NCBI GenBank assembly: GCA_903869825.1
Contig: CAIQAL010000028.1
Span: 1,315-65,314 of the forward strand
Direction: 5' to 3'
Length of the DNA stretch: 64,000 bases
DNA from: an uncultured bacterium
Lineage (GTDB): Bacteria > Patescibacteriota > Minisyncoccia > Phycocordibacterales > UBA9973
The position numbers and the translations under genes were made by a program. This document shows, piece by piece, positions 1-64,000 of the stretch; position 1 is the stretch's first letter, and each line of letters opens with the position of its first letter. The notes under the pieces are model-generated. The model saw only the letters and a program-made list of their open reading frames with translations, was not told the DNA's origin and searched no databases.

Positions 1-28
1 TTGGGCTGGTTTATGCAATAATGAATCC

Positions 29-262
29 ATGCATTTAATAGCCAAAATACTGCCATATGCGCAGATCGTCTTTTCAGTAGTATTAATTATAGCTATCCTA
101 CTTCAGCAATCAGCCGCTGGCCTAGGTGGAGCACTCGGAGGAGGTGATGACACCTTCCATCATACTCGTCGGGGTTTTGAGAAATTTCTTTTTTACTTAT
201 CGATAGTGATCGGGATTCTTTTTGCTTTATCCGCATTTCTCGCTATAATAATAAAAAGATAG
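29..262 (+). CDS. secG: preprotein translocase subunit SecG
   Basis: 77 aa, two TM helices separated by Gly-rich motif LLQQSAAGLGGALGGG typical of SecG. Confidence 0.6.
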   Translation: MHLIAKILPYAQIVFSVVLIIAILLQQSAAGLGGALGGGDDTFHHTRRGFEKFLFYLSIVIGILFALSAFLAIIIKR

Positions 263-358
263 AAGCTACCGCTAAATTTTTTGCATTTTTTTCTTTATAT
301 GGAAAATTTCTACAATCGTACCCGTAATTTTATATTGCCTTTACAAAATAAAATTAAA

Positions 359-2050
359 ATGGCTCTTTCTTCGTTTTCAAAAAAAGAACGGATTGTTTTT
401 TTAGTTCTTTTGGGAATTTTATTTTTTAGTACTGCAGTTTTACTCGAAAAAGTGAATGAGAATTTTATGGTTAGTGTTCCAGCTAAGGGTGGTTCAATCT
501 CGGAAGGAATTATTGGTTCTCCGAGGTTCATAAATCCAATACTCGCTATTACCTCAGCCGATAATGACTTAGTTTCTCTTGTTTATTCTGGTCTAATGCG
601 AAGAAACACTGAAGGCAATCTGATTCCCGATTTAGCTCAAAAACCGGAGATCTCCAAGGATGGTCTAACTTATACTTTTACATTAAAGAACAACATATCC
701 TTTCAAGATGGGAAACCAGTAACGGCAGATGATGTGATTTTTACTATTAATGAAATAAAAGATCCGATTATAAAAAGTCCAGAAAAAATAAATTGGGACG
801 GAGTGACTGTAGAAAAGGTTGACGAGAAAACAATTAAATTTACGCTCAAACAACCTTATGCTTCATTCTTAGACAATACAACTTTGGGAATTCTTCCAAT
901 GTATTTATGGTCAAATTCACCAATCGAAATAAACGACCACAACATAAGCCCAGTCGGATCCGGTCCTTACCAAGTCACAAAGGTAAATAAACAATCAAAT
1001 GGGGTAATAAATAGTTTAGAATTAAAATCCTTTAATAAATTTGTTTTAGGAGTGCCATACATTGGAAATATCACTTTTAATTTTTACCCCAATGGAAGTG
1101 ACCTAATCTCTGCCCTTTCAAATGGGGACATTTCCCAAGCAAGTTCCATCACTCCTAAAAATGCCGAAGATTTAAAATCAAAAAACTATGTCATTAAATC
1201 TTCTGTCTTGCCAAGAGTTTTTGGGCTTTTCTTCAATCAAAATAAGAATCAAATTTTCACCGACAAAAATTTAAAAGAGGCCATAAATCTCGCTATAGAC
1301 AAAGATAAAATCGTGAACGACGTTCTTTCTGGATATGGGATGGTGACCGATAATCCAATTCCATCAAGTTTGGTTGTTTATGAAAATTCAAACGGTAACA
1401 TCAAAGGGACTACCGAAGAAAATTTTGCAAAAGCCAGTAATCTTTTGGAAAAAGACGGTTGGAAAAAGAACGCCGCTGGTTTTTTGGAAAAGACTGTGAC
1501 GATAAAGAAAAAGAAAACAACCACAACCTTAGAATTTTCAATTTCGACCGGAAATACTCCAGAACTTGCCGAGTCCGCTGAAATTGTAAGACAAAATTTA
1601 ACGGCACTTGGAATGAAAGTGGATGTAAAAACTTTTGAGGTAGGTAACCTGAATCAGTCAATAATTCGTCCACGTGATTATGAAGTGCTTCTATATGGTC
1701 AAATGATTAATCATGAATCCGACTTGCTTTCTTTCTGGCATTCTTCCCAACGAACCGACCCGGGAAGAAACATCGCGATGTATACAAATGCAAAAGTAGA
1801 TAAAATATTGGAAGACGCTTTCACCATGACCGACTCGGAAGCTCGAGCAAAAAAATATGTTCAATTTGAAGACGAAATAAATAAAGATTTGCCGGCGGTA
1901 TTCTTGTATAGCCCAGACTTTATCTACGTAGTATCAAGTGATCTGAAGGGAATTAATGTCGAGCATATTACTTCTCCTTCTGATAGATTCCTTAATTCAT
2001 ATTTATGGTATCTTAAGACAGAAAACATTTGGAAAATGTTTTCTAAATAA
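359..2050 (+). CDS. ABC transporter substrate-binding protein, family 5 (oligopeptide/nickel type), N-terminal membrane anchor
   Basis: ~560 aa; N-terminal TM (LVLLGILFFSTAVLL); length and sequence pattern of SBP_bac_5 proteins; ORF opens at 281 but Met at 359 precedes the signal/anchor. Confidence 0.55.
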   Translation: MALSSFSKKERIVFLVLLGILFFSTAVLLEKVNENFMVSVPAKGGSISEGIIGSPRFINPILAITSADNDLVSLVYSGLMRRNTEGNLIPDLAQKPEISKDGLTYTFTLKNNISFQDGKPVTADDVIFTINEIKDPIIKSPEKINWDGVTVEKVDEKTIKFTLKQPYASFLDNTTLGILPMYLWSNSPIEINDHNISPVGSGPYQVTKVNKQSNGVINSLELKSFNKFVLGVPYIGNITFNFYPNGSDLISALSNGDISQASSITPKNAEDLKSKNYVIKSSVLPRVFGLFFNQNKNQIFTDKNLKEAINLAIDKDKIVNDVLSGYGMVTDNPIPSSLVVYENSNGNIKGTTEENFAKASNLLEKDGWKKNAAGFLEKTVTIKKKKTTTTLEFSISTGNTPELAESAEIVRQNLTALGMKVDVKTFEVGNLNQSIIRPRDYEVLLYGQMINHESDLLSFWHSSQRTDPGRNIAMYTNAKVDKILEDAFTMTDSEARAKKYVQFEDEINKDLPAVFLYSPDFIYVVSSDLKGINVEHITSPSDRFLNSYLWYLKTENIWKMFSK

Positions 2051-2119
2051 AAAACTAGCCCAGACTTTATCTTAATTAAATTTAAAGCCAAAATTATTAA
2101 ACTAAAAAAACAGAAATAA

Positions 2120-4102
2120 ATGACAAAAAAAACAAGACTATCTTTCAGTGCTGTAAGTATTGAAAACAAAAAAGAAGAAAAACCTTCCGAACTTAAATTC
2201 GAACACCGATTCCCCGCCCGAAACTCATTTGGGGCAGGACAATCTCGCCGAGCCGACTCTTACCATTCAGAAAATAAATTTCAAGAAAAGAAAAAAGGAA
2301 TAAAAAATTCTACTTATCAATATTCAAAATTCGGCAAAAAGCAAAACGTCAGAAGAAGTAGTAACTCTGGACTAAAAACTCAGATGAACAGTAACAGTGA
2401 CGGAAAGGTCCCTCAAATTGAAGAAGGGAAAATTCGAATTATTCCGCTAGGTGGAGTCGAAGAAATTGGAAAAAATATGACTGCTATTGAAATCGGAGAA
2501 GACATAATAATAGTCGACGCAGGAATGCACTTTTCTAATGAAGACACTCCAGGAGTAGATTACGTCATTCCAAATACTACTTATCTCGAAGAACACAAAG
2601 ACAAAATCAGAGGCCTTTTTATCACCCACGGACACTTAGATCATATCGGAGGGGTGCCAGTAGTACTGTCTCGAATCGGAAACCCAAAGGTGTATTCCAG
2701 AAATCTCTCTATTCTATTAATGAAAAAACGTCAAGCAGAATTCCCTCACCTGCCACCGCTTCAAGCCGAAGTTGTTGAAAAAAACGAAATCATAACTTGT
2801 GGAAAAATTAAAGTTAGGATTTTCGGAGTTACTCACACCATCCCGGACTCGATGGGAATAATCATTGAAACAAAAAATGGTTGGATCGTGACTCCGGGCG
2901 ATTATAAGCTAGACCAAGTAGATGGTATCGTAAGTCAAGAAGAAGAAAAAGTTTATTCCATTTTTGACAAAGCAAAAGTACTTTTGTTAATGACCGACTC
3001 AACCAACATTGAAAATGAAGGATTCTCACTTCCTGAAATTAAAGTGCACCAAGGACTCGAAAACTTAATTAAAAAAATAAACGGCCGAATAATTATAGCT
3101 GCTTTCGCTTCTCATATTACCCGTCTCACTCACGTGGTAAAAGTTGCAGAAGCCCTCGGCAAAAAAATTGCTATCGATGGCCGTTCAATGAAAACTAACA
3201 TCGATGTTGCGATTGAGGCCGGATATTTCAAACCAAAAAAAGATACAATTATTCCGATTGAAGAAGCAGACAGCTATCCTCCAAACAAAGTTGTTATCCT
3301 AATGACTGGTTCTCAAGGAGAAGAATTTGCTGCATTGTCGAGAGCTGCCAACAAATCGCATAAAAAATTCGGGATCAAAAAGGGAGACACTATTATCCTT
3401 TCAGCTTCGGTTGTGCCGGGAAATGAAATCAAAGTACAAAGAATTAAGGACAATCTTTCTCGTCAAGGAGTAAAAATACTAAGTTATCGAACCGCGGGAG
3501 AAGACTTTATCCACGCAACTGGACACGGGAACAAAGAAGATATAAGATGGCTCCACCGAAAAACGCATCCAAAATTTTTTATCCCGATTCACGGCAATCA
3601 TTTTATGCTTGAACTTCATAAAGAAGTCGCAATGGAATTGGGAATGCCAGAAGACCATATTATCGTTCCTGACAATGGTTCGGTAATTGAAATTTCCGCT
3701 GATGGAAACAAAATGGTCCTCCGAAAAGAAAAGGCTCCAAGTGCTCCTATGATGGTAGATGGACTAGCAATTTCAGATGTACAAGACGTAGTTATCCGCG
3801 ACCGAGTAATGCTTGCTCAAGATGGAATGTTTGTAGTTATCGCGGTGATAGATCAAAATACTGGCAAACTTAAAAAGTCCCCTGACTTGATTTCCCGTGG
3901 TTTTGTTTACTTGAAAGAAAACCAGGAACTTCTTCGACAAGTACGAATCATTATCAAAAAATCAGTAGAAGACTCCACGATGAAAATGAACCCACTTGAT
4001 CTTGATCATATCAAGAATAATTTAGGAGAAATTATTTCAAAATATCTTTATCAAAAAACAGCCAAGCGCCCACTTGTTATTCCAGTTGTCTTAAGTGTCT
4101 AA
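2120..4102 (+). CDS. rnj: ribonuclease J (metallo-beta-lactamase/beta-CASP RNase) with ~100-aa basic low-complexity N-terminal extension
   Basis: HGHLDHIGG zinc motif, beta-CASP and C-terminal domain pattern, conserved core begins near KIRIIPLGGVEEIGKNM. Confidence 0.85.
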   Translation: MTKKTRLSFSAVSIENKKEEKPSELKFEHRFPARNSFGAGQSRRADSYHSENKFQEKKKGIKNSTYQYSKFGKKQNVRRSSNSGLKTQMNSNSDGKVPQIEEGKIRIIPLGGVEEIGKNMTAIEIGEDIIIVDAGMHFSNEDTPGVDYVIPNTTYLEEHKDKIRGLFITHGHLDHIGGVPVVLSRIGNPKVYSRNLSILLMKKRQAEFPHLPPLQAEVVEKNEIITCGKIKVRIFGVTHTIPDSMGIIIETKNGWIVTPGDYKLDQVDGIVSQEEEKVYSIFDKAKVLLLMTDSTNIENEGFSLPEIKVHQGLENLIKKINGRIIIAAFASHITRLTHVVKVAEALGKKIAIDGRSMKTNIDVAIEAGYFKPKKDTIIPIEEADSYPPNKVVILMTGSQGEEFAALSRAANKSHKKFGIKKGDTIILSASVVPGNEIKVQRIKDNLSRQGVKILSYRTAGEDFIHATGHGNKEDIRWLHRKTHPKFFIPIHGNHFMLELHKEVAMELGMPEDHIIVPDNGSVIEISADGNKMVLRKEKAPSAPMMVDGLAISDVQDVVIRDRVMLAQDGMFVVIAVIDQNTGKLKKSPDLISRGFVYLKENQELLRQVRIIIKKSVEDSTMKMNPLDLDHIKNNLGEIISKYLYQKTAKRPLVIPVVLSV

Positions 4103-4120
4103 ATATTAAAAATAGCAAAT

Positions 4121-5269
4121 ATGCCAAATCATAAAAACATCACATATCTGGCAGGATTCTTGTTTTCCGTTTCTCTCGCTCTCATTTCTTATGTTAACTC
4201 CAGTTTCCTAGGTAGATTTGTTAGCGAGTATTCGGTTGGAGCTATTTTTATTATAGCATCAATCCTGACTGTCTGGTCCCTTCTTAAAATGCCAATAATT
4301 CTTGCGCAACTAGGAAACCGCTTCACTGCTCTTTTGTTTTCTTTGTTGAATTTTATTGCCCTCTGTGTGATGGCACTGGCAGGAAATGCTTACATTGTTA
4401 TTCCGGCTTTTATATTATTTTTTATTTCGATGAATTTTCTTATTGCATCGTTTGATATTTTTGTCGAGGATATGTCAAAAAATCACTCGGTTGGAAAACT
4501 ACGCGGACTGTTCTTAATGACTGTTAATATTGCCTGGATTTTGGCTCAAATTATTTCGAGTTCGCTAGTAGCAAGTGGTTCTTTCCGAGGAGTATATTTC
4601 TTTTCAGCAAGCTTTATGTTTCTCGTTTCAGTAATTTTTCTTTTTTTCTTTGGGAATTTCAAGGACCCGAAGTACATAAAGGTGCCGATATTGAAAACAC
4701 TAAGAGTGTTTATCCAAAATAGAAATATTTCAAAAATATATTTAATAAATCTTATCTTAAAATTATTTTTTGCCTGGATGGTTATCTACTCTCCAATCTA
4801 TATGTCGGAATATCTTCACTTCAACTGGGAGCAAATAGGAATTATCCTTACTATTATGCTTATCCCTTTTGTTTTAGTAGATTATCCTCTCGGAAGGTTA
4901 TCGGACAAAATTGGTGAAAAGAAAATATTAATTACCGGTTTTTTAATTAGCATCTTCTTTACTTTCCTGATTCCTTTTATTAATAGCGCAAGCGTCCTTG
5001 TCTGGGCGGGCGTTTTTTTCTGTACTCGGATTGGAGCTGCTAGTATCGAAGTAATGAGTGAAGGTTATTTCTTCAAAGTAGTCAAGGAAAAAAACGCGGA
5101 TGAAGTTAGTTTTTTCCGAAATACTTTTCCCCTTTCTTACATTATCGCTCCCGCCATTGCCACTCCTTTACTGTTTATCCTCCCATCTTTTAATTTTTTA
5201 TTTTTTATTATTGCTGCCTTTTTGCTTTTAGGACTCCTAATAACTTTACGGCTTCGAGACATTAAATAA
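4121..5269 (+). CDS. polytopic membrane transporter (MFS-like)
   Basis: 382 aa, ~10-12 predicted TM segments, no soluble domain. Confidence 0.45.
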   Translation: MPNHKNITYLAGFLFSVSLALISYVNSSFLGRFVSEYSVGAIFIIASILTVWSLLKMPIILAQLGNRFTALLFSLLNFIALCVMALAGNAYIVIPAFILFFISMNFLIASFDIFVEDMSKNHSVGKLRGLFLMTVNIAWILAQIISSSLVASGSFRGVYFFSASFMFLVSVIFLFFFGNFKDPKYIKVPILKTLRVFIQNRNISKIYLINLILKLFFAWMVIYSPIYMSEYLHFNWEQIGIILTIMLIPFVLVDYPLGRLSDKIGEKKILITGFLISIFFTFLIPFINSASVLVWAGVFFCTRIGAASIEVMSEGYFFKVVKEKNADEVSFFRNTFPLSYIIAPAIATPLLFILPSFNFLFFIIAAFLLLGLLITLRLRDIK

Positions 5270-5272
5270 TAT

Positions 5273-6577
5273 CTATTTGGCAGCTTCCAGCGTAACTTGA
5301 ACAGTCTTTTCTACCCCCCTATGGAGAATTTTTAAGGTAATAGCATCCCCGACATTTTTACTGCGAATAGCCATAGCCAAAGAATTTTGATCGTCAATTT
5401 TTACTCCATTTACTTCCAAAAGTATGTCATTTTCCACGATCCCTGCTTTATCCGCTGGACTTCCGGGAATGACCGCAAGGTCAGTCGCCTGGTTCCCTGG
5501 TTTAACAAGGACTCCATAATCTACAGAAAGTTTATTGGCATCTTTGATTTCAGGAGTAATTGAAATATATCTGACCCCTAAATATGGTCGAATAATTTTT
5601 CCTGTATTTTTTACCGAGGTGATTGACCCCTCAATAGAATTTACTGGAAGAGCAAAACCTACATTTTGAGAACCTTGCGCAATCGCCACATTTATACCGA
5701 TAACTCGTCCAGAAAGATCAAGCAACGGGCCACCAGAATTTCCAGGATTAATGGCTGCATCTGTTTGAATAACATGGTCCAAGGTTTCAGTGCCGCCGCC
5801 CGTCGTATCTCCAGCGGTAATTGAACGAGTAAGTCCTGAAACAACCCCGACAGAAACAGAGTTTCTAAATTCCCCAAGTGCATTTCCGATTGCGATTACA
5901 CTTTGACCAACTTGGAGATTATCCGAATTACCAAAAGAAAGTGGTGGGTAATCTGAACCATCGATTTTTATCAGTGCAACGTCGAGTATTGGGTCCTTGG
6001 CGATCACTTTTGCCGTATGTTTTTTACCATCATTGGTATAAACCGTGTAATCCACTCCTAGCTGATCTACCACATGTTTATTGGTAACAATCAAGCCATT
6101 GCTTGATACAAAAAATCCTGATCCTCCTCCGATGTCTTTTTTTTGAGTTCCATTCTGACAATACTGCGGAATGTTGAAGAAATTATTTGGTAGCCCTGGG
6201 AAAAGATCTTCGAAGGGATTTCGATTCTGTCCATTGGGATCAGTGCAAGTCTGGTATTTTGGTACATTTTGGCTAAGGATAATAGAAACAACAGCAGGGC
6301 TCGATTTTTTAACTGCATCAACGACCAAAGACTCTTGGGAGAGGATGGACTGTTTTTCAAAAGTAACAGCACCCGCCTGAGAATTACTTGGCAATTTGGA
6401 TTCTCGTAAATATTCTTTAGCAAAATAACCAAAAACATTTGCTCGATAAATCCAAACTATCCCGAATCCAATAATCAAAATTAAAAAAAAAGAAACAAGA
6501 CTAGCAAGAAAAGCATATACAAATGTCTTATTTGAAAATGCTTTTTTAAACATTTCTTTTAGATTTGTATTTTTCAT
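5273..6577 (-). CDS. htrA: HtrA/DegP-family trypsin-like serine protease with C-terminal PDZ domain, N-terminal TM anchor
   Basis: catalytic triad context incl. GNSGGPL motif; PDZ-like C-terminus (GIVENDILLEVNGVKI). Confidence 0.85.
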   Translation of the reverse strand: MKNTNLKEMFKKAFSNKTFVYAFLASLVSFFLILIIGFGIVWIYRANVFGYFAKEYLRESKLPSNSQAGAVTFEKQSILSQESLVVDAVKKSSPAVVSIILSQNVPKYQTCTDPNGQNRNPFEDLFPGLPNNFFNIPQYCQNGTQKKDIGGGSGFFVSSNGLIVTNKHVVDQLGVDYTVYTNDGKKHTAKVIAKDPILDVALIKIDGSDYPPLSFGNSDNLQVGQSVIAIGNALGEFRNSVSVGVVSGLTRSITAGDTTGGGTETLDHVIQTDAAINPGNSGGPLLDLSGRVIGINVAIAQGSQNVGFALPVNSIEGSITSVKNTGKIIRPYLGVRYISITPEIKDANKLSVDYGVLVKPGNQATDLAVIPGSPADKAGIVENDILLEVNGVKIDDQNSLAMAIRSKNVGDAITLKILHRGVEKTVQVTLEAAK

Positions 6578-6643
6578 ATAGTAGTAATTATTAATAATAA
6601 TTAGCCTATTTATTTCATAGGTAAAAAATATTATATCAATGCT

Positions 6644-7057
6644 TTATTTCTTTAGCAAATGATTTTTGTAAATATGTGCTTTATATGGCTTTAACCTTCT
6701 TACCTTAGTGATTAAACCATTTATTTCCAAATCTTTTTTTAAGTCTTTCACGTATGCCCTCTGGTCGTAGCCAAGTGCAATAATATCGGGATCCTCTTTT
6801 ACTATTTGTGATAAGTAATTATTCAAGCCTCCTAAAACAACTTTATCTGCTATTCTAGTTTTTTTTACCAAAACCAATCTTTTCTTTTCCGAAAAATCTG
6901 GTATTTTGTCTTTGATTCTTTTAACGTTTATATCTCGCGCAATTGAAACAATTAAAAACGAGTTTTTGGCTAACTTTTTTGCCTGTTTGAAAAAATTCAA
7001 ATGCCCTCTGTGGATTCCATCAAAAGTTCCAAACACCATTACTTTTATCTTTTTCAT
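6644..7057 (-). CDS. cytidylyltransferase-like nucleotidyltransferase (RibL/TagD/FAD-synthase-like)
   Basis: N-terminal GTFDGIHRGHL (HxGH nucleotidyltransferase motif), 137 aa. Confidence 0.6.
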   Translation of the reverse strand: MKKIKVMVFGTFDGIHRGHLNFFKQAKKLAKNSFLIVSIARDINVKRIKDKIPDFSEKKRLVLVKKTRIADKVVLGGLNNYLSQIVKEDPDIIALGYDQRAYVKDLKKDLEINGLITKVRRLKPYKAHIYKNHLLKK

Positions 7058-7112
7058 CTATCTATTATATCAAATCTTATCCACACGTAAAATTTACCCC
7101 GTCTTTATCGGG

Positions 7113-7141
7113 TTGACTTCAATTTTACGAAAGCATAGAAT
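7113..7141 (+). promoter_or_regulatory. sigma70-like promoter (TTGACT -17 nt- TAGAAT) driving the riboswitch leader
   Basis: ttgact at 7113-7118, 17-nt spacer, tagaat at 7136-7141. Confidence 0.35.
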
Positions 7142-7147
7142 AAAGAA

Positions 7148-7322
7148 GTTCGTATAGTAATTTATATAAGTGATTGGGGAAACTGGTTTGATTCCAGTAC
7201 AGTGCCGCTACGGTAAGCCCTCTTGGGGGACGAGTCCGAATACCAATCATTTAAGACAATCCCGAGCAGGAAACTTCTTTTTTGGAAGCCCAAAATTCTG
7301 CCGGAAGCAGAATTTTTTTTAT
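7148..7322 (+). ncRNA. cobalamin (AdoCbl) riboswitch-like leader with intrinsic-terminator expression platform
   Basis: GGGGAAACTGGTTTGATTCCAG...GCCGCTACGGTAAG resembles conserved cobalamin core (GGGAAnnCGGTGAAAnTCC...CGCnACnGTnA); AGTCCGAATACC resembles B12 box (AGYCMGGAGACC); ends in hairpin aattctgc-cggaa-gcagaatt + T8 (7294-7320) 4 nt before ATG. Confidence 0.55.
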
Positions 7323-7324
7323 TT

Positions 7325-7759
7325 ATGAGTAAAAAAACCGAAAAATTAATATTGATTATCTTTCTAATTTTTGTTTGTTTGCTATTTATTCGTATTTATA
7401 AAAAATTTCCTGTGTCCCCCGCTCTCAGCCAGAAAGTAGAACCGTCCACCATCAATAAAAAAACAACCCCTATAGGAATTTTTTTTGAAATAAACGGCCT
7501 AAAATATGAAAACATGATATCGGGGCCCTTGAGTGTTTATAGTTTTATGGAAAATTTACAAAACAACGGAAAAATAACTTTCAAAGATAAAACTTATTCA
7601 GGAATGGGAAAATTGATTGAGAGTATTAATGGGGTAAAAAACGGTGGGGAAAAAAATTGGATTTATTATGTAAATGGTAAAAAAGCAACAATCGGTGTGT
7701 CGAATTATCAAATAAACAATGGGGACATTGTCTCATGGCATTATGAAAAGAGTTATTAA
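7325..7759 (+). CDS. membrane-anchored DUF4430 (transcobalamin-like C-terminal beta-domain) protein
   Basis: N-terminal TM; C-terminal NWIYYVNGKKATIGVSNYQINNGDIVSWHYE pattern of DUF4430; ORF opens at 7223 inside the leader but Met at 7325 follows the terminator. Confidence 0.6.
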   Translation: MSKKTEKLILIIFLIFVCLLFIRIYKKFPVSPALSQKVEPSTINKKTTPIGIFFEINGLKYENMISGPLSVYSFMENLQNNGKITFKDKTYSGMGKLIESINGVKNGGEKNWIYYVNGKKATIGVSNYQINNGDIVSWHYEKSY

Positions 7760-9269
7760 AGTTTTAGTGTTAATTATGGTTTTATTTATCAGCCGTAGTG
7801 TTTTTGCAAATACTCCAGTACATTTAAAAATCCAAATAGATACCGGCATTATCTATGATAGTGATATGGAAGTTGAACCGTGTGACAGTGAAGGCGATGG
7901 AGTAATGAAAGAAACCGCATACTGTGCTTTAGTTAAATCAGGAATTCCTAGCGAATGGTCCGGGCTGTGGACAAATTCAATCAATGGAATCGTAAATAAT
8001 GATAACAATAATGGTGCATACTGGATGTGGCTTGCTAACCTAAACACAAACAATCCATACTCGGATTTTGCTTGTCATCAAGATGCCCCTTATAGCTGTT
8101 CAGCCAAACAGTACATATTAAATCCAAATGATAATATATTATTTTATTACAATATAAATCCGCTTAGCCCACCAGCCCCTGACCCTGTCCCTATTTCAAA
8201 CGGTGGAGGCGGAAGTGGTGGAGGAAGAATAATGTTCAAACCCATAGTGCCAAAAGTCACCTTTGACATTGATAAGGCATATAAATTTTTAGCCGACCAA
8301 CAAAAAATTAATGGCACTTGGGGAGAAGAAATTTATACGGATTGGTCAACCCTAGCACTAATGGGAACAGACAAATATCAGAACACTAAGATCAAATTAA
8401 CTAAATATTATTCCAGTAACAAAATAAAAGGCACTCTGCTTACCGATTATGAAAGACGAGCAATCGCGACAATGTCCTTAGGAATTAATCCATATAATAT
8501 TAACGGAGAAAATTATATCGAAAAAATAACCAATACTTTTGACGGAAAACAATTTGGCGATCCAAACGAAGAGAACGATGATATTTTTGCGCTCGTGGTA
8601 CTGCAGAATGCCGGTTATGAAACCGGAAATAAAATGATTTCGGGTGATATAGTTTTTATTCTTAACAACCAAAAAATAGATGGCTCTTGGAATGACAGTA
8701 TCGACCTGACTGGTGCTGCAATCGAAGCTCTCGCATTCTCAAAAGAAAATCTCCTAGTAAAAAGCGCCTTAGAAAAGGCAGCAATTTATTTAAAACAAAA
8801 TCAAAAAACGGATGGCGGCTTTGGAAATATCTCTACCACCGCTTGGGCGATGCAAGGAATTTTGGCTCTTGGTGAAAAACCGATTGATTGGGTAAAAACC
8901 AATTCCACTGGTGACGGGACAAGCACTCCACTTGATTATTTGGCTATCAATCAGGACATTGATGGCGGGATAAAAGAAACTGACCTAAACTCTAAAATTT
9001 GGGAAACCGCTTATGTCCTTTCATCTGTTGCTGGAAACCCCTGGAATCAAACAATCCAAAAATTTAAACAACCAGAACCGGAAGTTAAACCTGTGGCAGT
9101 TGAAAAACAAAACATACTAAAACCTAAAATAACCAAAACAAAAAATTTGGAATCTATCAGCGCTACCCCTCCTGCCCCAGAAATAATTATTCCAACAAAT
9201 ACCGTCCCAGTAAAAAAAGAAAATGGTTTTAAAAGGTTTATAAATAAAATTATGGGAATTTTCTTCTAA
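7743..9269 (+). CDS. secreted DUF4430-like domain + prenyltransferase/squalene-cyclase-type alpha/alpha-barrel repeat protein with C-terminal hydrophobic anchor
   Basis: signal peptide MKRVIKVLVLIMVLFISRSVFA; N-terminal YWMWLANLN...YILNPNDNILFYY DUF4430-like; Gly-rich linker; repeated QxxDGG(W/F)-type helical repeats (QKIDGSWND, QKTDGGFGN, QDIDGGIKE). Confidence 0.6.
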   Translation: MKRVIKVLVLIMVLFISRSVFANTPVHLKIQIDTGIIYDSDMEVEPCDSEGDGVMKETAYCALVKSGIPSEWSGLWTNSINGIVNNDNNNGAYWMWLANLNTNNPYSDFACHQDAPYSCSAKQYILNPNDNILFYYNINPLSPPAPDPVPISNGGGGSGGGRIMFKPIVPKVTFDIDKAYKFLADQQKINGTWGEEIYTDWSTLALMGTDKYQNTKIKLTKYYSSNKIKGTLLTDYERRAIATMSLGINPYNINGENYIEKITNTFDGKQFGDPNEENDDIFALVVLQNAGYETGNKMISGDIVFILNNQKIDGSWNDSIDLTGAAIEALAFSKENLLVKSALEKAAIYLKQNQKTDGGFGNISTTAWAMQGILALGEKPIDWVKTNSTGDGTSTPLDYLAINQDIDGGIKETDLNSKIWETAYVLSSVAGNPWNQTIQKFKQPEPEVKPVAVEKQNILKPKITKTKNLESISATPPAPEIIIPTNTVPVKKENGFKRFINKIMGIFF

Positions 9270-9892
9270 CGGATAACAAAAAATCCTAGCAAGACCGCAA
9301 CAATATTGAGCACCGAATGTGCAATCGAAATAAGCACTAGATTCGGATACTTCAAATAAAGCAAAGCAAAGAAAATCCCAGAAACAAAAGCAATAGGTAA
9401 GCCTATCCCTAAATTCGGAAAAATAATATGTAAGAGCGTAAACAAAATGGCGTTAAACAGAATAATCAAGTATTTATTTGAGTATAATTTCTCTAATCTT
9501 GGAATAAGGAAGGAACGAAAAGCGAATTCCTGAAAAAACGAAATTGGAATAAAAAAAATCCAAGTGTGAATAATATATTTTTTAGTGTCAATGTCTGGCA
9601 TATTTAGTTTGTGATCAATAAGGAAAAGAGCAATAATCCCCACCACCACAAAAGAAAAATAAAAAGGCAAGGATTTTTTAAAATTGTCATGCCGAACACC
9701 CATCTCTTCAAAACTCCATTCTTCTTTTCGAATAATTCCGTAAATAACAAGCGAACTAATGGCAAGCATCACGAAACGCCAACTAACAGGCAGAATATGA
9801 AAATACAATAAAAAAACCGGTAAGACAAAAATAATGAAAATCTGAACCAATATTAATCTTTTAGATGGTAAGTTGGTCATATTTTTATTCAA
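9266..9892 (-). CDS. CPBP-family (CAAX/Abi) intramembrane metalloprotease
   Basis: multi-TM; motifs EFAFRSFL, FTLLH, HSVLN matching CPBP EExxxR / FxxxH / HxxxN. Confidence 0.7.
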   Translation of the reverse strand: MNKNMTNLPSKRLILVQIFIIFVLPVFLLYFHILPVSWRFVMLAISSLVIYGIIRKEEWSFEEMGVRHDNFKKSLPFYFSFVVVGIIALFLIDHKLNMPDIDTKKYIIHTWIFFIPISFFQEFAFRSFLIPRLEKLYSNKYLIILFNAILFTLLHIIFPNLGIGLPIAFVSGIFFALLYLKYPNLVLISIAHSVLNIVAVLLGFFVIR

Positions 9893-10397
9893 ATCTAAAC
9901 GACTCAGTATTTTTTTCTATCTCGTCAGCTTTAAAGATGCCACCATTCATGCAAATATATACTCCTGGCAGGATGCCGCTAAATGAACCCAAACTAAACC
10001 CTAGATTAAAAGATGCATCCGAGATAGAGAAACCAACAATCGGAATCATCGATCCGGTCAAAATAATTTTCTTGTTTACCTTTTCTTTAGCCGCTAAGTC
10101 CTCCAGAAATTTAGCCGTGTTCTTCATCGTAAAAGTCCCGTGTGTTATCAAAATGTTTTCCTCTTTTGCAGCTTTCACCGCAAGCCATAATTTATTTAAA
10201 TCTTCTTCCGTAATCTCCCGACTATCCTTTTCACACACAATCTCAATATCATAAGTAAAGTGAGGCTTAACTAGATTTTTCAAATAATTATCAATCGAAA
10301 CATCCAGTTTCATTAGTTTATTTATCTTCTCATAAGCTGGGTCCCTAAACTCTATCGTCCCTCCCATTTTTATAATGTGTATATTGTTTTTTTGCAT
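9885..10397 (-). CDS. asparaginase N-terminal-domain-like protein (short, 170 aa)
   Basis: IIKMGGTIEF and ILITHGTFTM motifs resembling asparaginase GGTI / HGTDT signatures. Confidence 0.4.
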   Translation of the reverse strand: MQKNNIHIIKMGGTIEFRDPAYEKINKLMKLDVSIDNYLKNLVKPHFTYDIEIVCEKDSREITEEDLNKLWLAVKAAKEENILITHGTFTMKNTAKFLEDLAAKEKVNKKIILTGSMIPIVGFSISDASFNLGFSLGSFSGILPGVYICMNGGIFKADEIEKNTESFRFE

Positions 10398-10414
10398 TCA
10401 TTTATTATACCAGC

Positions 10415-10942
10415 TTAAAGCTTTATCCAATACCTTAATTTATATATCCCCTCATTCTTGGTTTTGTTTTCAAATATCCCGCCATTTTTCTCGATAATTT
10501 TTTTTGAGCCGATATTTTTCTCGTCACAGGTAACCAATGCCTTTTTTATGCACAATTTTTTGGCTTTTTTTAATCCAAGACGAAGCATTTCTGTGCCATA
10601 ACCCTTCTTTCTCTCGCTTGGAACTACGGCATAACCAATATGCCCGCCCATCAGTAGTAAATTTTTATTTAACCGATGCCTTAAGTCTAATCGTCCTACA
10701 AATTTTTCCCCCACTACAGCCCAGTATAAAGTCGAAGGAACCCAATCTTTCCCTAGATTTATCCCTTTTCTTCTTTCAATCATTCTATTTTTGTAAATGT
10801 AGAAATCTTCAGGTGAATGAAACAAATTAGTTCCACCGCCGGCGGCTATTATTCTTTTGTCTTTTTCGTATTCTTTTTCCCCTTTCAAATATGAAAGTGC
10901 GTATTTTCTGTTTGGTAAAATTAGTTTTAATTTCTGTTTCAT
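10415..10942 (-). CDS. GNAT-family N-acetyltransferase
   Basis: acetyl-CoA binding pattern ...VVPSERKKGYGTEMLRLGL... Confidence 0.65.
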   Translation of the reverse strand: MKQKLKLILPNRKYALSYLKGEKEYEKDKRIIAAGGGTNLFHSPEDFYIYKNRMIERRKGINLGKDWVPSTLYWAVVGEKFVGRLDLRHRLNKNLLLMGGHIGYAVVPSERKKGYGTEMLRLGLKKAKKLCIKKALVTCDEKNIGSKKIIEKNGGIFENKTKNEGIYKLRYWIKL

Positions 10943-10949
10943 AATTAAA

Positions 10950-11543
10950 TTATCGGTCCAATTGTTCGTTTACTATTTTTTCTAATTCCTCTTCATTTGA
11001 AAATTTGAAAGACTTTATCCCGATGCTTTCTGCCGCTTTCAAATTCTTTTCTTGGTCATCAAAATAAATACATTCCTCCCCTTTAAGATTGTTCTCGGAC
11101 AAAATATGTTCCCAGGCCCGGACATCGGGCTTCAAAAAACCCGTCTGCCAAGAAAAGTAAACGCTGTCTACCGCTTCCCTCATCCAAGGATATTGATTAT
11201 AATAATCTGCTCGTTCTTTAAAATTATTTGAAAGAATAAAAACTTTAATTCCTCTTTCCCTCAAGTATTTGGCAAACACAATCATCTTATCGGACTTTAC
11301 TTCCGCTCCAAACCAATAACTCCAAAATTTGTTCTCAGTAATTTCTACTTTCCATTCCTTCAAAACTTCTTTCCAATAGAAAAAAGCGGGTTTTGCTCCT
11401 GGCTTCCTGACCTTCTCCATAATTTCTGAAAGCTTTGGTAAAAATGTCTCCTTCTCGACGCCAAAATCTTTGCTAAACCTATCGCTCAACCTTGGGCTTT
11501 GCAAAAATATTCCATTCAAATCAAAAATTACGGTTTTAATCAT
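10950..11543 (-). CDS. HAD-superfamily hydrolase
   Basis: N-terminal IKTVIFDLNGIF (DxD/DxN nucleophile motif), size 197 aa. Confidence 0.65.
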   Translation of the reverse strand: MIKTVIFDLNGIFLQSPRLSDRFSKDFGVEKETFLPKLSEIMEKVRKPGAKPAFFYWKEVLKEWKVEITENKFWSYWFGAEVKSDKMIVFAKYLRERGIKVFILSNNFKERADYYNQYPWMREAVDSVYFSWQTGFLKPDVRAWEHILSENNLKGEECIYFDDQEKNLKAAESIGIKSFKFSNEEELEKIVNEQLDR

Positions 11544-11547
11544 AAAA

Positions 11548-12135
11548 TTATGCTAACGGTTTAAACAATTCTTCAAGTTCTTTTCTCTTTTCTGAGTTGT
11601 ACTTTACTTCAAGAAATTTTATCATCGGTTCGGGGGAATAAAAATTTTCGGCTGTCACAGTATCTAAAAGTTTATCAAAATTCACAGGATAAAGTTTTAT
11701 TTTTTCTCCGGCATCGGGATTTATTTCTCCAACTTTTCTCAAGCCTTTCGCGATAAAAGTATACACGGCCCAATCAACTTTATTTATTGGCTGCTGAGCA
11801 TCTAATAAAATAAATTTTTCGGCTTCATAACCCGTTTCTTCAAGCATTTCCCTCTTCGCAGCAGAAAGAACATCTTCTCCTTCTTCTATCCGACCTCCAG
11901 GCGTATCAAAAGAGGGTATTCTGCCAGGCTGTTCTTGTTCCAGTAAGAGAATCCGTCCATCTGGGAGAATCGGAAATATCACAACGGTATCTGGTCTTTT
12001 GGCTTTTTCAAAAATTGTTTTAGTCCCGTTGAAAAGATTTTGTTCCCATTGATATACGTCAAAAAGTACCCCCTTAAATACCTTTTTGGCATTTTCTGGT
12101 ATCGGTTGTTTTGATTTTGGCCGTTCTATTTTCAT
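11548..12135 (-). CDS. NUDIX hydrolase (ADP-ribose pyrophosphatase-like)
   Basis: Nudix box GGRIEEGEDVLSAAKREMLEETG. Confidence 0.75.
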   Translation of the reverse strand: MKIERPKSKQPIPENAKKVFKGVLFDVYQWEQNLFNGTKTIFEKAKRPDTVVIFPILPDGRILLLEQEQPGRIPSFDTPGGRIEEGEDVLSAAKREMLEETGYEAEKFILLDAQQPINKVDWAVYTFIAKGLRKVGEINPDAGEKIKLYPVNFDKLLDTVTAENFYSPEPMIKFLEVKYNSEKRKELEELFKPLA

Positions 12136-12139
12136 AATT

Positions 12140-12886
12140 TTATTTTACTTGCGTTTTACTAATCTCAGCCACCACCGCCATATGATCACTAACCCCATCC
12201 GTTAATCTAACGCTTGAGGCTTCATACCCAGGAGTCGTAAAAAGACAATCTACCACAAACTGAATACCTTTTACTCTATGCAGATTCTGATCAATACTAG
12301 TTTTGTATTCTTCTGGAATGTTGTCTTTGTATTTTTCTGCCAAGAGTCTAAATGCCGCTCCCCCTCGAGGAGCATTTGTGTCACCACACAAAACAAATTC
12401 TCTGAAATCCTTTAGTTCTTTCAAAAGCGCTTCTATTGCTTCAAGCTGAAATGGAGTTACTTCTCCTTTATTAGTTACTGGCAATTGCGTCGTAACAAAT
12501 TTGAATACTTCTCCTTCACTATCTTTTACATTTGCCCACACAAAAGCCCTGTTTTTCTGAAATTCTTTCTCTTTCGAATATTCTTCAAATGACTTCGCCA
12601 TATTTTCTTTATTCCCAACGTAAAAAACCGATCCGGAATCAATAATATCTTTTGCAAAAATTCCTACTCCTTGCTTTTTGCCAGTCAATTGTGGATAGTT
12701 TTCCAAATTATTCCAGTAGCTCCATAATATATACACCCCGTCCATTTCCAATTCATTTTCAAAACGATGAAAATCTTCCTCCAAAAGCTCCTGCAAACAA
12801 ACAATATCTGGTCTTTCAATTTTAAGAAATTCTAAAACGGTATCTAAGTGCAAATTGTTTTCAATATTTAATGATATTAATTTCAT
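12140..12886 (-). CDS. endonuclease/exonuclease/phosphatase (EEP) family protein
   Basis: N-terminal LISLNIEN ... CLQE and C-terminal SDHMAV motifs typical of EEP fold. Confidence 0.65.
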   Translation of the reverse strand: MKLISLNIENNLHLDTVLEFLKIERPDIVCLQELLEEDFHRFENELEMDGVYILWSYWNNLENYPQLTGKKQGVGIFAKDIIDSGSVFYVGNKENMAKSFEEYSKEKEFQKNRAFVWANVKDSEGEVFKFVTTQLPVTNKGEVTPFQLEAIEALLKELKDFREFVLCGDTNAPRGGAAFRLLAEKYKDNIPEEYKTSIDQNLHRVKGIQFVVDCLFTTPGYEASSVRLTDGVSDHMAVVAEISKTQVK

Positions 12887-12904
12887 AGTTCTATTATACT
12901 AAAT

Positions 12905-13414
12905 TTATTTTCCTAAAACCTCCGTTATTGTTTTAGTTGTCAAAAATGACAACACATCAAAATCCGAGCTTGAAAGTCCGCACATGCCAAGGTCTGGCCT
13001 ATTAAAAATAGAAATATCATTCACTGCCTCCGAATTCCTAATCTTTTCAAACTCATTCTCAGAAATAATAAAATCGACATCCCCTACCTCAGGCCTTAAT
13101 TCGTCTGGCTTTCTGATATATAAATATTCATACTTCGTTTCCGGAATGTCATCATTCGCCGGAATAACAATTGGCTTATACAAGCGAAAGTATTTTCCGT
13201 AAAGACTATCGCGAAAATCCGTCAAGTCTTCCCCGAGTTCTGTCAGAAATTCATACTCCTTTTCATCATGACAAAATATTCCTAGGTTCCCAGCCACTGG
13301 AAGATACTTCCCTAGAGCAACGTGACATAATTTGAAACATTCTAAATGCACATACTTTATCGCGGCCATTAATATCTCTTTGTTTTCTATTGGATAAAAT
13401 CTTTTTGGTTTCAT
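12905..13414 (-). CDS. hypothetical protein
   Basis: 169-aa ORF in operon context, no recognisable motif. Confidence 0.4.
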   Translation of the reverse strand: MKPKRFYPIENKEILMAAIKYVHLECFKLCHVALGKYLPVAGNLGIFCHDEKEYEFLTELGEDLTDFRDSLYGKYFRLYKPIVIPANDDIPETKYEYLYIRKPDELRPEVGDVDFIISENEFEKIRNSEAVNDISIFNRPDLGMCGLSSSDFDVLSFLTTKTITEVLGK

Positions 13415-13419
13415 AAAAT

Positions 13420-14034
13420 TTATTTCCTTTTCTTATATTCTACAATTTTGCCGGCTTCGATTTCAATTTTGTCCGCCTTGCGGAGTTTTTTTAAAGCTTT
13501 TTTCGGAGCGATATTGTAATGTTTTATTTTATCCAGCTCTTGGTCTACCCCCCACAAATCACCTTCTACGGTCTCCCATCCTTTTTCAAAAACACTTAAG
13601 TCAAGCGGTACAGAATATTGTCGCAATGTTTTTACGCCGTTGTCCAAAAAATATTCGTGAAAATAGGACATCACGAGTTCCCGAATATTTTTATAAATCG
13701 GCTCACGATATCGGAGTACTGCGTGATTGGTTTTCGATAACGCTCCCCAGAGTCCTTCTTCTTTGAATAAAGCCACCACGTGATCAAAATCACCTTTGAT
13801 TGTCTTTAAATGAAGAATGAGGGGCTTGTGACCATGGCAAGATAAAATATATGCTCCAAGAATCGCCGCCTCCGTACAATGAGCCTTTTTTGTCCTCATA
13901 GTCAAAATCGGAGATTTCAGCATATCTCCTTTTTCCTCAAAATTGAACTCGAGTGTATTCAAATAATCTTGCACCTTAGCTGGAGTGGTTATTTTCATAA
14001 TCTGCTCAAGTTCTTTTTTAGTAAAGGTTAGCAC
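13420..14034 (-). CDS. hypothetical protein, possibly transglutaminase-like/papain-fold cysteine hydrolase
   Basis: AHCTEAAILGAYIL ... DFDHVVALF (Cys...His arrangement reminiscent of transglutaminase-like cores); weak. Confidence 0.35.
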   Translation of the reverse strand: MLTFTKKELEQIMKITTPAKVQDYLNTLEFNFEEKGDMLKSPILTMRTKKAHCTEAAILGAYILSCHGHKPLILHLKTIKGDFDHVVALFKEEGLWGALSKTNHAVLRYREPIYKNIRELVMSYFHEYFLDNGVKTLRQYSVPLDLSVFEKGWETVEGDLWGVDQELDKIKHYNIAPKKALKKLRKADKIEIEAGKIVEYKKRK

Positions 14035-14052
14035 GTTATAATTTTACCATTT

Positions 14053-14086
14053 AAAAAGCCCCGACCAAAGAGGTCGGGGCTTTTTC
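14053..14086. terminator. bidirectional rho-independent terminator
   Basis: aaaaagccccgacc-aaagag-gtcggggcttttt perfect GC-rich hairpin flanked by A- and T-runs. Confidence 0.7.
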
Positions 14087-14099
14087 TACAACTTCTTTC

Positions 14100-14348
14100 T
14101 TAGGAAAGATGCTTTGAGACCAATTTGGTCATTTCAAACATATCCACTAAAGCTTTTCCGCCAAATACCTTTTTCAAACTTTCGTCCGCAACAATATTCC
14201 TCTTTGCTTTTGGATCCTGCAGATTATTTTTCTTAATGTAAACCCAAAGTTTTTTTACTACTTCAGATCTTGGCATTGGGCCTTTCCCGACTACTACTGC
14301 GAGGTCTGCGCTGATATTAAGAGGCTTCATAAATGCTGATGTTGCCAT
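14100..14348 (-). CDS. SWIB/MDM2 domain protein
   Basis: 82 aa; SEVVKKLWVYIKKNNLQDP...KVFGG...MFEMTKLVSKHL matches SWIB domain pattern. Confidence 0.7.
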   Translation of the reverse strand: MATSAFMKPLNISADLAVVVGKGPMPRSEVVKKLWVYIKKNNLQDPKAKRNIVADESLKKVFGGKALVDMFEMTKLVSKHLS

Positions 14349-14422
14349 ATATTTTTTGTTTTACCCTTCGACAAAACCAAAGGGAAGTTAATTATAATAC
14401 TACTTAGAGATTATAACATTTT

Positions 14423-15967
14423 TTATTCAAATTCGGTAGTAGCTGGTGGTTTCGTGGTCCAATCGAACATTACCCTTACAATTTTGGGATGTTTAGAAAG
14501 AGCCCCCACGATTTCTTCGCAAATGTCTTTATTCAAATAAAAACCCTTCACTGTCATAAAGTCCGTCGTTTCAACTGTTCGAACCACCAAGGAATATCCG
14601 TAAACCCGACCGTCTCCTTTTACCCCGACTGTCTTTACTCCTAGAAGGGCGACAATTGTTTGAGAAATCGCATCATATAAATTATGTTTTTTTAAAATCT
14701 GAGCCACTTGGTAGTCAGCTTCTCTCACAATTTCCAACAATTCTTCTGTGACCGGCACTCCTATAATTCTCAAATAAAGACCGGGGCCAGGGAAAGGTTG
14801 TCGGCCAGAAATTAATTCTTCCAAGCCAAACTCCTTCGCAATCTCTCGAACTTCAAATTTAAAAAAGTCCGCGATCGGCATTATCTCCTTCAAGCCGAGA
14901 TCCAGGTAAACATTGTGATGAGTTTTTATCAAAGCAGATTCTCCCAGTCTTCCTGATTCAATTAAGTCCGTAGCCAAAGTCCCTTGGATCATATGAGTTG
15001 CTCCAAAAAATTGCGCAACTTCTTTGAATGTTTCTCCGTAAACTTCCCTAAATTTTTCTCTTTTTTCTTCTGCATCAATTGTCGAACCCACTTTCTCGAC
15101 AAATTTACTTTTATACTTATCAATCACTTCCAAATTAATTCCTGCCCGTTTGGCAATTTTTTTTACTTTTTCAACTTCTCCTTTTCGCATTCCTCCCGTA
15201 TCAATAAAGAAAGCCTTCAACTGGCTGCCTAGGGCCGGACCCAAAATAGAAGCAAGAGTGGTAGAATCCACTCCACCTGACACTCCGATGATTGCTTTAC
15301 CATTCCCTAAAATCTTTTTGGTATTTTCCGCAATTTCTTTAATAGTGTCTTTCCGCGAATAATTTTCCGTGCAACCACAAATATCTTTTACAAAATTACT
15401 TAAAATAATATTTTCATCATCGGTCTCTATCACTTCTGGATGGAATTGCACACCCCAGAGTCTTTCGTTCTCGCTTTCCATCGCTTCAATGACTTTCCCG
15501 TCTTTGGAAGTAGCTGTCACAACAAAGCCTTTTGGAACAATCCCCACAGAATCTCCGTGGCTAGACCAAGCATTTATCTTTTCCTTCAATCCTTGAAACA
15601 GAAAACTTTTTCTTTCGGTTAAAAAATTAATTTCAACCGGTCCGTAAGATTTCCCTTCCGTCACGTGATGAACGGAGTCTTTGTCGTGTGTATATGCAAG
15701 CCATTGCATTCCGAAGCAAATTCCCAAAATTGGTGTCTTGAAATTAAGCAACTCTTTTGGAATTTGTGGTGCCTTGGGGTCGTAAACACTCGCGCTTCCG
15801 CCGGAAAGGATAATCCCTTTCGGGAAATTTTCTTCAATCCAAGCTAAAGAATCTTCCGGTTTTAAAACTATCGACTTAAAACCCAGATACCGTAAACTAC
15901 GTCTGATTACTTCCGTATATTGAGAACCCAAGTCGACAATTAATATTTGAACCTTGGCATCTTTCAT
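14423..15967 (-). CDS. guaA: GMP synthase (glutamine-hydrolysing)
   Basis: N-terminal class-I GATase, SGGVDSTT PP-loop, C-terminal dimerisation domain, 514 aa. Confidence 0.9.
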   Translation of the reverse strand: MKDAKVQILIVDLGSQYTEVIRRSLRYLGFKSIVLKPEDSLAWIEENFPKGIILSGGSASVYDPKAPQIPKELLNFKTPILGICFGMQWLAYTHDKDSVHHVTEGKSYGPVEINFLTERKSFLFQGLKEKINAWSSHGDSVGIVPKGFVVTATSKDGKVIEAMESENERLWGVQFHPEVIETDDENIILSNFVKDICGCTENYSRKDTIKEIAENTKKILGNGKAIIGVSGGVDSTTLASILGPALGSQLKAFFIDTGGMRKGEVEKVKKIAKRAGINLEVIDKYKSKFVEKVGSTIDAEEKREKFREVYGETFKEVAQFFGATHMIQGTLATDLIESGRLGESALIKTHHNVYLDLGLKEIMPIADFFKFEVREIAKEFGLEELISGRQPFPGPGLYLRIIGVPVTEELLEIVREADYQVAQILKKHNLYDAISQTIVALLGVKTVGVKGDGRVYGYSLVVRTVETTDFMTVKGFYLNKDICEEIVGALSKHPKIVRVMFDWTTKPPATTEFE

Positions 15968-15968
15968 A

Positions 15969-16265
15969 TTACAATCCGAGATCTTTTATAGAATTAAGGA
16001 TGCTTGTTGAAGAAGGACTATTAATCGAATCTCCTCCTCCTAAAGAGTTAACATAATTATTCATAAACGAAGGAATCGCAAAAAATAAGCCTATAATCGG
16101 AAGAACCACTGCAATAATCGATACCCAAACAATCATTAAAAAGTACTTTCTGGTCTTTTCAACTGATGTAAAAATCGCGTCAATTTTCAAGCCCTGTTCT
16201 TCTATTTTCTTCTTTAATTCATCGTTTTCCATTTTTCTATTATATACTCCTTGATTAATTCCCAC
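15969..16265 (-). CDS. small membrane protein, hypothetical
   Basis: 98 aa, one central TM, immediately upstream of guaA. Confidence 0.4.
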   Translation of the reverse strand: MGINQGVYNRKMENDELKKKIEEQGLKIDAIFTSVEKTRKYFLMIVWVSIIAVVLPIIGLFFAIPSFMNNYVNSLGGGDSINSPSSTSILNSIKDLGL

Positions 16266-16469
16266 AAATTATATTATACTAGGCCCATGTACGATGAAAA
16301 TGAAAAAAATGAAGAAGAAAAAGACGAAAGAAATGTCTGTCCCCAGTGCGGGATTAGACAGTATGGTAAGTTTTGCCCCAATTGCAATATAGAAATAGAG
16401 CTAGAAGAAGATCCAGACAAAAAGAAAGAAGATGACTACGACGAATATGACCGACGAGAACGCAGATAA
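16251..16469 (+). CDS. small zinc-ribbon protein with acidic tail
   Basis: CPQCG...CPNCN four-Cys ribbon; may start at Met 16287. Confidence 0.4.
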   Translation: MINSHKLYYTRPMYDENEKNEEEKDERNVCPQCGIRQYGKFCPNCNIEIELEEDPDKKKEDDYDEYDRRERR

Positions 16470-16471
16470 AA

Positions 16472-16843
16472 CTATTGAGCTAACCTCAAAATTTCTATCC
16501 AAGGGAAACTCCAAAAGAAAATAAGAAGATATAGAATCATAAAAATAATTGGGATATTCATTTCAGTCATTGAAAAAGGTCTATATAATTTTCTATTCCT
16601 GCCTTTTCCAAGTAATTCCCATTCTGTTTCAAATAATGCCAAAGGGAGATTTCTTTCTGTGGAGTGGATCACTTTAAATTTTACCCTATCGAGTTGTCGA
16701 TAAGAATCTATTATTTTATACCAGGAGTAACAAATCGCCATCCCGACAAACGGAACCATCATAAAAATCATTGATTGCTCCACTGCCAAACCTTTTGTTT
16801 CCAGATATCCCAAAATTCCTATAATCGCAGTGTTGATTCCCAA
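16472..16843 (-). CDS. hypothetical membrane protein (possibly 5'-truncated)
   Basis: 123 aa, 2-3 TM; followed upstream by ~390 bp without long ORF. Confidence 0.3.
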   Translation of the reverse strand: MGINTAIIGILGYLETKGLAVEQSMIFMMVPFVGMAICYSWYKIIDSYRQLDRVKFKVIHSTERNLPLALFETEWELLGKGRNRKLYRPFSMTEMNIPIIFMILYLLIFFWSFPWIEILRLAQ

Positions 16844-17231
16844 GAAGAATTCATTTTATTTGAGCCTCCGTTCCGAGGTAGAATTAAAAATGTGAAGATA
16901 GATACGATATTGTTCTAGGTAATGATCAATATACCGATCAGCATGATTTTCTTTATGTGTCGTGTTTCGAGCATATAACAAATTATCTATCTCTTGTGGT
17001 TCCATATTCAAATATTAATGAAATTAATAAAATAAAGCAACTTCATTGTTCTTCTATTTTTCGTAATTATTAAATGCTGTTTGGTAAACCAATTTTCTTA
17101 GCGCCATATATTGCCTAATGGAAATAAAAACTCCAAAGAAAGCAATGATAAACAGTAGCACTATTATCGATTTTTTGTTCATACTTTGATGTTTTTAAAA
17201 AATATAAAAATAATGTTTTTTCCCATAAAAA

Positions 17232-17471
17232 CTACTCTACGATTTTACTTTCCACGTTTATCGTCTCATCTTTTTTTACTTCAGGTTTTGAAATTTTTTG
17301 TGCCAGTTTTGAAATTTTCCAGAAAAAAATCAACCCGATAAAAACCCCTATCAAAGTAATGATAAATAGAAACTTTCCCAAACCAAAAGGACCGCCCAGA
17401 ATATTGGTGTAGCCTAATAAATAGAACAAAATCAAAAAGAAAAAGAAAATTGTATTTCCAATTTTTTTCAT
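17232..17471 (-). CDS. small membrane protein, hypothetical
   Basis: 79 aa, two TM helices. Confidence 0.35.
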   Translation of the reverse strand: MKKIGNTIFFFFLILFYLLGYTNILGGPFGLGKFLFIITLIGVFIGLIFFWKISKLAQKISKPEVKKDETINVESKIVE

Positions 17472-17494
17472 CGTCGTTTTTAATTATATCACCT

Positions 17495-17926
17495 TTATCC
17501 GGTTACGTCTCTTAAGACCTCTTGGGCGTGTTCCTCAGGGCTAACTTTCGGATAAACTTTTTTAATTAAGCCGTCTTCGATAAAGTACGACACTCGTTTC
17601 GTTTCTCCCAGTAAACCAAGCGCACCATACATTTTAATTGCTTCCTTTTCTGGATCCGATAAAAGAGTAAAGGCCAGATTGTATTTCTTTCGAAACTTTC
17701 TGTGACTTTCCGGCGAATCCGAAGATACCCCTAAGACAGTTATTTTTTGCTTAGCAAAATCATTATATAGAGCCATAATTCCACAAGCTTCTTTGGTACA
17801 CCCCGGAGTATCATCTTTTGGATAAAAATACAAAAAAACTTTCCCTGAATAGTCAGAAAGTTTCCGAATATTGTCATCTTGATCAATGAGGATAAAGTCT
17901 AAAATTTTAGTATTTTCTTTCAGCAT
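17495..17926 (-). CDS. bcp: thiol peroxidase / peroxiredoxin Bcp-like
   Basis: DDTPGCTKEACG peroxidatic Cys motif of AhpC/TSA family. Confidence 0.8.
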   Translation of the reverse strand: MLKENTKILDFILIDQDDNIRKLSDYSGKVFLYFYPKDDTPGCTKEACGIMALYNDFAKQKITVLGVSSDSPESHRKFRKKYNLAFTLLSDPEKEAIKMYGALGLLGETKRVSYFIEDGLIKKVYPKVSPEEHAQEVLRDVTG

Positions 17927-17981
17927 CTTATAGAGTAGTACAAAAAACTTGTCTTATTTATTTCAATTCGAGTAGATTTAT

Positions 17982-19412
17982 TTACCTTCTAATTTTTATT
18001 TTCCTTTTTCTACTATTTTCAAACTTTTTTAAACTTGCCATCCGAAGAACAAAATCAGTTTGTAATTTTTCCTGTTCTTTTTTTGAAAGTTTCCCAAAAA
18101 GTTTTTGATTATCTTCACTTTCGTTTTGAAAACTTTCATCCAATTCCAAAACTTTTGGATTCGGTAAAAGTGCATCTCGGTGGAAACCCATCAACCGCAC
18201 CCCAGCCAAGGTCCGAACCCGGGAAAGAGCAACGTAACCCATCCCATAGGCAAAAGTCTTTGATAAGTCCATTTCAGCACAATCTAGGCTCATTCCTTGG
18301 CTTTTGTGAATAGTTATCGCCCATGCAAGTCGAAGCGGAAGCTGTGAAATTATTGCTTTCCTTTTACCATTTTCTTCAATTACCCACTCTTCCGGAATGA
18401 CCGAAATTTCATTTCCATTATAAAGTTTTATTACCGGGCTCCTATCGGATAAAAAAGTATAGACTTTTCCTCTTGTTCCATTAACATATCCCTTTTCAAA
18501 ATTATTTTTTAAAAACATTACCTCTGCCCCAATCTTCAGTCGAAGTTTCTCTGGAGCCAAGCAACTTTTTTTAAGAGCTTCAACAAGTCCGACGGAACCA
18601 GAACCTTCCATTTCAAAAATTCTTTCGTTTCCTCCGATTTTGTCTAAATGTCTCTGATTAATTATATCCACGTCAATGTTGTGAGTATAGAGCCTAGTTG
18701 GTTCAACTCCGAGCGGAAATTTCACATCAAGCCTGCTTTCAATAGTTTCAAATTGTTTTTTTGTTATACTTCCGGCCCGAATAGCATTTAGGATTTCTAA
18801 AAATCTCGCATCCTCTTGCCGGAATTGTTCAGTTAAATAACAAATCGCTGGCCGCATAGTTCGCCAAGCACGAGAATGAACCAACATTTCTTTTCCTTTT
18901 TCGTTCAACTCATCTTCTTTGTAAAATCCCAACTGAATTTCTTTTTCTTTGTATTCTTCTTTAGGATAATTTTTAACAACCGGAGGCAACTGAAAAAAAT
19001 CACCGGCTAAAATGACTTGGATCCCGCCAAATGGTTTTTCATTTCTTTTAAAATGTCGACAAATCCATTCCACCATATCGAGCCGTTTTGCATCAAGCAT
19101 TGAAACTTCATCTATAATTAGAACATTCGTATGCTGAATCCGTTTCAACAGGTATTCTTTCCCTTCCATCATTTCCAAATCATATTCCGTCATTCGATCT
19201 TTTATCCCAATCCCCGCCCAGGCGTGAATCGTCATTCCCCCCATATGAGTCGCCGCAATTCCAGTTGAAGCGGTCACTGCCACCGGAATATTTTCATCAT
19301 GCAAGTAGCTAATATATTGGTTCAAGAGATGCGTCTTTCCGGACCCAGCCGAACCCGTCAAAAAAACGTTCATTCCGGACTTTAAAATTTCGAGAGCTTC
19401 CTTTTGAGTCAT
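17982..19412 (-). CDS. PIF1/RecD-family ATP-dependent DNA helicase
   Basis: Walker A GSAGSGKTHLL, Walker B LIIDEVSM, C-terminal helicase motifs (ITIHKSQGMS). Confidence 0.75.
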   Translation of the reverse strand: MTQKEALEILKSGMNVFLTGSAGSGKTHLLNQYISYLHDENIPVAVTASTGIAATHMGGMTIHAWAGIGIKDRMTEYDLEMMEGKEYLLKRIQHTNVLIIDEVSMLDAKRLDMVEWICRHFKRNEKPFGGIQVILAGDFFQLPPVVKNYPKEEYKEKEIQLGFYKEDELNEKGKEMLVHSRAWRTMRPAICYLTEQFRQEDARFLEILNAIRAGSITKKQFETIESRLDVKFPLGVEPTRLYTHNIDVDIINQRHLDKIGGNERIFEMEGSGSVGLVEALKKSCLAPEKLRLKIGAEVMFLKNNFEKGYVNGTRGKVYTFLSDRSPVIKLYNGNEISVIPEEWVIEENGKRKAIISQLPLRLAWAITIHKSQGMSLDCAEMDLSKTFAYGMGYVALSRVRTLAGVRLMGFHRDALLPNPKVLELDESFQNESEDNQKLFGKLSKKEQEKLQTDFVLRMASLKKFENSRKRKIKIRR

Positions 19413-19438
19413 TTTTCTATTATATCGTATAACATTCT

Positions 19439-19681
19439 TTAAAGTTTTTCACGTTGACTTTCTTTTTTTTCTGAAACTATTTCTATCTCTTTTGGAATAA
19501 CCAAGACCATAAAAACATACGAGATAATCCCTGGGAGTAACCCGGTAAAAACAGTGATAATAATATAGGCTACCCGGATCATAACCGGGTCAATGTCAAA
19601 ATATACCCCGATTCCACCCATTACCCCAGCGATTACCTTATTATCTTGGCTTCTATGTAATCTTTTTTTGTATGTTTTCAT
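19439..19681 (-). CDS. PspC-domain membrane protein
   Basis: VIAGVMGGIGVYFDIDPVMIRVAYIIITVF PspC signature. Confidence 0.7.
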   Translation of the reverse strand: MKTYKKRLHRSQDNKVIAGVMGGIGVYFDIDPVMIRVAYIIITVFTGLLPGIISYVFMVLVIPKEIEIVSEKKESQREKL

Positions 19682-19732
19682 ATTTATGATTTACTACAAC
19701 TTTAAATACTTTTCTAGTTCGTTTCTTTATTC

Positions 19733-20272
19733 TCATTTTTGGTTGAAATTAGCTATAAGGAGAAGGGTTAGAAGAACGAAGAAGCTAGTGAGGGAAAGCA
19801 TCGGGATAGAGATATACCCCCCGAATTCGGAGACGAGGTGCTGAAAACAAGAAACACCCGAGGTGTCACAAATGGTATTGGAATTACCAAAGTAATAAAT
19901 GAAGTTTTGGTAAACCGAAATTAGAAAACCAACACAAAGCAAAGGTAATGCATACCTAATAACTTTCCTATCTTTGTTCCAAAGGGCAACCCCGAAAAGA
20001 AAAACTTGCGGGAAGATAAATATCCTTTGAAGCCAACATAACTCACAAGGTAAAAAATGAAGTACTTCTGAGTAAACCAAAGAAAAAAGAGATGAGAGAA
20101 GTGCGATTAAAAAACCAATCAAAATAAAATGACTCTCAATATACTCCAGAAACTTGTTGCTCTTTTTTGCGGCGAAGAAAAGCAAAATCAGAGTAAAAAC
20201 GCTCAAAACCTGGAGTACTATCGCCCCAAGCCCTAAAATTATATTTAGGTAATGAACGGTTATAAAATTCAT
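19733..20272 (-). CDS. DsbB/BdbC-family disulfide bond formation protein
   Basis: 4 TM; CELCWLQR (CxxC in loop 1) and CDTSGVSC second Cys pair. Confidence 0.6.
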   Translation of the reverse strand: MNFITVHYLNIILGLGAIVLQVLSVFTLILLFFAAKKSNKFLEYIESHFILIGFLIALLSSLFSLVYSEVLHFLPCELCWLQRIFIFPQVFLFGVALWNKDRKVIRYALPLLCVGFLISVYQNFIYYFGNSNTICDTSGVSCFQHLVSEFGGYISIPMLSLTSFFVLLTLLLIANFNQK

Positions 20273-20278
20273 AATAAA

Positions 20279-20854
20279 TTATTGCGGTAAGGTACAACTT
20301 GTTTGTTTCGCCAACATTTCAAGTGAAACTTCTCCAGATAAACGAGAACCAGGAGCGAAAGTCCAAGTGGTTCCTTTATGAGTAGGTTCAGAATTTGTTC
20401 CCACTAATGCTGAATCAATGGAACTGAAAACCCAAGTATCAAAATCGGTGTTATAACTTTGTTTACATACTGGCGTCTCATCCTGACTATCAGTACATTT
20501 GTGTGGCGCGTCGGCACTTTCTAGATTAATCGCAGTTGGAAAAACCCAAGAAGGATATCCTTTTATTTTTTTATCTTGGCAAATTTGAGTTTGGCCAGCG
20601 GCATCCGGAGTGGAACATTCAACATAAGGCAAAAGTTTCACCGAATCTCCAAACAATTTTTTTGTGGCATTGCAATGCGGGCACCAAAAAGCTCCATAGA
20701 AAGTTGTTCCGGAATTTTTCAGACAAGTGGCAAAAGCAGTGTATTTGCCTTTCGGAACGCCATTTGAATTTCTTGTTAAGAAGAAAACGACAACACCCCC
20801 CACAAGAAGAACAGCAATAATAATTAAAAGAATAATTTTGTTTGATTTTTTCAT
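20279..20854 (-). CDS. membrane-anchored thioredoxin-fold protein (DsbA/BdbD-like) with Cys-rich C-terminal extension
   Basis: N-terminal TM, FWCPHC active-site motif; start placed at MKKSNK (20854) rather than ORF opening at 21022. Confidence 0.6.
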   Translation of the reverse strand: MKKSNKIILLIIIAVLLVGGVVVFFLTRNSNGVPKGKYTAFATCLKNSGTTFYGAFWCPHCNATKKLFGDSVKLLPYVECSTPDAAGQTQICQDKKIKGYPSWVFPTAINLESADAPHKCTDSQDETPVCKQSYNTDFDTWVFSSIDSALVGTNSEPTHKGTTWTFAPGSRLSGEVSLEMLAKQTSCTLPQ

Positions 20855-20899
20855 AACGATATTATAGCACATCCCTCCTATTGAAAAAAGAGACAAAGT

Positions 20900-21559
20900 G
20901 TGGCAATCTATTGGAAAGGAGGCGAAAATCGCTCTTCGAAAACAGAAAAAATCTTCGACATCATGGAAGCAACACTTTTGTTGATTTTGGTTATGCCGGA
21001 GATGTTTTTCAACCTCCGGCAAGTCAGTACGACTGATAAACTAGCCTTGTCCCGGCGAGTAATAATTTTCTTATACTCCTGGGTTCTGGCTCCTTATCTA
21101 CTATCCCATCTTTCAGTATTTTCGGCGGGATTGATAATGTATCTTTTCACTGTCTTCTTAACCTACTCCTCTCTAAAAATTTTAGGGAAAAAAAAGGAAA
21201 AAAGTTTCCTAATTTATATGGTAAAACTTTTTTGGAAGACACTTGTGACAATCTACATTCTATTTGTACTCAACCTAATACTCTTAATCGAAAGAATAAA
21301 ACCAGGTTGTGTAAGAAGACTTATTCGACTTGTCATGGTGAAAGAAAAAGCCCTGACAACAGTAAGTCTGTTTATTTTTGAACCATTTTTATGGCTAGTG
21401 AACTATTTAGCGAATCACTGCGGCAACGAACGTGGAAAAATAAACAGAAAAGTCTGGTCACTGTTACTAATCAATAATTTGATAGCCACTATTGTTTGGC
21501 TATTATTTATTTTCTTTAAAGGCCTAGCGATTTATAAAGCGATAGGCATCGAATTCTAA
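20900..21559 (+). CDS. polytopic membrane protein, hypothetical
   Basis: 219-aa ORF with ~6 TM; likely starts at an internal Met (~20962). Confidence 0.35.
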   Translation: MAIYWKGGENRSSKTEKIFDIMEATLLLILVMPEMFFNLRQVSTTDKLALSRRVIIFLYSWVLAPYLLSHLSVFSAGLIMYLFTVFLTYSSLKILGKKKEKSFLIYMVKLFWKTLVTIYILFVLNLILLIERIKPGCVRRLIRLVMVKEKALTTVSLFIFEPFLWLVNYLANHCGNERGKINRKVWSLLLINNLIATIVWLLFIFFKGLAIYKAIGIEF

Positions 21560-21560
21560 A

Positions 21561-21593
21561 GGAATTTTTGTTTAAACAAAAATTCCTTTTTTT
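21561..21593. terminator. bidirectional intrinsic terminator
   Basis: ggaatttttgttt/aaacaaaaattcc hairpin followed by T7, preceded by A-run. Confidence 0.55.
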
Positions 21594-21605
21594 ATTTAGG
21601 CCTAG

Positions 21606-22241
21606 TTATTTAAGTCGTTTTTTAAGAAAAATATTTGCTATTCGAAAAGAATACTTCGTGCTACTATCCGAAAGATTAAATAAAATCGCCAAGGTAAATA
21701 GAAGAAATGCAATATAGACACTCAAAAAAGATACCACAACTGCAACGACAGAAGCGATGACTGGGAACCAAATATGCATATTGGCATGTTCATTTTCCAA
21801 TTTTGTAAAAGGCATATTTTCGATTGTACTAGACCGGATGGCATATTGACGCATTCTAAAAAGTGAAATCCCAATCAAAATAATATTTAAAGCAAAAAAG
21901 ATAATGGCTACTTTGGAATTACTGTAGTTCCCCAGGAGATGAGATGAGAAGGGAACAAGCCCAATGAAGAAGAAAAAAATAGCATTCAGGTTTGTAAACT
22001 TTGTATCAATATTTTTTACCAAAATGGAAGCAATAAAATGATGACTTCGCCAATAAGTAAATAAGAGTGAAAATCCAAGAATGTAACTAATGAATACAGG
22101 GAGAAGTGACATTAACGAATCTAGGAGAGTTTTATTGTTTACAATCCCCGTGAGTTCCGGGACCCGTATTTCAAAAACAAGAATTGTCATAACGATAGCA
22201 AAGATCCCGTCTGCTAATTGGTCAAGTCGTGTTTGTTTCAT
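21606..22241 (-). CDS. TMEM175-like (DUF1211) potassium channel family membrane protein
   Basis: N-terminal RLDQLADGIFAIVMTILVFEIRVPE matches DUF1211 RxxxFSDGVFAIAITLLVLEI signature; 6 TM. Confidence 0.6.
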   Translation of the reverse strand: MKQTRLDQLADGIFAIVMTILVFEIRVPELTGIVNNKTLLDSLMSLLPVFISYILGFSLLFTYWRSHHFIASILVKNIDTKFTNLNAIFFFFIGLVPFSSHLLGNYSNSKVAIIFFALNIILIGISLFRMRQYAIRSSTIENMPFTKLENEHANMHIWFPVIASVVAVVVSFLSVYIAFLLFTLAILFNLSDSSTKYSFRIANIFLKKRLK

Positions 22242-22278
22242 TGTCCTATTGTAACAAAAAGAAAGAGGCAAATCAAAG

Positions 22279-23454
22279 TTACTGATACTGAATATAGCTC
22301 GGTTGAGGGTTTAACTTCAAAAGTTCAGTAGGAGTAAAGAGAGTCGTCCCCTTGTCAAGGATATCATTTTTGTAAAATAATTTAAAACCAGTGAATTGAA
22401 CAGGCTCTTTGTAGACAAATTGTTTGTAAGTACCTATTTTTTTTGCTTTTGGGCCCCAGCCGTCCATGTCCATCACAAATTGCACTTCAGGCAGTATTTT
22501 AATATTTTTGTAATTCGTCACCATTTTTTGGGTGAAGCGATGAATAATTAAAATTTTTGGAGTGAGGGTGTTGTCTTGTACAATTTTTGCCAAATGCTCC
22601 TCTGCATAATTTATTTCAGAGGCATCAATCGTACCAATAACTGTCCCAGGCTTCGCCCCGGTTTTCATATAAAACTCTGGGTCAATTCCAAGGTGAACGT
22701 TATCCATTTTTAAATATTTATCAAGTAAAGGTAATTCTGCTTGAATATTACTCAACCCCACTTGGATGTCCAAGAAAACAAGCCCATTTATTTTAGCTGC
22801 CATCGCAATCACTTTGTCTATCTCTTTACCTGGCATCCGAAAGCGATATTTCCCGTCCACTCCCTTACTCCCTTGAGCTGTAGCAACAATATAATGAAGC
22901 GCCGGAACAACCGGAGTACTTGGGTCAGCATCCTTCCATTTTTTTACTTCTTCTTTTAATTTTGGAATCATTATGTCCTCCGGGTATTGTCCGAGTATTC
23001 CCATTTTGGTCGAATATAAATTTCCATAATAAGCAACAATACGATTAAATGGGAGTAGCGCTCCTGCATTCGGATAAACTGTTTTTACTGGCCAGAGATT
23101 CGGCTTTGGGATGACCACCGGAGCCGGCACTGAAACCAAAGTGATTTTCCCGGTCTTTGGATCTTTTACTTGTTTGGCTGTTGGTTTCGGAACGACTGGC
23201 AGAGGGTTATTTGCCAATTCATTTATTTTCTTATCATAAGCTTCCTTATCAAGAGGAAGAACTCCTTGACTAGCTGATGGAGGAAGAGTATTCTCTTCTT
23301 TTTTCGTTTCTTCGCCTATATTGTAAGTTATGTTGTTACTAAAAATAAAATTTGTTTTAGCATATAAAAAAATCAGCAAAAAAACAGAAGTAATGAATAA
23401 CCAAAAAATGCGACTTTTTAAAATAGCTCCTGTTTTCAAGATGAAACTTTTCAT
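22279..23454 (-). CDS. secreted/membrane-anchored hypothetical protein (possible TIM-barrel hydrolase-like)
   Basis: N-terminal TM, Pro-rich linker, ~300-aa globular domain without recognisable motif. Confidence 0.3.
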   Translation of the reverse strand: MKSFILKTGAILKSRIFWLFITSVFLLIFLYAKTNFIFSNNITYNIGEETKKEENTLPPSASQGVLPLDKEAYDKKINELANNPLPVVPKPTAKQVKDPKTGKITLVSVPAPVVIPKPNLWPVKTVYPNAGALLPFNRIVAYYGNLYSTKMGILGQYPEDIMIPKLKEEVKKWKDADPSTPVVPALHYIVATAQGSKGVDGKYRFRMPGKEIDKVIAMAAKINGLVFLDIQVGLSNIQAELPLLDKYLKMDNVHLGIDPEFYMKTGAKPGTVIGTIDASEINYAEEHLAKIVQDNTLTPKILIIHRFTQKMVTNYKNIKILPEVQFVMDMDGWGPKAKKIGTYKQFVYKEPVQFTGFKLFYKNDILDKGTTLFTPTELLKLNPQPSYIQYQ

Positions 23455-23471
23455 TATTATTTCATAATACC

Positions 23472-24092
23472 TTATTTCAGCATTTTTGCACCTTCTTTCC
23501 CCTCAAAAACAATTTCAAATAATTTTTTTCTATCGTTTGGTTTTTCTCTTACCTGCAAATATTCCGGCAAGTCTTCAACCTTCCCAGGTTTCCCGACTGC
23601 AATCATTAAATTAATCTCAAACTCTTCAGAGATGTTCAATTCTTTTCGTACGGATTCTGTGCTATATCCAGCCATTCCATGGGTAACCAAGCTCATCTGA
23701 GTAGCTTGCAAAGCAAGATTCTCCCAAGCCGAGCCAATATCTAGAGAATGAGTCGGGTTTGGTTTTCCATCGTCGGCATTTTTTTTTGAAATGCCGATCA
23801 AAAGAACTCCGGCATTTTTACACCAGGTTTTGTTTCCATCTGCCAAAAAAGAAAAGAATAAATCAAAATCCAAAGTTCCCCGGAGAGCATACAAAAATCT
23901 CCAAGGCTGAATATTGCTGGCTGATGGTGCCCAACGTGCTGCGTCAAACAAAGTCATTAATTGCTCTATCGGAACCGGTTCTCCAGACATCGCGCGGGGT
24001 GAATAACGCTTCAAAAACAAATCTTCAATATTATATTCGGTTGTCCTACTATTTACTGTTTTCATAATAGTATTATACACCAAAAAGACCAA
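23472..24092 (-). CDS. nitroreductase-family protein
   Basis: RYSPRAMSGEPV...FDAARWAPSASNIQPWRF conserved nitroreductase N-terminus. Confidence 0.75.
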   Translation of the reverse strand: MVFLVYNTIMKTVNSRTTEYNIEDLFLKRYSPRAMSGEPVPIEQLMTLFDAARWAPSASNIQPWRFLYALRGTLDFDLFFSFLADGNKTWCKNAGVLLIGISKKNADDGKPNPTHSLDIGSAWENLALQATQMSLVTHGMAGYSTESVRKELNISEEFEINLMIAVGKPGKVEDLPEYLQVREKPNDRKKLFEIVFEGKEGAKMLK

Positions 24093-24141
24093 GATATTTC
24101 TTGTTTCAGCAAGGTTAATCTTGGTCCCTTTGACTTATTTA

Positions 24142-24354
24142 TTACATGATGTTTGGGGTGATTTCCCACGTTCTCAGAAAAGAATCATTCCAATCTTTAT
24201 TTTCTTCGGCAGACATTGTTTCCATTTTTCGGGAAATATCAGGATGACTTTCTTTTAAATGTTCCATCCCCTCTTCCATCATTTCTTTTGGAGTATTCGC
24301 AGAAATTTTATAACCACATGGCCCACCCATTTGTTCACAAGTCATTGTTTTCAT
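24142..24354 (-). CDS. DUF1059-like small metal-binding protein
   Basis: 70 aa, MKTMTCEQMGGPCGYKI...H..ESHPD pattern. Confidence 0.5.
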   Translation of the reverse strand: MKTMTCEQMGGPCGYKISANTPKEMMEEGMEHLKESHPDISRKMETMSAEENKDWNDSFLRTWEITPNIM

Positions 24355-24441
24355 ATTTTCTTATTAATTAAATTAATAATAATATTCCGACCACCAGAAC
24401 ATTGTACAAAAAGATTATTAAAACTTGATTAAAAAGTTATT

Positions 24442-25581
24442 TTACTTTTCACTCTTGAGATATTTTTTGTTTTTTAACTTTTCTGGAAGCAGACTTTCAT
24501 TGGTATATTTTTTATAACCTTCTCCATAACCCAAATTTTTCATAAGTTTGGTTGGGGCATTCCTGATACTGATCGGGATAGGTAGATTGCCATGTTCTCT
24601 GACGTCCGCTACTGCAAGCAAATATGCATTGTACGCATCCCTGTTTTTCTTCGCCTGAGAAAGATATACGACTCCGTGTGCCAAATTTTCGGCACATTCC
24701 GGCATCCCGATTGTATCAACGGCTGCAAACACAGCATTTGCCACCACAAGCGCAGTTGGCATCGCAAGTCCAATGTCCTCACTAGCAAATATTACCATCC
24801 GCCGTGCAATAAATTTCGGATCCTCCCCCGCATCCAACATTCGACACATATAGTACAAAGCGGCATCCGGCTGAGAAGCGCGCATACTTTTTATAAAGGC
24901 ACTTATGGTGTTATAGTGTTCCTCTCCTTTTTTATCGTATCGCAGTGTTTTTGATTGGAGAGTATTTTTTAAATTTGGAAGTGTAATGTCAGAATAAAGT
25001 CCAGCTGTATTTTCGATCATTGCTATTGCTTGACGAGCATCACCATCTGCCATTTGCACCAACCAATCAATCGCATCTTTTTTTAACTTAAAATTGGTTC
25101 GCTTAATAATTTTTTTCATTTCACTCTCCGAAAGTCCGTTCAAAACAAAAACCCGAGAACGGGAAAGGAGCGCAGGGATAACTTCAAACGATGGGTTCTC
25201 GGTCGTCGCGCCAATTAAAGTAAGCCGGCCACTTTCAACGTACGGCAAAAGAAAATCTTGTTGCGCTTTATTGAAACGATGAATTTCATCCAAAAAAAGG
25301 ATTTTCGGACCGAGTAAAGTTCCGCCGTTCTCCACAATTTCGCGAATGTCGTCTTTACTGGCTGAAACCGCGGAAAGTTCGTGGTAATCCGCGTTCAGTG
25401 CTTTGGCATAAATTTTTGCCAGTGTAGTTTTTCCAACGCCAGGTGGTCCCCAGAAAATAAAAGAAAAGAGGTGTTTCTGTTTGATAGCCACCCGCAAAGG
25501 TTTCCCTTCACCCACTAAATGTTCTTGCCCCACAAATTCATCCAAATTTTTCGGCCTAATTTTTGAAGCTAGAGGTTCCAT
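24442..25581 (-). CDS. rarA: replication-associated recombination protein A (AAA+ ATPase)
   Basis: [11 protein letters not shown] Walker [14 protein letters not shown]-terminal MgsA helical domain. Confidence 0.85.
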
Positions 25582-25623
25582 AGCTATATTATATACCTAA
25601 ATTAAATGCCAAATTTCAATTTT

Positions 25624-27111
25624 CTATTCTATCAGAACTTTTAAGTCCTTCCTCTCGTTTTTCACTTTTAGGAAAAGAGCTAAGAATGCTCCAATGAATA
25701 CAATGATACTTGAAATCAAAAATACGTGCGCGTACGCATCCACTTGTGCCTTCAAAGTAACTAGGGTTACAAATTCTTGAACGATCTGTGGATTATGGAC
25801 CGTAATAAAACTATGTTGATTTATTTTCAATAAATTACTTTTGGTGGAGTTATTTAAAATTGTGGCAAAAATTGCAATTCCAAAAGCACCGGCAATATTT
25901 CGAACAAGAGCAAGGATTGAGGAAGCGATTCCGATTTCATGTTGATCTACCACCGAAGCCACCACGTTCGTACGTTGGGCCATTCCGAAACCAAGACCCA
26001 AGGCCATAATAATTAAAGGAACAATTAAATCAAGTGCAGTTGATTTTGGATCAATTCGAGTGAAAAGGAAAAGACCAATAGACGCGACGAGAGTACTCCA
26101 AAAAATTATGTATCTTGCTTGGACTTTTCCGGTTAAACTTCCCCCAAGTGGAGAAGCAATCACCATCGAGAAAGCCATCGGAATAAATAAATATCCACTT
26201 TGGGTAGCCGTATAACCTAAAAATGTTTGAGCAAAAATTGGCAAAAGAAAAATTCCACCAATCATTCCCATAAATACCACAAAGTTGTTGACTAGAGCGT
26301 TAACAAAAGCAGGAATTTTAAAGAATTTTAAATCCACAATAGGCTCTTTCACTTTATTTTCAATTTTTATAAAAAGACCCAATAGAGCAATCGTCAAGAA
26401 ATAACAGGCAATCGCTGAAACAGAAAACCAACCCCAATCCAGTCCTCGGTCGAGCACTAATACCAAACTCGAAAGTGACCCACCAAGCACAATTGCTCCC
26501 CACCAGTCAAATGAAACCGATTTTACTTCAGAAACGGATTCCTTAATAAATCGTAGTGCCATCAAAATTCCAACAATTCCAATTGGAATATTTATTAGAA
26601 AGATTGACTGCCAGCCAAAGCTATCAATCAAGGGGCCACCAATCAAAGGACCAAATACCGAGGCTGCCGCAAAAGAAGTTGACCATATTCCAAGCGCTTG
26701 TGCTCTTTCTTTTCCTTGTTTAAAAGTTACCGCTACAATTGCCATCGCCGTCGGATAATCAGCCGAACCCGCTATTGCTTGAATTACCCGAAAAATAATC
26801 ATTGAGGTTAAATTCCAAGAAAGAGCAGCTAAAAGAGAACCTAAAATAAAAATAGAGAATCCCAAGATGTAGACTTTTTTTCTACCAATCGTATCTCCTA
26901 GTTTTCCCCAAACTGGTACAAAAATGGCATTAGCTAAGATATAAGCGGTGGCAATCCATCCGGCCGCAGAAACAGTGATACTGAAAGAATCAATTATTTT
27001 AGGTAAAGCAAGGTTGACAATTGTTTGATCAAGTCTACCAAGAAAAGTCCCGATGATGACAGTCAGAAGAATCCACCAGCGCAAATTGTCTTTTGGCGCT
27101 TCTTGTTCCAT
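25624..27111 (-). CDS. MFS transporter, DHA2 (EmrB/QacA) family, 14 TM
   Basis: 495 aa, 14 TM, motif GRLDQTIVNLALP...GKLGDTIGRKK. Confidence 0.75.
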   Translation of the reverse strand: MEQEAPKDNLRWWILLTVIIGTFLGRLDQTIVNLALPKIIDSFSITVSAAGWIATAYILANAIFVPVWGKLGDTIGRKKVYILGFSIFILGSLLAALSWNLTSMIIFRVIQAIAGSADYPTAMAIVAVTFKQGKERAQALGIWSTSFAAASVFGPLIGGPLIDSFGWQSIFLINIPIGIVGILMALRFIKESVSEVKSVSFDWWGAIVLGGSLSSLVLVLDRGLDWGWFSVSAIACYFLTIALLGLFIKIENKVKEPIVDLKFFKIPAFVNALVNNFVVFMGMIGGIFLLPIFAQTFLGYTATQSGYLFIPMAFSMVIASPLGGSLTGKVQARYIIFWSTLVASIGLFLFTRIDPKSTALDLIVPLIIMALGLGFGMAQRTNVVASVVDQHEIGIASSILALVRNIAGAFGIAIFATILNNSTKSNLLKINQHSFITVHNPQIVQEFVTLVTLKAQVDAYAHVFLISSIIVFIGAFLALFLKVKNERKDLKVLIE

Positions 27112-27116
27112 ATTTT

Positions 27117-27779
27117 TTAATTAGTAAAAATAGTAATTTTAGCCGACATCCCCTCTTTCAATTCCGGATATTTTTTTGTGTCGAAGAGAACTTTAATATC
27201 AAACTGTTTTACGGCACGTTTGTCAGAAATATTAAAAACAATTCCGCTTGTATCTGAAATCGGACTTACCTCGTCAACCACCCCTACGTATTTTTTATTG
27301 CCGAAAGCATCCACGGTAAATGTTGCTTTTTGTCCAATTTTTACTTTAGAAAGTCCTTTGTCTTCATCAATTTTTCCGACCACTCTTTCTTCCGCGATAT
27401 TTATCATTGAAACAACCGCCTGCCCAGGGGTAAATATCTGTCCTTCTTGGTGATTCACTGAAACAATTATTCCTGCTACCTTCGAAGTAAGCGTCTCACT
27501 GCCAACTTTTGCTACCGGAGTATTGGCTTGCACCACATCCCCTGCCTTCACATAGATTTCTTCCAAAGTGTTTGGAGTAGCCGGAGAAAGGGCAATAATC
27601 GGAGCATCAATCAAGGAATTTTCTATTTTTATTTGTCCGACAGTTGCACGCCAGAAAATAAAAATTCCAAGTAATAAAAATATTACAATAATTCCTGCCA
27701 CACTTCGAAACCAAGCTTTCGAAAATATACTTTCTTTTTTTTCTACTTTATCTTCAGTTGTTGATTGTTTGTCATTCAT
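27117..27779 (-). CDS. HlyD-family membrane fusion protein (short, beta-barrel/lipoyl part)
   Basis: N-terminal TM, lipoyl-like YVKAGDVVQANTPVAKV and C-terminal barrel segment. Confidence 0.55.
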   Translation of the reverse strand: MNDKQSTTEDKVEKKESIFSKAWFRSVAGIIVIFLLLGIFIFWRATVGQIKIENSLIDAPIIALSPATPNTLEEIYVKAGDVVQANTPVAKVGSETLTSKVAGIIVSVNHQEGQIFTPGQAVVSMINIAEERVVGKIDEDKGLSKVKIGQKATFTVDAFGNKKYVGVVDEVSPISDTSGIVFNISDKRAVKQFDIKVLFDTKKYPELKEGMSAKITIFTN

Positions 27780-27784
27780 AAATT

Positions 27785-28819
27785 TTAATTAGCCACACTT
27801 GTAGTCATTTCGATTACTTTTTGGTTCATGGTTGCTATTTCCCCCGTTTTTATATTTACTGTAGTGATTATTCCATCACTCGGAGCATAAATAAAATCAT
27901 TATTGAAATTGCTTTGGGCCACCAAAAGTGAACCGGAAGCGGCAGCTATATCTTCTGGACGAGCGTTTGCTTGTTTAAGTGATAAGGCGGATTGTGCTTG
28001 ATTTAATACTGCTTCGGCATTTGCTTCAGTTTGAGTTCGATTAGAAAGTGCTGCTTGGTAGGCATTGAAATTAATCGTATATTGCGAAGATTCGGTATTT
28101 GGAATATTAACTACCCACTTGGTGTCATTGTTCACTTGGATATATTTAATAAAAAGTCCAGTACTTCCTATGGGCTGGGGAGTTATCAAACTCACCATCC
28201 CGATTGCTTCAACTAGTCCACTTGTTTTAAAAGAAAATCCTCCGCTTGATGGATACTCTTCAATAATTATTTGGCCTTGAGCATCTTTTAAATATGTTCC
28301 GGAAATAATTGGGGCATTCTCCAAGCTCGCTTGGTCGGCAGTGGTAGCTATAAATCCGGAATTCAATAAATTTCGGTGAGCATTTTCCACCAACAAGTCT
28401 TGCTGATTTTTCAATTGGTCAAGGGCTGTTTGAGCACTCGCTACTTGTGCCCTCGCCACATCAATGTCCGGGCCAGTTGCCCCGTTTAAGATTTTTTGGT
28501 AGTTTGCCTTCGCGATTTCAAGTGCTCCCTTTACGTCAGTTGAGTCTAGACTAGCCAACAACTGCCCTTTTTTTACGGGGCTACCGATAATTACCGCTAC
28601 AGTATTTACTTTTCCACTTTTGAGAAAAGCCAAATCAATATTTTGTCCATTTGTTACATTTGGAAGAGAATTATTTGAATCCGAGCCAAGAATACTTGAA
28701 ACGTCTGGAGTCTGCCCCACATTTTTGTAAACAAAAAAACCAACCACTATGGCTAACAATAATGCGACTGGAATAATTATTTTCGGATGACTTAAAATAT
28801 CTATAATCTTTTTTTTCAT
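27785..28819 (-). CDS. HlyD/EmrA-family membrane fusion protein with coiled coil
   Basis: N-terminal TM, lipoyl motif VKKGQLLASLD, long coiled-coil, C-terminal barrel. Confidence 0.6.
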   Translation of the reverse strand: MKKKIIDILSHPKIIIPVALLLAIVVGFFVYKNVGQTPDVSSILGSDSNNSLPNVTNGQNIDLAFLKSGKVNTVAVIIGSPVKKGQLLASLDSTDVKGALEIAKANYQKILNGATGPDIDVARAQVASAQTALDQLKNQQDLLVENAHRNLLNSGFIATTADQASLENAPIISGTYLKDAQGQIIIEEYPSSGGFSFKTSGLVEAIGMVSLITPQPIGSTGLFIKYIQVNNDTKWVVNIPNTESSQYTINFNAYQAALSNRTQTEANAEAVLNQAQSALSLKQANARPEDIAAASGSLLVAQSNFNNDFIYAPSDGIITTVNIKTGEIATMNQKVIEMTTSVAN

Positions 28820-29042
28820 AAAGTTCGTCGTAATTTAAAAAAAAGCTTTTCGCTTTTATCTATCTAATATACTACTATTGATGAGAAATGTCAAAACGAG
28901 CAAAAAGTCCTCAAACTAACTTTTTGTTTACCAATAATACCTATGATCATGTGCCTTTTAGGATAATTTGCCAATGTTAAATGTAAGTTAAAAAAATAAA
29001 AATCCCAATTGTCAAACAATCCGGAAAAATAATTAATAGTGT

Positions 29043-30017
29043 TTAATTAATCTCAATATCAACGTAAAGAATTTCAGGAAACTTTTCTACAATATTTTTT
29101 TCTATTTTATCAATGTGGGCACCAACCAACCTAGGAATCCGGTCTGTCGTTTTAAACATTAATTTTGTAAATTCTTTAAAATCATTTTTAATGTTTTCAA
29201 ATTCTTCTCTCAAGTCCCCGGCTTCATAAATCTCTTCGTATAAGGGAGTGCCATTCCATTCAACCGAGGTATAAATCCGATACTTCCCGATATCCACCGC
29301 TACGGACTTAAATTCGACAATCTTTTCAATGCAGGGATCTTCGAGAAGTACTTCTATAATATCTTCTTTCGTTTTTTCATTGATCGATTTCCCAATAATA
29401 TATTTGTGATTTTTTACTATCAAAGTAATCGCCAAAATGCCAAGGATAAACCCCACCACAATTCCCCCGATTGAATCATAAATACTATTTTTAGTGAAGA
29501 ACATCAAAAGTTGCGCAGAGAATGCCACAAACACTCCAATGACGGCGGCACTGTCTTCATACACCACCGCCAGAGTTATTGGGTCTGCTTCTGCGTTAAA
29601 TATTTTTTTAGAAAACTTTTCATTTTTCTTCAATTCTTTTATGGCAATAAATAAAGTGGTGCTTTCAATAAGTAAAGCAAAAAATAACACGATAAGACTC
29701 TGAAAACTGAAGGTATACAAATTACTTCCACTTAGCAAAGAATCTACCGAATGGTAAATCGTTACTCCCGCTCCAATAAACAAAATCCCGCAAGCAGAAA
29801 TCAAGGACCAAAAAAATCTTTCAATTCCGTAACCATAGCCGTGAGTATGATCCTCTGGTTTTTTGGAGCGTTTCAAACCTACAAGCAACAGAGTCTGATT
29901 CAAAGTATCCGCAAAGCTATGCACTGTTTCGGCAAACATACTGGCTGAACCGGTCGAAAGAGCTATGAACCCTTTAATGACTGTAACGAAAGTATTGCCT
30001 ATTAAAGCTGCGACCAC
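29043..30017 (-). CDS. cation diffusion facilitator (CDF) family metal efflux transporter
   Basis: SASMFAETVHSFADTLN motif, 6 TM + C-terminal cytoplasmic domain. Confidence 0.75.
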   Translation of the reverse strand: MVAALIGNTFVTVIKGFIALSTGSASMFAETVHSFADTLNQTLLLVGLKRSKKPEDHTHGYGYGIERFFWSLISACGILFIGAGVTIYHSVDSLLSGSNLYTFSFQSLIVLFFALLIESTTLFIAIKELKKNEKFSKKIFNAEADPITLAVVYEDSAAVIGVFVAFSAQLLMFFTKNSIYDSIGGIVVGFILGILAITLIVKNHKYIIGKSINEKTKEDIIEVLLEDPCIEKIVEFKSVAVDIGKYRIYTSVEWNGTPLYEEIYEAGDLREEFENIKNDFKEFTKLMFKTTDRIPRLVGAHIDKIEKNIVEKFPEILYVDIEIN

Positions 30018-30101
30018 GAGATATTACGAAGCTATTGACTTTTGTGTAAAATATGCTATGCTTTATATGAAAAATTCAGTATCCACCTAAATTCATCAAC
30101 G

Positions 30102-30689
30102 ATGAACTTTTACAATTGTACCTTTGTTTTCCTGCGACACGGGAAAACGTTACCTAACCCAGTTGATTCTCTCCGTAAATTAGCTCACCTCGGACACGAA
30201 CAGGCCATCAATTTCAAGGAAAATTATGGAAACTCCTTTGATAAAATTATCAGTTCGTCTGCAATCCGGGCAATGCAAACTGTCCACGACATCACGGAAG
30301 GGAAAGATTCAAAGGAAATTATCTCTTTGGATATCCTGTATGCTCTTCCTGGGGAAGAGGAAAATGATGAACTCATGAGAATGGGTGAACGCCATGGCTA
30401 TGTAAGTCTGCACACCTACCTTGAAAAGGAAGGTGACAACAGCACCCTGCTCCATAAGATCGGACAGGAAGGGGCATTTGCAATAGGAGAAATCCTTGGC
30501 AACATTTCCAATAAAAAAATCTTGATCGTGGCACATGCGGTAACTATCAACAGCCTGATCTACTGGATGTTTCAGGAATCATCTATCGCCACTGAAGCAT
30601 CCCTCCACATTCAGCTCGGTGAATGTCAGGCACTCGAAATCAACACCGATGCAGATGGCAAAGTGGCCAACGTACTTTTCATTCAGTAA
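30102..30689 (+). CDS. histidine phosphatase (phosphoglycerate-mutase-like) family protein
   Basis: FLRHGKT catalytic RHG motif, later H in VAHAVTIN. Confidence 0.6.
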   Translation: MNFYNCTFVFLRHGKTLPNPVDSLRKLAHLGHEQAINFKENYGNSFDKIISSSAIRAMQTVHDITEGKDSKEIISLDILYALPGEEENDELMRMGERHGYVSLHTYLEKEGDNSTLLHKIGQEGAFAIGEILGNISNKKILIVAHAVTINSLIYWMFQESSIATEASLHIQLGECQALEINTDADGKVANVLFIQ

Positions 30690-30762
30690 AATGTCGTCCG
30701 CCGGTTAAAATCCAAAACGTTGTACGAACTTAATCATAGTTCGAGCAACGTTTTTTTTATTT

Positions 30763-31212
30763 CTATAGTAATTTTTTGAATAAAGTTTTATAATCAAATT
30801 CGGGGTAGAGGGGAATTTCGCCGGCGAGGATATCATCTAGGAGAACCCAATTTGCGTCAAATTCATAAGTATTTTCAATAATATGGATGGGATTTTGTAC
30901 ATACAATTCTTTTCGTACTAAATCTCCTTGGTATAAAAAAGTGACTTCGTGTCCTTTGTTGCCTTCAAAAACAAATAAATTTTCTATAACATCAATCAAT
31001 TTTAAATTCTCAACGTCACTTAATAGTTCCTCTTGTATTTCTCTACGAACCCCAGCCTCGCTTGTTTCAAAAAAGTTTACTCCCCCGCCAAGAATCCGAT
31101 AAAAACTTTCTTTTTTAACAGAATCGAAATGTTTAGATATTAAAATTTTTCCATCTTTATAAAATAAACACAAAGCTTTTATTTTAATTTTCCCTTCTGG
31201 TTCTATGCTCAT
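30763..31212 (-). CDS. NUDIX hydrolase
   Basis: Nudix box GGGVNFFETSEAGVRREIQEEL. Confidence 0.65.
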   Translation of the reverse strand: MSIEPEGKIKIKALCLFYKDGKILISKHFDSVKKESFYRILGGGVNFFETSEAGVRREIQEELLSDVENLKLIDVIENLFVFEGNKGHEVTFLYQGDLVRKELYVQNPIHIIENTYEFDANWVLLDDILAGEIPLYPEFDYKTLFKKLL

Positions 31213-31319
31213 ATTTTTATTATACCAAAATTTGATAAAAACCCCATTTTGTATTATTGTATAAGAGTTAATTAAGCAATTGGGAGTACCTTAAAGAGTT
31301 GTTTCAGAAAATATAATAT

Positions 31320-31393
31320 TGGGAGATCGTCTAATGGTAGGACGACGGCTTCTGGAGCCGTCTATCTAGGTTCGAGTCCTAGTCTCCCAGCCA
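31320..31393 (+). tRNA. tRNA-Gln (anticodon CUG), CCA encoded
   Basis: hand-folded cloverleaf: acceptor UGGGAGA/UCUCCCA, D-stem GUCU/GGAC, anticodon stem ACGGC/GCCGU with loop UUCUGGA, T-stem CUAGG/CCUAG loop UUCGAGU, discriminator G + CCA. Confidence 0.8.
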
Positions 31394-31622
31394 ACACGTG
31401 AGCACGAGTTTGTCAAGGGTATCGTACGGGATAACCTACGCACGAGATGCGTCGGATCCCAAACACCCGTTTTTGGCGCTATATTTTTTGCTGTACTTTG
31501 TATATTTTCGGAAAAGATTGTTAACTTTTTCTTAAAGGCAATCAGTAATCGGTAAAGACGGTACAACTAATCGTATTTAACGCCAAGTCTGTTTTTAGGG
31601 ATAATTTTGTTATAATTAAAAG

Positions 31623-32021
31623 ATGAAAAAAATATATCAGGGCGAATTTCTTAAATGGAGTAATATATTTTTCTTAATTCCTCTTGCTCTTGCCGTTTTC
31701 AATAACTTATACTGGTATGCAATGGTACTGTTAGTCGTTTTTATTATTTCTTACGATTTTCATTTTTTTAACCAAGCAAAAGACCTTTATTATCTAGATG
31801 TAATTTTTTCTAGCATATTAATGCTTTCAAATTTTATTTTGCTTTTTAAGGGACATTTATTGCTCCCGTATTGTGCCCTAGCAATTCTTTGTGCCTTAAT
31901 CGCTTTATTCTTCTATTTTAGAAGGGCAAAACGTGACTATTATCTCAACCATAGCTTGTGGCATGTATTTTCCGCAGGAGTATGTATATTTTGTTTAATG
32001 ACTTTTCTTTCTATTATTTAA
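31623..32021 (+). CDS. membrane protein, hypothetical
   Basis: 132 aa, 4 TM. Confidence 0.35.
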   Translation: MKKIYQGEFLKWSNIFFLIPLALAVFNNLYWYAMVLLVVFIISYDFHFFNQAKDLYYLDVIFSSILMLSNFILLFKGHLLLPYCALAILCALIALFFYFRRAKRDYYLNHSLWHVFSAGVCIFCLMTFLSII

Positions 32022-32110
32022 CTCTTGTGTCCCGGCTAAAACACTCGAAGATAAAGCAACGACACTAGAAATTTTAGTATAATAAACCCACATCAAGCAA
32101 ATAACGTTTT

Positions 32111-32593
32111 TTATTTCTTTTTTGCCAAGAAATCACCCAACTTTTCAAGTTGCTGAGTAAAACCATATTGCATCCCCTCTACCGCCATAGTGGCATCCGG
32201 TCCAAACTTATTAATCGTAGCAACCAAATGTAATTTGGTTTTCCCGTCTTCTTCTGATAAAACAAGCTCAGTCACCTGCTCGATCTCCGTAGTTTCTTTT
32301 TGGCCCTCGGTCCAAGCTTTGGCATCATAAGAGAGTTTGGAATTTGGTTCAATTACGGTAAAAGTTCCAAGCATTGGCCACTTGGTGTCTTTATATTGTC
32401 CCATCGCCTCGCCCGCTTCCATCACTATGAATATAGTGCCACCAACCTTGAGATCAATTTTACATTCAGGAATAGTAACGTCTCTCGGCCCCCACCATTC
32501 TTTAACCATCTCTGGATCTGTCCAAGCTTTCCAGACAAGGTGAACAGGCGCGTCATATGTTTTATCAAACACAACTTTTTTAATTGGTTCCAT
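32111..32593 (-). CDS. SRPBCC/AHSA1 (activator of Hsp90 ATPase-like, START-fold) domain protein
   Basis: N-terminal DAPVHLVWKAWTDPEMVKEWWGP typical of AHSA1/SRPBCC family. Confidence 0.6.
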   Translation of the reverse strand: MEPIKKVVFDKTYDAPVHLVWKAWTDPEMVKEWWGPRDVTIPECKIDLKVGGTIFIVMEAGEAMGQYKDTKWPMLGTFTVIEPNSKLSYDAKAWTEGQKETTEIEQVTELVLSEEDGKTKLHLVATINKFGPDATMAVEGMQYGFTQQLEKLGDFLAKKK

Positions 32594-32697
32594 AAATTTT
32601 AATTCCCTGCTAGTTGAACACAGGGGTGCATTATTATTTTGTAATACTATTTACTACATCGGACTAAAGTTTTTCTTCCATTATTGGTCAATTTAAC

Positions 32698-33909
32698 CTA
32701 GTTTGTTTCCTTCCTTTTTAGAGACGAAGCACGCTTGATTGTATCTTCGCCATATTTTTTTCTTATTTTATCCGCTACTTCTTCCACTACTAAATTTTTC
32801 AGGGCTTTCTTTTGTTTCCCAAATAAATCAAGCGGCACTTCTTCTTGCCGTTTAAGGTTGTGTAATATTACTCCGGTTGAACGGATCCTGGCCTTTTTCG
32901 GCAATAGTCTTAAAAACTTCGGTTCGATGGCATCTAGCACACTACCAGGGTCTGCGGTATACTCAGTCAATTTTACTTCGTCAAAATAATATTTATACTC
33001 ACTTGTTTTAACAAAAAACGATACTTTGTTACTAACCAAATTTATAACTCTCGCGTTCTTACAACCGTCCTCTGCCCGCTCTGCCATTTCTCGCCAAATT
33101 ATTTTTGTATCACTCGAAGCCGGATGAAAAGTACTTGTGGCTTGGATTGATTTCTGATCCCGTGGATCGGAGTCGTTTTCCACTTCCATAATTTGCTCTC
33201 CAGCAAGTTCTTTTTTTAAAACAAGCAGTGGCTTTGAGAAATTTTTTATTATTTTTACGTCAGGATAATTTACAAAATCATATGCAGTTTTTATTCCAAG
33301 CCTCACTAAGGCTGGAGCTGTTTGCCGACCAATCCCCCAAACATCTTCGATTGAAGTTTTTCGAAGCGCCCCCTCTTCATCTTCTTTTGAAATGAGAATC
33401 ACCGAACCATTAGGTTTTTCAAGTTTTGATGCTTGCTTCGCGAGTGTTTTAGTTCGAGCCAGGCCAAATGAATAAGTCACCTGAAGTGTTTTTTCAATTT
33501 CTTTTTTTAGTTCAACCAAAAGTTTTTTCTCTCCACCGAAATATTTTACAATAGACGGTTCTACTAAAGCAAAACATTCATCAATACTATATATTTCGAC
33601 TTTAGCAAAGTAGGACAAAAGAATCAGATACATTTTGTCCGCAATATCTTGATATAAATCAAAATGGTGCGAAAGAATAACCACCTCCGGGAAAAATTTC
33701 TTTATCTGAAATACCGGCATCCCGCGCGTTACTCCGAGCTTTTTTGCCTCCATGCTCATCGCAACTGCAATCCCCCTGTCCCCACCCACAATAACCGGAT
33801 GCCCTCGCAGTTCCGGATGCATGGAAATTTCGCAAGCTACAAAAAAAGAATCTCCGTCGGCGTGTAGATATAGATTTTTTGATTCTTTTCTCATAAAAGC
33901 ATTATACAA
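32698..33909 (-). CDS. dinB: Y-family DNA polymerase (DinB/Pol IV-like)
   Basis: LHADGDSFFVACE and YSIDECF catalytic motifs, little-finger C-terminus. Confidence 0.75.
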   Translation of the reverse strand: MYNAFMRKESKNLYLHADGDSFFVACEISMHPELRGHPVIVGGDRGIAVAMSMEAKKLGVTRGMPVFQIKKFFPEVVILSHHFDLYQDIADKMYLILLSYFAKVEIYSIDECFALVEPSIVKYFGGEKKLLVELKKEIEKTLQVTYSFGLARTKTLAKQASKLEKPNGSVILISKEDEEGALRKTSIEDVWGIGRQTAPALVRLGIKTAYDFVNYPDVKIIKNFSKPLLVLKKELAGEQIMEVENDSDPRDQKSIQATSTFHPASSDTKIIWREMAERAEDGCKNARVINLVSNKVSFFVKTSEYKYYFDEVKLTEYTADPGSVLDAIEPKFLRLLPKKARIRSTGVILHNLKRQEEVPLDLFGKQKKALKNLVVEEVADKIRKKYGEDTIKRASSLKRKETN

Positions 33910-34003
33910 CGGGAAACATATTTTTATTTTAATGAAACCTTCATCGTCTATGTGGTACCCTCAGGGAGTCGAATGATTAAAAATTATTAAGTCAAATAAT
34001 TTT

Positions 34004-34429
34004 ATGGACAATATGAACCCAGTAGTACATTTTGAAATGCCAGCCGAAGATCTCGGCCGGATGAGGATGTTTTATGAAAAGGCCTTTGGTTGGAAGACCA
34101 AACAAATGGACGATGATATGGGGAATTACGTGGTGGTTAATACCGGAGAAACCGATGAAAAAGGAATGCTTACAAAGACCAACCGCATCAATGGTGGTTT
34201 TTATGAAAAAACTTCTGATCCCTTGAGTAATCACCCCTCTGTTGTCATTGCCGTCGATGACCTCGAAAAAGCTATAAAAAAAGTAAAAGAAGCAGGTGGA
34301 AAAGTTATCGGCGGGATGAAAAAAGACGGTACTCCGGACGACATCCCGAACATCGGGCTGTATATTTCAATAATTGATACTGAAGGCAACCGGGTCGGAA
34401 TGCTAGAACCAAAAGGAATGATGCCGTAA
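34004..34429 (+). CDS. glyoxalase/bleomycin-resistance (VOC) family protein
   Basis: VVHFEMPAEDLGRMRMFYEKAFGW pattern of VOC fold. Confidence 0.6.
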   Translation: MDNMNPVVHFEMPAEDLGRMRMFYEKAFGWKTKQMDDDMGNYVVVNTGETDEKGMLTKTNRINGGFYEKTSDPLSNHPSVVIAVDDLEKAIKKVKEAGGKVIGGMKKDGTPDDIPNIGLYISIIDTEGNRVGMLEPKGMMP

Positions 34430-34454
34430 TAATTATTAATATAAACTTTCCATC

Positions 34455-34483
34455 AAAAAAAGCGCCTTCCGGCGCTTTTTTTG
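34455..34483. terminator. bidirectional intrinsic terminator
   Basis: aaaaaaagcgcc-ttcc-ggcgcttttttt. Confidence 0.65.
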
Positions 34484-34502
34484 ATAATTTATTTTTTAAT
34501 TT

Positions 34503-35282
34503 TTAGAAACCAAAAATGCCGGCAAGGAAACCCCCGATTGAACCAAAGAAACCTTTGTGCTTCCCTTGATTGCCATTCGTGGTAGTTCCCTCAGCAACTT
34601 GCACTTTGATTTGAGAATCAATAATAGAAGCTGCAGTAATAGTTGTACCATTTACAGTTCCTTGTACTATAACACTGTCCCCTATTGCAATACTTGAAAT
34701 AGAAGAAATCACTCCTTCCTTTTCTATTTTCGCGTTAGTGGCATCAATGCTATAAGTAACATTACTGCTATTTAAAATAGTTATGGTGTTACCACTAACA
34801 ACGGTAACTTTTCCTCCGACAACCGGCTGACCGTTTCCTTGAATCAAGGACCCGATTTTATTTCCTCTCCCCATTCCAACTGCTGGAAATCCATCACGAA
34901 CAGTTTTTGCTACAACTGATGTTCCAGTTATTGTCCCACTAACCATAACCGTATCACCAACCAAAATGTTTGAGACAGTTGAAGTGGATCCGTTTTTTGT
35001 CACAGTCGCGTTACTAGCATTCACCATGTAAGTTTGAGTACTAAGAGTAACTCCATCAGTATTTAATTTTTTAGTTGTTAATGTAAAAGTGGAACCGTTG
35101 ACCGTAGCCACCGTCCCACGAAGACCAAAACCACCACGAGTTCCTTTCATCATTGTCCCCCAACCATTACCATTCGAGGTTGAACGGTAAGCAGTATTCC
35201 CTTCAGCGTACACGGGGGACGCCGCAAGAATGGCAACAAACAGACTCAAAAATAGTAATAATGTGCTTTTTTTGTTTAACAT
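34503..35282 (-). CDS. secreted repeat protein (tandem DUF5666-like beta domains) with C-terminal hydrophobic tail
   Basis: signal peptide; two similar segments (GTVATVNGSTFTLT / GTVNGTTITAAS) each with 'VxVxGTxxGTxVxAxxV' pattern. Confidence 0.35.
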   Translation of the reverse strand: MLNKKSTLLLFLSLFVAILAASPVYAEGNTAYRSTSNGNGWGTMMKGTRGGFGLRGTVATVNGSTFTLTTKKLNTDGVTLSTQTYMVNASNATVTKNGSTSTVSNILVGDTVMVSGTITGTSVVAKTVRDGFPAVGMGRGNKIGSLIQGNGQPVVGGKVTVVSGNTITILNSSNVTYSIDATNAKIEKEGVISSISSIAIGDSVIVQGTVNGTTITAASIIDSQIKVQVAEGTTTNGNQGKHKGFFGSIGGFLAGIFGF

Positions 35283-35449
35283 AATAAATGAAATATATCA
35301 ATTTAATCGTAATATTTGGGTCAAATGACTAAGATGACCCTTATGTTAGTATATACGAGTAGTTTCTTTCCCTTGGTGCACTTTCCAAAGTGCCAAAAAC
35401 TGTATTATAAAAAAGTTGACTTAGTTTCTGCCCGGAGTAGAATTATTGG

Positions 35450-36355
35450 ATGAAAAAAAATCTAAAGACAATTTTATACATATTTTTCGCTATCATAATA
35501 ATATTGATGGTTATCAGAGTCGCAGCACGAAAAACAACTGCTCCGACTATTTCCACTACGGCTCCAATCAGCGTTTATTATGCTTGCAACAACAATAAAT
35601 CAATTAGAGCAACCTACGTCACCGGAGCAGAAATAGTTGTCGCTCAAGGAGAGCAACCGATTCCAAGCGGAAAAATAGAATTAAAATTAAGCGACGGACG
35701 AGCTTTTACTCTAAACCAAACTATCTCAGCAGACGGAACTCGGTATGCCAATCCGGATGAGTCATTTGTGTTTTGGGGAAAAGGAAATGGCGCACTAGTA
35801 CTTGAAAATAATCAGGCAAAAAGTTACATTGGTTGCGTTGTTGTAAAACCAGATACAGGAGGACTTACGGAAATCTATCAAAATGGAACAGACGGATACT
35901 CACTCAGGTATCCGACCGGTTACACGGTGGATGAAAAATATATTTATCAAGCACTCGGCCCAGGAAAAGATATTTACGGAACAAAGTTTACTATCCCAAC
36001 CGAATTAACGAAAAACACCAATCTCTCTACAGACACTTACTTTTCAGTAGAGCTTATTCCAAAAACAGAAAATTGTACTGCGGGGTTGTTTCTTGACAAA
36101 GACGCTCAAGTAAAAGATGTGACCGAAAATGACACGGTTTATTCAATGGGGACCACAAGCGGGGCAGGTGCGGGTAACCGTTATGAAGAAACCGTTTATG
36201 CGATGCATGGAACAAACCCTTGCCTTGGGATTAGATACTTCGTTCACTATGGAGCAATAGAAAATTATCCTGTTGGCGTCGTACAAGAATTCAATAAAAA
36301 TGCATTGTTAAAAACTTTCGACGAGATTCGTCAAACGATCACAATCAATCTATAA
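35450..36355 (+). CDS. membrane-anchored protein with N-terminal MliC-like (lysozyme-inhibitor-fold) domain
   Basis: TM anchor; YYACNNNKSI...ADGTRYANPDESFVFWGKGNGA resembles MliC C...SGxxY...FWxKG signature. Confidence 0.35.
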   Translation: MKKNLKTILYIFFAIIIILMVIRVAARKTTAPTISTTAPISVYYACNNNKSIRATYVTGAEIVVAQGEQPIPSGKIELKLSDGRAFTLNQTISADGTRYANPDESFVFWGKGNGALVLENNQAKSYIGCVVVKPDTGGLTEIYQNGTDGYSLRYPTGYTVDEKYIYQALGPGKDIYGTKFTIPTELTKNTNLSTDTYFSVELIPKTENCTAGLFLDKDAQVKDVTENDTVYSMGTTSGAGAGNRYEETVYAMHGTNPCLGIRYFVHYGAIENYPVGVVQEFNKNALLKTFDEIRQTITINL

Positions 36356-36359
36356 CTTT

Positions 36360-38057
36360 TTAGACTACTTTCACTAGTTTCTTACTAAGCTCTTTCTTAG
36401 AAATTGATCCTTGGGTAGGAGATTTTTTACTGATGGAAGCTTTAATAAATGCAGTAAAGAGTGGGTGCGGAGCAAGTGGTCGAGATTTGAATTCAGGATG
36501 AAATTGCGTCCCTAAATAAAATGGGTGCATCCTCTTCGGCAATTCGGCAATTTCCATAAGTTCCCCATTTGGAGAAATTCCTGAAAAAACAAGTCCCGCC
36601 TTTTCTAGTCTTTCAACATATGAATTGTTTACTTCATAGCGATGGCGGTGTCGTTCGGTAATTTCCTTTTTTCCATAAGCCGAGGCAGCAACAGTACCGT
36701 TTTTTAAGGTACAAGGATATGATCCGAGACGCATGGTAGCTCCGTAATTTTTATTTTTAATTTTTTCAACCTGGTCGGCCATAGTAGCAATAACCGGGTC
36801 GGGTGTACTTGAATCAAATTCTGTTGAATTTGCTTTTTTAATATTTAAAACATTCCGGGCAAAAGAAATGGTCAATATCTGCATCCCCAAACATAGCCCA
36901 AAATAAGGGATTTTATGTTGGCGGGCATAATCGGCAACTAAAATCATCCCTTCTGTTCCCCGCTTACCGAAACCTCCCGGGAGGATAATGCCATCTAGCT
37001 CTTCTAACTCTTTTAATTTTCCTTTGTCCGCTTCGTATCTTTCGGTATCAAGCCAAATAATATTTGGCTTGTATCCCAAGTTCCAAGTAGCGTGATTAAC
37101 TGATTCAATGACAGAAATATAAGTATCTTTACAAGATTTAAAATTAAAATACTTACCCACGATACCTATCTTTACCTCCTTGTTTATTTTTTTAATTTTA
37201 TTTGCCAATGCTGTCCAATCAGCTAGATCTTTTTGTCGTGGTGGCAACCCTATAGTTTTGAGAAGAATTTCTCCAAAATTTTCTTTTTCAAAATTAACTG
37301 GGACATCGTAAATAGAATAAACATCCGGAGCAGAAATTATCCTCTCGATCGGCAAACTACAGACATTACTAATTGTTCTTTTGATGTCGGGAGTAGCAGG
37401 ATGATCCGCTCGACAAAGCACAAAGTCTGGATTGAGTCCCATCGAATGAAGGTCATTAATGGCACGCTGGGTTGGTTTTGATTTTTGCTCACCCAAGAGC
37501 GACGGTGTCGGCAAGTAACTTGTCAAAACAATAAATACGTCGCCAGGATTTTTTGATTTCATCATTCTAGCCGCTTCTAAGAATGGCAAGAGTTGATACT
37601 CGCCTACTGTTCCACCGTACTCTATTATGGTAATATCAGATTTATTTTTTTCATGACAAGCGGTAATCCGTCTGATTATTTCTTTCGGAATATCCGGGTA
37701 AACTTCAACATCTTCTCCTCCGTACTCCAGATTTCGTTCTCGCCGTATTACTTCGGCGTAAATTTGACCGGTAGTTATATAATCTTCTTTGGTACTTGTC
37801 TGATTAGTAAAGCGTTCATAATTGCCAAGATCTTGATCTGCTTCCACTCCGTCGTCTCCGACGAAAACTTCCCCATGCTCTGCTGGACGGATGGTGCCAG
37901 CATCGATATTGACATACATATCTGCTTTCAGATTAGCTACTCGATAACCCCGAGACTGCAATATTTTACCGATAGAAGCCGCGGCAATTCCTTTTCCAAC
38001 ACTAGACATAACTCCACCAACAACGAAAATGTATTTGCAATTATCTTTTTTTTGCAT
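36360..38057 (-). CDS. pyrG: CTP synthase
   Basis: N-terminal synthetase domain VGGVMSSVGKGIAAAS, C-terminal GATase (GLCLGMQ). Confidence 0.9.
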   Translation of the reverse strand: MQKKDNCKYIFVVGGVMSSVGKGIAAASIGKILQSRGYRVANLKADMYVNIDAGTIRPAEHGEVFVGDDGVEADQDLGNYERFTNQTSTKEDYITTGQIYAEVIRRERNLEYGGEDVEVYPDIPKEIIRRITACHEKNKSDITIIEYGGTVGEYQLLPFLEAARMMKSKNPGDVFIVLTSYLPTPSLLGEQKSKPTQRAINDLHSMGLNPDFVLCRADHPATPDIKRTISNVCSLPIERIISAPDVYSIYDVPVNFEKENFGEILLKTIGLPPRQKDLADWTALANKIKKINKEVKIGIVGKYFNFKSCKDTYISVIESVNHATWNLGYKPNIIWLDTERYEADKGKLKELEELDGIILPGGFGKRGTEGMILVADYARQHKIPYFGLCLGMQILTISFARNVLNIKKANSTEFDSSTPDPVIATMADQVEKIKNKNYGATMRLGSYPCTLKNGTVAASAYGKKEITERHRHRYEVNNSYVERLEKAGLVFSGISPNGELMEIAELPKRMHPFYLGTQFHPEFKSRPLAPHPLFTAFIKASISKKSPTQGSISKKELSKKLVKVV

Positions 38058-38071
38058 CTTTTTACTTTATA

Positions 38072-38989
38072 TTATTTGTTCAAGTATCTCCTAACCGCGA
38101 GTAAACTTGAAACCATTCCCAAAAATACTCCTGATAATAAAACAACAATAAAAATTGTATATAAGTGTGAGAAGTAGTAGTGATACAAATTAATTCCAAG
38201 GAAATCGGTCATGTTGTGCCCAAGCCAGATCGTAACTGGCAAGAACAAAAGCAACGTCACAGCTGTCGCCACGATACCATAAATAGCTCCCTCGATCATA
38301 AATGGACCTCGGACACGCATCTTTGAAGCCCCTACCAAACGCATTACGCCTATCTCTTCTTTCGAGAAGAAGATTTTAAGCCGAATGGTATTGAAAGTGA
38401 TAATTATTGAAATAATGATAAGAATCAAGGTAACTAAAAATCCTATTCTTTGTCCACCGGCAATAATCGCGTTCAATCGATCGATTACCAATTTATTTTG
38501 GTAATAATTTACTTTATCAATAATGGAAGCAGCTCCGGTAGAAATTGTGCTGTCTGATTTTAGAAAATTGGCAATTGTCTCGTACTGGGAAACTTCTTTT
38601 GCTTTGATATTCAAATAGCCACCAAGTGGGTTTGTCCCGATTTCGTCCAATGCTTGAATGGTAGGATAATCTTTTTCATGCCTGGCTCTAAATATATCCA
38701 AGGCGTCACCGGCAGAAGTGTACGAAACGCTCTCAACTTCCGGTAAACTTTCTATCCCACTTTTGAGCGCCATTATCTTGTCTTCGGATGCTCCAACATT
38801 AAAATAAATCGTCACGTCTACTTTGTCTTTAATTTGAGTTAAAGAAGAAATAACTACTGCTTGAAGCAAAATAATACTAACGATAACCGAAAGAGTGATC
38901 GTAGTTATGATTACCGAGGCCCAAGAAATAAGTCCGTTTCGTTTGAAATTTATAAACCCTGATTTAATTATTCTTTTGATTAACATCAT
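38072..38989 (-). CDS. ftsX: cell division ABC transporter permease FtsX
   Basis: 305 aa, 4 TM with large extracytoplasmic loop, adjacent to ftsE. Confidence 0.8.
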   Translation of the reverse strand: MMLIKRIIKSGFINFKRNGLISWASVIITTITLSVIVSIILLQAVVISSLTQIKDKVDVTIYFNVGASEDKIMALKSGIESLPEVESVSYTSAGDALDIFRARHEKDYPTIQALDEIGTNPLGGYLNIKAKEVSQYETIANFLKSDSTISTGAASIIDKVNYYQNKLVIDRLNAIIAGGQRIGFLVTLILIIISIIITFNTIRLKIFFSKEEIGVMRLVGASKMRVRGPFMIEGAIYGIVATAVTLLLFLPVTIWLGHNMTDFLGINLYHYYFSHLYTIFIVVLLSGVFLGMVSSLLAVRRYLNK

Positions 38990-39010
38990 TATTTTTCTTT
39001 TATTAACCCA

Positions 39011-39691
39011 TTATATAGTATATTTACCCTCCTTGTCATCTCGCACAACTTTACCGTTTTCCATAGTAATAACCCGCTTTTTTACCGATTCCAAAATTCC
39101 TTTATTGTGGGTAGTTAAAATGACCGTGGTTCCAAGGTCGTTTATCTTTTTTAAAATCTGGATAATTTCATAAGCATTTACCGGGTCCAAATTCCCAGTC
39201 GGCTCATCGGCAATAATAATTTCTGGCTGATTAATGATAGCTCGGGCTATCGAAAGTCTCTGTTTCTCTCCGCCGGACATTTCATGAGGAAAATGGTTCG
39301 ATTTTTGCCCCAAATCAACCAATTCTAGAACATGAGGAACATCTCCAGCTATTTCCTCGTCAGTTTTCCCAACTGCTTCCATTGCAAAAGCGATATTTTC
39401 ATAGGCCGTTTTATTTGAAAGAAGTTTGAAATCCTGAAAAACAACCCCAATTCTCCGTCGAAGATTTGTAAGGTCAGTGCTTTTTAGTTTGTGAATATCT
39501 ACCGATTCAAAAAAGACCGTACCCTCGGTAGGCGCCGCCTCGGCCAAAATCATTTTAACTAAAGTAGTTTTTCCTGCTCCAGAGTGTCCAACGATTGAGA
39601 CAAATTCTCCTTCGGTAACTGTCAGAGTGACCTTGTCGAGCGCCACTGAATCCTTGTCGTATACCTTTGAAACATTATTAAAGTAAATCAC
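39011..39691 (-). CDS. ftsE: cell division ABC transporter ATP-binding protein FtsE
   Basis: Walker A GHSGAGKTT, signature MSGGEKQR, Walker B IIIADEPTG. Confidence 0.85.
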   Translation of the reverse strand: MIYFNNVSKVYDKDSVALDKVTLTVTEGEFVSIVGHSGAGKTTLVKMILAEAAPTEGTVFFESVDIHKLKSTDLTNLRRRIGVVFQDFKLLSNKTAYENIAFAMEAVGKTDEEIAGDVPHVLELVDLGQKSNHFPHEMSGGEKQRLSIARAIINQPEIIIADEPTGNLDPVNAYEIIQILKKINDLGTTVILTTHNKGILESVKKRVITMENGKVVRDDKEGKYTI

Positions 39692-39805
39692 TATCTTATT
39701 TTATCACAAAAATAAAAAAATCAACCTTTGACATTGTACAAACAAAATGTTAAATTAAACTCGGAAAATAAAATAAAATAACAAAACAAAAAAAGTAATC
39801 TATTA

Positions 39806-39971
39806 TGTTAAGAATCAGGATTTTCTCCAGAAAGAAAATGAGAACGAAGAAAAGATATCCACATAATAATAATAATGGCTGGAAATGCCTAATCTGTGGC
39901 TATTTTAACAAAAAAAATCACGTGCATTGCCGGAACCCTGTTCACGACAAGCATGAAAACCCCATAATTTA
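39806..39971 (+). CDS. possible small basic zinc-ribbon protein (54 aa)
   Basis: ORF below 60-aa cutoff; WKCLICGYFNKKNHVHCRNPVH gives C-x2-C-x10-C-x4-H spacing. Confidence 0.25.
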
Positions 39972-40019
39972 AAGGGTAAAAATCCAAACCTAGCTTTTAC
40001 TATTAAGTAGAAGCTTTTT

Positions 40020-40907
40020 TTATAACTTTTTTTCGGCTTTTAGAAACAAATCAAGGTCACCTGAGAGAACTGCATCAACGTTTGAGGTTTCAGCATCGGT
40101 TCGATGATCTTTCACCATCTTGTAGGGATGAAGCACATATGAGCGAATTTGACTCCCCCATTCTATCTCGGTGTTACCACTTTTTTTCATACTTTCTTCT
40201 ATCATCTTTTTTTCTTGTTCCGCCCGCCTAAAAATTTTGGCTCGTAAAATAGACAAAGCTTGTTCCCGGTTTTGTTCTTGAGAACGCTGTCCAGAAGCGT
40301 GAACTGATATCCCTGTCGGGATATGCACTATTCGAACGGCAGTTTCTCTTTTGTTGACATTCTGCCCGCCAGGACCTCCGGCTCGGGCAAATTCAATTTT
40401 CAAATCTCCTTCCGGGATTATAAAATCACGCTCTTCCAACTTGGAAAATTTCGGCAAAACCTCAACCAATGAAAAAGAAGTATGCCGCAACTTTTTTGCG
40501 TTGAAGGGTGAAATTCGGACTAACCGATGCACCCCGGATTCGTTTTTCAAAATACCATAAGCATTTTTACCTTCCACTTCAAATGAAACATTCTTATACC
40601 CATTCTGTTCGTTTTTATGTTCATTAATAAATGAAATTCCCCACCCTTTCCGATCGGCATATTTCAAATATATCTCGAGTAATATTCGAGAGAAATCTTC
40701 CGCGTCATCCCCCCCGGCTCCGGAGATAATCGTTATTATTGCATTACCTTTATCATATTTCCCCAAGCCTGCTTTTTTATTTTTTAATTCTTCAAGTTCC
40801 CTAATGGTGTTTTTCGCTTTTTCTTTATTCAGCCAAAAATCTGATCCCGTCATTTCTTGTTCGAGCCGAGCGATACTCTCTTCTATTTTATTTTTGTCTT
40901 CATCCAT
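40020..40907 (-). CDS. prfB: peptide chain release factor 2 (N-terminally short form, no frameshift site)
   Basis: SPF tripeptide (RISPFNAKK), GGQ motif ([24 protein letters not shown]), 295 aa. Confidence 0.85.
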
Positions 40908-40909
40908 GA

Positions 40910-40981
40910 GCCACCTCTCGGGATTGAACCGAGGACCCCGTCTTTACGAAAGACGTGCTCTACCAACTGAGCTAAGGTGGC
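40910..40981 (-). tRNA. tRNA-Thr (anticodon CGU), no encoded CCA
   Basis: minus-strand cloverleaf GCCACCU...AGGUGGC, D-arm GCUCAGUUGGUAGAGC, anticodon stem CGUCU/AGACG loop UUCGUAA, T-arm GGUUCAAUCC. Confidence 0.8.
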
Positions 40982-41052
40982 AAAAAATTTTCAATTAATT
41001 AACAAAAGTGAAATTACTTAAATTTAACTTTAAATAACCTTTATTGCAAACG

Positions 41053-42099
41053 TCATTTCGAAAGTGCTTCAATCACACTCGCAGTACTGTCTGAAGGAGT
41101 TTTTGTTTGAGAACCAAAAATGTTTAGATTAATAAACCAAAGGGCAAAAATCAAGCATAGAACGGAAAGCCCACGAAATAATATCATTGGATGATTCTTC
41201 TTTGATTTTTTTATTATTATTAGAAGTAAGGCGATAGAAACGAAAAGGAAAAATGCTACAAAAATATAATTCACATACTCCCTAGGTGAAGTAAAAATTC
41301 GGCTCAAAAATACTTTAGTATTTGAATAATTTTTTGTTAAATCCCCCTGATTTGTAGCTTCGCCCAAAACTCTCGTTTCGACGGGAGTAGCAGGTAAAAC
41401 TGTCTTTACCCCTGTTGCCAGTTTAGGTTCAGCTTTTACAGGGGTTTTCGGCACAACGGGGTTTTGAGGGATAATGGATTTATTCTGGGCCACTTGCACG
41501 GTCGAAACTGAAGGATGGGTTCCAAAAAATTGCGCTACGAAAACTGTATTTTTCCCTTCGAAAATTCCATTTGCCACCCCGAACCCAACTTCGGTAAATT
41601 CTTTTTTTACTATGTTTGCACGGTGAGCTGGAGAATTCATCCAGGCTTCCGCGATATCTTTTGATTCAAAAAAGTTTATTGCTAAGTTTTCTCCCGCATA
41701 ACTATAATTGTAACCGACTTGATCGAAAAAATACCAAGGATCTTTCCCGTCAGGAGTAATGTGAGAAAAATATCCCCGGGTAGCCATATCATCCGCTTTC
41801 ATTTGAGCTGCCTTATCAAGTAAATTACTCTCGACAAGAGGGGGGGCATCGTTTTCTGCCCGATCTTGGTTCGTGAGTGAAGTAAGGACTGCAGGCAAAA
41901 CCGCTCCTAGTAATTTCGTTTTATCAAAAACAACAAATATTTGAGTAAGAAACAAAACCTCTATTCCGACAAGAACAACCAGTGAAACCATGACTGCTTT
42001 TGCTCTGAAAAAATGAGGTTTGTGATCATTACCTTCGTGAGGGATGAAATATTTTCTGAAACCTTTGACTAATTTCCACATTAATTGATTATATAACAC
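41053..42099 (-). CDS. CAP/SCP (YkwD-like) domain secreted protein with N- and C-terminal TM segments
   Basis: CAP-domain stretch ...GYFSHITPDG...YAGENLA...EAWMNSPAHRANI... Confidence 0.65.
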   Translation of the reverse strand: MLYNQLMWKLVKGFRKYFIPHEGNDHKPHFFRAKAVMVSLVVLVGIEVLFLTQIFVVFDKTKLLGAVLPAVLTSLTNQDRAENDAPPLVESNLLDKAAQMKADDMATRGYFSHITPDGKDPWYFFDQVGYNYSYAGENLAINFFESKDIAEAWMNSPAHRANIVKKEFTEVGFGVANGIFEGKNTVFVAQFFGTHPSVSTVQVAQNKSIIPQNPVVPKTPVKAEPKLATGVKTVLPATPVETRVLGEATNQGDLTKNYSNTKVFLSRIFTSPREYVNYIFVAFFLFVSIALLLIIIKKSKKNHPMILFRGLSVLCLIFALWFINLNIFGSQTKTPSDSTASVIEALSK

Positions 42100-42166
42100 A
42101 AAAACTAATCGTCAACTTTACTATTTTTTAAAAAAACAGTTCATGCTTGTATTTATTTTTTGTCTG

Positions 42167-42443
42167 AGCCGTTGATCGGGATTGAACCGATGACCTCGAT
42201 ATTCGTTTACACCTCCATTTCGCCCAAAATGGGCTTATAGAAGGACTAGACTGTATCTTACGCATATCTTTCGATGAAGCGTCCCTTGTCAGTCGTTCGG
42301 GCGGAAGTACATTTCTGCGCTCTCGCCACGGTCTTGTCCTTTTCAGGATATTAACCGTAATTCGGGTTTCACAAGCAAGTTTCCTCGCAAGCGGGCTATT
42401 AACGATAACCAATATCGTGCTCTACCAACTGAGCTACAACGGC
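42167..42443 (-). tRNA. tRNA-Thr (anticodon GGU) interrupted by ~204-nt group-I-like intron between positions 36/37
   Basis: 5' exon (42408-42443) GCCGUUGUAGCUCAGUUGGUAGAGCACGAUAUUGGU; 3' exon (42167-42203) AAUAUCGAGGUCAUCGGUUCAAUCCCGAUCAACGGCU; exons join to canonical cloverleaf with loop UUGGUAA; intron ends in G, 5' exon ends in U, contains AAGAUA...CAGUCUAGUCC element like group I J8/7-P7. Confidence 0.55.
42204..42407 (-). mobile_element. group-I-like self-splicing intron in tRNA anticodon loop (no ORF)
   Basis: 204 nt between tRNA halves; U(-1)/terminal G; GAAA-loop helices (GCGAGGAAACUUGC), P7-like CAGUCUAGUCC; size similar to bacterial tRNA IC3 introns. Confidence 0.5.
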
Positions 42444-42565
42444 ATATTTTTTTCTAATGAACCGGTGACCCAGGTAATTCCTAATGCGGTCATACCTCCT
42501 CACCCTAAATTATTTTACCCTTACTTTACAAACATATTCTCTCTGCTCAAGGTAGACCCACTCTT

Positions 42566-42603
42566 TACCAATATCGTGCTCTACCAACTGAGCTACAACG
42601 GCT
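42566..42603 (-). repeat. 38-nt direct duplicate of tRNA-Thr(GGU) 5' half (positions 1-38) carrying intron-less anticodon loop UUGGUAA
   Basis: accaatatcgtgctctaccaactgagctacaacggc identical to 42408-42443; followed (minus strand) by AA then unrelated sequence; no matching 3' half. Confidence 0.6.
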
Positions 42604-42643
42604 TATTTATTTTTTTGGAGATGTTAGAATACTACTATATTTT

Positions 42644-43843
42644 TTAAGGATTTTCAATGATTGCTTCTTTTTGAAGAACCATTTTTGATTTCAAAAAAAT
42701 AAAAACAATCATTGCAGCAAACGCTACCATTGCCGCAAATAAAAATGCATATGAAGGATTTATGGTCCAGAGGAATCCTGCAACAAGCGAGGCAGGAAGA
42801 TAAATAATTCCGGTGGTAAAATTATACATTCCAATAGCTGTTGCTCTTCTTTCCTTTTCAATATCTGCGATAAACGCCTTGCTTTGGGCTTCATCAATAC
42901 TGTAAAAAACACCAAATAAAATAAACAGCCCAATAATTTCCCATTTTTCTGTGGCAAAAATGAAGCCTATAGACATCAAAATGTACACAATATACTCGAG
43001 GATAATAATTGATTTTCTTCCAATAACATCTCCTAGTTTACCTATCGGAATTGAAATAATTACAAAAGAAATATTAAACAAGGCATACAGAAGCACGACA
43101 TCTTTTAACGCAAAACCGACTGCATAAGCTTTTAGTAATAAAAATGCAAAAGAAAAATACGCCAGAGAAAAAATTCCAGCAGGGATAAGATAAAGTTTAA
43201 ATCCTTTACTTAGGGTGCTTGATGCTTTAAAAATATTTTCTTTTTTGTGTGGGATTCCGGGACGATCTTTCATAATGGAAAGAATAATGACTGCTCCAAT
43301 CGCACAAGCAACAGCAGAGACGAAAATAATATGGAAAGCCCCTAGCTTTGTACCAAACGCGCTTAAAACAAAATACGCAAAGATAGGACCAAGAATTGCC
43401 CCGGACTTATCAAGCGCTTTATGCACTCCAAAAGAGTATCCCCTATTTGCTTCGCCGGCCACTTCCGATATCCACGCATCTCTCGGGGGGCCACGAAAAC
43501 TCTTCCCCAATCGCTCGATAATTCGGAAAGAAGCAAGGATTGCAACCGAATTTGCAAACAGAAGGAGTGCTTTTGCTAAAGTCGAAAAACCATATCCAAG
43601 CATAGTTAACGCTTTTCTTTTACCTGATTTATCTGAAAGCCAACCGGCAAAATAATCGAGCGAAGAAGCGGAAAAATCAGCAAAACCTTCGACAAATCCC
43701 AAAAAAGCTACTGAGGCTCCGGCGATTGTAGTGAAAAAAATTGAAAAAACAGAAAAAATTGCTTCGGAACTGACATCCGTCAAAAAACTCACAAACCCGA
43801 GTCTCAAGATATCTGGATGAACGTTGAATAATTTTTTTTTCAT
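42644..43843 (-). CDS. MFS transporter (12 TM)
   Basis: 399 aa, 12 TM, MFS loop motif GWLSDKSGKRK. Confidence 0.65.
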   Translation of the reverse strand: MKKKLFNVHPDILRLGFVSFLTDVSSEAIFSVFSIFFTTIAGASVAFLGFVEGFADFSASSLDYFAGWLSDKSGKRKALTMLGYGFSTLAKALLLFANSVAILASFRIIERLGKSFRGPPRDAWISEVAGEANRGYSFGVHKALDKSGAILGPIFAYFVLSAFGTKLGAFHIIFVSAVACAIGAVIILSIMKDRPGIPHKKENIFKASSTLSKGFKLYLIPAGIFSLAYFSFAFLLLKAYAVGFALKDVVLLYALFNISFVIISIPIGKLGDVIGRKSIIILEYIVYILMSIGFIFATEKWEIIGLFILFGVFYSIDEAQSKAFIADIEKERRATAIGMYNFTTGIIYLPASLVAGFLWTINPSYAFLFAAMVAFAAMIVFIFLKSKMVLQKEAIIENP

Positions 43844-43861
43844 TTTTTTAATAAAAAATTA

Positions 43862-45190
43862 TTAATTCCAAGAGATAGTGTGCTCCCGATCCGGGCCCGT
43901 TCCAACCGAAACAATTTCAACACCAAAATCCGTCAATTTATTTTTGATGTAATCTAAATATAGTGAAAGCGCCGGAGAAACATTTTCTTTTTTAGAAATT
44001 CCGTAGTTTGCTCCACCCCAACCCGCCATTTCCTCAGTAGTAACATCTGTAACTTGGTTTAAGCGAAGCGGAAATTCTTTCATCATTTTTCCATTTTCCA
44101 AATACTCGGTTACTACTTTTATTTTATCGGTTGGACAAATATCCGCTTTGTTGACGAAAATCTTATTTGCCCCAGAAAGTCCGATAGCATATTTAAGCGC
44201 AACCAAATCAAGCCATCCACACATTCTCGAGCGACCGGTCGTAGCTCCAAATTCATGCCCGGCATCTTGAAACAACTTTTCCACTTCTTTATCTTTTATT
44301 CTAGCCGGAAAATCTCCCCCACCAACTTTCGTGGTATAAGCTTTTATTACTCCATAAATATCTCGGATTGTACGATGGGATACTCCCAGCCCCAATGAAA
44401 CATTGGCAGGCAAGGTATTAGAACTCGTGACATTCGGATAATCTCCATAATCTATATCGAGCATTATCCCTTGCGCCCCTTCCGCTAAAATATTTTTTCC
44501 TTCGGCAAGTCTTTTTTGAAGAAGAGATGACAAGTCACAGATTTTTAATTTTTTAACTAAGGCTAGTGCTTCTTGCCATTTTTCTTTCATTTCCATTATT
44601 TTTTCGTTCGGAATTTCAAAACCAGCTTCCCTTTGATACATTTTCAAAAAATCCATATGAATCTTGGCAAGGTTTTCTTCTTTTTGATTAAAATCAGAAA
44701 ACAAAATGTCTCCTATTAAAAGTCCCCTCCGGGCACGTGAATCACTATAGGTCGGGCCAATGCCCCGGGAAGTGGTTCCGATTTTTTCGCCGTCCTTGCT
44801 TCGGTAAGCTTCTTCTGCTTTATCTAAAAAAGGATGAAGCGCTGTAACTAATTTTGCTCGATTCGAAATATATAAACGATTTTCGACATCAAATCCTAAA
44901 TTTTTTAATTCTTTAATTTCTTTGACCAAAGATACTATGTCCACCACTACTCCGTTCCCAACATACAATTCTACTCCTTCCCTTAAACAGCCAGAAGGAA
45001 CAATGTGTCCAATAAATTCAGTATTTCCAAACTTTAAAGTGTGCCCAGCGTTTGCTCCACCTTGAAAACGAGCCACTCCAGAATAAATTCCACTTGAGAG
45101 AAGTTCGTCAATATTTTTTCCTTTCCCTTCATCTCCCCACTGAAGACCCACTAAGACATCAATAAACCCCTTCTTTCCATTTGTACTCAT
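43862..45190 (-). CDS. purA: adenylosuccinate synthetase
   Basis: QWGDEGKGK P-loop, GIGPTY, overall 430-aa PurA pattern; start set at MSTNGKKG to avoid overlap with guaB. Confidence 0.9.
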   Translation of the reverse strand: MSTNGKKGFIDVLVGLQWGDEGKGKNIDELLSSGIYSGVARFQGGANAGHTLKFGNTEFIGHIVPSGCLREGVELYVGNGVVVDIVSLVKEIKELKNLGFDVENRLYISNRAKLVTALHPFLDKAEEAYRSKDGEKIGTTSRGIGPTYSDSRARRGLLIGDILFSDFNQKEENLAKIHMDFLKMYQREAGFEIPNEKIMEMKEKWQEALALVKKLKICDLSSLLQKRLAEGKNILAEGAQGIMLDIDYGDYPNVTSSNTLPANVSLGLGVSHRTIRDIYGVIKAYTTKVGGGDFPARIKDKEVEKLFQDAGHEFGATTGRSRMCGWLDLVALKYAIGLSGANKIFVNKADICPTDKIKVVTEYLENGKMMKEFPLRLNQVTDVTTEEMAGWGGANYGISKKENVSPALSLYLDYIKNKLTDFGVEIVSVGTGPDREHTISWN

Positions 45191-45197
45191 ATTTATT

Positions 45198-48768
<3,571 letters not shown>

Positions 48769-48769
48769 A

Positions 48770-49453
48770 TTAAAAATCGTCTCGCATAAGATACCCAATC
48801 CCTCGGACACTTTCGAATATTTTTTTATTTCGCTTCTTTTCCAATTTCTTTCTAAGGTTGTTGATGTGAACATCTACAAAATTGCTGAACGATTCGGAAT
48901 TAAAATCCCACATATTAAAAATAATTTCGTCTCGAGTAAGCACTCGATTCGGATGACGCATCATATATTCCAAAAGTCCAAACTCTTTTAAGGTAAGTTT
49001 CACTTCCTTTTTGTCAATGTAAACTTTTCTAGTTATTGGATTCAAGCTCAAATTACCAACGGAAAGTTTGCTTATTAGAGACGATTCTTTGGGCCTTCTT
49101 AAAATTGCTCGCACGCGAGCCAAAAGCTCTTTGAATTCAAATGGCTTAGTCAAATAATCGTCCGCTCCTTTGTCGAGGGCTGAAATTTTGTCATCAATGA
49201 AATTTCTTGCAGTCAAAACCAAAATTGGAATATCGATTCCCTGACCTCTGACATCCCGACAAATTTCAAAGCCGTCTTTTCCGGGTAACATCAAATCAAG
49301 GATAACCAAGTCGTAATTTTTGTAATAAACCTCAATCCTTCTTAGTCCCACAATTCCGTCGGCTATTAAATCAACAACATAGCCTTCCTTTTCGAGGCCT
49401 ATTTTGATTAATTTCGCAATATTTTCTTCATCCTCTATAACTAAAATCTTCAT
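48770..49453 (-). CDS. OmpR-family response regulator (receiver + winged-helix)
   Basis: MKILVIEDEENIA...DLMLPGKDG receiver; C-terminal LTLKEFGLLEYMMRHPNRVLTRDEI winged helix. Confidence 0.85.
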   Translation of the reverse strand: MKILVIEDEENIAKLIKIGLEKEGYVVDLIADGIVGLRRIEVYYKNYDLVILDLMLPGKDGFEICRDVRGQGIDIPILVLTARNFIDDKISALDKGADDYLTKPFEFKELLARVRAILRRPKESSLISKLSVGNLSLNPITRKVYIDKKEVKLTLKEFGLLEYMMRHPNRVLTRDEIIFNMWDFNSESFSNFVDVHINNLRKKLEKKRNKKIFESVRGIGYLMRDDF

Positions 49454-49514
49454 ATCTAGTTAATTATCTCACTATAAAAAAGTAAGTCAAGAATTTAATG
49501 TGGATTTAATGAAT

Positions 49515-50177
49515 CTAATTTGCCTTTATTTTCCAAGCCTCAATTTCCTTATGATTTCCAGAAAGAAGAATTTCAGGGACTTTATAATTTTTATTCTTGT
49601 GTTTCAAAGCTTCGGGTCTCGTATAAACTTCACTCGAAGAAATCCTTTCTTCTTCTAAAGATTCATACTTTCCGAGCACTCCGGGGATTTGACGGGATAT
49701 ACAGTCAATTAAAATCATTGCTGGTAATTCTCCCCCGGTCAAGACATAGTCTCCTATGGAAACCTTTTTAGTTTTTAAAATTTTATCCACCCGGGCATCG
49801 ATACCTTCATAACGTCCACAAATAAAAATGATATCCGTATATTTTTTTGAAATAGTTTTTGCAAAGTCTGTGGTAAATTTTTCGGCGCTTGGAATAAAAT
49901 TAATAGTTAAGATTTTATTTTTTTTATTTTTTATTTTTGAAATGGCCTTTTCCACTGCCAGAATTATCGGTTCCGCTTTCATCACCATCCCAGGACCCCC
50001 AGAATATGGTTTATCATCCACTGGCTTGTAACCATTTTTATTTTTATCTTTAATAAAATCCCTCGGGTTATAAAAAACAACCGAAATATGCTTATTCTTA
50101 ATCGCTCGCCCAATAATAGATTCATTTAAGTATGAATCAAAAATATTAGGGAAAATTGTAATAACGTGAAAACGCAT
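49515..50177 (-). CDS. trmD: tRNA (guanine37-N1)-methyltransferase
   Basis: MRFHVITIFPNIF N-terminus, SPOUT knot motifs GGELPAMILIDCISR. Confidence 0.9.
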   Translation of the reverse strand: MRFHVITIFPNIFDSYLNESIIGRAIKNKHISVVFYNPRDFIKDKNKNGYKPVDDKPYSGGPGMVMKAEPIILAVEKAISKIKNKKNKILTINFIPSAEKFTTDFAKTISKKYTDIIFICGRYEGIDARVDKILKTKKVSIGDYVLTGGELPAMILIDCISRQIPGVLGKYESLEEERISSSEVYTRPEALKHKNKNYKVPEILLSGNHKEIEAWKIKAN

Positions 50178-50198
50178 ATTGTTATATTAGCACAAAAA

Positions 50199-50226
50199 CA
50201 AAAAACCGCTTGTAGCGGTTTTTTGT
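50199..50226 (-). terminator. intrinsic terminator between KH-protein gene and trmD
   Basis: aaaaaaccgct-tgt-agcggttttttg hairpin with flanking A/T runs. Confidence 0.55.
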
Positions 50227-50243
50227 AATAGTTTAAATTCTAT

Positions 50244-50570
50244 TTAGATTCCTTTCAAATCTTCCATTGCTTGGTCTACGGTCTTCAGTGATGAAGAAGG
50301 AACATGTGGTGGTCTTTCACTTCCTTCCGGCTCGTTGATTTTTAAGTTCACGCGAGCATTGTTCTTCATCCCAATAACTCGGAGTAATGTGCGGATAGCT
50401 TTGGCAGTGTTTCCCATTCTCCCGATAATCTTACCCATATCGGCAGGATTAACGGTCAAAGAAATAAGCACCCCCATTTCGTCGACAGTCCGGTCGATTT
50501 TGACATCGTTCGGATTATCTACTAGAGCTTTTACGACATATTCCAAAAATATCTTGTCAGCGTCTTGCAT
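50244..50570 (-). CDS. KH-domain RNA-binding protein (YlqC/UPF0109-like)
   Basis: GKIIGRMGNTAKAIRTLL KH GxxG loop; position between rpsP and trmD as in many bacteria. Confidence 0.75.
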   Translation of the reverse strand: MQDADKIFLEYVVKALVDNPNDVKIDRTVDEMGVLISLTVNPADMGKIIGRMGNTAKAIRTLLRVIGMKNNARVNLKINEPEGSERPPHVPSSSLKTVDQAMEDLKGI

Positions 50571-50643
50571 AGTATTCAGAGAGATAATATTTTTTAATCA
50601 TGGCAGTATCCGACCAATAACTGCTTCACCCTATTATATAGAA

Positions 50644-50952
50644 TTATTTCTTAGCTTTCAACTCTTTTTTCTTTTGAGTAGGTTTCTTTTTAGGTAAAAC
50701 GTTTATTTTCTTACCTTCTATAGCTTTTTGATGGACTAAGAAATTGTGCATAGTATCGGAAAGTTTGGCGCCTTTTCCCATCCAGTAGATTATCCTGTCG
50801 GTTTTGAAATTGGTAACTCCCGCCTTGGGATTGTAATTTCCAACAATTTCCAAAAATCTTCCGCTTTTTGTGCTATTTTTTGAATCTGTCAAAACAGCTC
50901 GAAAAGACGGATCATTCTTCCTGCCTATTCTTTGTAATCTAATTTTTAACAT
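50644..50952 (-). CDS. rpsP: 30S ribosomal protein S16
   Basis: MLKIRLQRIGRKNDPSFRAV...GNYNP conserved S16 N-terminus. Confidence 0.9.
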   Translation of the reverse strand: MLKIRLQRIGRKNDPSFRAVLTDSKNSTKSGRFLEIVGNYNPKAGVTNFKTDRIIYWMGKGAKLSDTMHNFLVHQKAIEGKKINVLPKKKPTQKKKELKAKK

Positions 50953-51042
50953 AAAAACAGTTTAGCATATATTACAAAAAAGGCAAATAAAATTTAACCT
51001 TGAAAAGGTTTCTTTTTTTTGTGCTATATTAAAGTAATAATT

Positions 51043-52938
51043 ATGAATAGACCAATCAAAACGAAACATTTTCTATGGGCCGGGATTGCCGTTTCGCTGG
51101 GGCTTCTTTTAGCTGTGGTTGCTACTAAAAGTAGCGGTTCAGAAAAAATCGAATCAAAAGATCCTATTCCTCAAATTGTTCAAATCCCAAATAATAGCCC
51201 CCAAACCCCTGAAAATTTCTATTTTATTAAAAACTCGACCAAAAAACCTCTTGTTTCCGCCGAGGCATATTATGTGGGAGATTTGGATACCGGAGAAATA
51301 ATCCTGAAAAAAAATGAAACTACGCAATTCCCTATCGCTTCTGTTTCAAAACTTATGACCGCTACCATCTCGGAAGAGCTTCAAAATCAGGGAGATGAAG
51401 CAACGATATCAAAAACTGCTCTTGCAACTAATGGCGAAAATGGCGGTTTCCATTTAAACGAAAAAATAAAAATAAGTGACTTACTCTACCCTCTCCTTTT
51501 AGAATCGAGCAACGATGCTGCCGAGGCAATTGCGGAAAACTCCGGCAGAGATTTTTTTATAAAGAAAATGAACGAAAAGGCAAAAGACCTTGGACTTTTA
51601 AACACTACTTTTGAAGACCCAAGCGGACTTTCGGAAAATAATAAATCTACGGCGATCGATCTTTTCACTTTTGCGACAGATCTAAAAAAGAATTTTCCAG
51701 ACTTACTTCAGATTTCTTCTTTAAAGAGTTACAAAAACAAGTCCCACATCTGGTTTAGTAATAGTCAGTTTTTAGAACTCCCAGGATATCAAGGAGGGAA
51801 AAGAGGCTATACCAATCCAGCCAGAGAAAATGCACTTTCTCTGTTTACCTTACCTCTTGGAAAAGTTGGAATGCGAAATATCGGGATTGTGGTTCTTCGA
51901 AGTGCAGATAGATACAAAGACGTAAAAAATATTTTAAATTATTTGAATAAATATGTTTATTATGGAGGTACCGTTGACGCAGATATGGCTTGGGTAAAAA
52001 GTAAAGACAAAATTGAAGACGAAAGCGTAATATCTCCGAATTCGATTAGTTTACTATTCGGAGGCGACTTAATGTTAGATCGAGGAGTAAGAAGTTCTGT
52101 CCTAAAGAATTTTAACGGAGATTATTCGGCACTATTTAATAATCTTGATTTATTAAAAAAAGCTGACATTGCTTTTGCAAATTTGGAAGGACCTGCCTCA
52201 GATATAGGGAGCGACAAACACAACCTTTATTCTTTCAGAATGGACCCCTCTGTAATTCCCGCTTTGAAAGGAGCCGGTTTTAGCGTCTTGTCGGTTGCAA
52301 ATAATCATGTGGGAGATTGGGGTCGCGATGCGTATGCAGACACCCTCTCGAGGCTAACGGAAAACGAAATAGGATACACTGGAGGTGGAACAAATATCAA
52401 GGAAGCTGGAAAACCCAAAATTATCGAAAAATTTGGCTTTAAAGTAGGTTATCTTGGATTTTCCGACGTTGGACCAACCTGGATGAAAGCAGATGACACA
52501 AATGCGGGGATTTTGCTTGCGAGTGATCCGAATTTTGACACAATAGTAAGCAGTGCTGCAAAACAAGTTGACCTTTTAGTTGTCTCATTCCACTTTGGAG
52601 TAGAGTACCAAACTAAACATAACGCTCAACAAGAAGCTTTGGCTCACAAGGCGATTGATGATGGGGCAAAAATAATTATCGGTTCACATCCACACGTAGC
52701 AGAAGATACTGAGGTTTACAAAAATGGTTACATTGCTTACTCGCTCGGCAATTTTATTTTTGATCAATATTTTTCTCAAAACACGATGCAAGGAACGTTA
52801 CTTGAAGTAACATATAACAAAGATGGAACTCTTGTCGTAAAAAAAGACACAGTTCTCCTAAATCATGCATTCCAACCAAATAAAGTTATTCTAGGAAAAG
52901 AAGAAAAGATAAAATTTAAGACAGTGAAAACTCAATAA
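51043..52938 (+). CDS. fusion: D-alanyl-D-alanine carboxypeptidase (S11/PBP5-like) + CapA/PgsA metallophosphatase-like domain
   Basis: N-terminal TM; SVSKLMT (SxxK) and SSN motif of class-A low-MW PBPs; C-terminal half with FANLEGP...NNHVGDWG...GSHPHV motifs of CapA (PGA_cap) family. Confidence 0.65.
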   Translation: MNRPIKTKHFLWAGIAVSLGLLLAVVATKSSGSEKIESKDPIPQIVQIPNNSPQTPENFYFIKNSTKKPLVSAEAYYVGDLDTGEIILKKNETTQFPIASVSKLMTATISEELQNQGDEATISKTALATNGENGGFHLNEKIKISDLLYPLLLESSNDAAEAIAENSGRDFFIKKMNEKAKDLGLLNTTFEDPSGLSENNKSTAIDLFTFATDLKKNFPDLLQISSLKSYKNKSHIWFSNSQFLELPGYQGGKRGYTNPARENALSLFTLPLGKVGMRNIGIVVLRSADRYKDVKNILNYLNKYVYYGGTVDADMAWVKSKDKIEDESVISPNSISLLFGGDLMLDRGVRSSVLKNFNGDYSALFNNLDLLKKADIAFANLEGPASDIGSDKHNLYSFRMDPSVIPALKGAGFSVLSVANNHVGDWGRDAYADTLSRLTENEIGYTGGGTNIKEAGKPKIIEKFGFKVGYLGFSDVGPTWMKADDTNAGILLASDPNFDTIVSSAAKQVDLLVVSFHFGVEYQTKHNAQQEALAHKAIDDGAKIIIGSHPHVAEDTEVYKNGYIAYSLGNFIFDQYFSQNTMQGTLLEVTYNKDGTLVVKKDTVLLNHAFQPNKVILGKEEKIKFKTVKTQ

Positions 52939-52954
52939 AATTTTTAAAAAAATA

Positions 52955-55174
52955 TTATTTCGCGATTGCAGTTGCTTCGTCGAACTTTACGGAAAGAAGT
53001 CGTGATGCTCCATCGGCACCGACAGTGACTCCGTAGAGTACTCCAGCCCGGGACATTGTTTCTCGGTTATGGGTTACCACCACCAATTGTGAGTGTTTCG
53101 ATAGTTTTTCGAGCATATCACCAAATTTACGGGAATTGGCCTCATCTAGCGCTGCGTCAGTCTCATCAAGTACTAAAAATGGTGGTGGATTAACCTGTGA
53201 CATAGCAAACAGAAGTGCAATAGAAGTAAGAGACCTTTCCCCCCCGGACAGAGCATGAAGTTCCTTCACTTTTTTATGTGGCAAAGAAACATTTATTTCT
53301 ATCCCAGTTTCTGGGGCTTTTTCTCCTTCCTCTACATTTTCTTCCTCATCTTTTTTCTTCTGTTCAGCAATTACCGTAAGGTGTCCTGTTCCTCCTCCAA
53401 ACATCAAAGTGAAAAATTCCTGAAACTCTTTATTTATCTTTCTGATTCCTTCTTCAAATTCAATCCCGATTTTTTCTTTCAGTTCTACCATCAAGACCCT
53501 CAAGGACTCTATGCTTTTCTCTAAATCTTCCATCTCTTTCGCTAAAAATAGATCACGTTCTTTTACTTCCTCAAATTCTTTCATCACTTCGGTTTCTCCT
53601 CCTGCTCCGACATCTTCCAATTTTATTTTTATTCTTTCAATTTTTCTCTTCTGTTCTTCCTGACTCAATGTGAATATTTCTGGTACTTCAAAATTTTTAT
53701 ATTGAAGAATCTCCGTCCCTACCAAAACGGACCCTTCTTGTATTTCGGTCTCAAAAGTTTCCATCTCCTTCTTCAAATTTTCTTCTTTTACTTTTATTAG
53801 TTCCAAATGAGAGCTAAGTTCTTGAAATTTTACCTTGTGGGCAAATTTTTCCCTTTCTTTTTCTCTTTCCTCCGCCACAACTCCAGCTATTTCTCCCTTT
53901 ACTTTTAAGATAGATTCTTGTAATTTCTTTTCTTCAGCCTCAATTTTACCCATTTCCATCAATACTTTTTCTCGAGTTTCTTTGAGTTCTGTTATTTGAG
54001 AGCTAACTTCTACCACTCCCCCTTCTTTAAAATGTTTCGCAAAACGATTTAAAATATCTTTAATTTTTCCGAGTAAGGGTGCTATGTTTTCTAGAACATC
54101 CATATACATTGCTTCTTCCAGGTACTCATTTGATTCACGTAAAAAGGCTTCAAGCTCTTCTCTCGGAACAGAAATGTGCTCAGATAGTTTTGGTTTTGCT
54201 GTCCGTCTTTCTTCCATCTCAATCATTCCTTCTATCCTCCCTAATTTCCTTTCGATTTCACTTTTTACTCTTCGAATCTCATAAAACTTTTCTTCAAAAC
54301 TTTTTAGCTCATTTTCTTTGATATTTTCGATTTTCGAAATATTCTCTTCAGATTCAGAAATCTGAGGAGCAATTTTAGAAATTTCTTCTTCTGTTTTATT
54401 TTTTTCCGAAACAAAATTCTTATTTTCTGTTTCGAGATGGATACTTTCTCTTTTTAAATATTCCTGATACAAAGCTAACAATTCTTCTTGCATTCCTTTA
54501 GCTTTTTCAAATTTTTCAACTTGTTTCTTTAGGAAATTAAGGTGCGGGGCATTTTCTCTTCGTAAGAGAGAAACCTCCTTCATGTTGTTTATTGTTCTTT
54601 CAAGTTTACGTTCAGATTCCTTTATCTTATATTGATATATCTTGAGTCCAAGAGCATCTTCAATCATTTCTTTTCGATCTTTAGCTGAAGCATTTAGAAT
54701 TCTATCCGCTTCTCCTTGGGAAATAATATGGTGACCTGAAGAACCGATATTCACCGAGGAAAGCAAGTTATTAATATCTTTTAACCGAACTTCCGAACCG
54801 TTTAAAATATATTTATTTAATCCATCCGAATACACTTCCCGGCCAATCGAAGCAGTGTCAAAATTGAGGTCAATCGCTTCTCCTCCTTCATTGGTAAGTT
54901 TAAATATTTTATCGGAATTATTAAAATATATTGATACTCCCGCTCTAGAACTTTTTGATAAAGTCTTCGAACCTTTAAAAATGAGGTCGAGTCCCGCTTT
55001 TCCTCGCATAGATTTCATTGATTGTTCTCCAAGCACAAATCGAAATGCTTCTACTACGTTTGATTTTCCGGAACCATTCGGCCCAACTACTGCCACAATC
55101 GGACTTTCAAAATCCAAACTTGTTTTTTTGGCAAAAGATTTGAAGCCATTTATTTCTAAGGATTTTAATCGCAT
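52955..55174 (-). CDS. SMC-family ATPase, short form without recognisable hinge
   Basis: N-terminal FKSFAKKT...GPNGSGKSN Walker A; C-terminal LSGGERSLTSIALLFAM signature and LVLDETDAALD Walker B; ~450 aa of coiled coil between. Confidence 0.65.
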   Translation of the reverse strand: MRLKSLEINGFKSFAKKTSLDFESPIVAVVGPNGSGKSNVVEAFRFVLGEQSMKSMRGKAGLDLIFKGSKTLSKSSRAGVSIYFNNSDKIFKLTNEGGEAIDLNFDTASIGREVYSDGLNKYILNGSEVRLKDINNLLSSVNIGSSGHHIISQGEADRILNASAKDRKEMIEDALGLKIYQYKIKESERKLERTINNMKEVSLLRRENAPHLNFLKKQVEKFEKAKGMQEELLALYQEYLKRESIHLETENKNFVSEKNKTEEEISKIAPQISESEENISKIENIKENELKSFEEKFYEIRRVKSEIERKLGRIEGMIEMEERRTAKPKLSEHISVPREELEAFLRESNEYLEEAMYMDVLENIAPLLGKIKDILNRFAKHFKEGGVVEVSSQITELKETREKVLMEMGKIEAEEKKLQESILKVKGEIAGVVAEEREKEREKFAHKVKFQELSSHLELIKVKEENLKKEMETFETEIQEGSVLVGTEILQYKNFEVPEIFTLSQEEQKRKIERIKIKLEDVGAGGETEVMKEFEEVKERDLFLAKEMEDLEKSIESLRVLMVELKEKIGIEFEEGIRKINKEFQEFFTLMFGGGTGHLTVIAEQKKKDEEENVEEGEKAPETGIEINVSLPHKKVKELHALSGGERSLTSIALLFAMSQVNPPPFLVLDETDAALDEANSRKFGDMLEKLSKHSQLVVVTHNRETMSRAGVLYGVTVGADGASRLLSVKFDEATAIAK

Positions 55175-55175
55175 G

Positions 55176-55871
55176 TTAATCGAGCCAGTTTTTTGTTTTT
55201 AAAGCATACATCGCCGCAGATTGTTCGGCTTCCTGTTTTGACTTCCCTTTCCCTTCAGCAATAAGTGCAAGACCAAAATATATTCCGACCGTAAAATGTT
55301 TATCGTGATCCGGACCAGCTTCATGTAGTACTTTATAGGAAGGAGTGACATTCACAAATTCTTGCGCTTTTTCCTGTACTAAGCTTTTTGAGTCCCGCCA
55401 GAGTTTTTTTGAAACAATTTCTTCGGTATGGGGCAATAGTATCTTACCAATAAAAATATCAGCGCTATCGTACCCTTGATCCAAATAAATAGCTCCAATC
55501 AGTGCTTCAAAAGTGTTGGCTAAAATATATTGTCTTGCTTTTCCGATATCTTTTGATTCTCCTTTTGAGAGCAGAAGATAATCGTTCATTCCAACTTCTG
55601 AGGCAACTTCTGAAATAATTATTGCATTAACCAAGGCTGAACGAAGAGAGGTCAACTCCCCTTCGGCATAACCTGGATATTTTTTGTAGAGAAAATCAGT
55701 AACAACAAGCTCCAACACGGCATCACCCAAAAACTCCAATCGTTCGTTGTGCGAGAGTCCGGCACTTGGATTTTCATTTATATAGGAACGATGGATAAAA
55801 GCTTGCCGAAGTAAATTCTTATCCTTAAAAAATACGTTTATTTTTTTTTCAAAATCTGAAAAATTAATCAT
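55176..55871 (-). CDS. rnc: ribonuclease III
   Basis: NERLEFLGDAVLEL RNase III signature, C-terminal dsRBD. Confidence 0.9.
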   Translation of the reverse strand: MINFSDFEKKINVFFKDKNLLRQAFIHRSYINENPSAGLSHNERLEFLGDAVLELVVTDFLYKKYPGYAEGELTSLRSALVNAIIISEVASEVGMNDYLLLSKGESKDIGKARQYILANTFEALIGAIYLDQGYDSADIFIGKILLPHTEEIVSKKLWRDSKSLVQEKAQEFVNVTPSYKVLHEAGPDHDKHFTVGIYFGLALIAEGKGKSKQEAEQSAAMYALKTKNWLD

Positions 55872-55944
55872 AGAGATTTTGACTCTAGACTTTAGATATT
55901 AATTTCACTTACTATCTACAGTCTAAGGCCCTGTTCATTTTAAT

Positions 55945-56865
55945 CTACTCTTTTAATTTGCTAATAATTTCGATTGCTTTTGTTATTAATGGCACAATAT
56001 CATTATAAATCCTAAGTTCGGGAATTTCAGAAAATTGAAACCACCTTGCCCCATCAAGGCCACCTGAAGCTTCCAGCTGTAATTCACGGTATTCACTCTC
56101 TGCTAAAAAATATGCAACTTTTTTCAAGGTCTTCCCGTTCTCTGGATGACTGGCCACATATTGATTATCCCCCAGTTTTTCTTTAATAACTATATCGAGA
56201 CCAATCTCTTCTTTTATTTTTCTTTTTGTACCTTCTTCCAAGCTTTCATTTTTTGATTCAGGGGTATCCCCAACTTTTCCTTTGGACAGAGTCCAGTAGC
56301 CAAAAACATCATGCACTAAGGCAAATAGAATCTCGTTCCCTCTCTTTGCATAGATTAATGCTCCCCCCAACTTTTCAACCGGGAGTTTTGTAATATCAAT
56401 CGGCTCTTCTACTTTTTTCTTTTTACTTTTCTCTTCTTTCCCTGGTTCTCCAATTTCTTTATAAACCGCACCAAGAACACCGTTAATAAACTTACTGGAG
56501 TTTTCTCCGCCGTAAGTTTTCGCGAGTTCAATCGCTTCGTTGATGGCAACTTTTGGAGGCACTTGAGTCCTATCGCCAAATAAAAGCTCGTCTAGGCCAA
56601 TTCTTAGGATATTTTTATCAATGTAAGAAATTTTATCAAGTGGCCAGTCGGGAGCGGCTTTTTCGATAATTTCGTCAATAACTTTTATTTTTTTTATTAT
56701 TTGTTCTAGTAACGCAAACACAAAAGCATCATCTTCAAGTCCTGGAGCGAATTCTTTCAGGTTGCGCATAGCAACTTCTTGTATTTCAATATCTTTCCCA
56801 TTAGCAAAATCCCACTCAAAAAGAGTCTGAAGAACTATTGATCTTGAAAGGTGCCGATTCGCCAT
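55945..56865 (-). CDS. nusB: NusB-family antitermination factor fused to C-terminal Nudix-like domain
   Basis: N-terminal 140 aa NusB-like (RHLSRSIVLQTLFEWDF, KFINGVLGAV); C-terminal ~150 aa with degenerate Nudix box E-SLEEGTK-RKIKEEIGL. Confidence 0.6.
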   Translation of the reverse strand: MANRHLSRSIVLQTLFEWDFANGKDIEIQEVAMRNLKEFAPGLEDDAFVFALLEQIIKKIKVIDEIIEKAAPDWPLDKISYIDKNILRIGLDELLFGDRTQVPPKVAINEAIELAKTYGGENSSKFINGVLGAVYKEIGEPGKEEKSKKKKVEEPIDITKLPVEKLGGALIYAKRGNEILFALVHDVFGYWTLSKGKVGDTPESKNESLEEGTKRKIKEEIGLDIVIKEKLGDNQYVASHPENGKTLKKVAYFLAESEYRELQLEASGGLDGARWFQFSEIPELRIYNDIVPLITKAIEIISKLKE

Positions 56866-56882
56866 AAATTAATGAACAAAAA

Positions 56883-57113
56883 TTATTTTCCTGCTGCTAC
56901 TTGTTTTGCTTTTGCCTTCTTTTGTTTCTTTTCAACTTTTTTGACCATATCTATTACCTTCATTCCGCGATAAAAGCCGCAAGCGGGGCAAACGTTATGT
57001 CGTCTTTTTAATTCAGCACAATTTTCACACTTCGCAAAGGAAGTGGCTACCAAGGCGTGATGAGAACGCCTATTTGCTGTATGCGATTTTGTATGCCTCA
57101 TTCGTACTACCAT
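56883..57113 (-). CDS. rpmF: 50S ribosomal protein L32
   Basis: RHTKSHTANRRSHHAL and CPACGFYRG motifs. Confidence 0.8.
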   Translation of the reverse strand: MVVRMRHTKSHTANRRSHHALVATSFAKCENCAELKRRHNVCPACGFYRGMKVIDMVKKVEKKQKKAKAKQVAAGK

Positions 57114-57166
57114 AATGTCTTTTATACTAGCATATCTAACAAGAAATGCAAAATATCCATTTCATA

Positions 57167-57724
57167 CTAATTTTGATTAGATAAATTAATTTTTGTATCA
57201 CTGTTTGTTGTAGATTTTTCGCAATCTGTTTGTTTATTTAATTTTATTGTAGATAATATTTCATTATAAGCAGAAACTACTTCAGAATTACTGTTGTTCG
57301 TAACTATCACATAGCCATCTCCTACACTCTTGCATAGTTTATATCCTATGTATTCACAAGATTCAAAAGGAAAGTTAATTAATATTGCCTCACCACCGTC
57401 TTTTGGCTTAATTTCTGTATTCAGGATGCCTCCCCCTGGGACATTACCTTCTAATGGTTTTGTTTCTTTTACAGAAAATCCTTTTGGATAGCTAAAACTA
57501 AAAGCCTCTTTTGAAATAGCTGACATCTCGCAAGGAGTTTTGTATGAGATGACTTCAACTTGATTGAAGGCGATATTATTTTGGCTTGCTTGTGGTAAAT
57601 TATTTTCTGTCACACTTGATGAAAAAGTATTAGATTTTTTTCCAGTATAAAACGCAATACCTCCAATTACTAAAATGATTATAATAATCACAAGCCCAAT
57701 AATGATTTTTTTATCTTTATTCAT
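57167..57724 (-). CDS. membrane-anchored hypothetical protein
   Basis: 185 aa, N-terminal TM, Cys-containing extracellular domain. Confidence 0.35.
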   Translation of the reverse strand: MNKDKKIIIGLVIIIIILVIGGIAFYTGKKSNTFSSSVTENNLPQASQNNIAFNQVEVISYKTPCEMSAISKEAFSFSYPKGFSVKETKPLEGNVPGGGILNTEIKPKDGGEAILINFPFESCEYIGYKLCKSVGDGYVIVTNNSNSEVVSAYNEILSTIKLNKQTDCEKSTTNSDTKINLSNQN

Positions 57725-57784
57725 ATAAGGAGATTATATACCAAAAATTTCAAAAACTAGCAGAATGTGATAACATAAAGACAT

Positions 57785-59533
57785 ATGGAACAAAATGAAA
57801 AACTACATAATTTAAGACATACCTTGGCGCACTTGCTCGCCGCCGCGGTTTTGGAAATGTACCCGAACACCAAAAACACTATTGGCCCTTCAATTGATGA
57901 CGGCTTTTATTATGACTTTGAATTCTCATCCCCTATTTCTGACAAGGACTTACCAAAAATTGAAAAGAAAATGAGAGAAATTTTAAAATCTTGGAAAGAA
58001 CTTACTCATGAGAAAAAAACAGAAAGTGAAGCGAAAGAATATTTTGCTAATAATGAATATAAATTAGAATTAATAGATGAAATTGTAAGCAAAAAAGAAC
58101 CGATTACTTTCTATACTTGTGGAAAATTTACCGACCTTTGCCGTGGCGGACATTTGAAAAATCCGAAAGCAGAAATCGCCGATGGCTCATTTAAACTAGA
58201 CCGCGTCGCTGGCGCATATTGGCGCGGAAACGAAAAAAATAAAATGTTGACCCGTATTTACGGACTCGCATTTGAAACCAAAGAAGAACTGGAAAAATAT
58301 TTAAACCAAAAAGAAGAAGCTCGAAAAAGAGATCACAAAAAAATAGGAAAAGAATTGAAATTGTTTACTATTTCCGAGTTGGTTGGAAAAGGCTTACCGA
58401 TGCTCATGCCTCGCGGCAACATCATTAAAACAGAACTTGAAAAATTTATTCGTTCAAAAAAAGAAGCACTCGATTATTCATTTGTTACAATTCCACATAT
58501 CGCGAGAAAAGAACTCTATATCAGAAGTGGCCATATGGGCAAATACGATGCAATGATGCCGACAATGACTGATGAAAATGGTGACGAATTTGTAATGAAA
58601 GCAATGAACTGCCCACACCACTTTGAGATTTATAATGCCGAACCACACACTTACAAAGACCTTCCTCTCAGGCTCGCAGAAAATACTACTGTATATCGAA
58701 ATGAAAAATCTGGAGAGTTAGCTGGACTTTTGAGAGTAAAAAACATAACTCAAGACGATACTCACCATTTTGTCACCCCAGACCAGATAAGAACAGAAAT
58801 TGAAATGATTTTTAATTTAATGCGGGAAGTTTATGAAGTTTTTGGTTTTAAAGATTATAAAGTTGAAATCTCAGTCAGAGATAAATCAAATAAAGCAAAA
58901 TATTTTGGCAGCGATGAAGTCTGGGAAAAAGCAGAAAATATTTTAATTGAATCGGCAAAGAAATTGGGCTTAAAATACACCGTCGAAGAAGGCGAGGCAG
59001 CATTCTATGGACCAAAAATCGATATAAAAGTAAAAGACTCTATTGGCCGGGAATGGCAATTAACCACCATCCAGCTTGATTTCAACCAACCAGAAAATTT
59101 TGAAATGGATTACGTTGGACCAGATGGCAAGAAACACCGAGTGGTAGTGCTCCATGTTGCCGTTCTTGGTTCTTTTGAAAGATTTATGGGAGTTCTGATT
59201 GAACACTATGCTGGAGCCTTTCCTACTTGGCTCTCCCCAGTGCAGGTCGCTATTATTCCTGTGCGAGAAAACCACGAAGGAGAAGCAAAAAAACTTTTTG
59301 ATACTTTAAAAGAATCTAATGTCCGAGTAGAAATTTTTGGGTCAGACGATAGCCTCGGCAAACGCATTCATGCTGCTAAAGATATGAAAACCCCGTACGT
59401 AATAGTGTTGGGAGACAAAGAAGTCGCTTCTGGAGAATTAACAATCGAAAACCGAGATGGCACCAAAACTGAGAATATTTCTTCTCTTGGATTCATGGAA
59501 AAACTCAAAAAAGAGATAGAAGGGAAAAAATAA
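57785..59533 (+). CDS. thrS: threonyl-tRNA synthetase lacking N-terminal TGS (N1) domain
   Basis: editing-domain motifs HTLAHLLAAAV / GPSIDDGFYYDFE, class II core (RDHKKIGKEL..., motif 2/3), C-terminal anticodon-binding domain; 582 aa. Confidence 0.9.
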   Translation: MEQNEKLHNLRHTLAHLLAAAVLEMYPNTKNTIGPSIDDGFYYDFEFSSPISDKDLPKIEKKMREILKSWKELTHEKKTESEAKEYFANNEYKLELIDEIVSKKEPITFYTCGKFTDLCRGGHLKNPKAEIADGSFKLDRVAGAYWRGNEKNKMLTRIYGLAFETKEELEKYLNQKEEARKRDHKKIGKELKLFTISELVGKGLPMLMPRGNIIKTELEKFIRSKKEALDYSFVTIPHIARKELYIRSGHMGKYDAMMPTMTDENGDEFVMKAMNCPHHFEIYNAEPHTYKDLPLRLAENTTVYRNEKSGELAGLLRVKNITQDDTHHFVTPDQIRTEIEMIFNLMREVYEVFGFKDYKVEISVRDKSNKAKYFGSDEVWEKAENILIESAKKLGLKYTVEEGEAAFYGPKIDIKVKDSIGREWQLTTIQLDFNQPENFEMDYVGPDGKKHRVVVLHVAVLGSFERFMGVLIEHYAGAFPTWLSPVQVAIIPVRENHEGEAKKLFDTLKESNVRVEIFGSDDSLGKRIHAAKDMKTPYVIVLGDKEVASGELTIENRDGTKTENISSLGFMEKLKKEIEGKK

Positions 59534-59537
59534 AACT

Positions 59538-60140
59538 ATGAGCAAGGCTCTGGAGCTAAAAAAAATTCATGAACACTGGTTTACGAACTGCAAATGTGAG
59601 CTAAGGAAAACTGCAATCCAACCCGTACCGGGAGATGGCAACCCAGAAGCCAAAATCGTCTTTATCGGCGAGGCTCCGGGGAAAAGTGAGGATGCTCAGG
59701 GAATTCCTTTTGTTGGCGCTGCCGGGAAATTTTTAGCCGAAATGCTTGAAGCCATTCATTTAAAACGAGAGGATATCTATATTACAAACATCGTTAAATA
59801 TCGTCCACCAAATAATCGCGACCCACTCCCCGAGGAAAAAGATGCTTGTCGGGAATGGCTTTTAGAAGAATTAAATTGCATCAACCCTCTCCTAATAGTT
59901 TTTCTTGGCCGACATTCAATGAATGATTTCTTTCCACTAGAAACAATTTCAAATGTGCACGGAAAACTTTTGATTAAGAAATTTAATAAAATTAATACAA
60001 AACACTTTCTCCCTCTCTATCATCCAGCGGCCGCCCTTTATAATGGCTCTATGCGCGAAACCCTAATGCAGGATTTCAAAAAAATCCCAAAGATTTTGGA
60101 AAAAATCAACAACACTCCAACAAGATCCGAAATTTTTTGA
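59538..60140 (+). CDS. udg: uracil-DNA glycosylase, family 4
   Basis: GEAPGKSEDAQGIPFVGAAGKFL motif A, HPAAALY motif B; N-terminal Cys (CKCELRK) for Fe-S. Confidence 0.8.
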   Translation: MSKALELKKIHEHWFTNCKCELRKTAIQPVPGDGNPEAKIVFIGEAPGKSEDAQGIPFVGAAGKFLAEMLEAIHLKREDIYITNIVKYRPPNNRDPLPEEKDACREWLLEELNCINPLLIVFLGRHSMNDFFPLETISNVHGKLLIKKFNKINTKHFLPLYHPAAALYNGSMRETLMQDFKKIPKILEKINNTPTRSEIF

Positions 60141-60198
60141 GAGATGCCGAAAAACGAGAATCATCTACATATGTCAAGACTTGTGTAATTAAAATCTA

Positions 60199-60567
60199 TT
60201 ACCAAGAATTGCGTATTCCTTTTTCATCTGTAATCAGGCTCCTGCAATCATAACCGAAAAGTGGAATTTGCTCTCCAGTGCTAACAGAATTAAAACCAGA
60301 AATTTCATTAATAAGAAAAGAACCTGTTTGTAATCCTTGTAAGTTAAAGTAAAAATTTTGAAAAAAATTATCAGTTGGAGAACTTGATGTACCCGCTGTA
60401 ATTACATACAGTGTTTCGTCTTTTTTTATACACAAATCTATTGATATAACATGATCCTTTTTATATCTGTCTTCTTTAAGTAAACCTGTATATTTTTCAG
60501 ACACGTTGTTAGGTAAATGCAATCTTCTGATCTTTATTTCCTTACTTAAATAAGTAAAAACAATCAA
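60199..60567 (-). CDS. hypothetical membrane-anchored protein
   Basis: 122 aa, N-terminal TM. Confidence 0.3.
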   Translation of the reverse strand: MIVFTYLSKEIKIRRLHLPNNVSEKYTGLLKEDRYKKDHVISIDLCIKKDETLYVITAGTSSSPTDNFFQNFYFNLQGLQTGSFLINEISGFNSVSTGEQIPLFGYDCRSLITDEKGIRNSW

Positions 60568-60627
60568 AACAATAATGGTTATTGAAAAAACAATAATTAT
60601 TTTTTCTTATTACGATTATATATGCTA

Positions 60628-62706
60628 TTAAATATCAATCTCTGCAAGCTTGGCATTGGATTGAATGAAAGATTTGCGTGGTGGTACTTCAGAGCCCATC
60701 AGGATATCGAAAATTTTATTAGCCTCTTCAGCGTCTCCAATGTCTACCCTTTTTATAATTCGGTGTACTGGATCCATTGTGGTTTCCCAAAGTTCTTCCG
60801 GATTCATTTCTCCGAGACCTTTGTAACGCTGAATATGAACTTTCGTTGATTTTGTTTTTGCTTCTTTTTCTTCCTCTTTTTCTTCTTCCTCTGTTTCTTC
60901 TCCTCCTTCGCCTGGTTCAACGTTCTCTATTTCAGTCACTTCGGCACCGCGCCCGACAATTTTTATTTTTTCTTCATCACTATAAGCGTAGTTTATTTCT
61001 TTTCCTTTTTTAATTTTATAAAGTGGTGGTTGAGCAATATAAATATATCCAGCTTCCACGATCGGTCTAAAGTATCGGTAAAATAAAGTAAGAAGCAATG
61101 TCCTGATGTGCGCTCCGTCCACGTCGGCATCGGTTGCGATAATTATTTTATGGTAGCGCATTTTTTCAAGATCAAAAGTATCTCCAATAGAAGTTCCCAT
61201 CGCAATCACGAGTGCTCGGACTTCTTTTGAAGCAAGCATCTTATCAATCCGAGCTCGTTCCACGTTTAAAATTTTTCCGCGCAGTGGCAAAATAGCTTGG
61301 GTCCGTCGGTCACGTCCTTGTTTGGCTGAACCACCGGCCGAATCTCCCTCTACCAAAAACAACTCCGAATCCTCGGCGCTTTTACTCTGGCAATCGGCAA
61401 GTTTTCCGGGCAAGGTCATCCCTTCTAGGGCTCCTTTTCGTAATACAGAATCTTTTGCTGCTTTGGCTGCCTTTCGGGCTTTAAGAGCCAAAATTGACTT
61501 ACTTATGATGGCTTTTGCCTCATCCGGGTTCTCCTCCAAAAAGCTGGCAAACGCTTCACCAAAGACCATTCCAACAGCCCCTTGGGCTTCCATGCTACCG
61601 AGCTTTGCTTTGGTTTGTCCTTCGAATTGAATCTCCCGAAGTTTTACGGAAATGACTGCGGTCAATCCTTCCAAAACATCATCTCCGGTAAAGCCACCTT
61701 CCGACTCTTTCATCATCTCATTTTTTTTACAGTAAGTATTTAAGGTTCTGGTGAGCGCTGTTTTGAAGCCCGTTACATGAGTTCCTCCTTCTGCAGTGTA
61801 AATATTATTTGCAAATGGAATAATCCGATCTACAATATCGTCCACGTATTGAAGAGCTATTTCCACTCCAACTCCATCCATCTCTTTTTCAATATAAAAA
61901 ATAGTATTTTGGACTGGCTTTTGAAATTTATTGTAATATTTAATAAGCGAGATAAGTCCTCCTTCAAAATAAAACGAAACGGAAGGAACTTCAAGCCCTA
62001 TTTCCTTGAAATAGAAAAAATCGTGCTTAGCAATTTCTTTTTCATCCTCTTCCCGAGCATCAATGATTGAGACATTCAGGCCTTTTACCAAATAAGCTTG
62101 TTGGCGAATATGGCTCACCACCGTACTCCAATCGAATTTTATATCCTTAAAAATTTCTACGTCGGGCTGGAATGTGATAATTGTACCTTGCAATTTTGAG
62201 GAACCGATTTTTTTGACGGCTGCTTTTTTCTTTCCTTGAGAATATTCCTGAACATATCTTCCGCCGTCTTTATGCACTTCCGCTTTGCAATAAATCGAAA
62301 GGGCATTCACGACAGAGGCACCCACTCCATGCAAACCACCTGAGACTTTATATCCTTCGCCGCCAAACTTTCCACCGGCGTGAAGCGTGGTCATAACGGT
62401 TTCAAGGGCAGAAACTTTTGTCTTTTTATGAATATCCACCGGGATACCTCGGCCATTGTCCGCTACTCGAATACGATTTCCCGGTAAAAGGACGACTTCA
62501 ATGTCATTACAAAAACCTCCCATCGCTTCGTCGCGTGAGTTATCAAAAATTTCCCAAATCAAATGGTGCAATCCTTCAGGACCAGTGGTCCCAATATACA
62601 TTCCTGGACGACGCCGAACTGGATCGAGTCCTTCCAAAACCGAAATGTCCGAAGCGTCATAGTGATGTCCATTTCCTGCCTTTTTAACTTCTTTTTCTTT
62701 TGCCAT
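60628..62706 (-). CDS. gyrB: DNA gyrase subunit B (with acidic E/K-rich insertion near C-terminus)
   Basis: GHKL ATPase motifs (HHLIWEIFDNSRDEA, GLHGVGASVVNALS), TOPRIM (EGDSAGGSAK), C-terminal tail; low-complexity EEEEKEEEKE insert. Confidence 0.85.
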   Translation of the reverse strand: MAKEKEVKKAGNGHHYDASDISVLEGLDPVRRRPGMYIGTTGPEGLHHLIWEIFDNSRDEAMGGFCNDIEVVLLPGNRIRVADNGRGIPVDIHKKTKVSALETVMTTLHAGGKFGGEGYKVSGGLHGVGASVVNALSIYCKAEVHKDGGRYVQEYSQGKKKAAVKKIGSSKLQGTIITFQPDVEIFKDIKFDWSTVVSHIRQQAYLVKGLNVSIIDAREEDEKEIAKHDFFYFKEIGLEVPSVSFYFEGGLISLIKYYNKFQKPVQNTIFYIEKEMDGVGVEIALQYVDDIVDRIIPFANNIYTAEGGTHVTGFKTALTRTLNTYCKKNEMMKESEGGFTGDDVLEGLTAVISVKLREIQFEGQTKAKLGSMEAQGAVGMVFGEAFASFLEENPDEAKAIISKSILALKARKAAKAAKDSVLRKGALEGMTLPGKLADCQSKSAEDSELFLVEGDSAGGSAKQGRDRRTQAILPLRGKILNVERARIDKMLASKEVRALVIAMGTSIGDTFDLEKMRYHKIIIATDADVDGAHIRTLLLTLFYRYFRPIVEAGYIYIAQPPLYKIKKGKEINYAYSDEEKIKIVGRGAEVTEIENVEPGEGGEETEEEEKEEEKEAKTKSTKVHIQRYKGLGEMNPEELWETTMDPVHRIIKRVDIGDAEEANKIFDILMGSEVPPRKSFIQSNAKLAEIDI

Positions 62707-62858
62707 TATATGTTAAATTTATCCTTATAATTCTGCTTAAAAAATATTTACCCGCCGACCGGCGGGAAAGCAAAAAACGAGTTTTCTGCTTTGTATATTA
62801 TATCAAAAAACAAGAGAAAAAACCAGCCAAATTTGCTTTAATAGTGGATATTTTAATC

Positions 62859-63632
62859 CTAATTTTTATCTAAATTTTGTAGTTCCTCCTGGAGTGCCTC
62901 GATTTGGGATTTAATTTGCTGTTTAGCTTCTTCGCTTAGATTTATTTCTCCAGACTTATTTTCTAAGAGATTTCTATACCTTACGATTGCTTCATTGTCG
63001 TTTGAAATTATGTCTTTCCCAATTGCGATTAAATGCTTCAACCTACCTATCTCTTCACTACTCTGGCCTACCATACTTGCCATTTCCTCTTCTAATTCAG
63101 CTGCTTTTTTGGGCGAAACATCACGTTTGAGGTGTCCAATTCTTTCTTTTGTATCAGATTTATAAGAATTAAGTTTCTCTACTTTTTCTTTCAACTCTGC
63201 AAAGTTTTTTTTGTAATTTTCTATTTCTTTTGACAATTCTCTCACAAGAAGAGGTGCTTTTTCTGCAAATTCTTCAGCCAGTATTTCTTCAAATCTTTCT
63301 CCCATGTCTTCTTCTTGTTCTTTGTACTCACTCATTACTTTGTTCAATAACCCTTCGGCTTCTTCTTCCTCCACAGACATGGAAAATTTTATTTTTTCTA
63401 TTTCCTTAAATAGATCTTTATCATCTGGGCCCTCCGGTAAATTGCTTAATTTTTCTTTTGCTATTGAAATTCTTTCTTTCCAACTATTTAGAAGTGTTCT
63501 TATTTCTTCTATTTTTTCTTGTGCCTCTGGGTTTTTAATATCCTTTCCTTTCCTGTCCAATGAATTAACTCTGAGTTCCACCTTCCTTAATTCTTCGTTT
63601 GCTTGATTTTTATTTTCTATTCCTTTAATCAT
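62859..63632 (-). CDS. coiled-coil protein, hypothetical
   Basis: 257 aa, highly charged E/K-rich heptad-like sequence, no enzymatic motifs. Confidence 0.35.
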   Translation of the reverse strand: MIKGIENKNQANEELRKVELRVNSLDRKGKDIKNPEAQEKIEEIRTLLNSWKERISIAKEKLSNLPEGPDDKDLFKEIEKIKFSMSVEEEEAEGLLNKVMSEYKEQEEDMGERFEEILAEEFAEKAPLLVRELSKEIENYKKNFAELKEKVEKLNSYKSDTKERIGHLKRDVSPKKAAELEEEMASMVGQSSEEIGRLKHLIAIGKDIISNDNEAIVRYRNLLENKSGEINLSEEAKQQIKSQIEALQEELQNLDKN

Positions 63633-63639
63633 AAAATTA

Positions 63640-63801
63640 TTCTTTTAACTTTTTTGATAATTCTTCAATTTTTTTTACCTCCCCTTTTTTAATTAAAGAT
63701 TTGATTAAAGACAGGGCCTGTTGCCCTTTTTCATTTATATTTTTGGCTGCATTATTGTAAATTTCTTCAATTTTTTTAGCTTGTTCTTCTTTGGTAGTCA
63801 T
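63640..63801 (-). CDS. possible small protein (53 aa)
   Basis: ORF MTTKEEQAKKIEEIYNNAAKNINEKGQQALSLIKSLIKKGEVKKIEELSKKLKE below size cutoff; right after coiled-coil gene. Confidence 0.2.
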
Positions 63802-64000
63802 TGTATAAGTATACAATATCAGTAATACTAAACAAACTATTTGCTTTAAAAGTGGATATTTTGTATGCTTTAATAAGCATATTATTTATGAAATGAATGT
63901 AATATCTATTTATATTTGATACGTCTTAAATAGTAATAGTTAAAAAACTATAGAAATTATTAATTAATCGAAAAAATATGGAAAATAATAAACACTATGC

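Follow-up and report, generated by a model that had tools for sequence, protein, structure and literature searches.

A compact group I-type intron of a recently described class splits tRNA-Thr(GGU) in a Patescibacteria bacterium

The window, by which we mean the whole stretch of 64,000 nucleotides that was analysed, carries on its minus strand a tRNA-Thr(GGU) gene in two halves, which spans 42167-42443 from the first exon to the last. The 5' exon (42443-42408; GCCGUUGUAGCUCAGUUGGUAGAGCACGAUAUUGGU) comprises nucleotides 1-36 of the tRNA, i.e., the 5' strand of the acceptor, the D arm, the 5' strand of the anticodon stem and the bases U32 U33 G34 G35 U36. The 3' exon (42203-42167; AAUAUCGAGGUCAUCGGUUCAAUCCCGAUCAACGGCU) comprises nucleotides 37-73, i.e., A37 A38, the 3' strand of the anticodon stem (UAUCG), the variable loop, the T arm, the 3' strand of the acceptor and a discriminator U. 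Between them lies an insert of 204 nt (42407-42204) that follows U36 and terminates in a G at 42204, the omega-G of a group I-type intron; as read from the sequence, its ends are UAUCG (5') and AAACG (3'). The sequence spliced in silico is called tRNA-Thr(GGT) and forms a canonical cloverleaf with the anticodon loop UUGGUAA; its G1-C72 and C2-G71 pairs and its GGU anticodon agree with threonine identity. An earlier note on this DNA had proposed just such a split gene, with these halves, this insert and this loop after joining, and the sequence, the intron mode of ARAGORN and the call on the spliced product bear it out.

The gene is easily overlooked or misnamed. It is missed by ARAGORN without the intron mode and by the Rfam tRNA model. 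In intron mode, ARAGORN reports a single interrupted tRNA for the whole 64 kb (42166-42443, intron of 204 nt), labels it Pro(GGG) and places the boundary a base too far to the left, which leaves a G at position -1 and a C at the end of the intron. Moving the boundary by one base places U36 at position -1 and makes G204 the last base of the intron. The pre-tRNA folds better than all of 200 shuffled sequences (z = -3.99), and a 19-mer of the intron core occurs once in the window, against zero expected occurrences. Together with the recurrence of the arrangement in 95 independent loci (see below), these results show that the split gene is not a chance match.

The host most probably belongs to the Patescibacteria, as judged from the protein encoded next to the tRNA and from the relatives of the locus: among named homologs, those that match the adjacent MFS protein best come from Paceibacterota, Nomurabacteria and Minisyncoccia, and two of the related genome loci (L002, L004) are labelled Candidatus Paceibacterota. 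The other tRNAs in the 64-kb window are tRNA-Gln(CTG) and tRNA-Thr(CGT); in 42 loci the latter likewise neighbours the intron-bearing gene. Among the 135 intron-less tRNAs identified in 618 kb of homologous loci, none is a tRNA-Thr(GGT), which agrees with the suggestion of the earlier note that the split gene would be the sole source of this tRNA. If the genome has no intron-less copy, the reading of ACC and ACU would depend on the intron, barring coverage by tRNA-Thr(UGU).

We searched for relatives of the intron in two ways. A metagenome scan with a 19-mer from the intron core (CGAACGACTGACAAGGGAC) returned 101 loci, and a separate scan of genomes with a tRNA-anchored pattern returned three Paceibacterota loci, with inserts of 191-194 nt; a match in Alteromonas (L003) from the latter scan was discarded as false. 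Parsing was possible for the 95 loci whose flanking sequence sufficed, and every one of them encodes a tRNA-Thr(GGU) with the insert at position 36/37; a further 10, mostly at contig ends, could not be parsed. The parser required a U at position -1 and a terminal G, and the AA at the start of the 3' exon and a complete tRNA were found in all 95. The association with a single tRNA and a single site is exclusive in this sample and was not forced by the search. The family comprises 82 distinct introns of 179-264 nt, all too short for an endonuclease gene, and no ORF or endonuclease gene was found within any of them. As in the window, ARAGORN mislabels the relatives, which it calls Arg(GCG) at 34/35, His or Pro instead of Thr.

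The alignment of the 82 distinct introns (numbered from nt 1 at 42407) gives the fold of the insert. RNAalifold recovers from it the anticodon stem of the exons, P1, P2, P4, P5, P6, P7, P8 and P9, and we added a P3 pseudoknot and a P9.0 of 2 bp, neither of which the program is able to predict. In the full structure, 96.1% of the paired cells of the alignment can pair, compared with 81.3% in shuffled alignments and 28-44% when the partners are slid by one to three columns. Compensatory double changes are present in 28 of the 49 pairs, and the covariation score of 0.431 (0.151 for shuffles) is exceeded by none of 500 shuffles. The pairs of the anticodon stem, which join the 5' exon to the 3' exon, also covary across the 82 sequences. 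The core helices follow the canonical group I order, with P4-P6 and P3-P7-P8 domains and a P3/P7 pseudoknot.

The 5' splice site lies in the P1 hairpin (42410-42394), where G34 G35 U36 of the exon pair with C14 C13 G12 of the intron and are extended by U1A2U3 with A9U10A11. The exon pairs are G-C in 82 of 82 sequences, G-C in 82 of 82 and U·G in 81 of 81, so that the wobble U36·G12 sits at the splice site, and the first pair of the extension covaries (UA 28, AU 27, GU 23, GC 3). An alternative P1 between AUUGGU of the exon and GUUAAU of the intron was rejected: the family keeps the GGU/GCC pairing and the covarying extension instead. The 3' splice site is defined by P9.0, whose 5' strand (G162 U163; 42246-42245) pairs with A202 C203, the two bases that precede the terminal G204 (42206-42204 with the G), where the boundary rule of the 95 loci also falls. 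Its two pairs covary (AU 37, GC 35, GU 5; CG 36, UA 33, UG 12), and no other independent evidence supports the 3' splice site as strongly. The same positions speak against a different register of P7, GACU-GAC with GUC-U-AGUC, in which positions 162-163 vary uncompensated; since they covary with the bases preceding the terminal G, they belong to P9.0.

The remaining helices differ in what the alignment can say about them. P5, P6, P8 and P9 covary, as does the P2 stem (intron 15-38; 42393-42370), where all six pairs show double changes under a nearly invariant GAAA tetraloop. P4 (50-55/75-80), the A-rich J4/5 and J5/4 and P5 (60-63/68-71, with a GAAA loop) occupy 42358-42328; double changes affect three of the four P5 pairs. 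P6 (81-108; 42327-42300), capped by GAAA in the window, has double changes in five of five pairs, e.g., GC to UA or CG. In P8 (126-148; 42282-42260), also capped by GAAA in the window, they occur in four of six pairs, and in the family consensus this helix resembles a GAAA-receptor motif. P9 (164-168/192-196), which with an inner P9a hairpin covers 42244-42212, has them in four of five. P3, P4 and P7, in turn, are paired in 100%, 100% and 99.8% of cells and hold no informative variation, which makes them compatible with the fold and not proven by covariation. The 5' strand of P3 (C42-C44; 42366-42364) pairs with G123-G125 (42285-42283), forming the pseudoknot with P7; the pairs (CG 82, CG 82, CG 74 with UG 8) are consistent with pairing and show no compensatory change. 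A P3 formed by CUUGU (33-37) with ACAAG (119-123) was discarded, as its 5' strand would sit in the hypervariable P2. P7 pairs GACUG (114-118) with CAGUC (155-159), and G114 is, at the sequence level, the predicted guanosine-binding base. J6/7 (CGAAC) and the 5' strand of P7 lie at intron 109-118 (42299-42290), and J8/7 (AAGAUA) and the 3' strand of P7 at 149-159 (42259-42249). The search pattern fixed J6/7, the 5' strand of P7 and the 3' strand of P3, which is inside the 19-mer and invariant by construction, as in part are the former two; P4 and the J8/7-P7 3' strand are outside the pattern, so that their invariance was not imposed. The spacer between P7 and the 3' strand of P3 is ACAA (119-122) in all 82 sequences and nothing more.

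These results also bear on what the earlier note had said of the insert itself. Its insertion after position 36, between a U and a terminal G in the manner of group I introns, agrees with the comparative structure, with the covariance-model matches described below and with Table 1 of Nakagawa et al. 2026 (mSystems, PMC13011429). The GAAA-capped helices that it had noticed are P2, P5, P6 and P8, and its AAGAUA element (AAGAUACAGUCUAGUCC, 42259-42243) includes J8/7 and the 3' strand of P7. The foldable P3-P7 core that it had asked for is present, with P1 to P9 located and covariation over the 82 introns, P3, P4 and P7 being invariant.

The Rfam model of group I introns (RF00028, Intron_gpI) does not detect this intron. 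None of three runs gave a match, whether with the gathering threshold, with 901 nt searched at E ≤ 10 or with the isolated intron as input, and the score lies below every reporting threshold of the model. In 14 homologous loci, RF00028 found none of the Thr introns, yet it matched introns in tRNA-Asp and tRNA-Met genes of the same loci. These interrupted genes share contigs with the Thr introns and score 43-76 bits (51-53 bits for the tRNA-Asp introns of L032 and L024), and they provide an internal positive control for the model and mark the Thr class as divergent. The earlier note had put forward an RF00028 search of the insert as a check, with the lack of a hit counting against the intron; the insert gives no match even at E ≤ 10, and as a refutation this test would reject a real case. 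Given the Asp and Met matches on the same contigs and the same miss in the literature, we discounted the silence of RF00028 as evidence against a group I intron. The model derives mostly from eukaryotic and organellar introns.

The homology to accepted group I introns emerges when the comparison is made in the other direction. From the Thr family we built a covariance model, R1, which finds a single copy in the window (192.9 bits over 42196-42415). With roughly calibrated E-values, it also gives weak matches, along its full length, to the tRNA-Asp introns that RF00028 recognises, with 18.2 bits for L032 (E = 3e-4) and 17.6 bits for L024 (E = 5e-4). In these alignments J3/4-P4, P4', P7, P3', J8/7-P7' and P9 are in register. 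The core segments can also be set directly against the RF00028 consensus: AAUUGCGG, CCGCAGCC, AGACUA and AAGAUAUAGUC in the model correspond to GAAUUACGG, ACCGUGGC, CGACUG and AAGAUACAGUC here, and the last of these, the J8/7-P7 3' segment, departs from its consensus at one of 11 positions. P3 has 3 bp in the window intron and about 7 bp in the model.

Introns of this kind have already been described. For three complete genomes of Patescibacteria (GCA_001029635.1, GCA_016700375.1, GCA_030583745.1), Nakagawa et al. list a Thr(GGU) intron between 36 and 37 (PMC13011429, Table 1); they term these introns "divergent group I introns" and note that RF00028 is blind to them. They were detected by tFind with gpI_bact_tRNA.cm (Williams 2020, bioRxiv 10.1101/2020.01.27.920355), and ARAGORN labels two of the three published genes Arg(GCG) at 34/35. 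The window intron shares with them the tRNA, the anticodon, the site, the phylum and the class (Paceibacteria), and its length is similar; both are invisible to RF00028, and for the published genes as for the present family ARAGORN misplaces the boundary and names the wrong isotype, Arg(GCG) at 34/35 included. Judged by host tRNA, site, phylum and detection behaviour, the window intron belongs to this class.

The Thr introns can be compared with two other groups of tRNA introns. They share with the Asn and Asp introns of Patescibacteria the phylum and sometimes the contig (L024, L032, L072, L098, L102), as well as the motifs GAAU(U/A)NCGG (J3/4-P4), GACUR/YAGUC (P7) and AAGAUA (J8/7). In contrast, the Asn and Asp introns are inserted at 35/36 of different tRNAs, the Asn introns have an additional hairpin between P7 and P3' where the Thr intron has its four-base spacer, and some Asn introns encode HNH endonucleases, against none of the 82 Thr introns. 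RF00028 gives the former group 43-53 bits and the Thr introns no score. In the Michel-Westhof classification, subgroup IA is marked by the extra elements P7.1/P7.2 between P7 and P3'. These are absent in all 82 Thr introns; in the tree of Nakagawa et al. (PMC13011429), the Thr introns nonetheless fall into the phylum's IA clade of tRNA introns, where their branches are long. With the IC3 introns of Azoarcus tRNA-Ile and of Anabaena/Nostoc tRNA-Leu(UAA), the window intron has in common the location in the anticodon loop, a length of about 200-250 nt, the absence of an ORF, the U·G pair, the terminal G and the tetraloop-capped peripheral helices; the host tRNAs and the sites differ. The likeness to the Azoarcus intron that the earlier note had drawn is one of length alone; no Patescibacteria tRNA intron is assigned to subgroup IC, and the Asn and Asp introns are placed in IA (PMC13011429). 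The closest cross-matches of R1 are tRNA-Asp introns.

The sequence upstream of the gene holds a partial copy of the tRNA, which we call a ghost (42602-42444, minus strand), identified as a direct repeat with a spacing of 159. Positions 42602-42565 are an exact copy of tRNA nucleotides 1-38, 159 nt upstream of the real ones, and include GGUAA, i.e., the intron-less junction. About 95 nt separate this 5' half from a T-arm-like segment (GGTCACCGGTTCA) that ends 14 nt before the real gene. Homologous ghosts lie upstream of the gene in eight other loci (L037, L046, L055, L070, L087, L007/L033, L063). Most of them have a 5' half that matches the 5' exon of the same locus exactly or almost exactly, even though the exons differ among loci; in L046, L070 and L087 the 5' half has decayed and the spacer motifs are retained. 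This pattern, in which the matching ends at the insertion site of the intron, indicates that ghost and real 5' exon probably evolve in concert: gene conversion would homogenise the ghost up to the break in homology caused by the intron. The ghost of L070 retains an anticodon stem of its own (GUUUG/CAAAC). RNAalifold shows in the ghosts a weak, non-covarying GACC/GGUC hairpin and no convincing RNA structure. A small ORF in the ghost was rejected as a gene, as it is not conserved and its frame shifts among loci, and a hammerhead-like CUGAUGA was seen once, in L055, and is not common to the other loci. Other lineages have a structured element downstream of the gene that shares the end of the tRNA. 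It was considered as a beta_tmRNA and set aside (18.9 bits against a gathering threshold of 84, i.e., noise), and no convincing Rfam family was found for it.

A promoter-like site, TTGAAA-N17-TAGTAT, identified by its match to the consensus, lies 26 nt upstream of the ghost (42657-42629); the stretch that was scanned has no other such site on the minus strand ahead of the gene. Loci devoid of a ghost have a similar site 14-37 nt upstream of the real tRNA. The ghost may be the remnant of a decayed intron-less paralog whose promoter was kept and which would now be co-transcribed as a leader. We also considered a part for it in splicing. The exon copy in the ghost (42602-42565) closes with UGGU, a sequence able to pair with the guide GCC of the intron, so that it might be used as an alternative 5' splice site or might modulate splicing by mimicking the ligated exons (GGU|AA). 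Splicing of the ghost to the 3' exon would yield the same mature tRNA, and, with the downstream element, tRNA mimics would then be recurrent companions of intron-bearing tRNA-Thr genes in Patescibacteria. We regard such a role as quite unlikely.

Our preferred reading, to which we give a probability of about 0.88, is that a Paceibacteria-like member of the Patescibacteria has its tRNA-Thr(GGU) gene split at 36/37 by a compact, ORF-less group I intron of 204 nt. Splicing would follow standard group I chemistry and would be catalysed by the intron on its own. Transcription of the precursor would probably depend on the promoter-like site described above (42657-42629), and the intron would fold into P1-P9, with the guide GCC (12-14) pairing to G34 G35 U36 so that U36·G12 marks the 5' splice site. 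The attack after U36 would come from a free guanosine that occupies the G114-C159 pair in P7; P9.0 (G162 U163 with A202 C203) would then bring the terminal G204 into the guanosine site, and the 3'-OH of U36 would attack after G204, which would join GGU to AA and give a normal tRNA-Thr(GGU). The Anabaena pre-tRNA needs its anticodon stem for splicing, according to the account of Zaug et al. 1993 given in PMC13011429, and the exons here have, like those of Anabaena, an intact anticodon stem, which covaries.

The self-sufficiency of the intron is the part of this reading that a rival explanation would change. A group I-derived intron with a reduced core might be removed in vivo with the help of a maturase or chaperone; its 3-bp P3, its small size for group I, the lack of extra peripheral domains and the lack of an RF00028 score all fit this, and the published splicing assays cover the Asn and Asp introns (PMC13011429). 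These small Patescibacteria tRNA introns, which are related to the Thr introns, self-splice in vitro (PMC13011429), the conserved GAAA loops suggest that tertiary stabilisation is self-contained, and none of the 82 introns of 179-264 nt has an ORF, all of which makes the dependence on a protein unlikely.

A dead tRNA and an intron of another type would depart further from the autonomous group I intron that we favour. If the insertion were never removed, whether as a mobile element in decay or as a structured RNA of some unrelated kind, one could understand the absence of an Rfam intron match, and the partial tRNA copies nearby would reflect a rearrangement-prone locus. This is hard to reconcile with exons that form a perfect cloverleaf and have anticodon stems covarying over 82 variants, with an insert position and a U-1/terminal-G rule that hold in 95 of 95 loci (the U and the G being required by the parser), with the covariation of P9.0 with the two bases preceding the terminal G and with the absence of an intron-less tRNA-Thr(GGU) from the 618 kb of homologous loci; we consider it very unlikely. 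The location in the anticodon loop is common to archaeal-style introns with a bulge-helix-bulge motif, which are excised by a protein endonuclease, and the isolated intron has a trivial match of 22 nt to Intron_gpII (E = 6.8), confined to the P2 hairpin. Bulge-helix-bulge splicing is not known from bacteria. The site is 36/37 and not the canonical 37/38, no bulge-helix-bulge motif was seen at the exon-intron junctions and no group II domains V/VI in the insert, and the P1-P9 fold, the U·G pair, the terminal G and the cross-matches of R1 to group I introns all point elsewhere. No group II introns were found in Patescibacteria by Nakagawa et al. (PMC13011429), and either of these types is barely credible.

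The intron is thus real and of a kind already described, in a 2020 preprint and a 2026 paper, and the locus is a biologically ordinary example of this recently described class. The analysis adds 82 distinct metagenome members to the three published examples, as well as an explicit P1-P9.0 fold with covariation, a covariance-model link to Rfam-positive group I introns and the ghost exons. The Thr set could seed an Rfam family or a better detector of tRNA introns. Same-anticodon copies with and without an intron are rarely found together in one genome (PMC13011429). The gene is missed by plain ARAGORN and by Rfam and is given the wrong amino acid by ARAGORN in intron mode, and the genome would appear to be devoid of tRNA-Thr(GGU) because standard annotation misses it. 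Such apparent losses of tRNA-Thr(GGU) distort the estimates of completeness and of decoding capacity in CPR genomes, a point also made in PMC13011429.

A copy of the 5' exon, which we call a ghost exon, lies upstream of the interrupted tRNA-Thr(GGU) gene of the window, in an element at 42444-42602 on the minus strand. It is an exact copy of nucleotides 1-38 of the tRNA and thereby contains the intron-less junction GGUAA. The copy is followed by about 95 nt and then by a T-arm-like sequence, GGTCACCGGTTCA, and within the element a direct repeat, AAACAGGTC, stands on both sides of an insert of about 75 nt. Homologous elements were found upstream of the intron-bearing gene in eight other loci, and in most of the ghost-bearing loci compared, the 5' half of the ghost follows the exon of its own locus. 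We searched the element for a covarying RNA structure and found none. In the window, a promoter-like site (TTGAAA-N17-TAGTAT; 42629-42657, minus strand) precedes the ghost by 26 nt, and the interval from the ghost to the real tRNA yielded no such site. Ghost-less relatives have one 14-37 nt ahead of the real tRNA. These positions suggest that the pre-tRNA carries the ghost as a transcribed leader.

Shorter copies of the tRNA 5' end are found in other loci. Pseudo-copies of 22 nt (GCCGTTGTAGCTGTTTTGGTAG) occur just upstream of the tRNA-Thr gene, at -37 to -74, in L004 (3782-3892), L002/L045, L083, L075 and L096; L004 carries 37-nt repeats, three in tandem. Other partial 5' copies, broken up by hairpins, are present in L006, L044, L024 and L012. 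'Ghost exons' called by ARAGORN have been mentioned before (Williams 2020, bioRxiv 10.1101/2020.01.27.920355).

One sub-lineage, to which the window does not belong, carries an element of 125-230 nt directly 3' of the intron-bearing tRNA-Thr (L009:2720-2881, L036:1511-1705, L052:5386-5562, L056:1328-1504, L073:1482-1675, L015:657-927, L078:715-880, L105:730-894 and, as two tandem units, L069:2773-3137); it is absent from the window. The final 17-20 nt of the tRNA, i.e., the 3' strands of the T and acceptor stems and the discriminator, are repeated at the 3' end of the element, and the element's 5' end is complementary to this copy. The resulting acceptor/T-like terminal helix encloses two or three hairpins, one of which covaries. 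The element matches no Rfam family convincingly; it may represent a small RNA that mimics tRNA, or else the scar of an attachment site.

The interrupted gene is followed, about 1.2 kb downstream, by an intron-less tRNA-Thr(CGU) (40908-40981, minus strand), a pairing also present in 42 homologous loci. The listed ATG of a release factor 2-like ORF (40020-40907, minus strand; 295 aa as listed) directly adjoins the 3' end of this tRNA-Thr(CGU) gene, with a spacer of 0. Elsewhere in the window, Rfam matches a putative cobalamin riboswitch with a much shortened central region (7130-7265, plus strand), unexpected for a reduced genome of the Patescibacteria (CPR) and barely over the gathering score (33.7 versus 31.5 bits).

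In relatives, the Thr intron is accompanied by further group I introns. On some Patescibacteria contigs that carry it, the Rfam group I model RF00028 detects introns in tRNA-Asp(GUC) and tRNA-Met(CAU) at 43-76 bits (L024:956-1187, L032:8783-9010 and 11676-11874, L072:3291-3586, L098:923-1168, L102:709-1122). Several tRNA genes are thus interrupted per genome.
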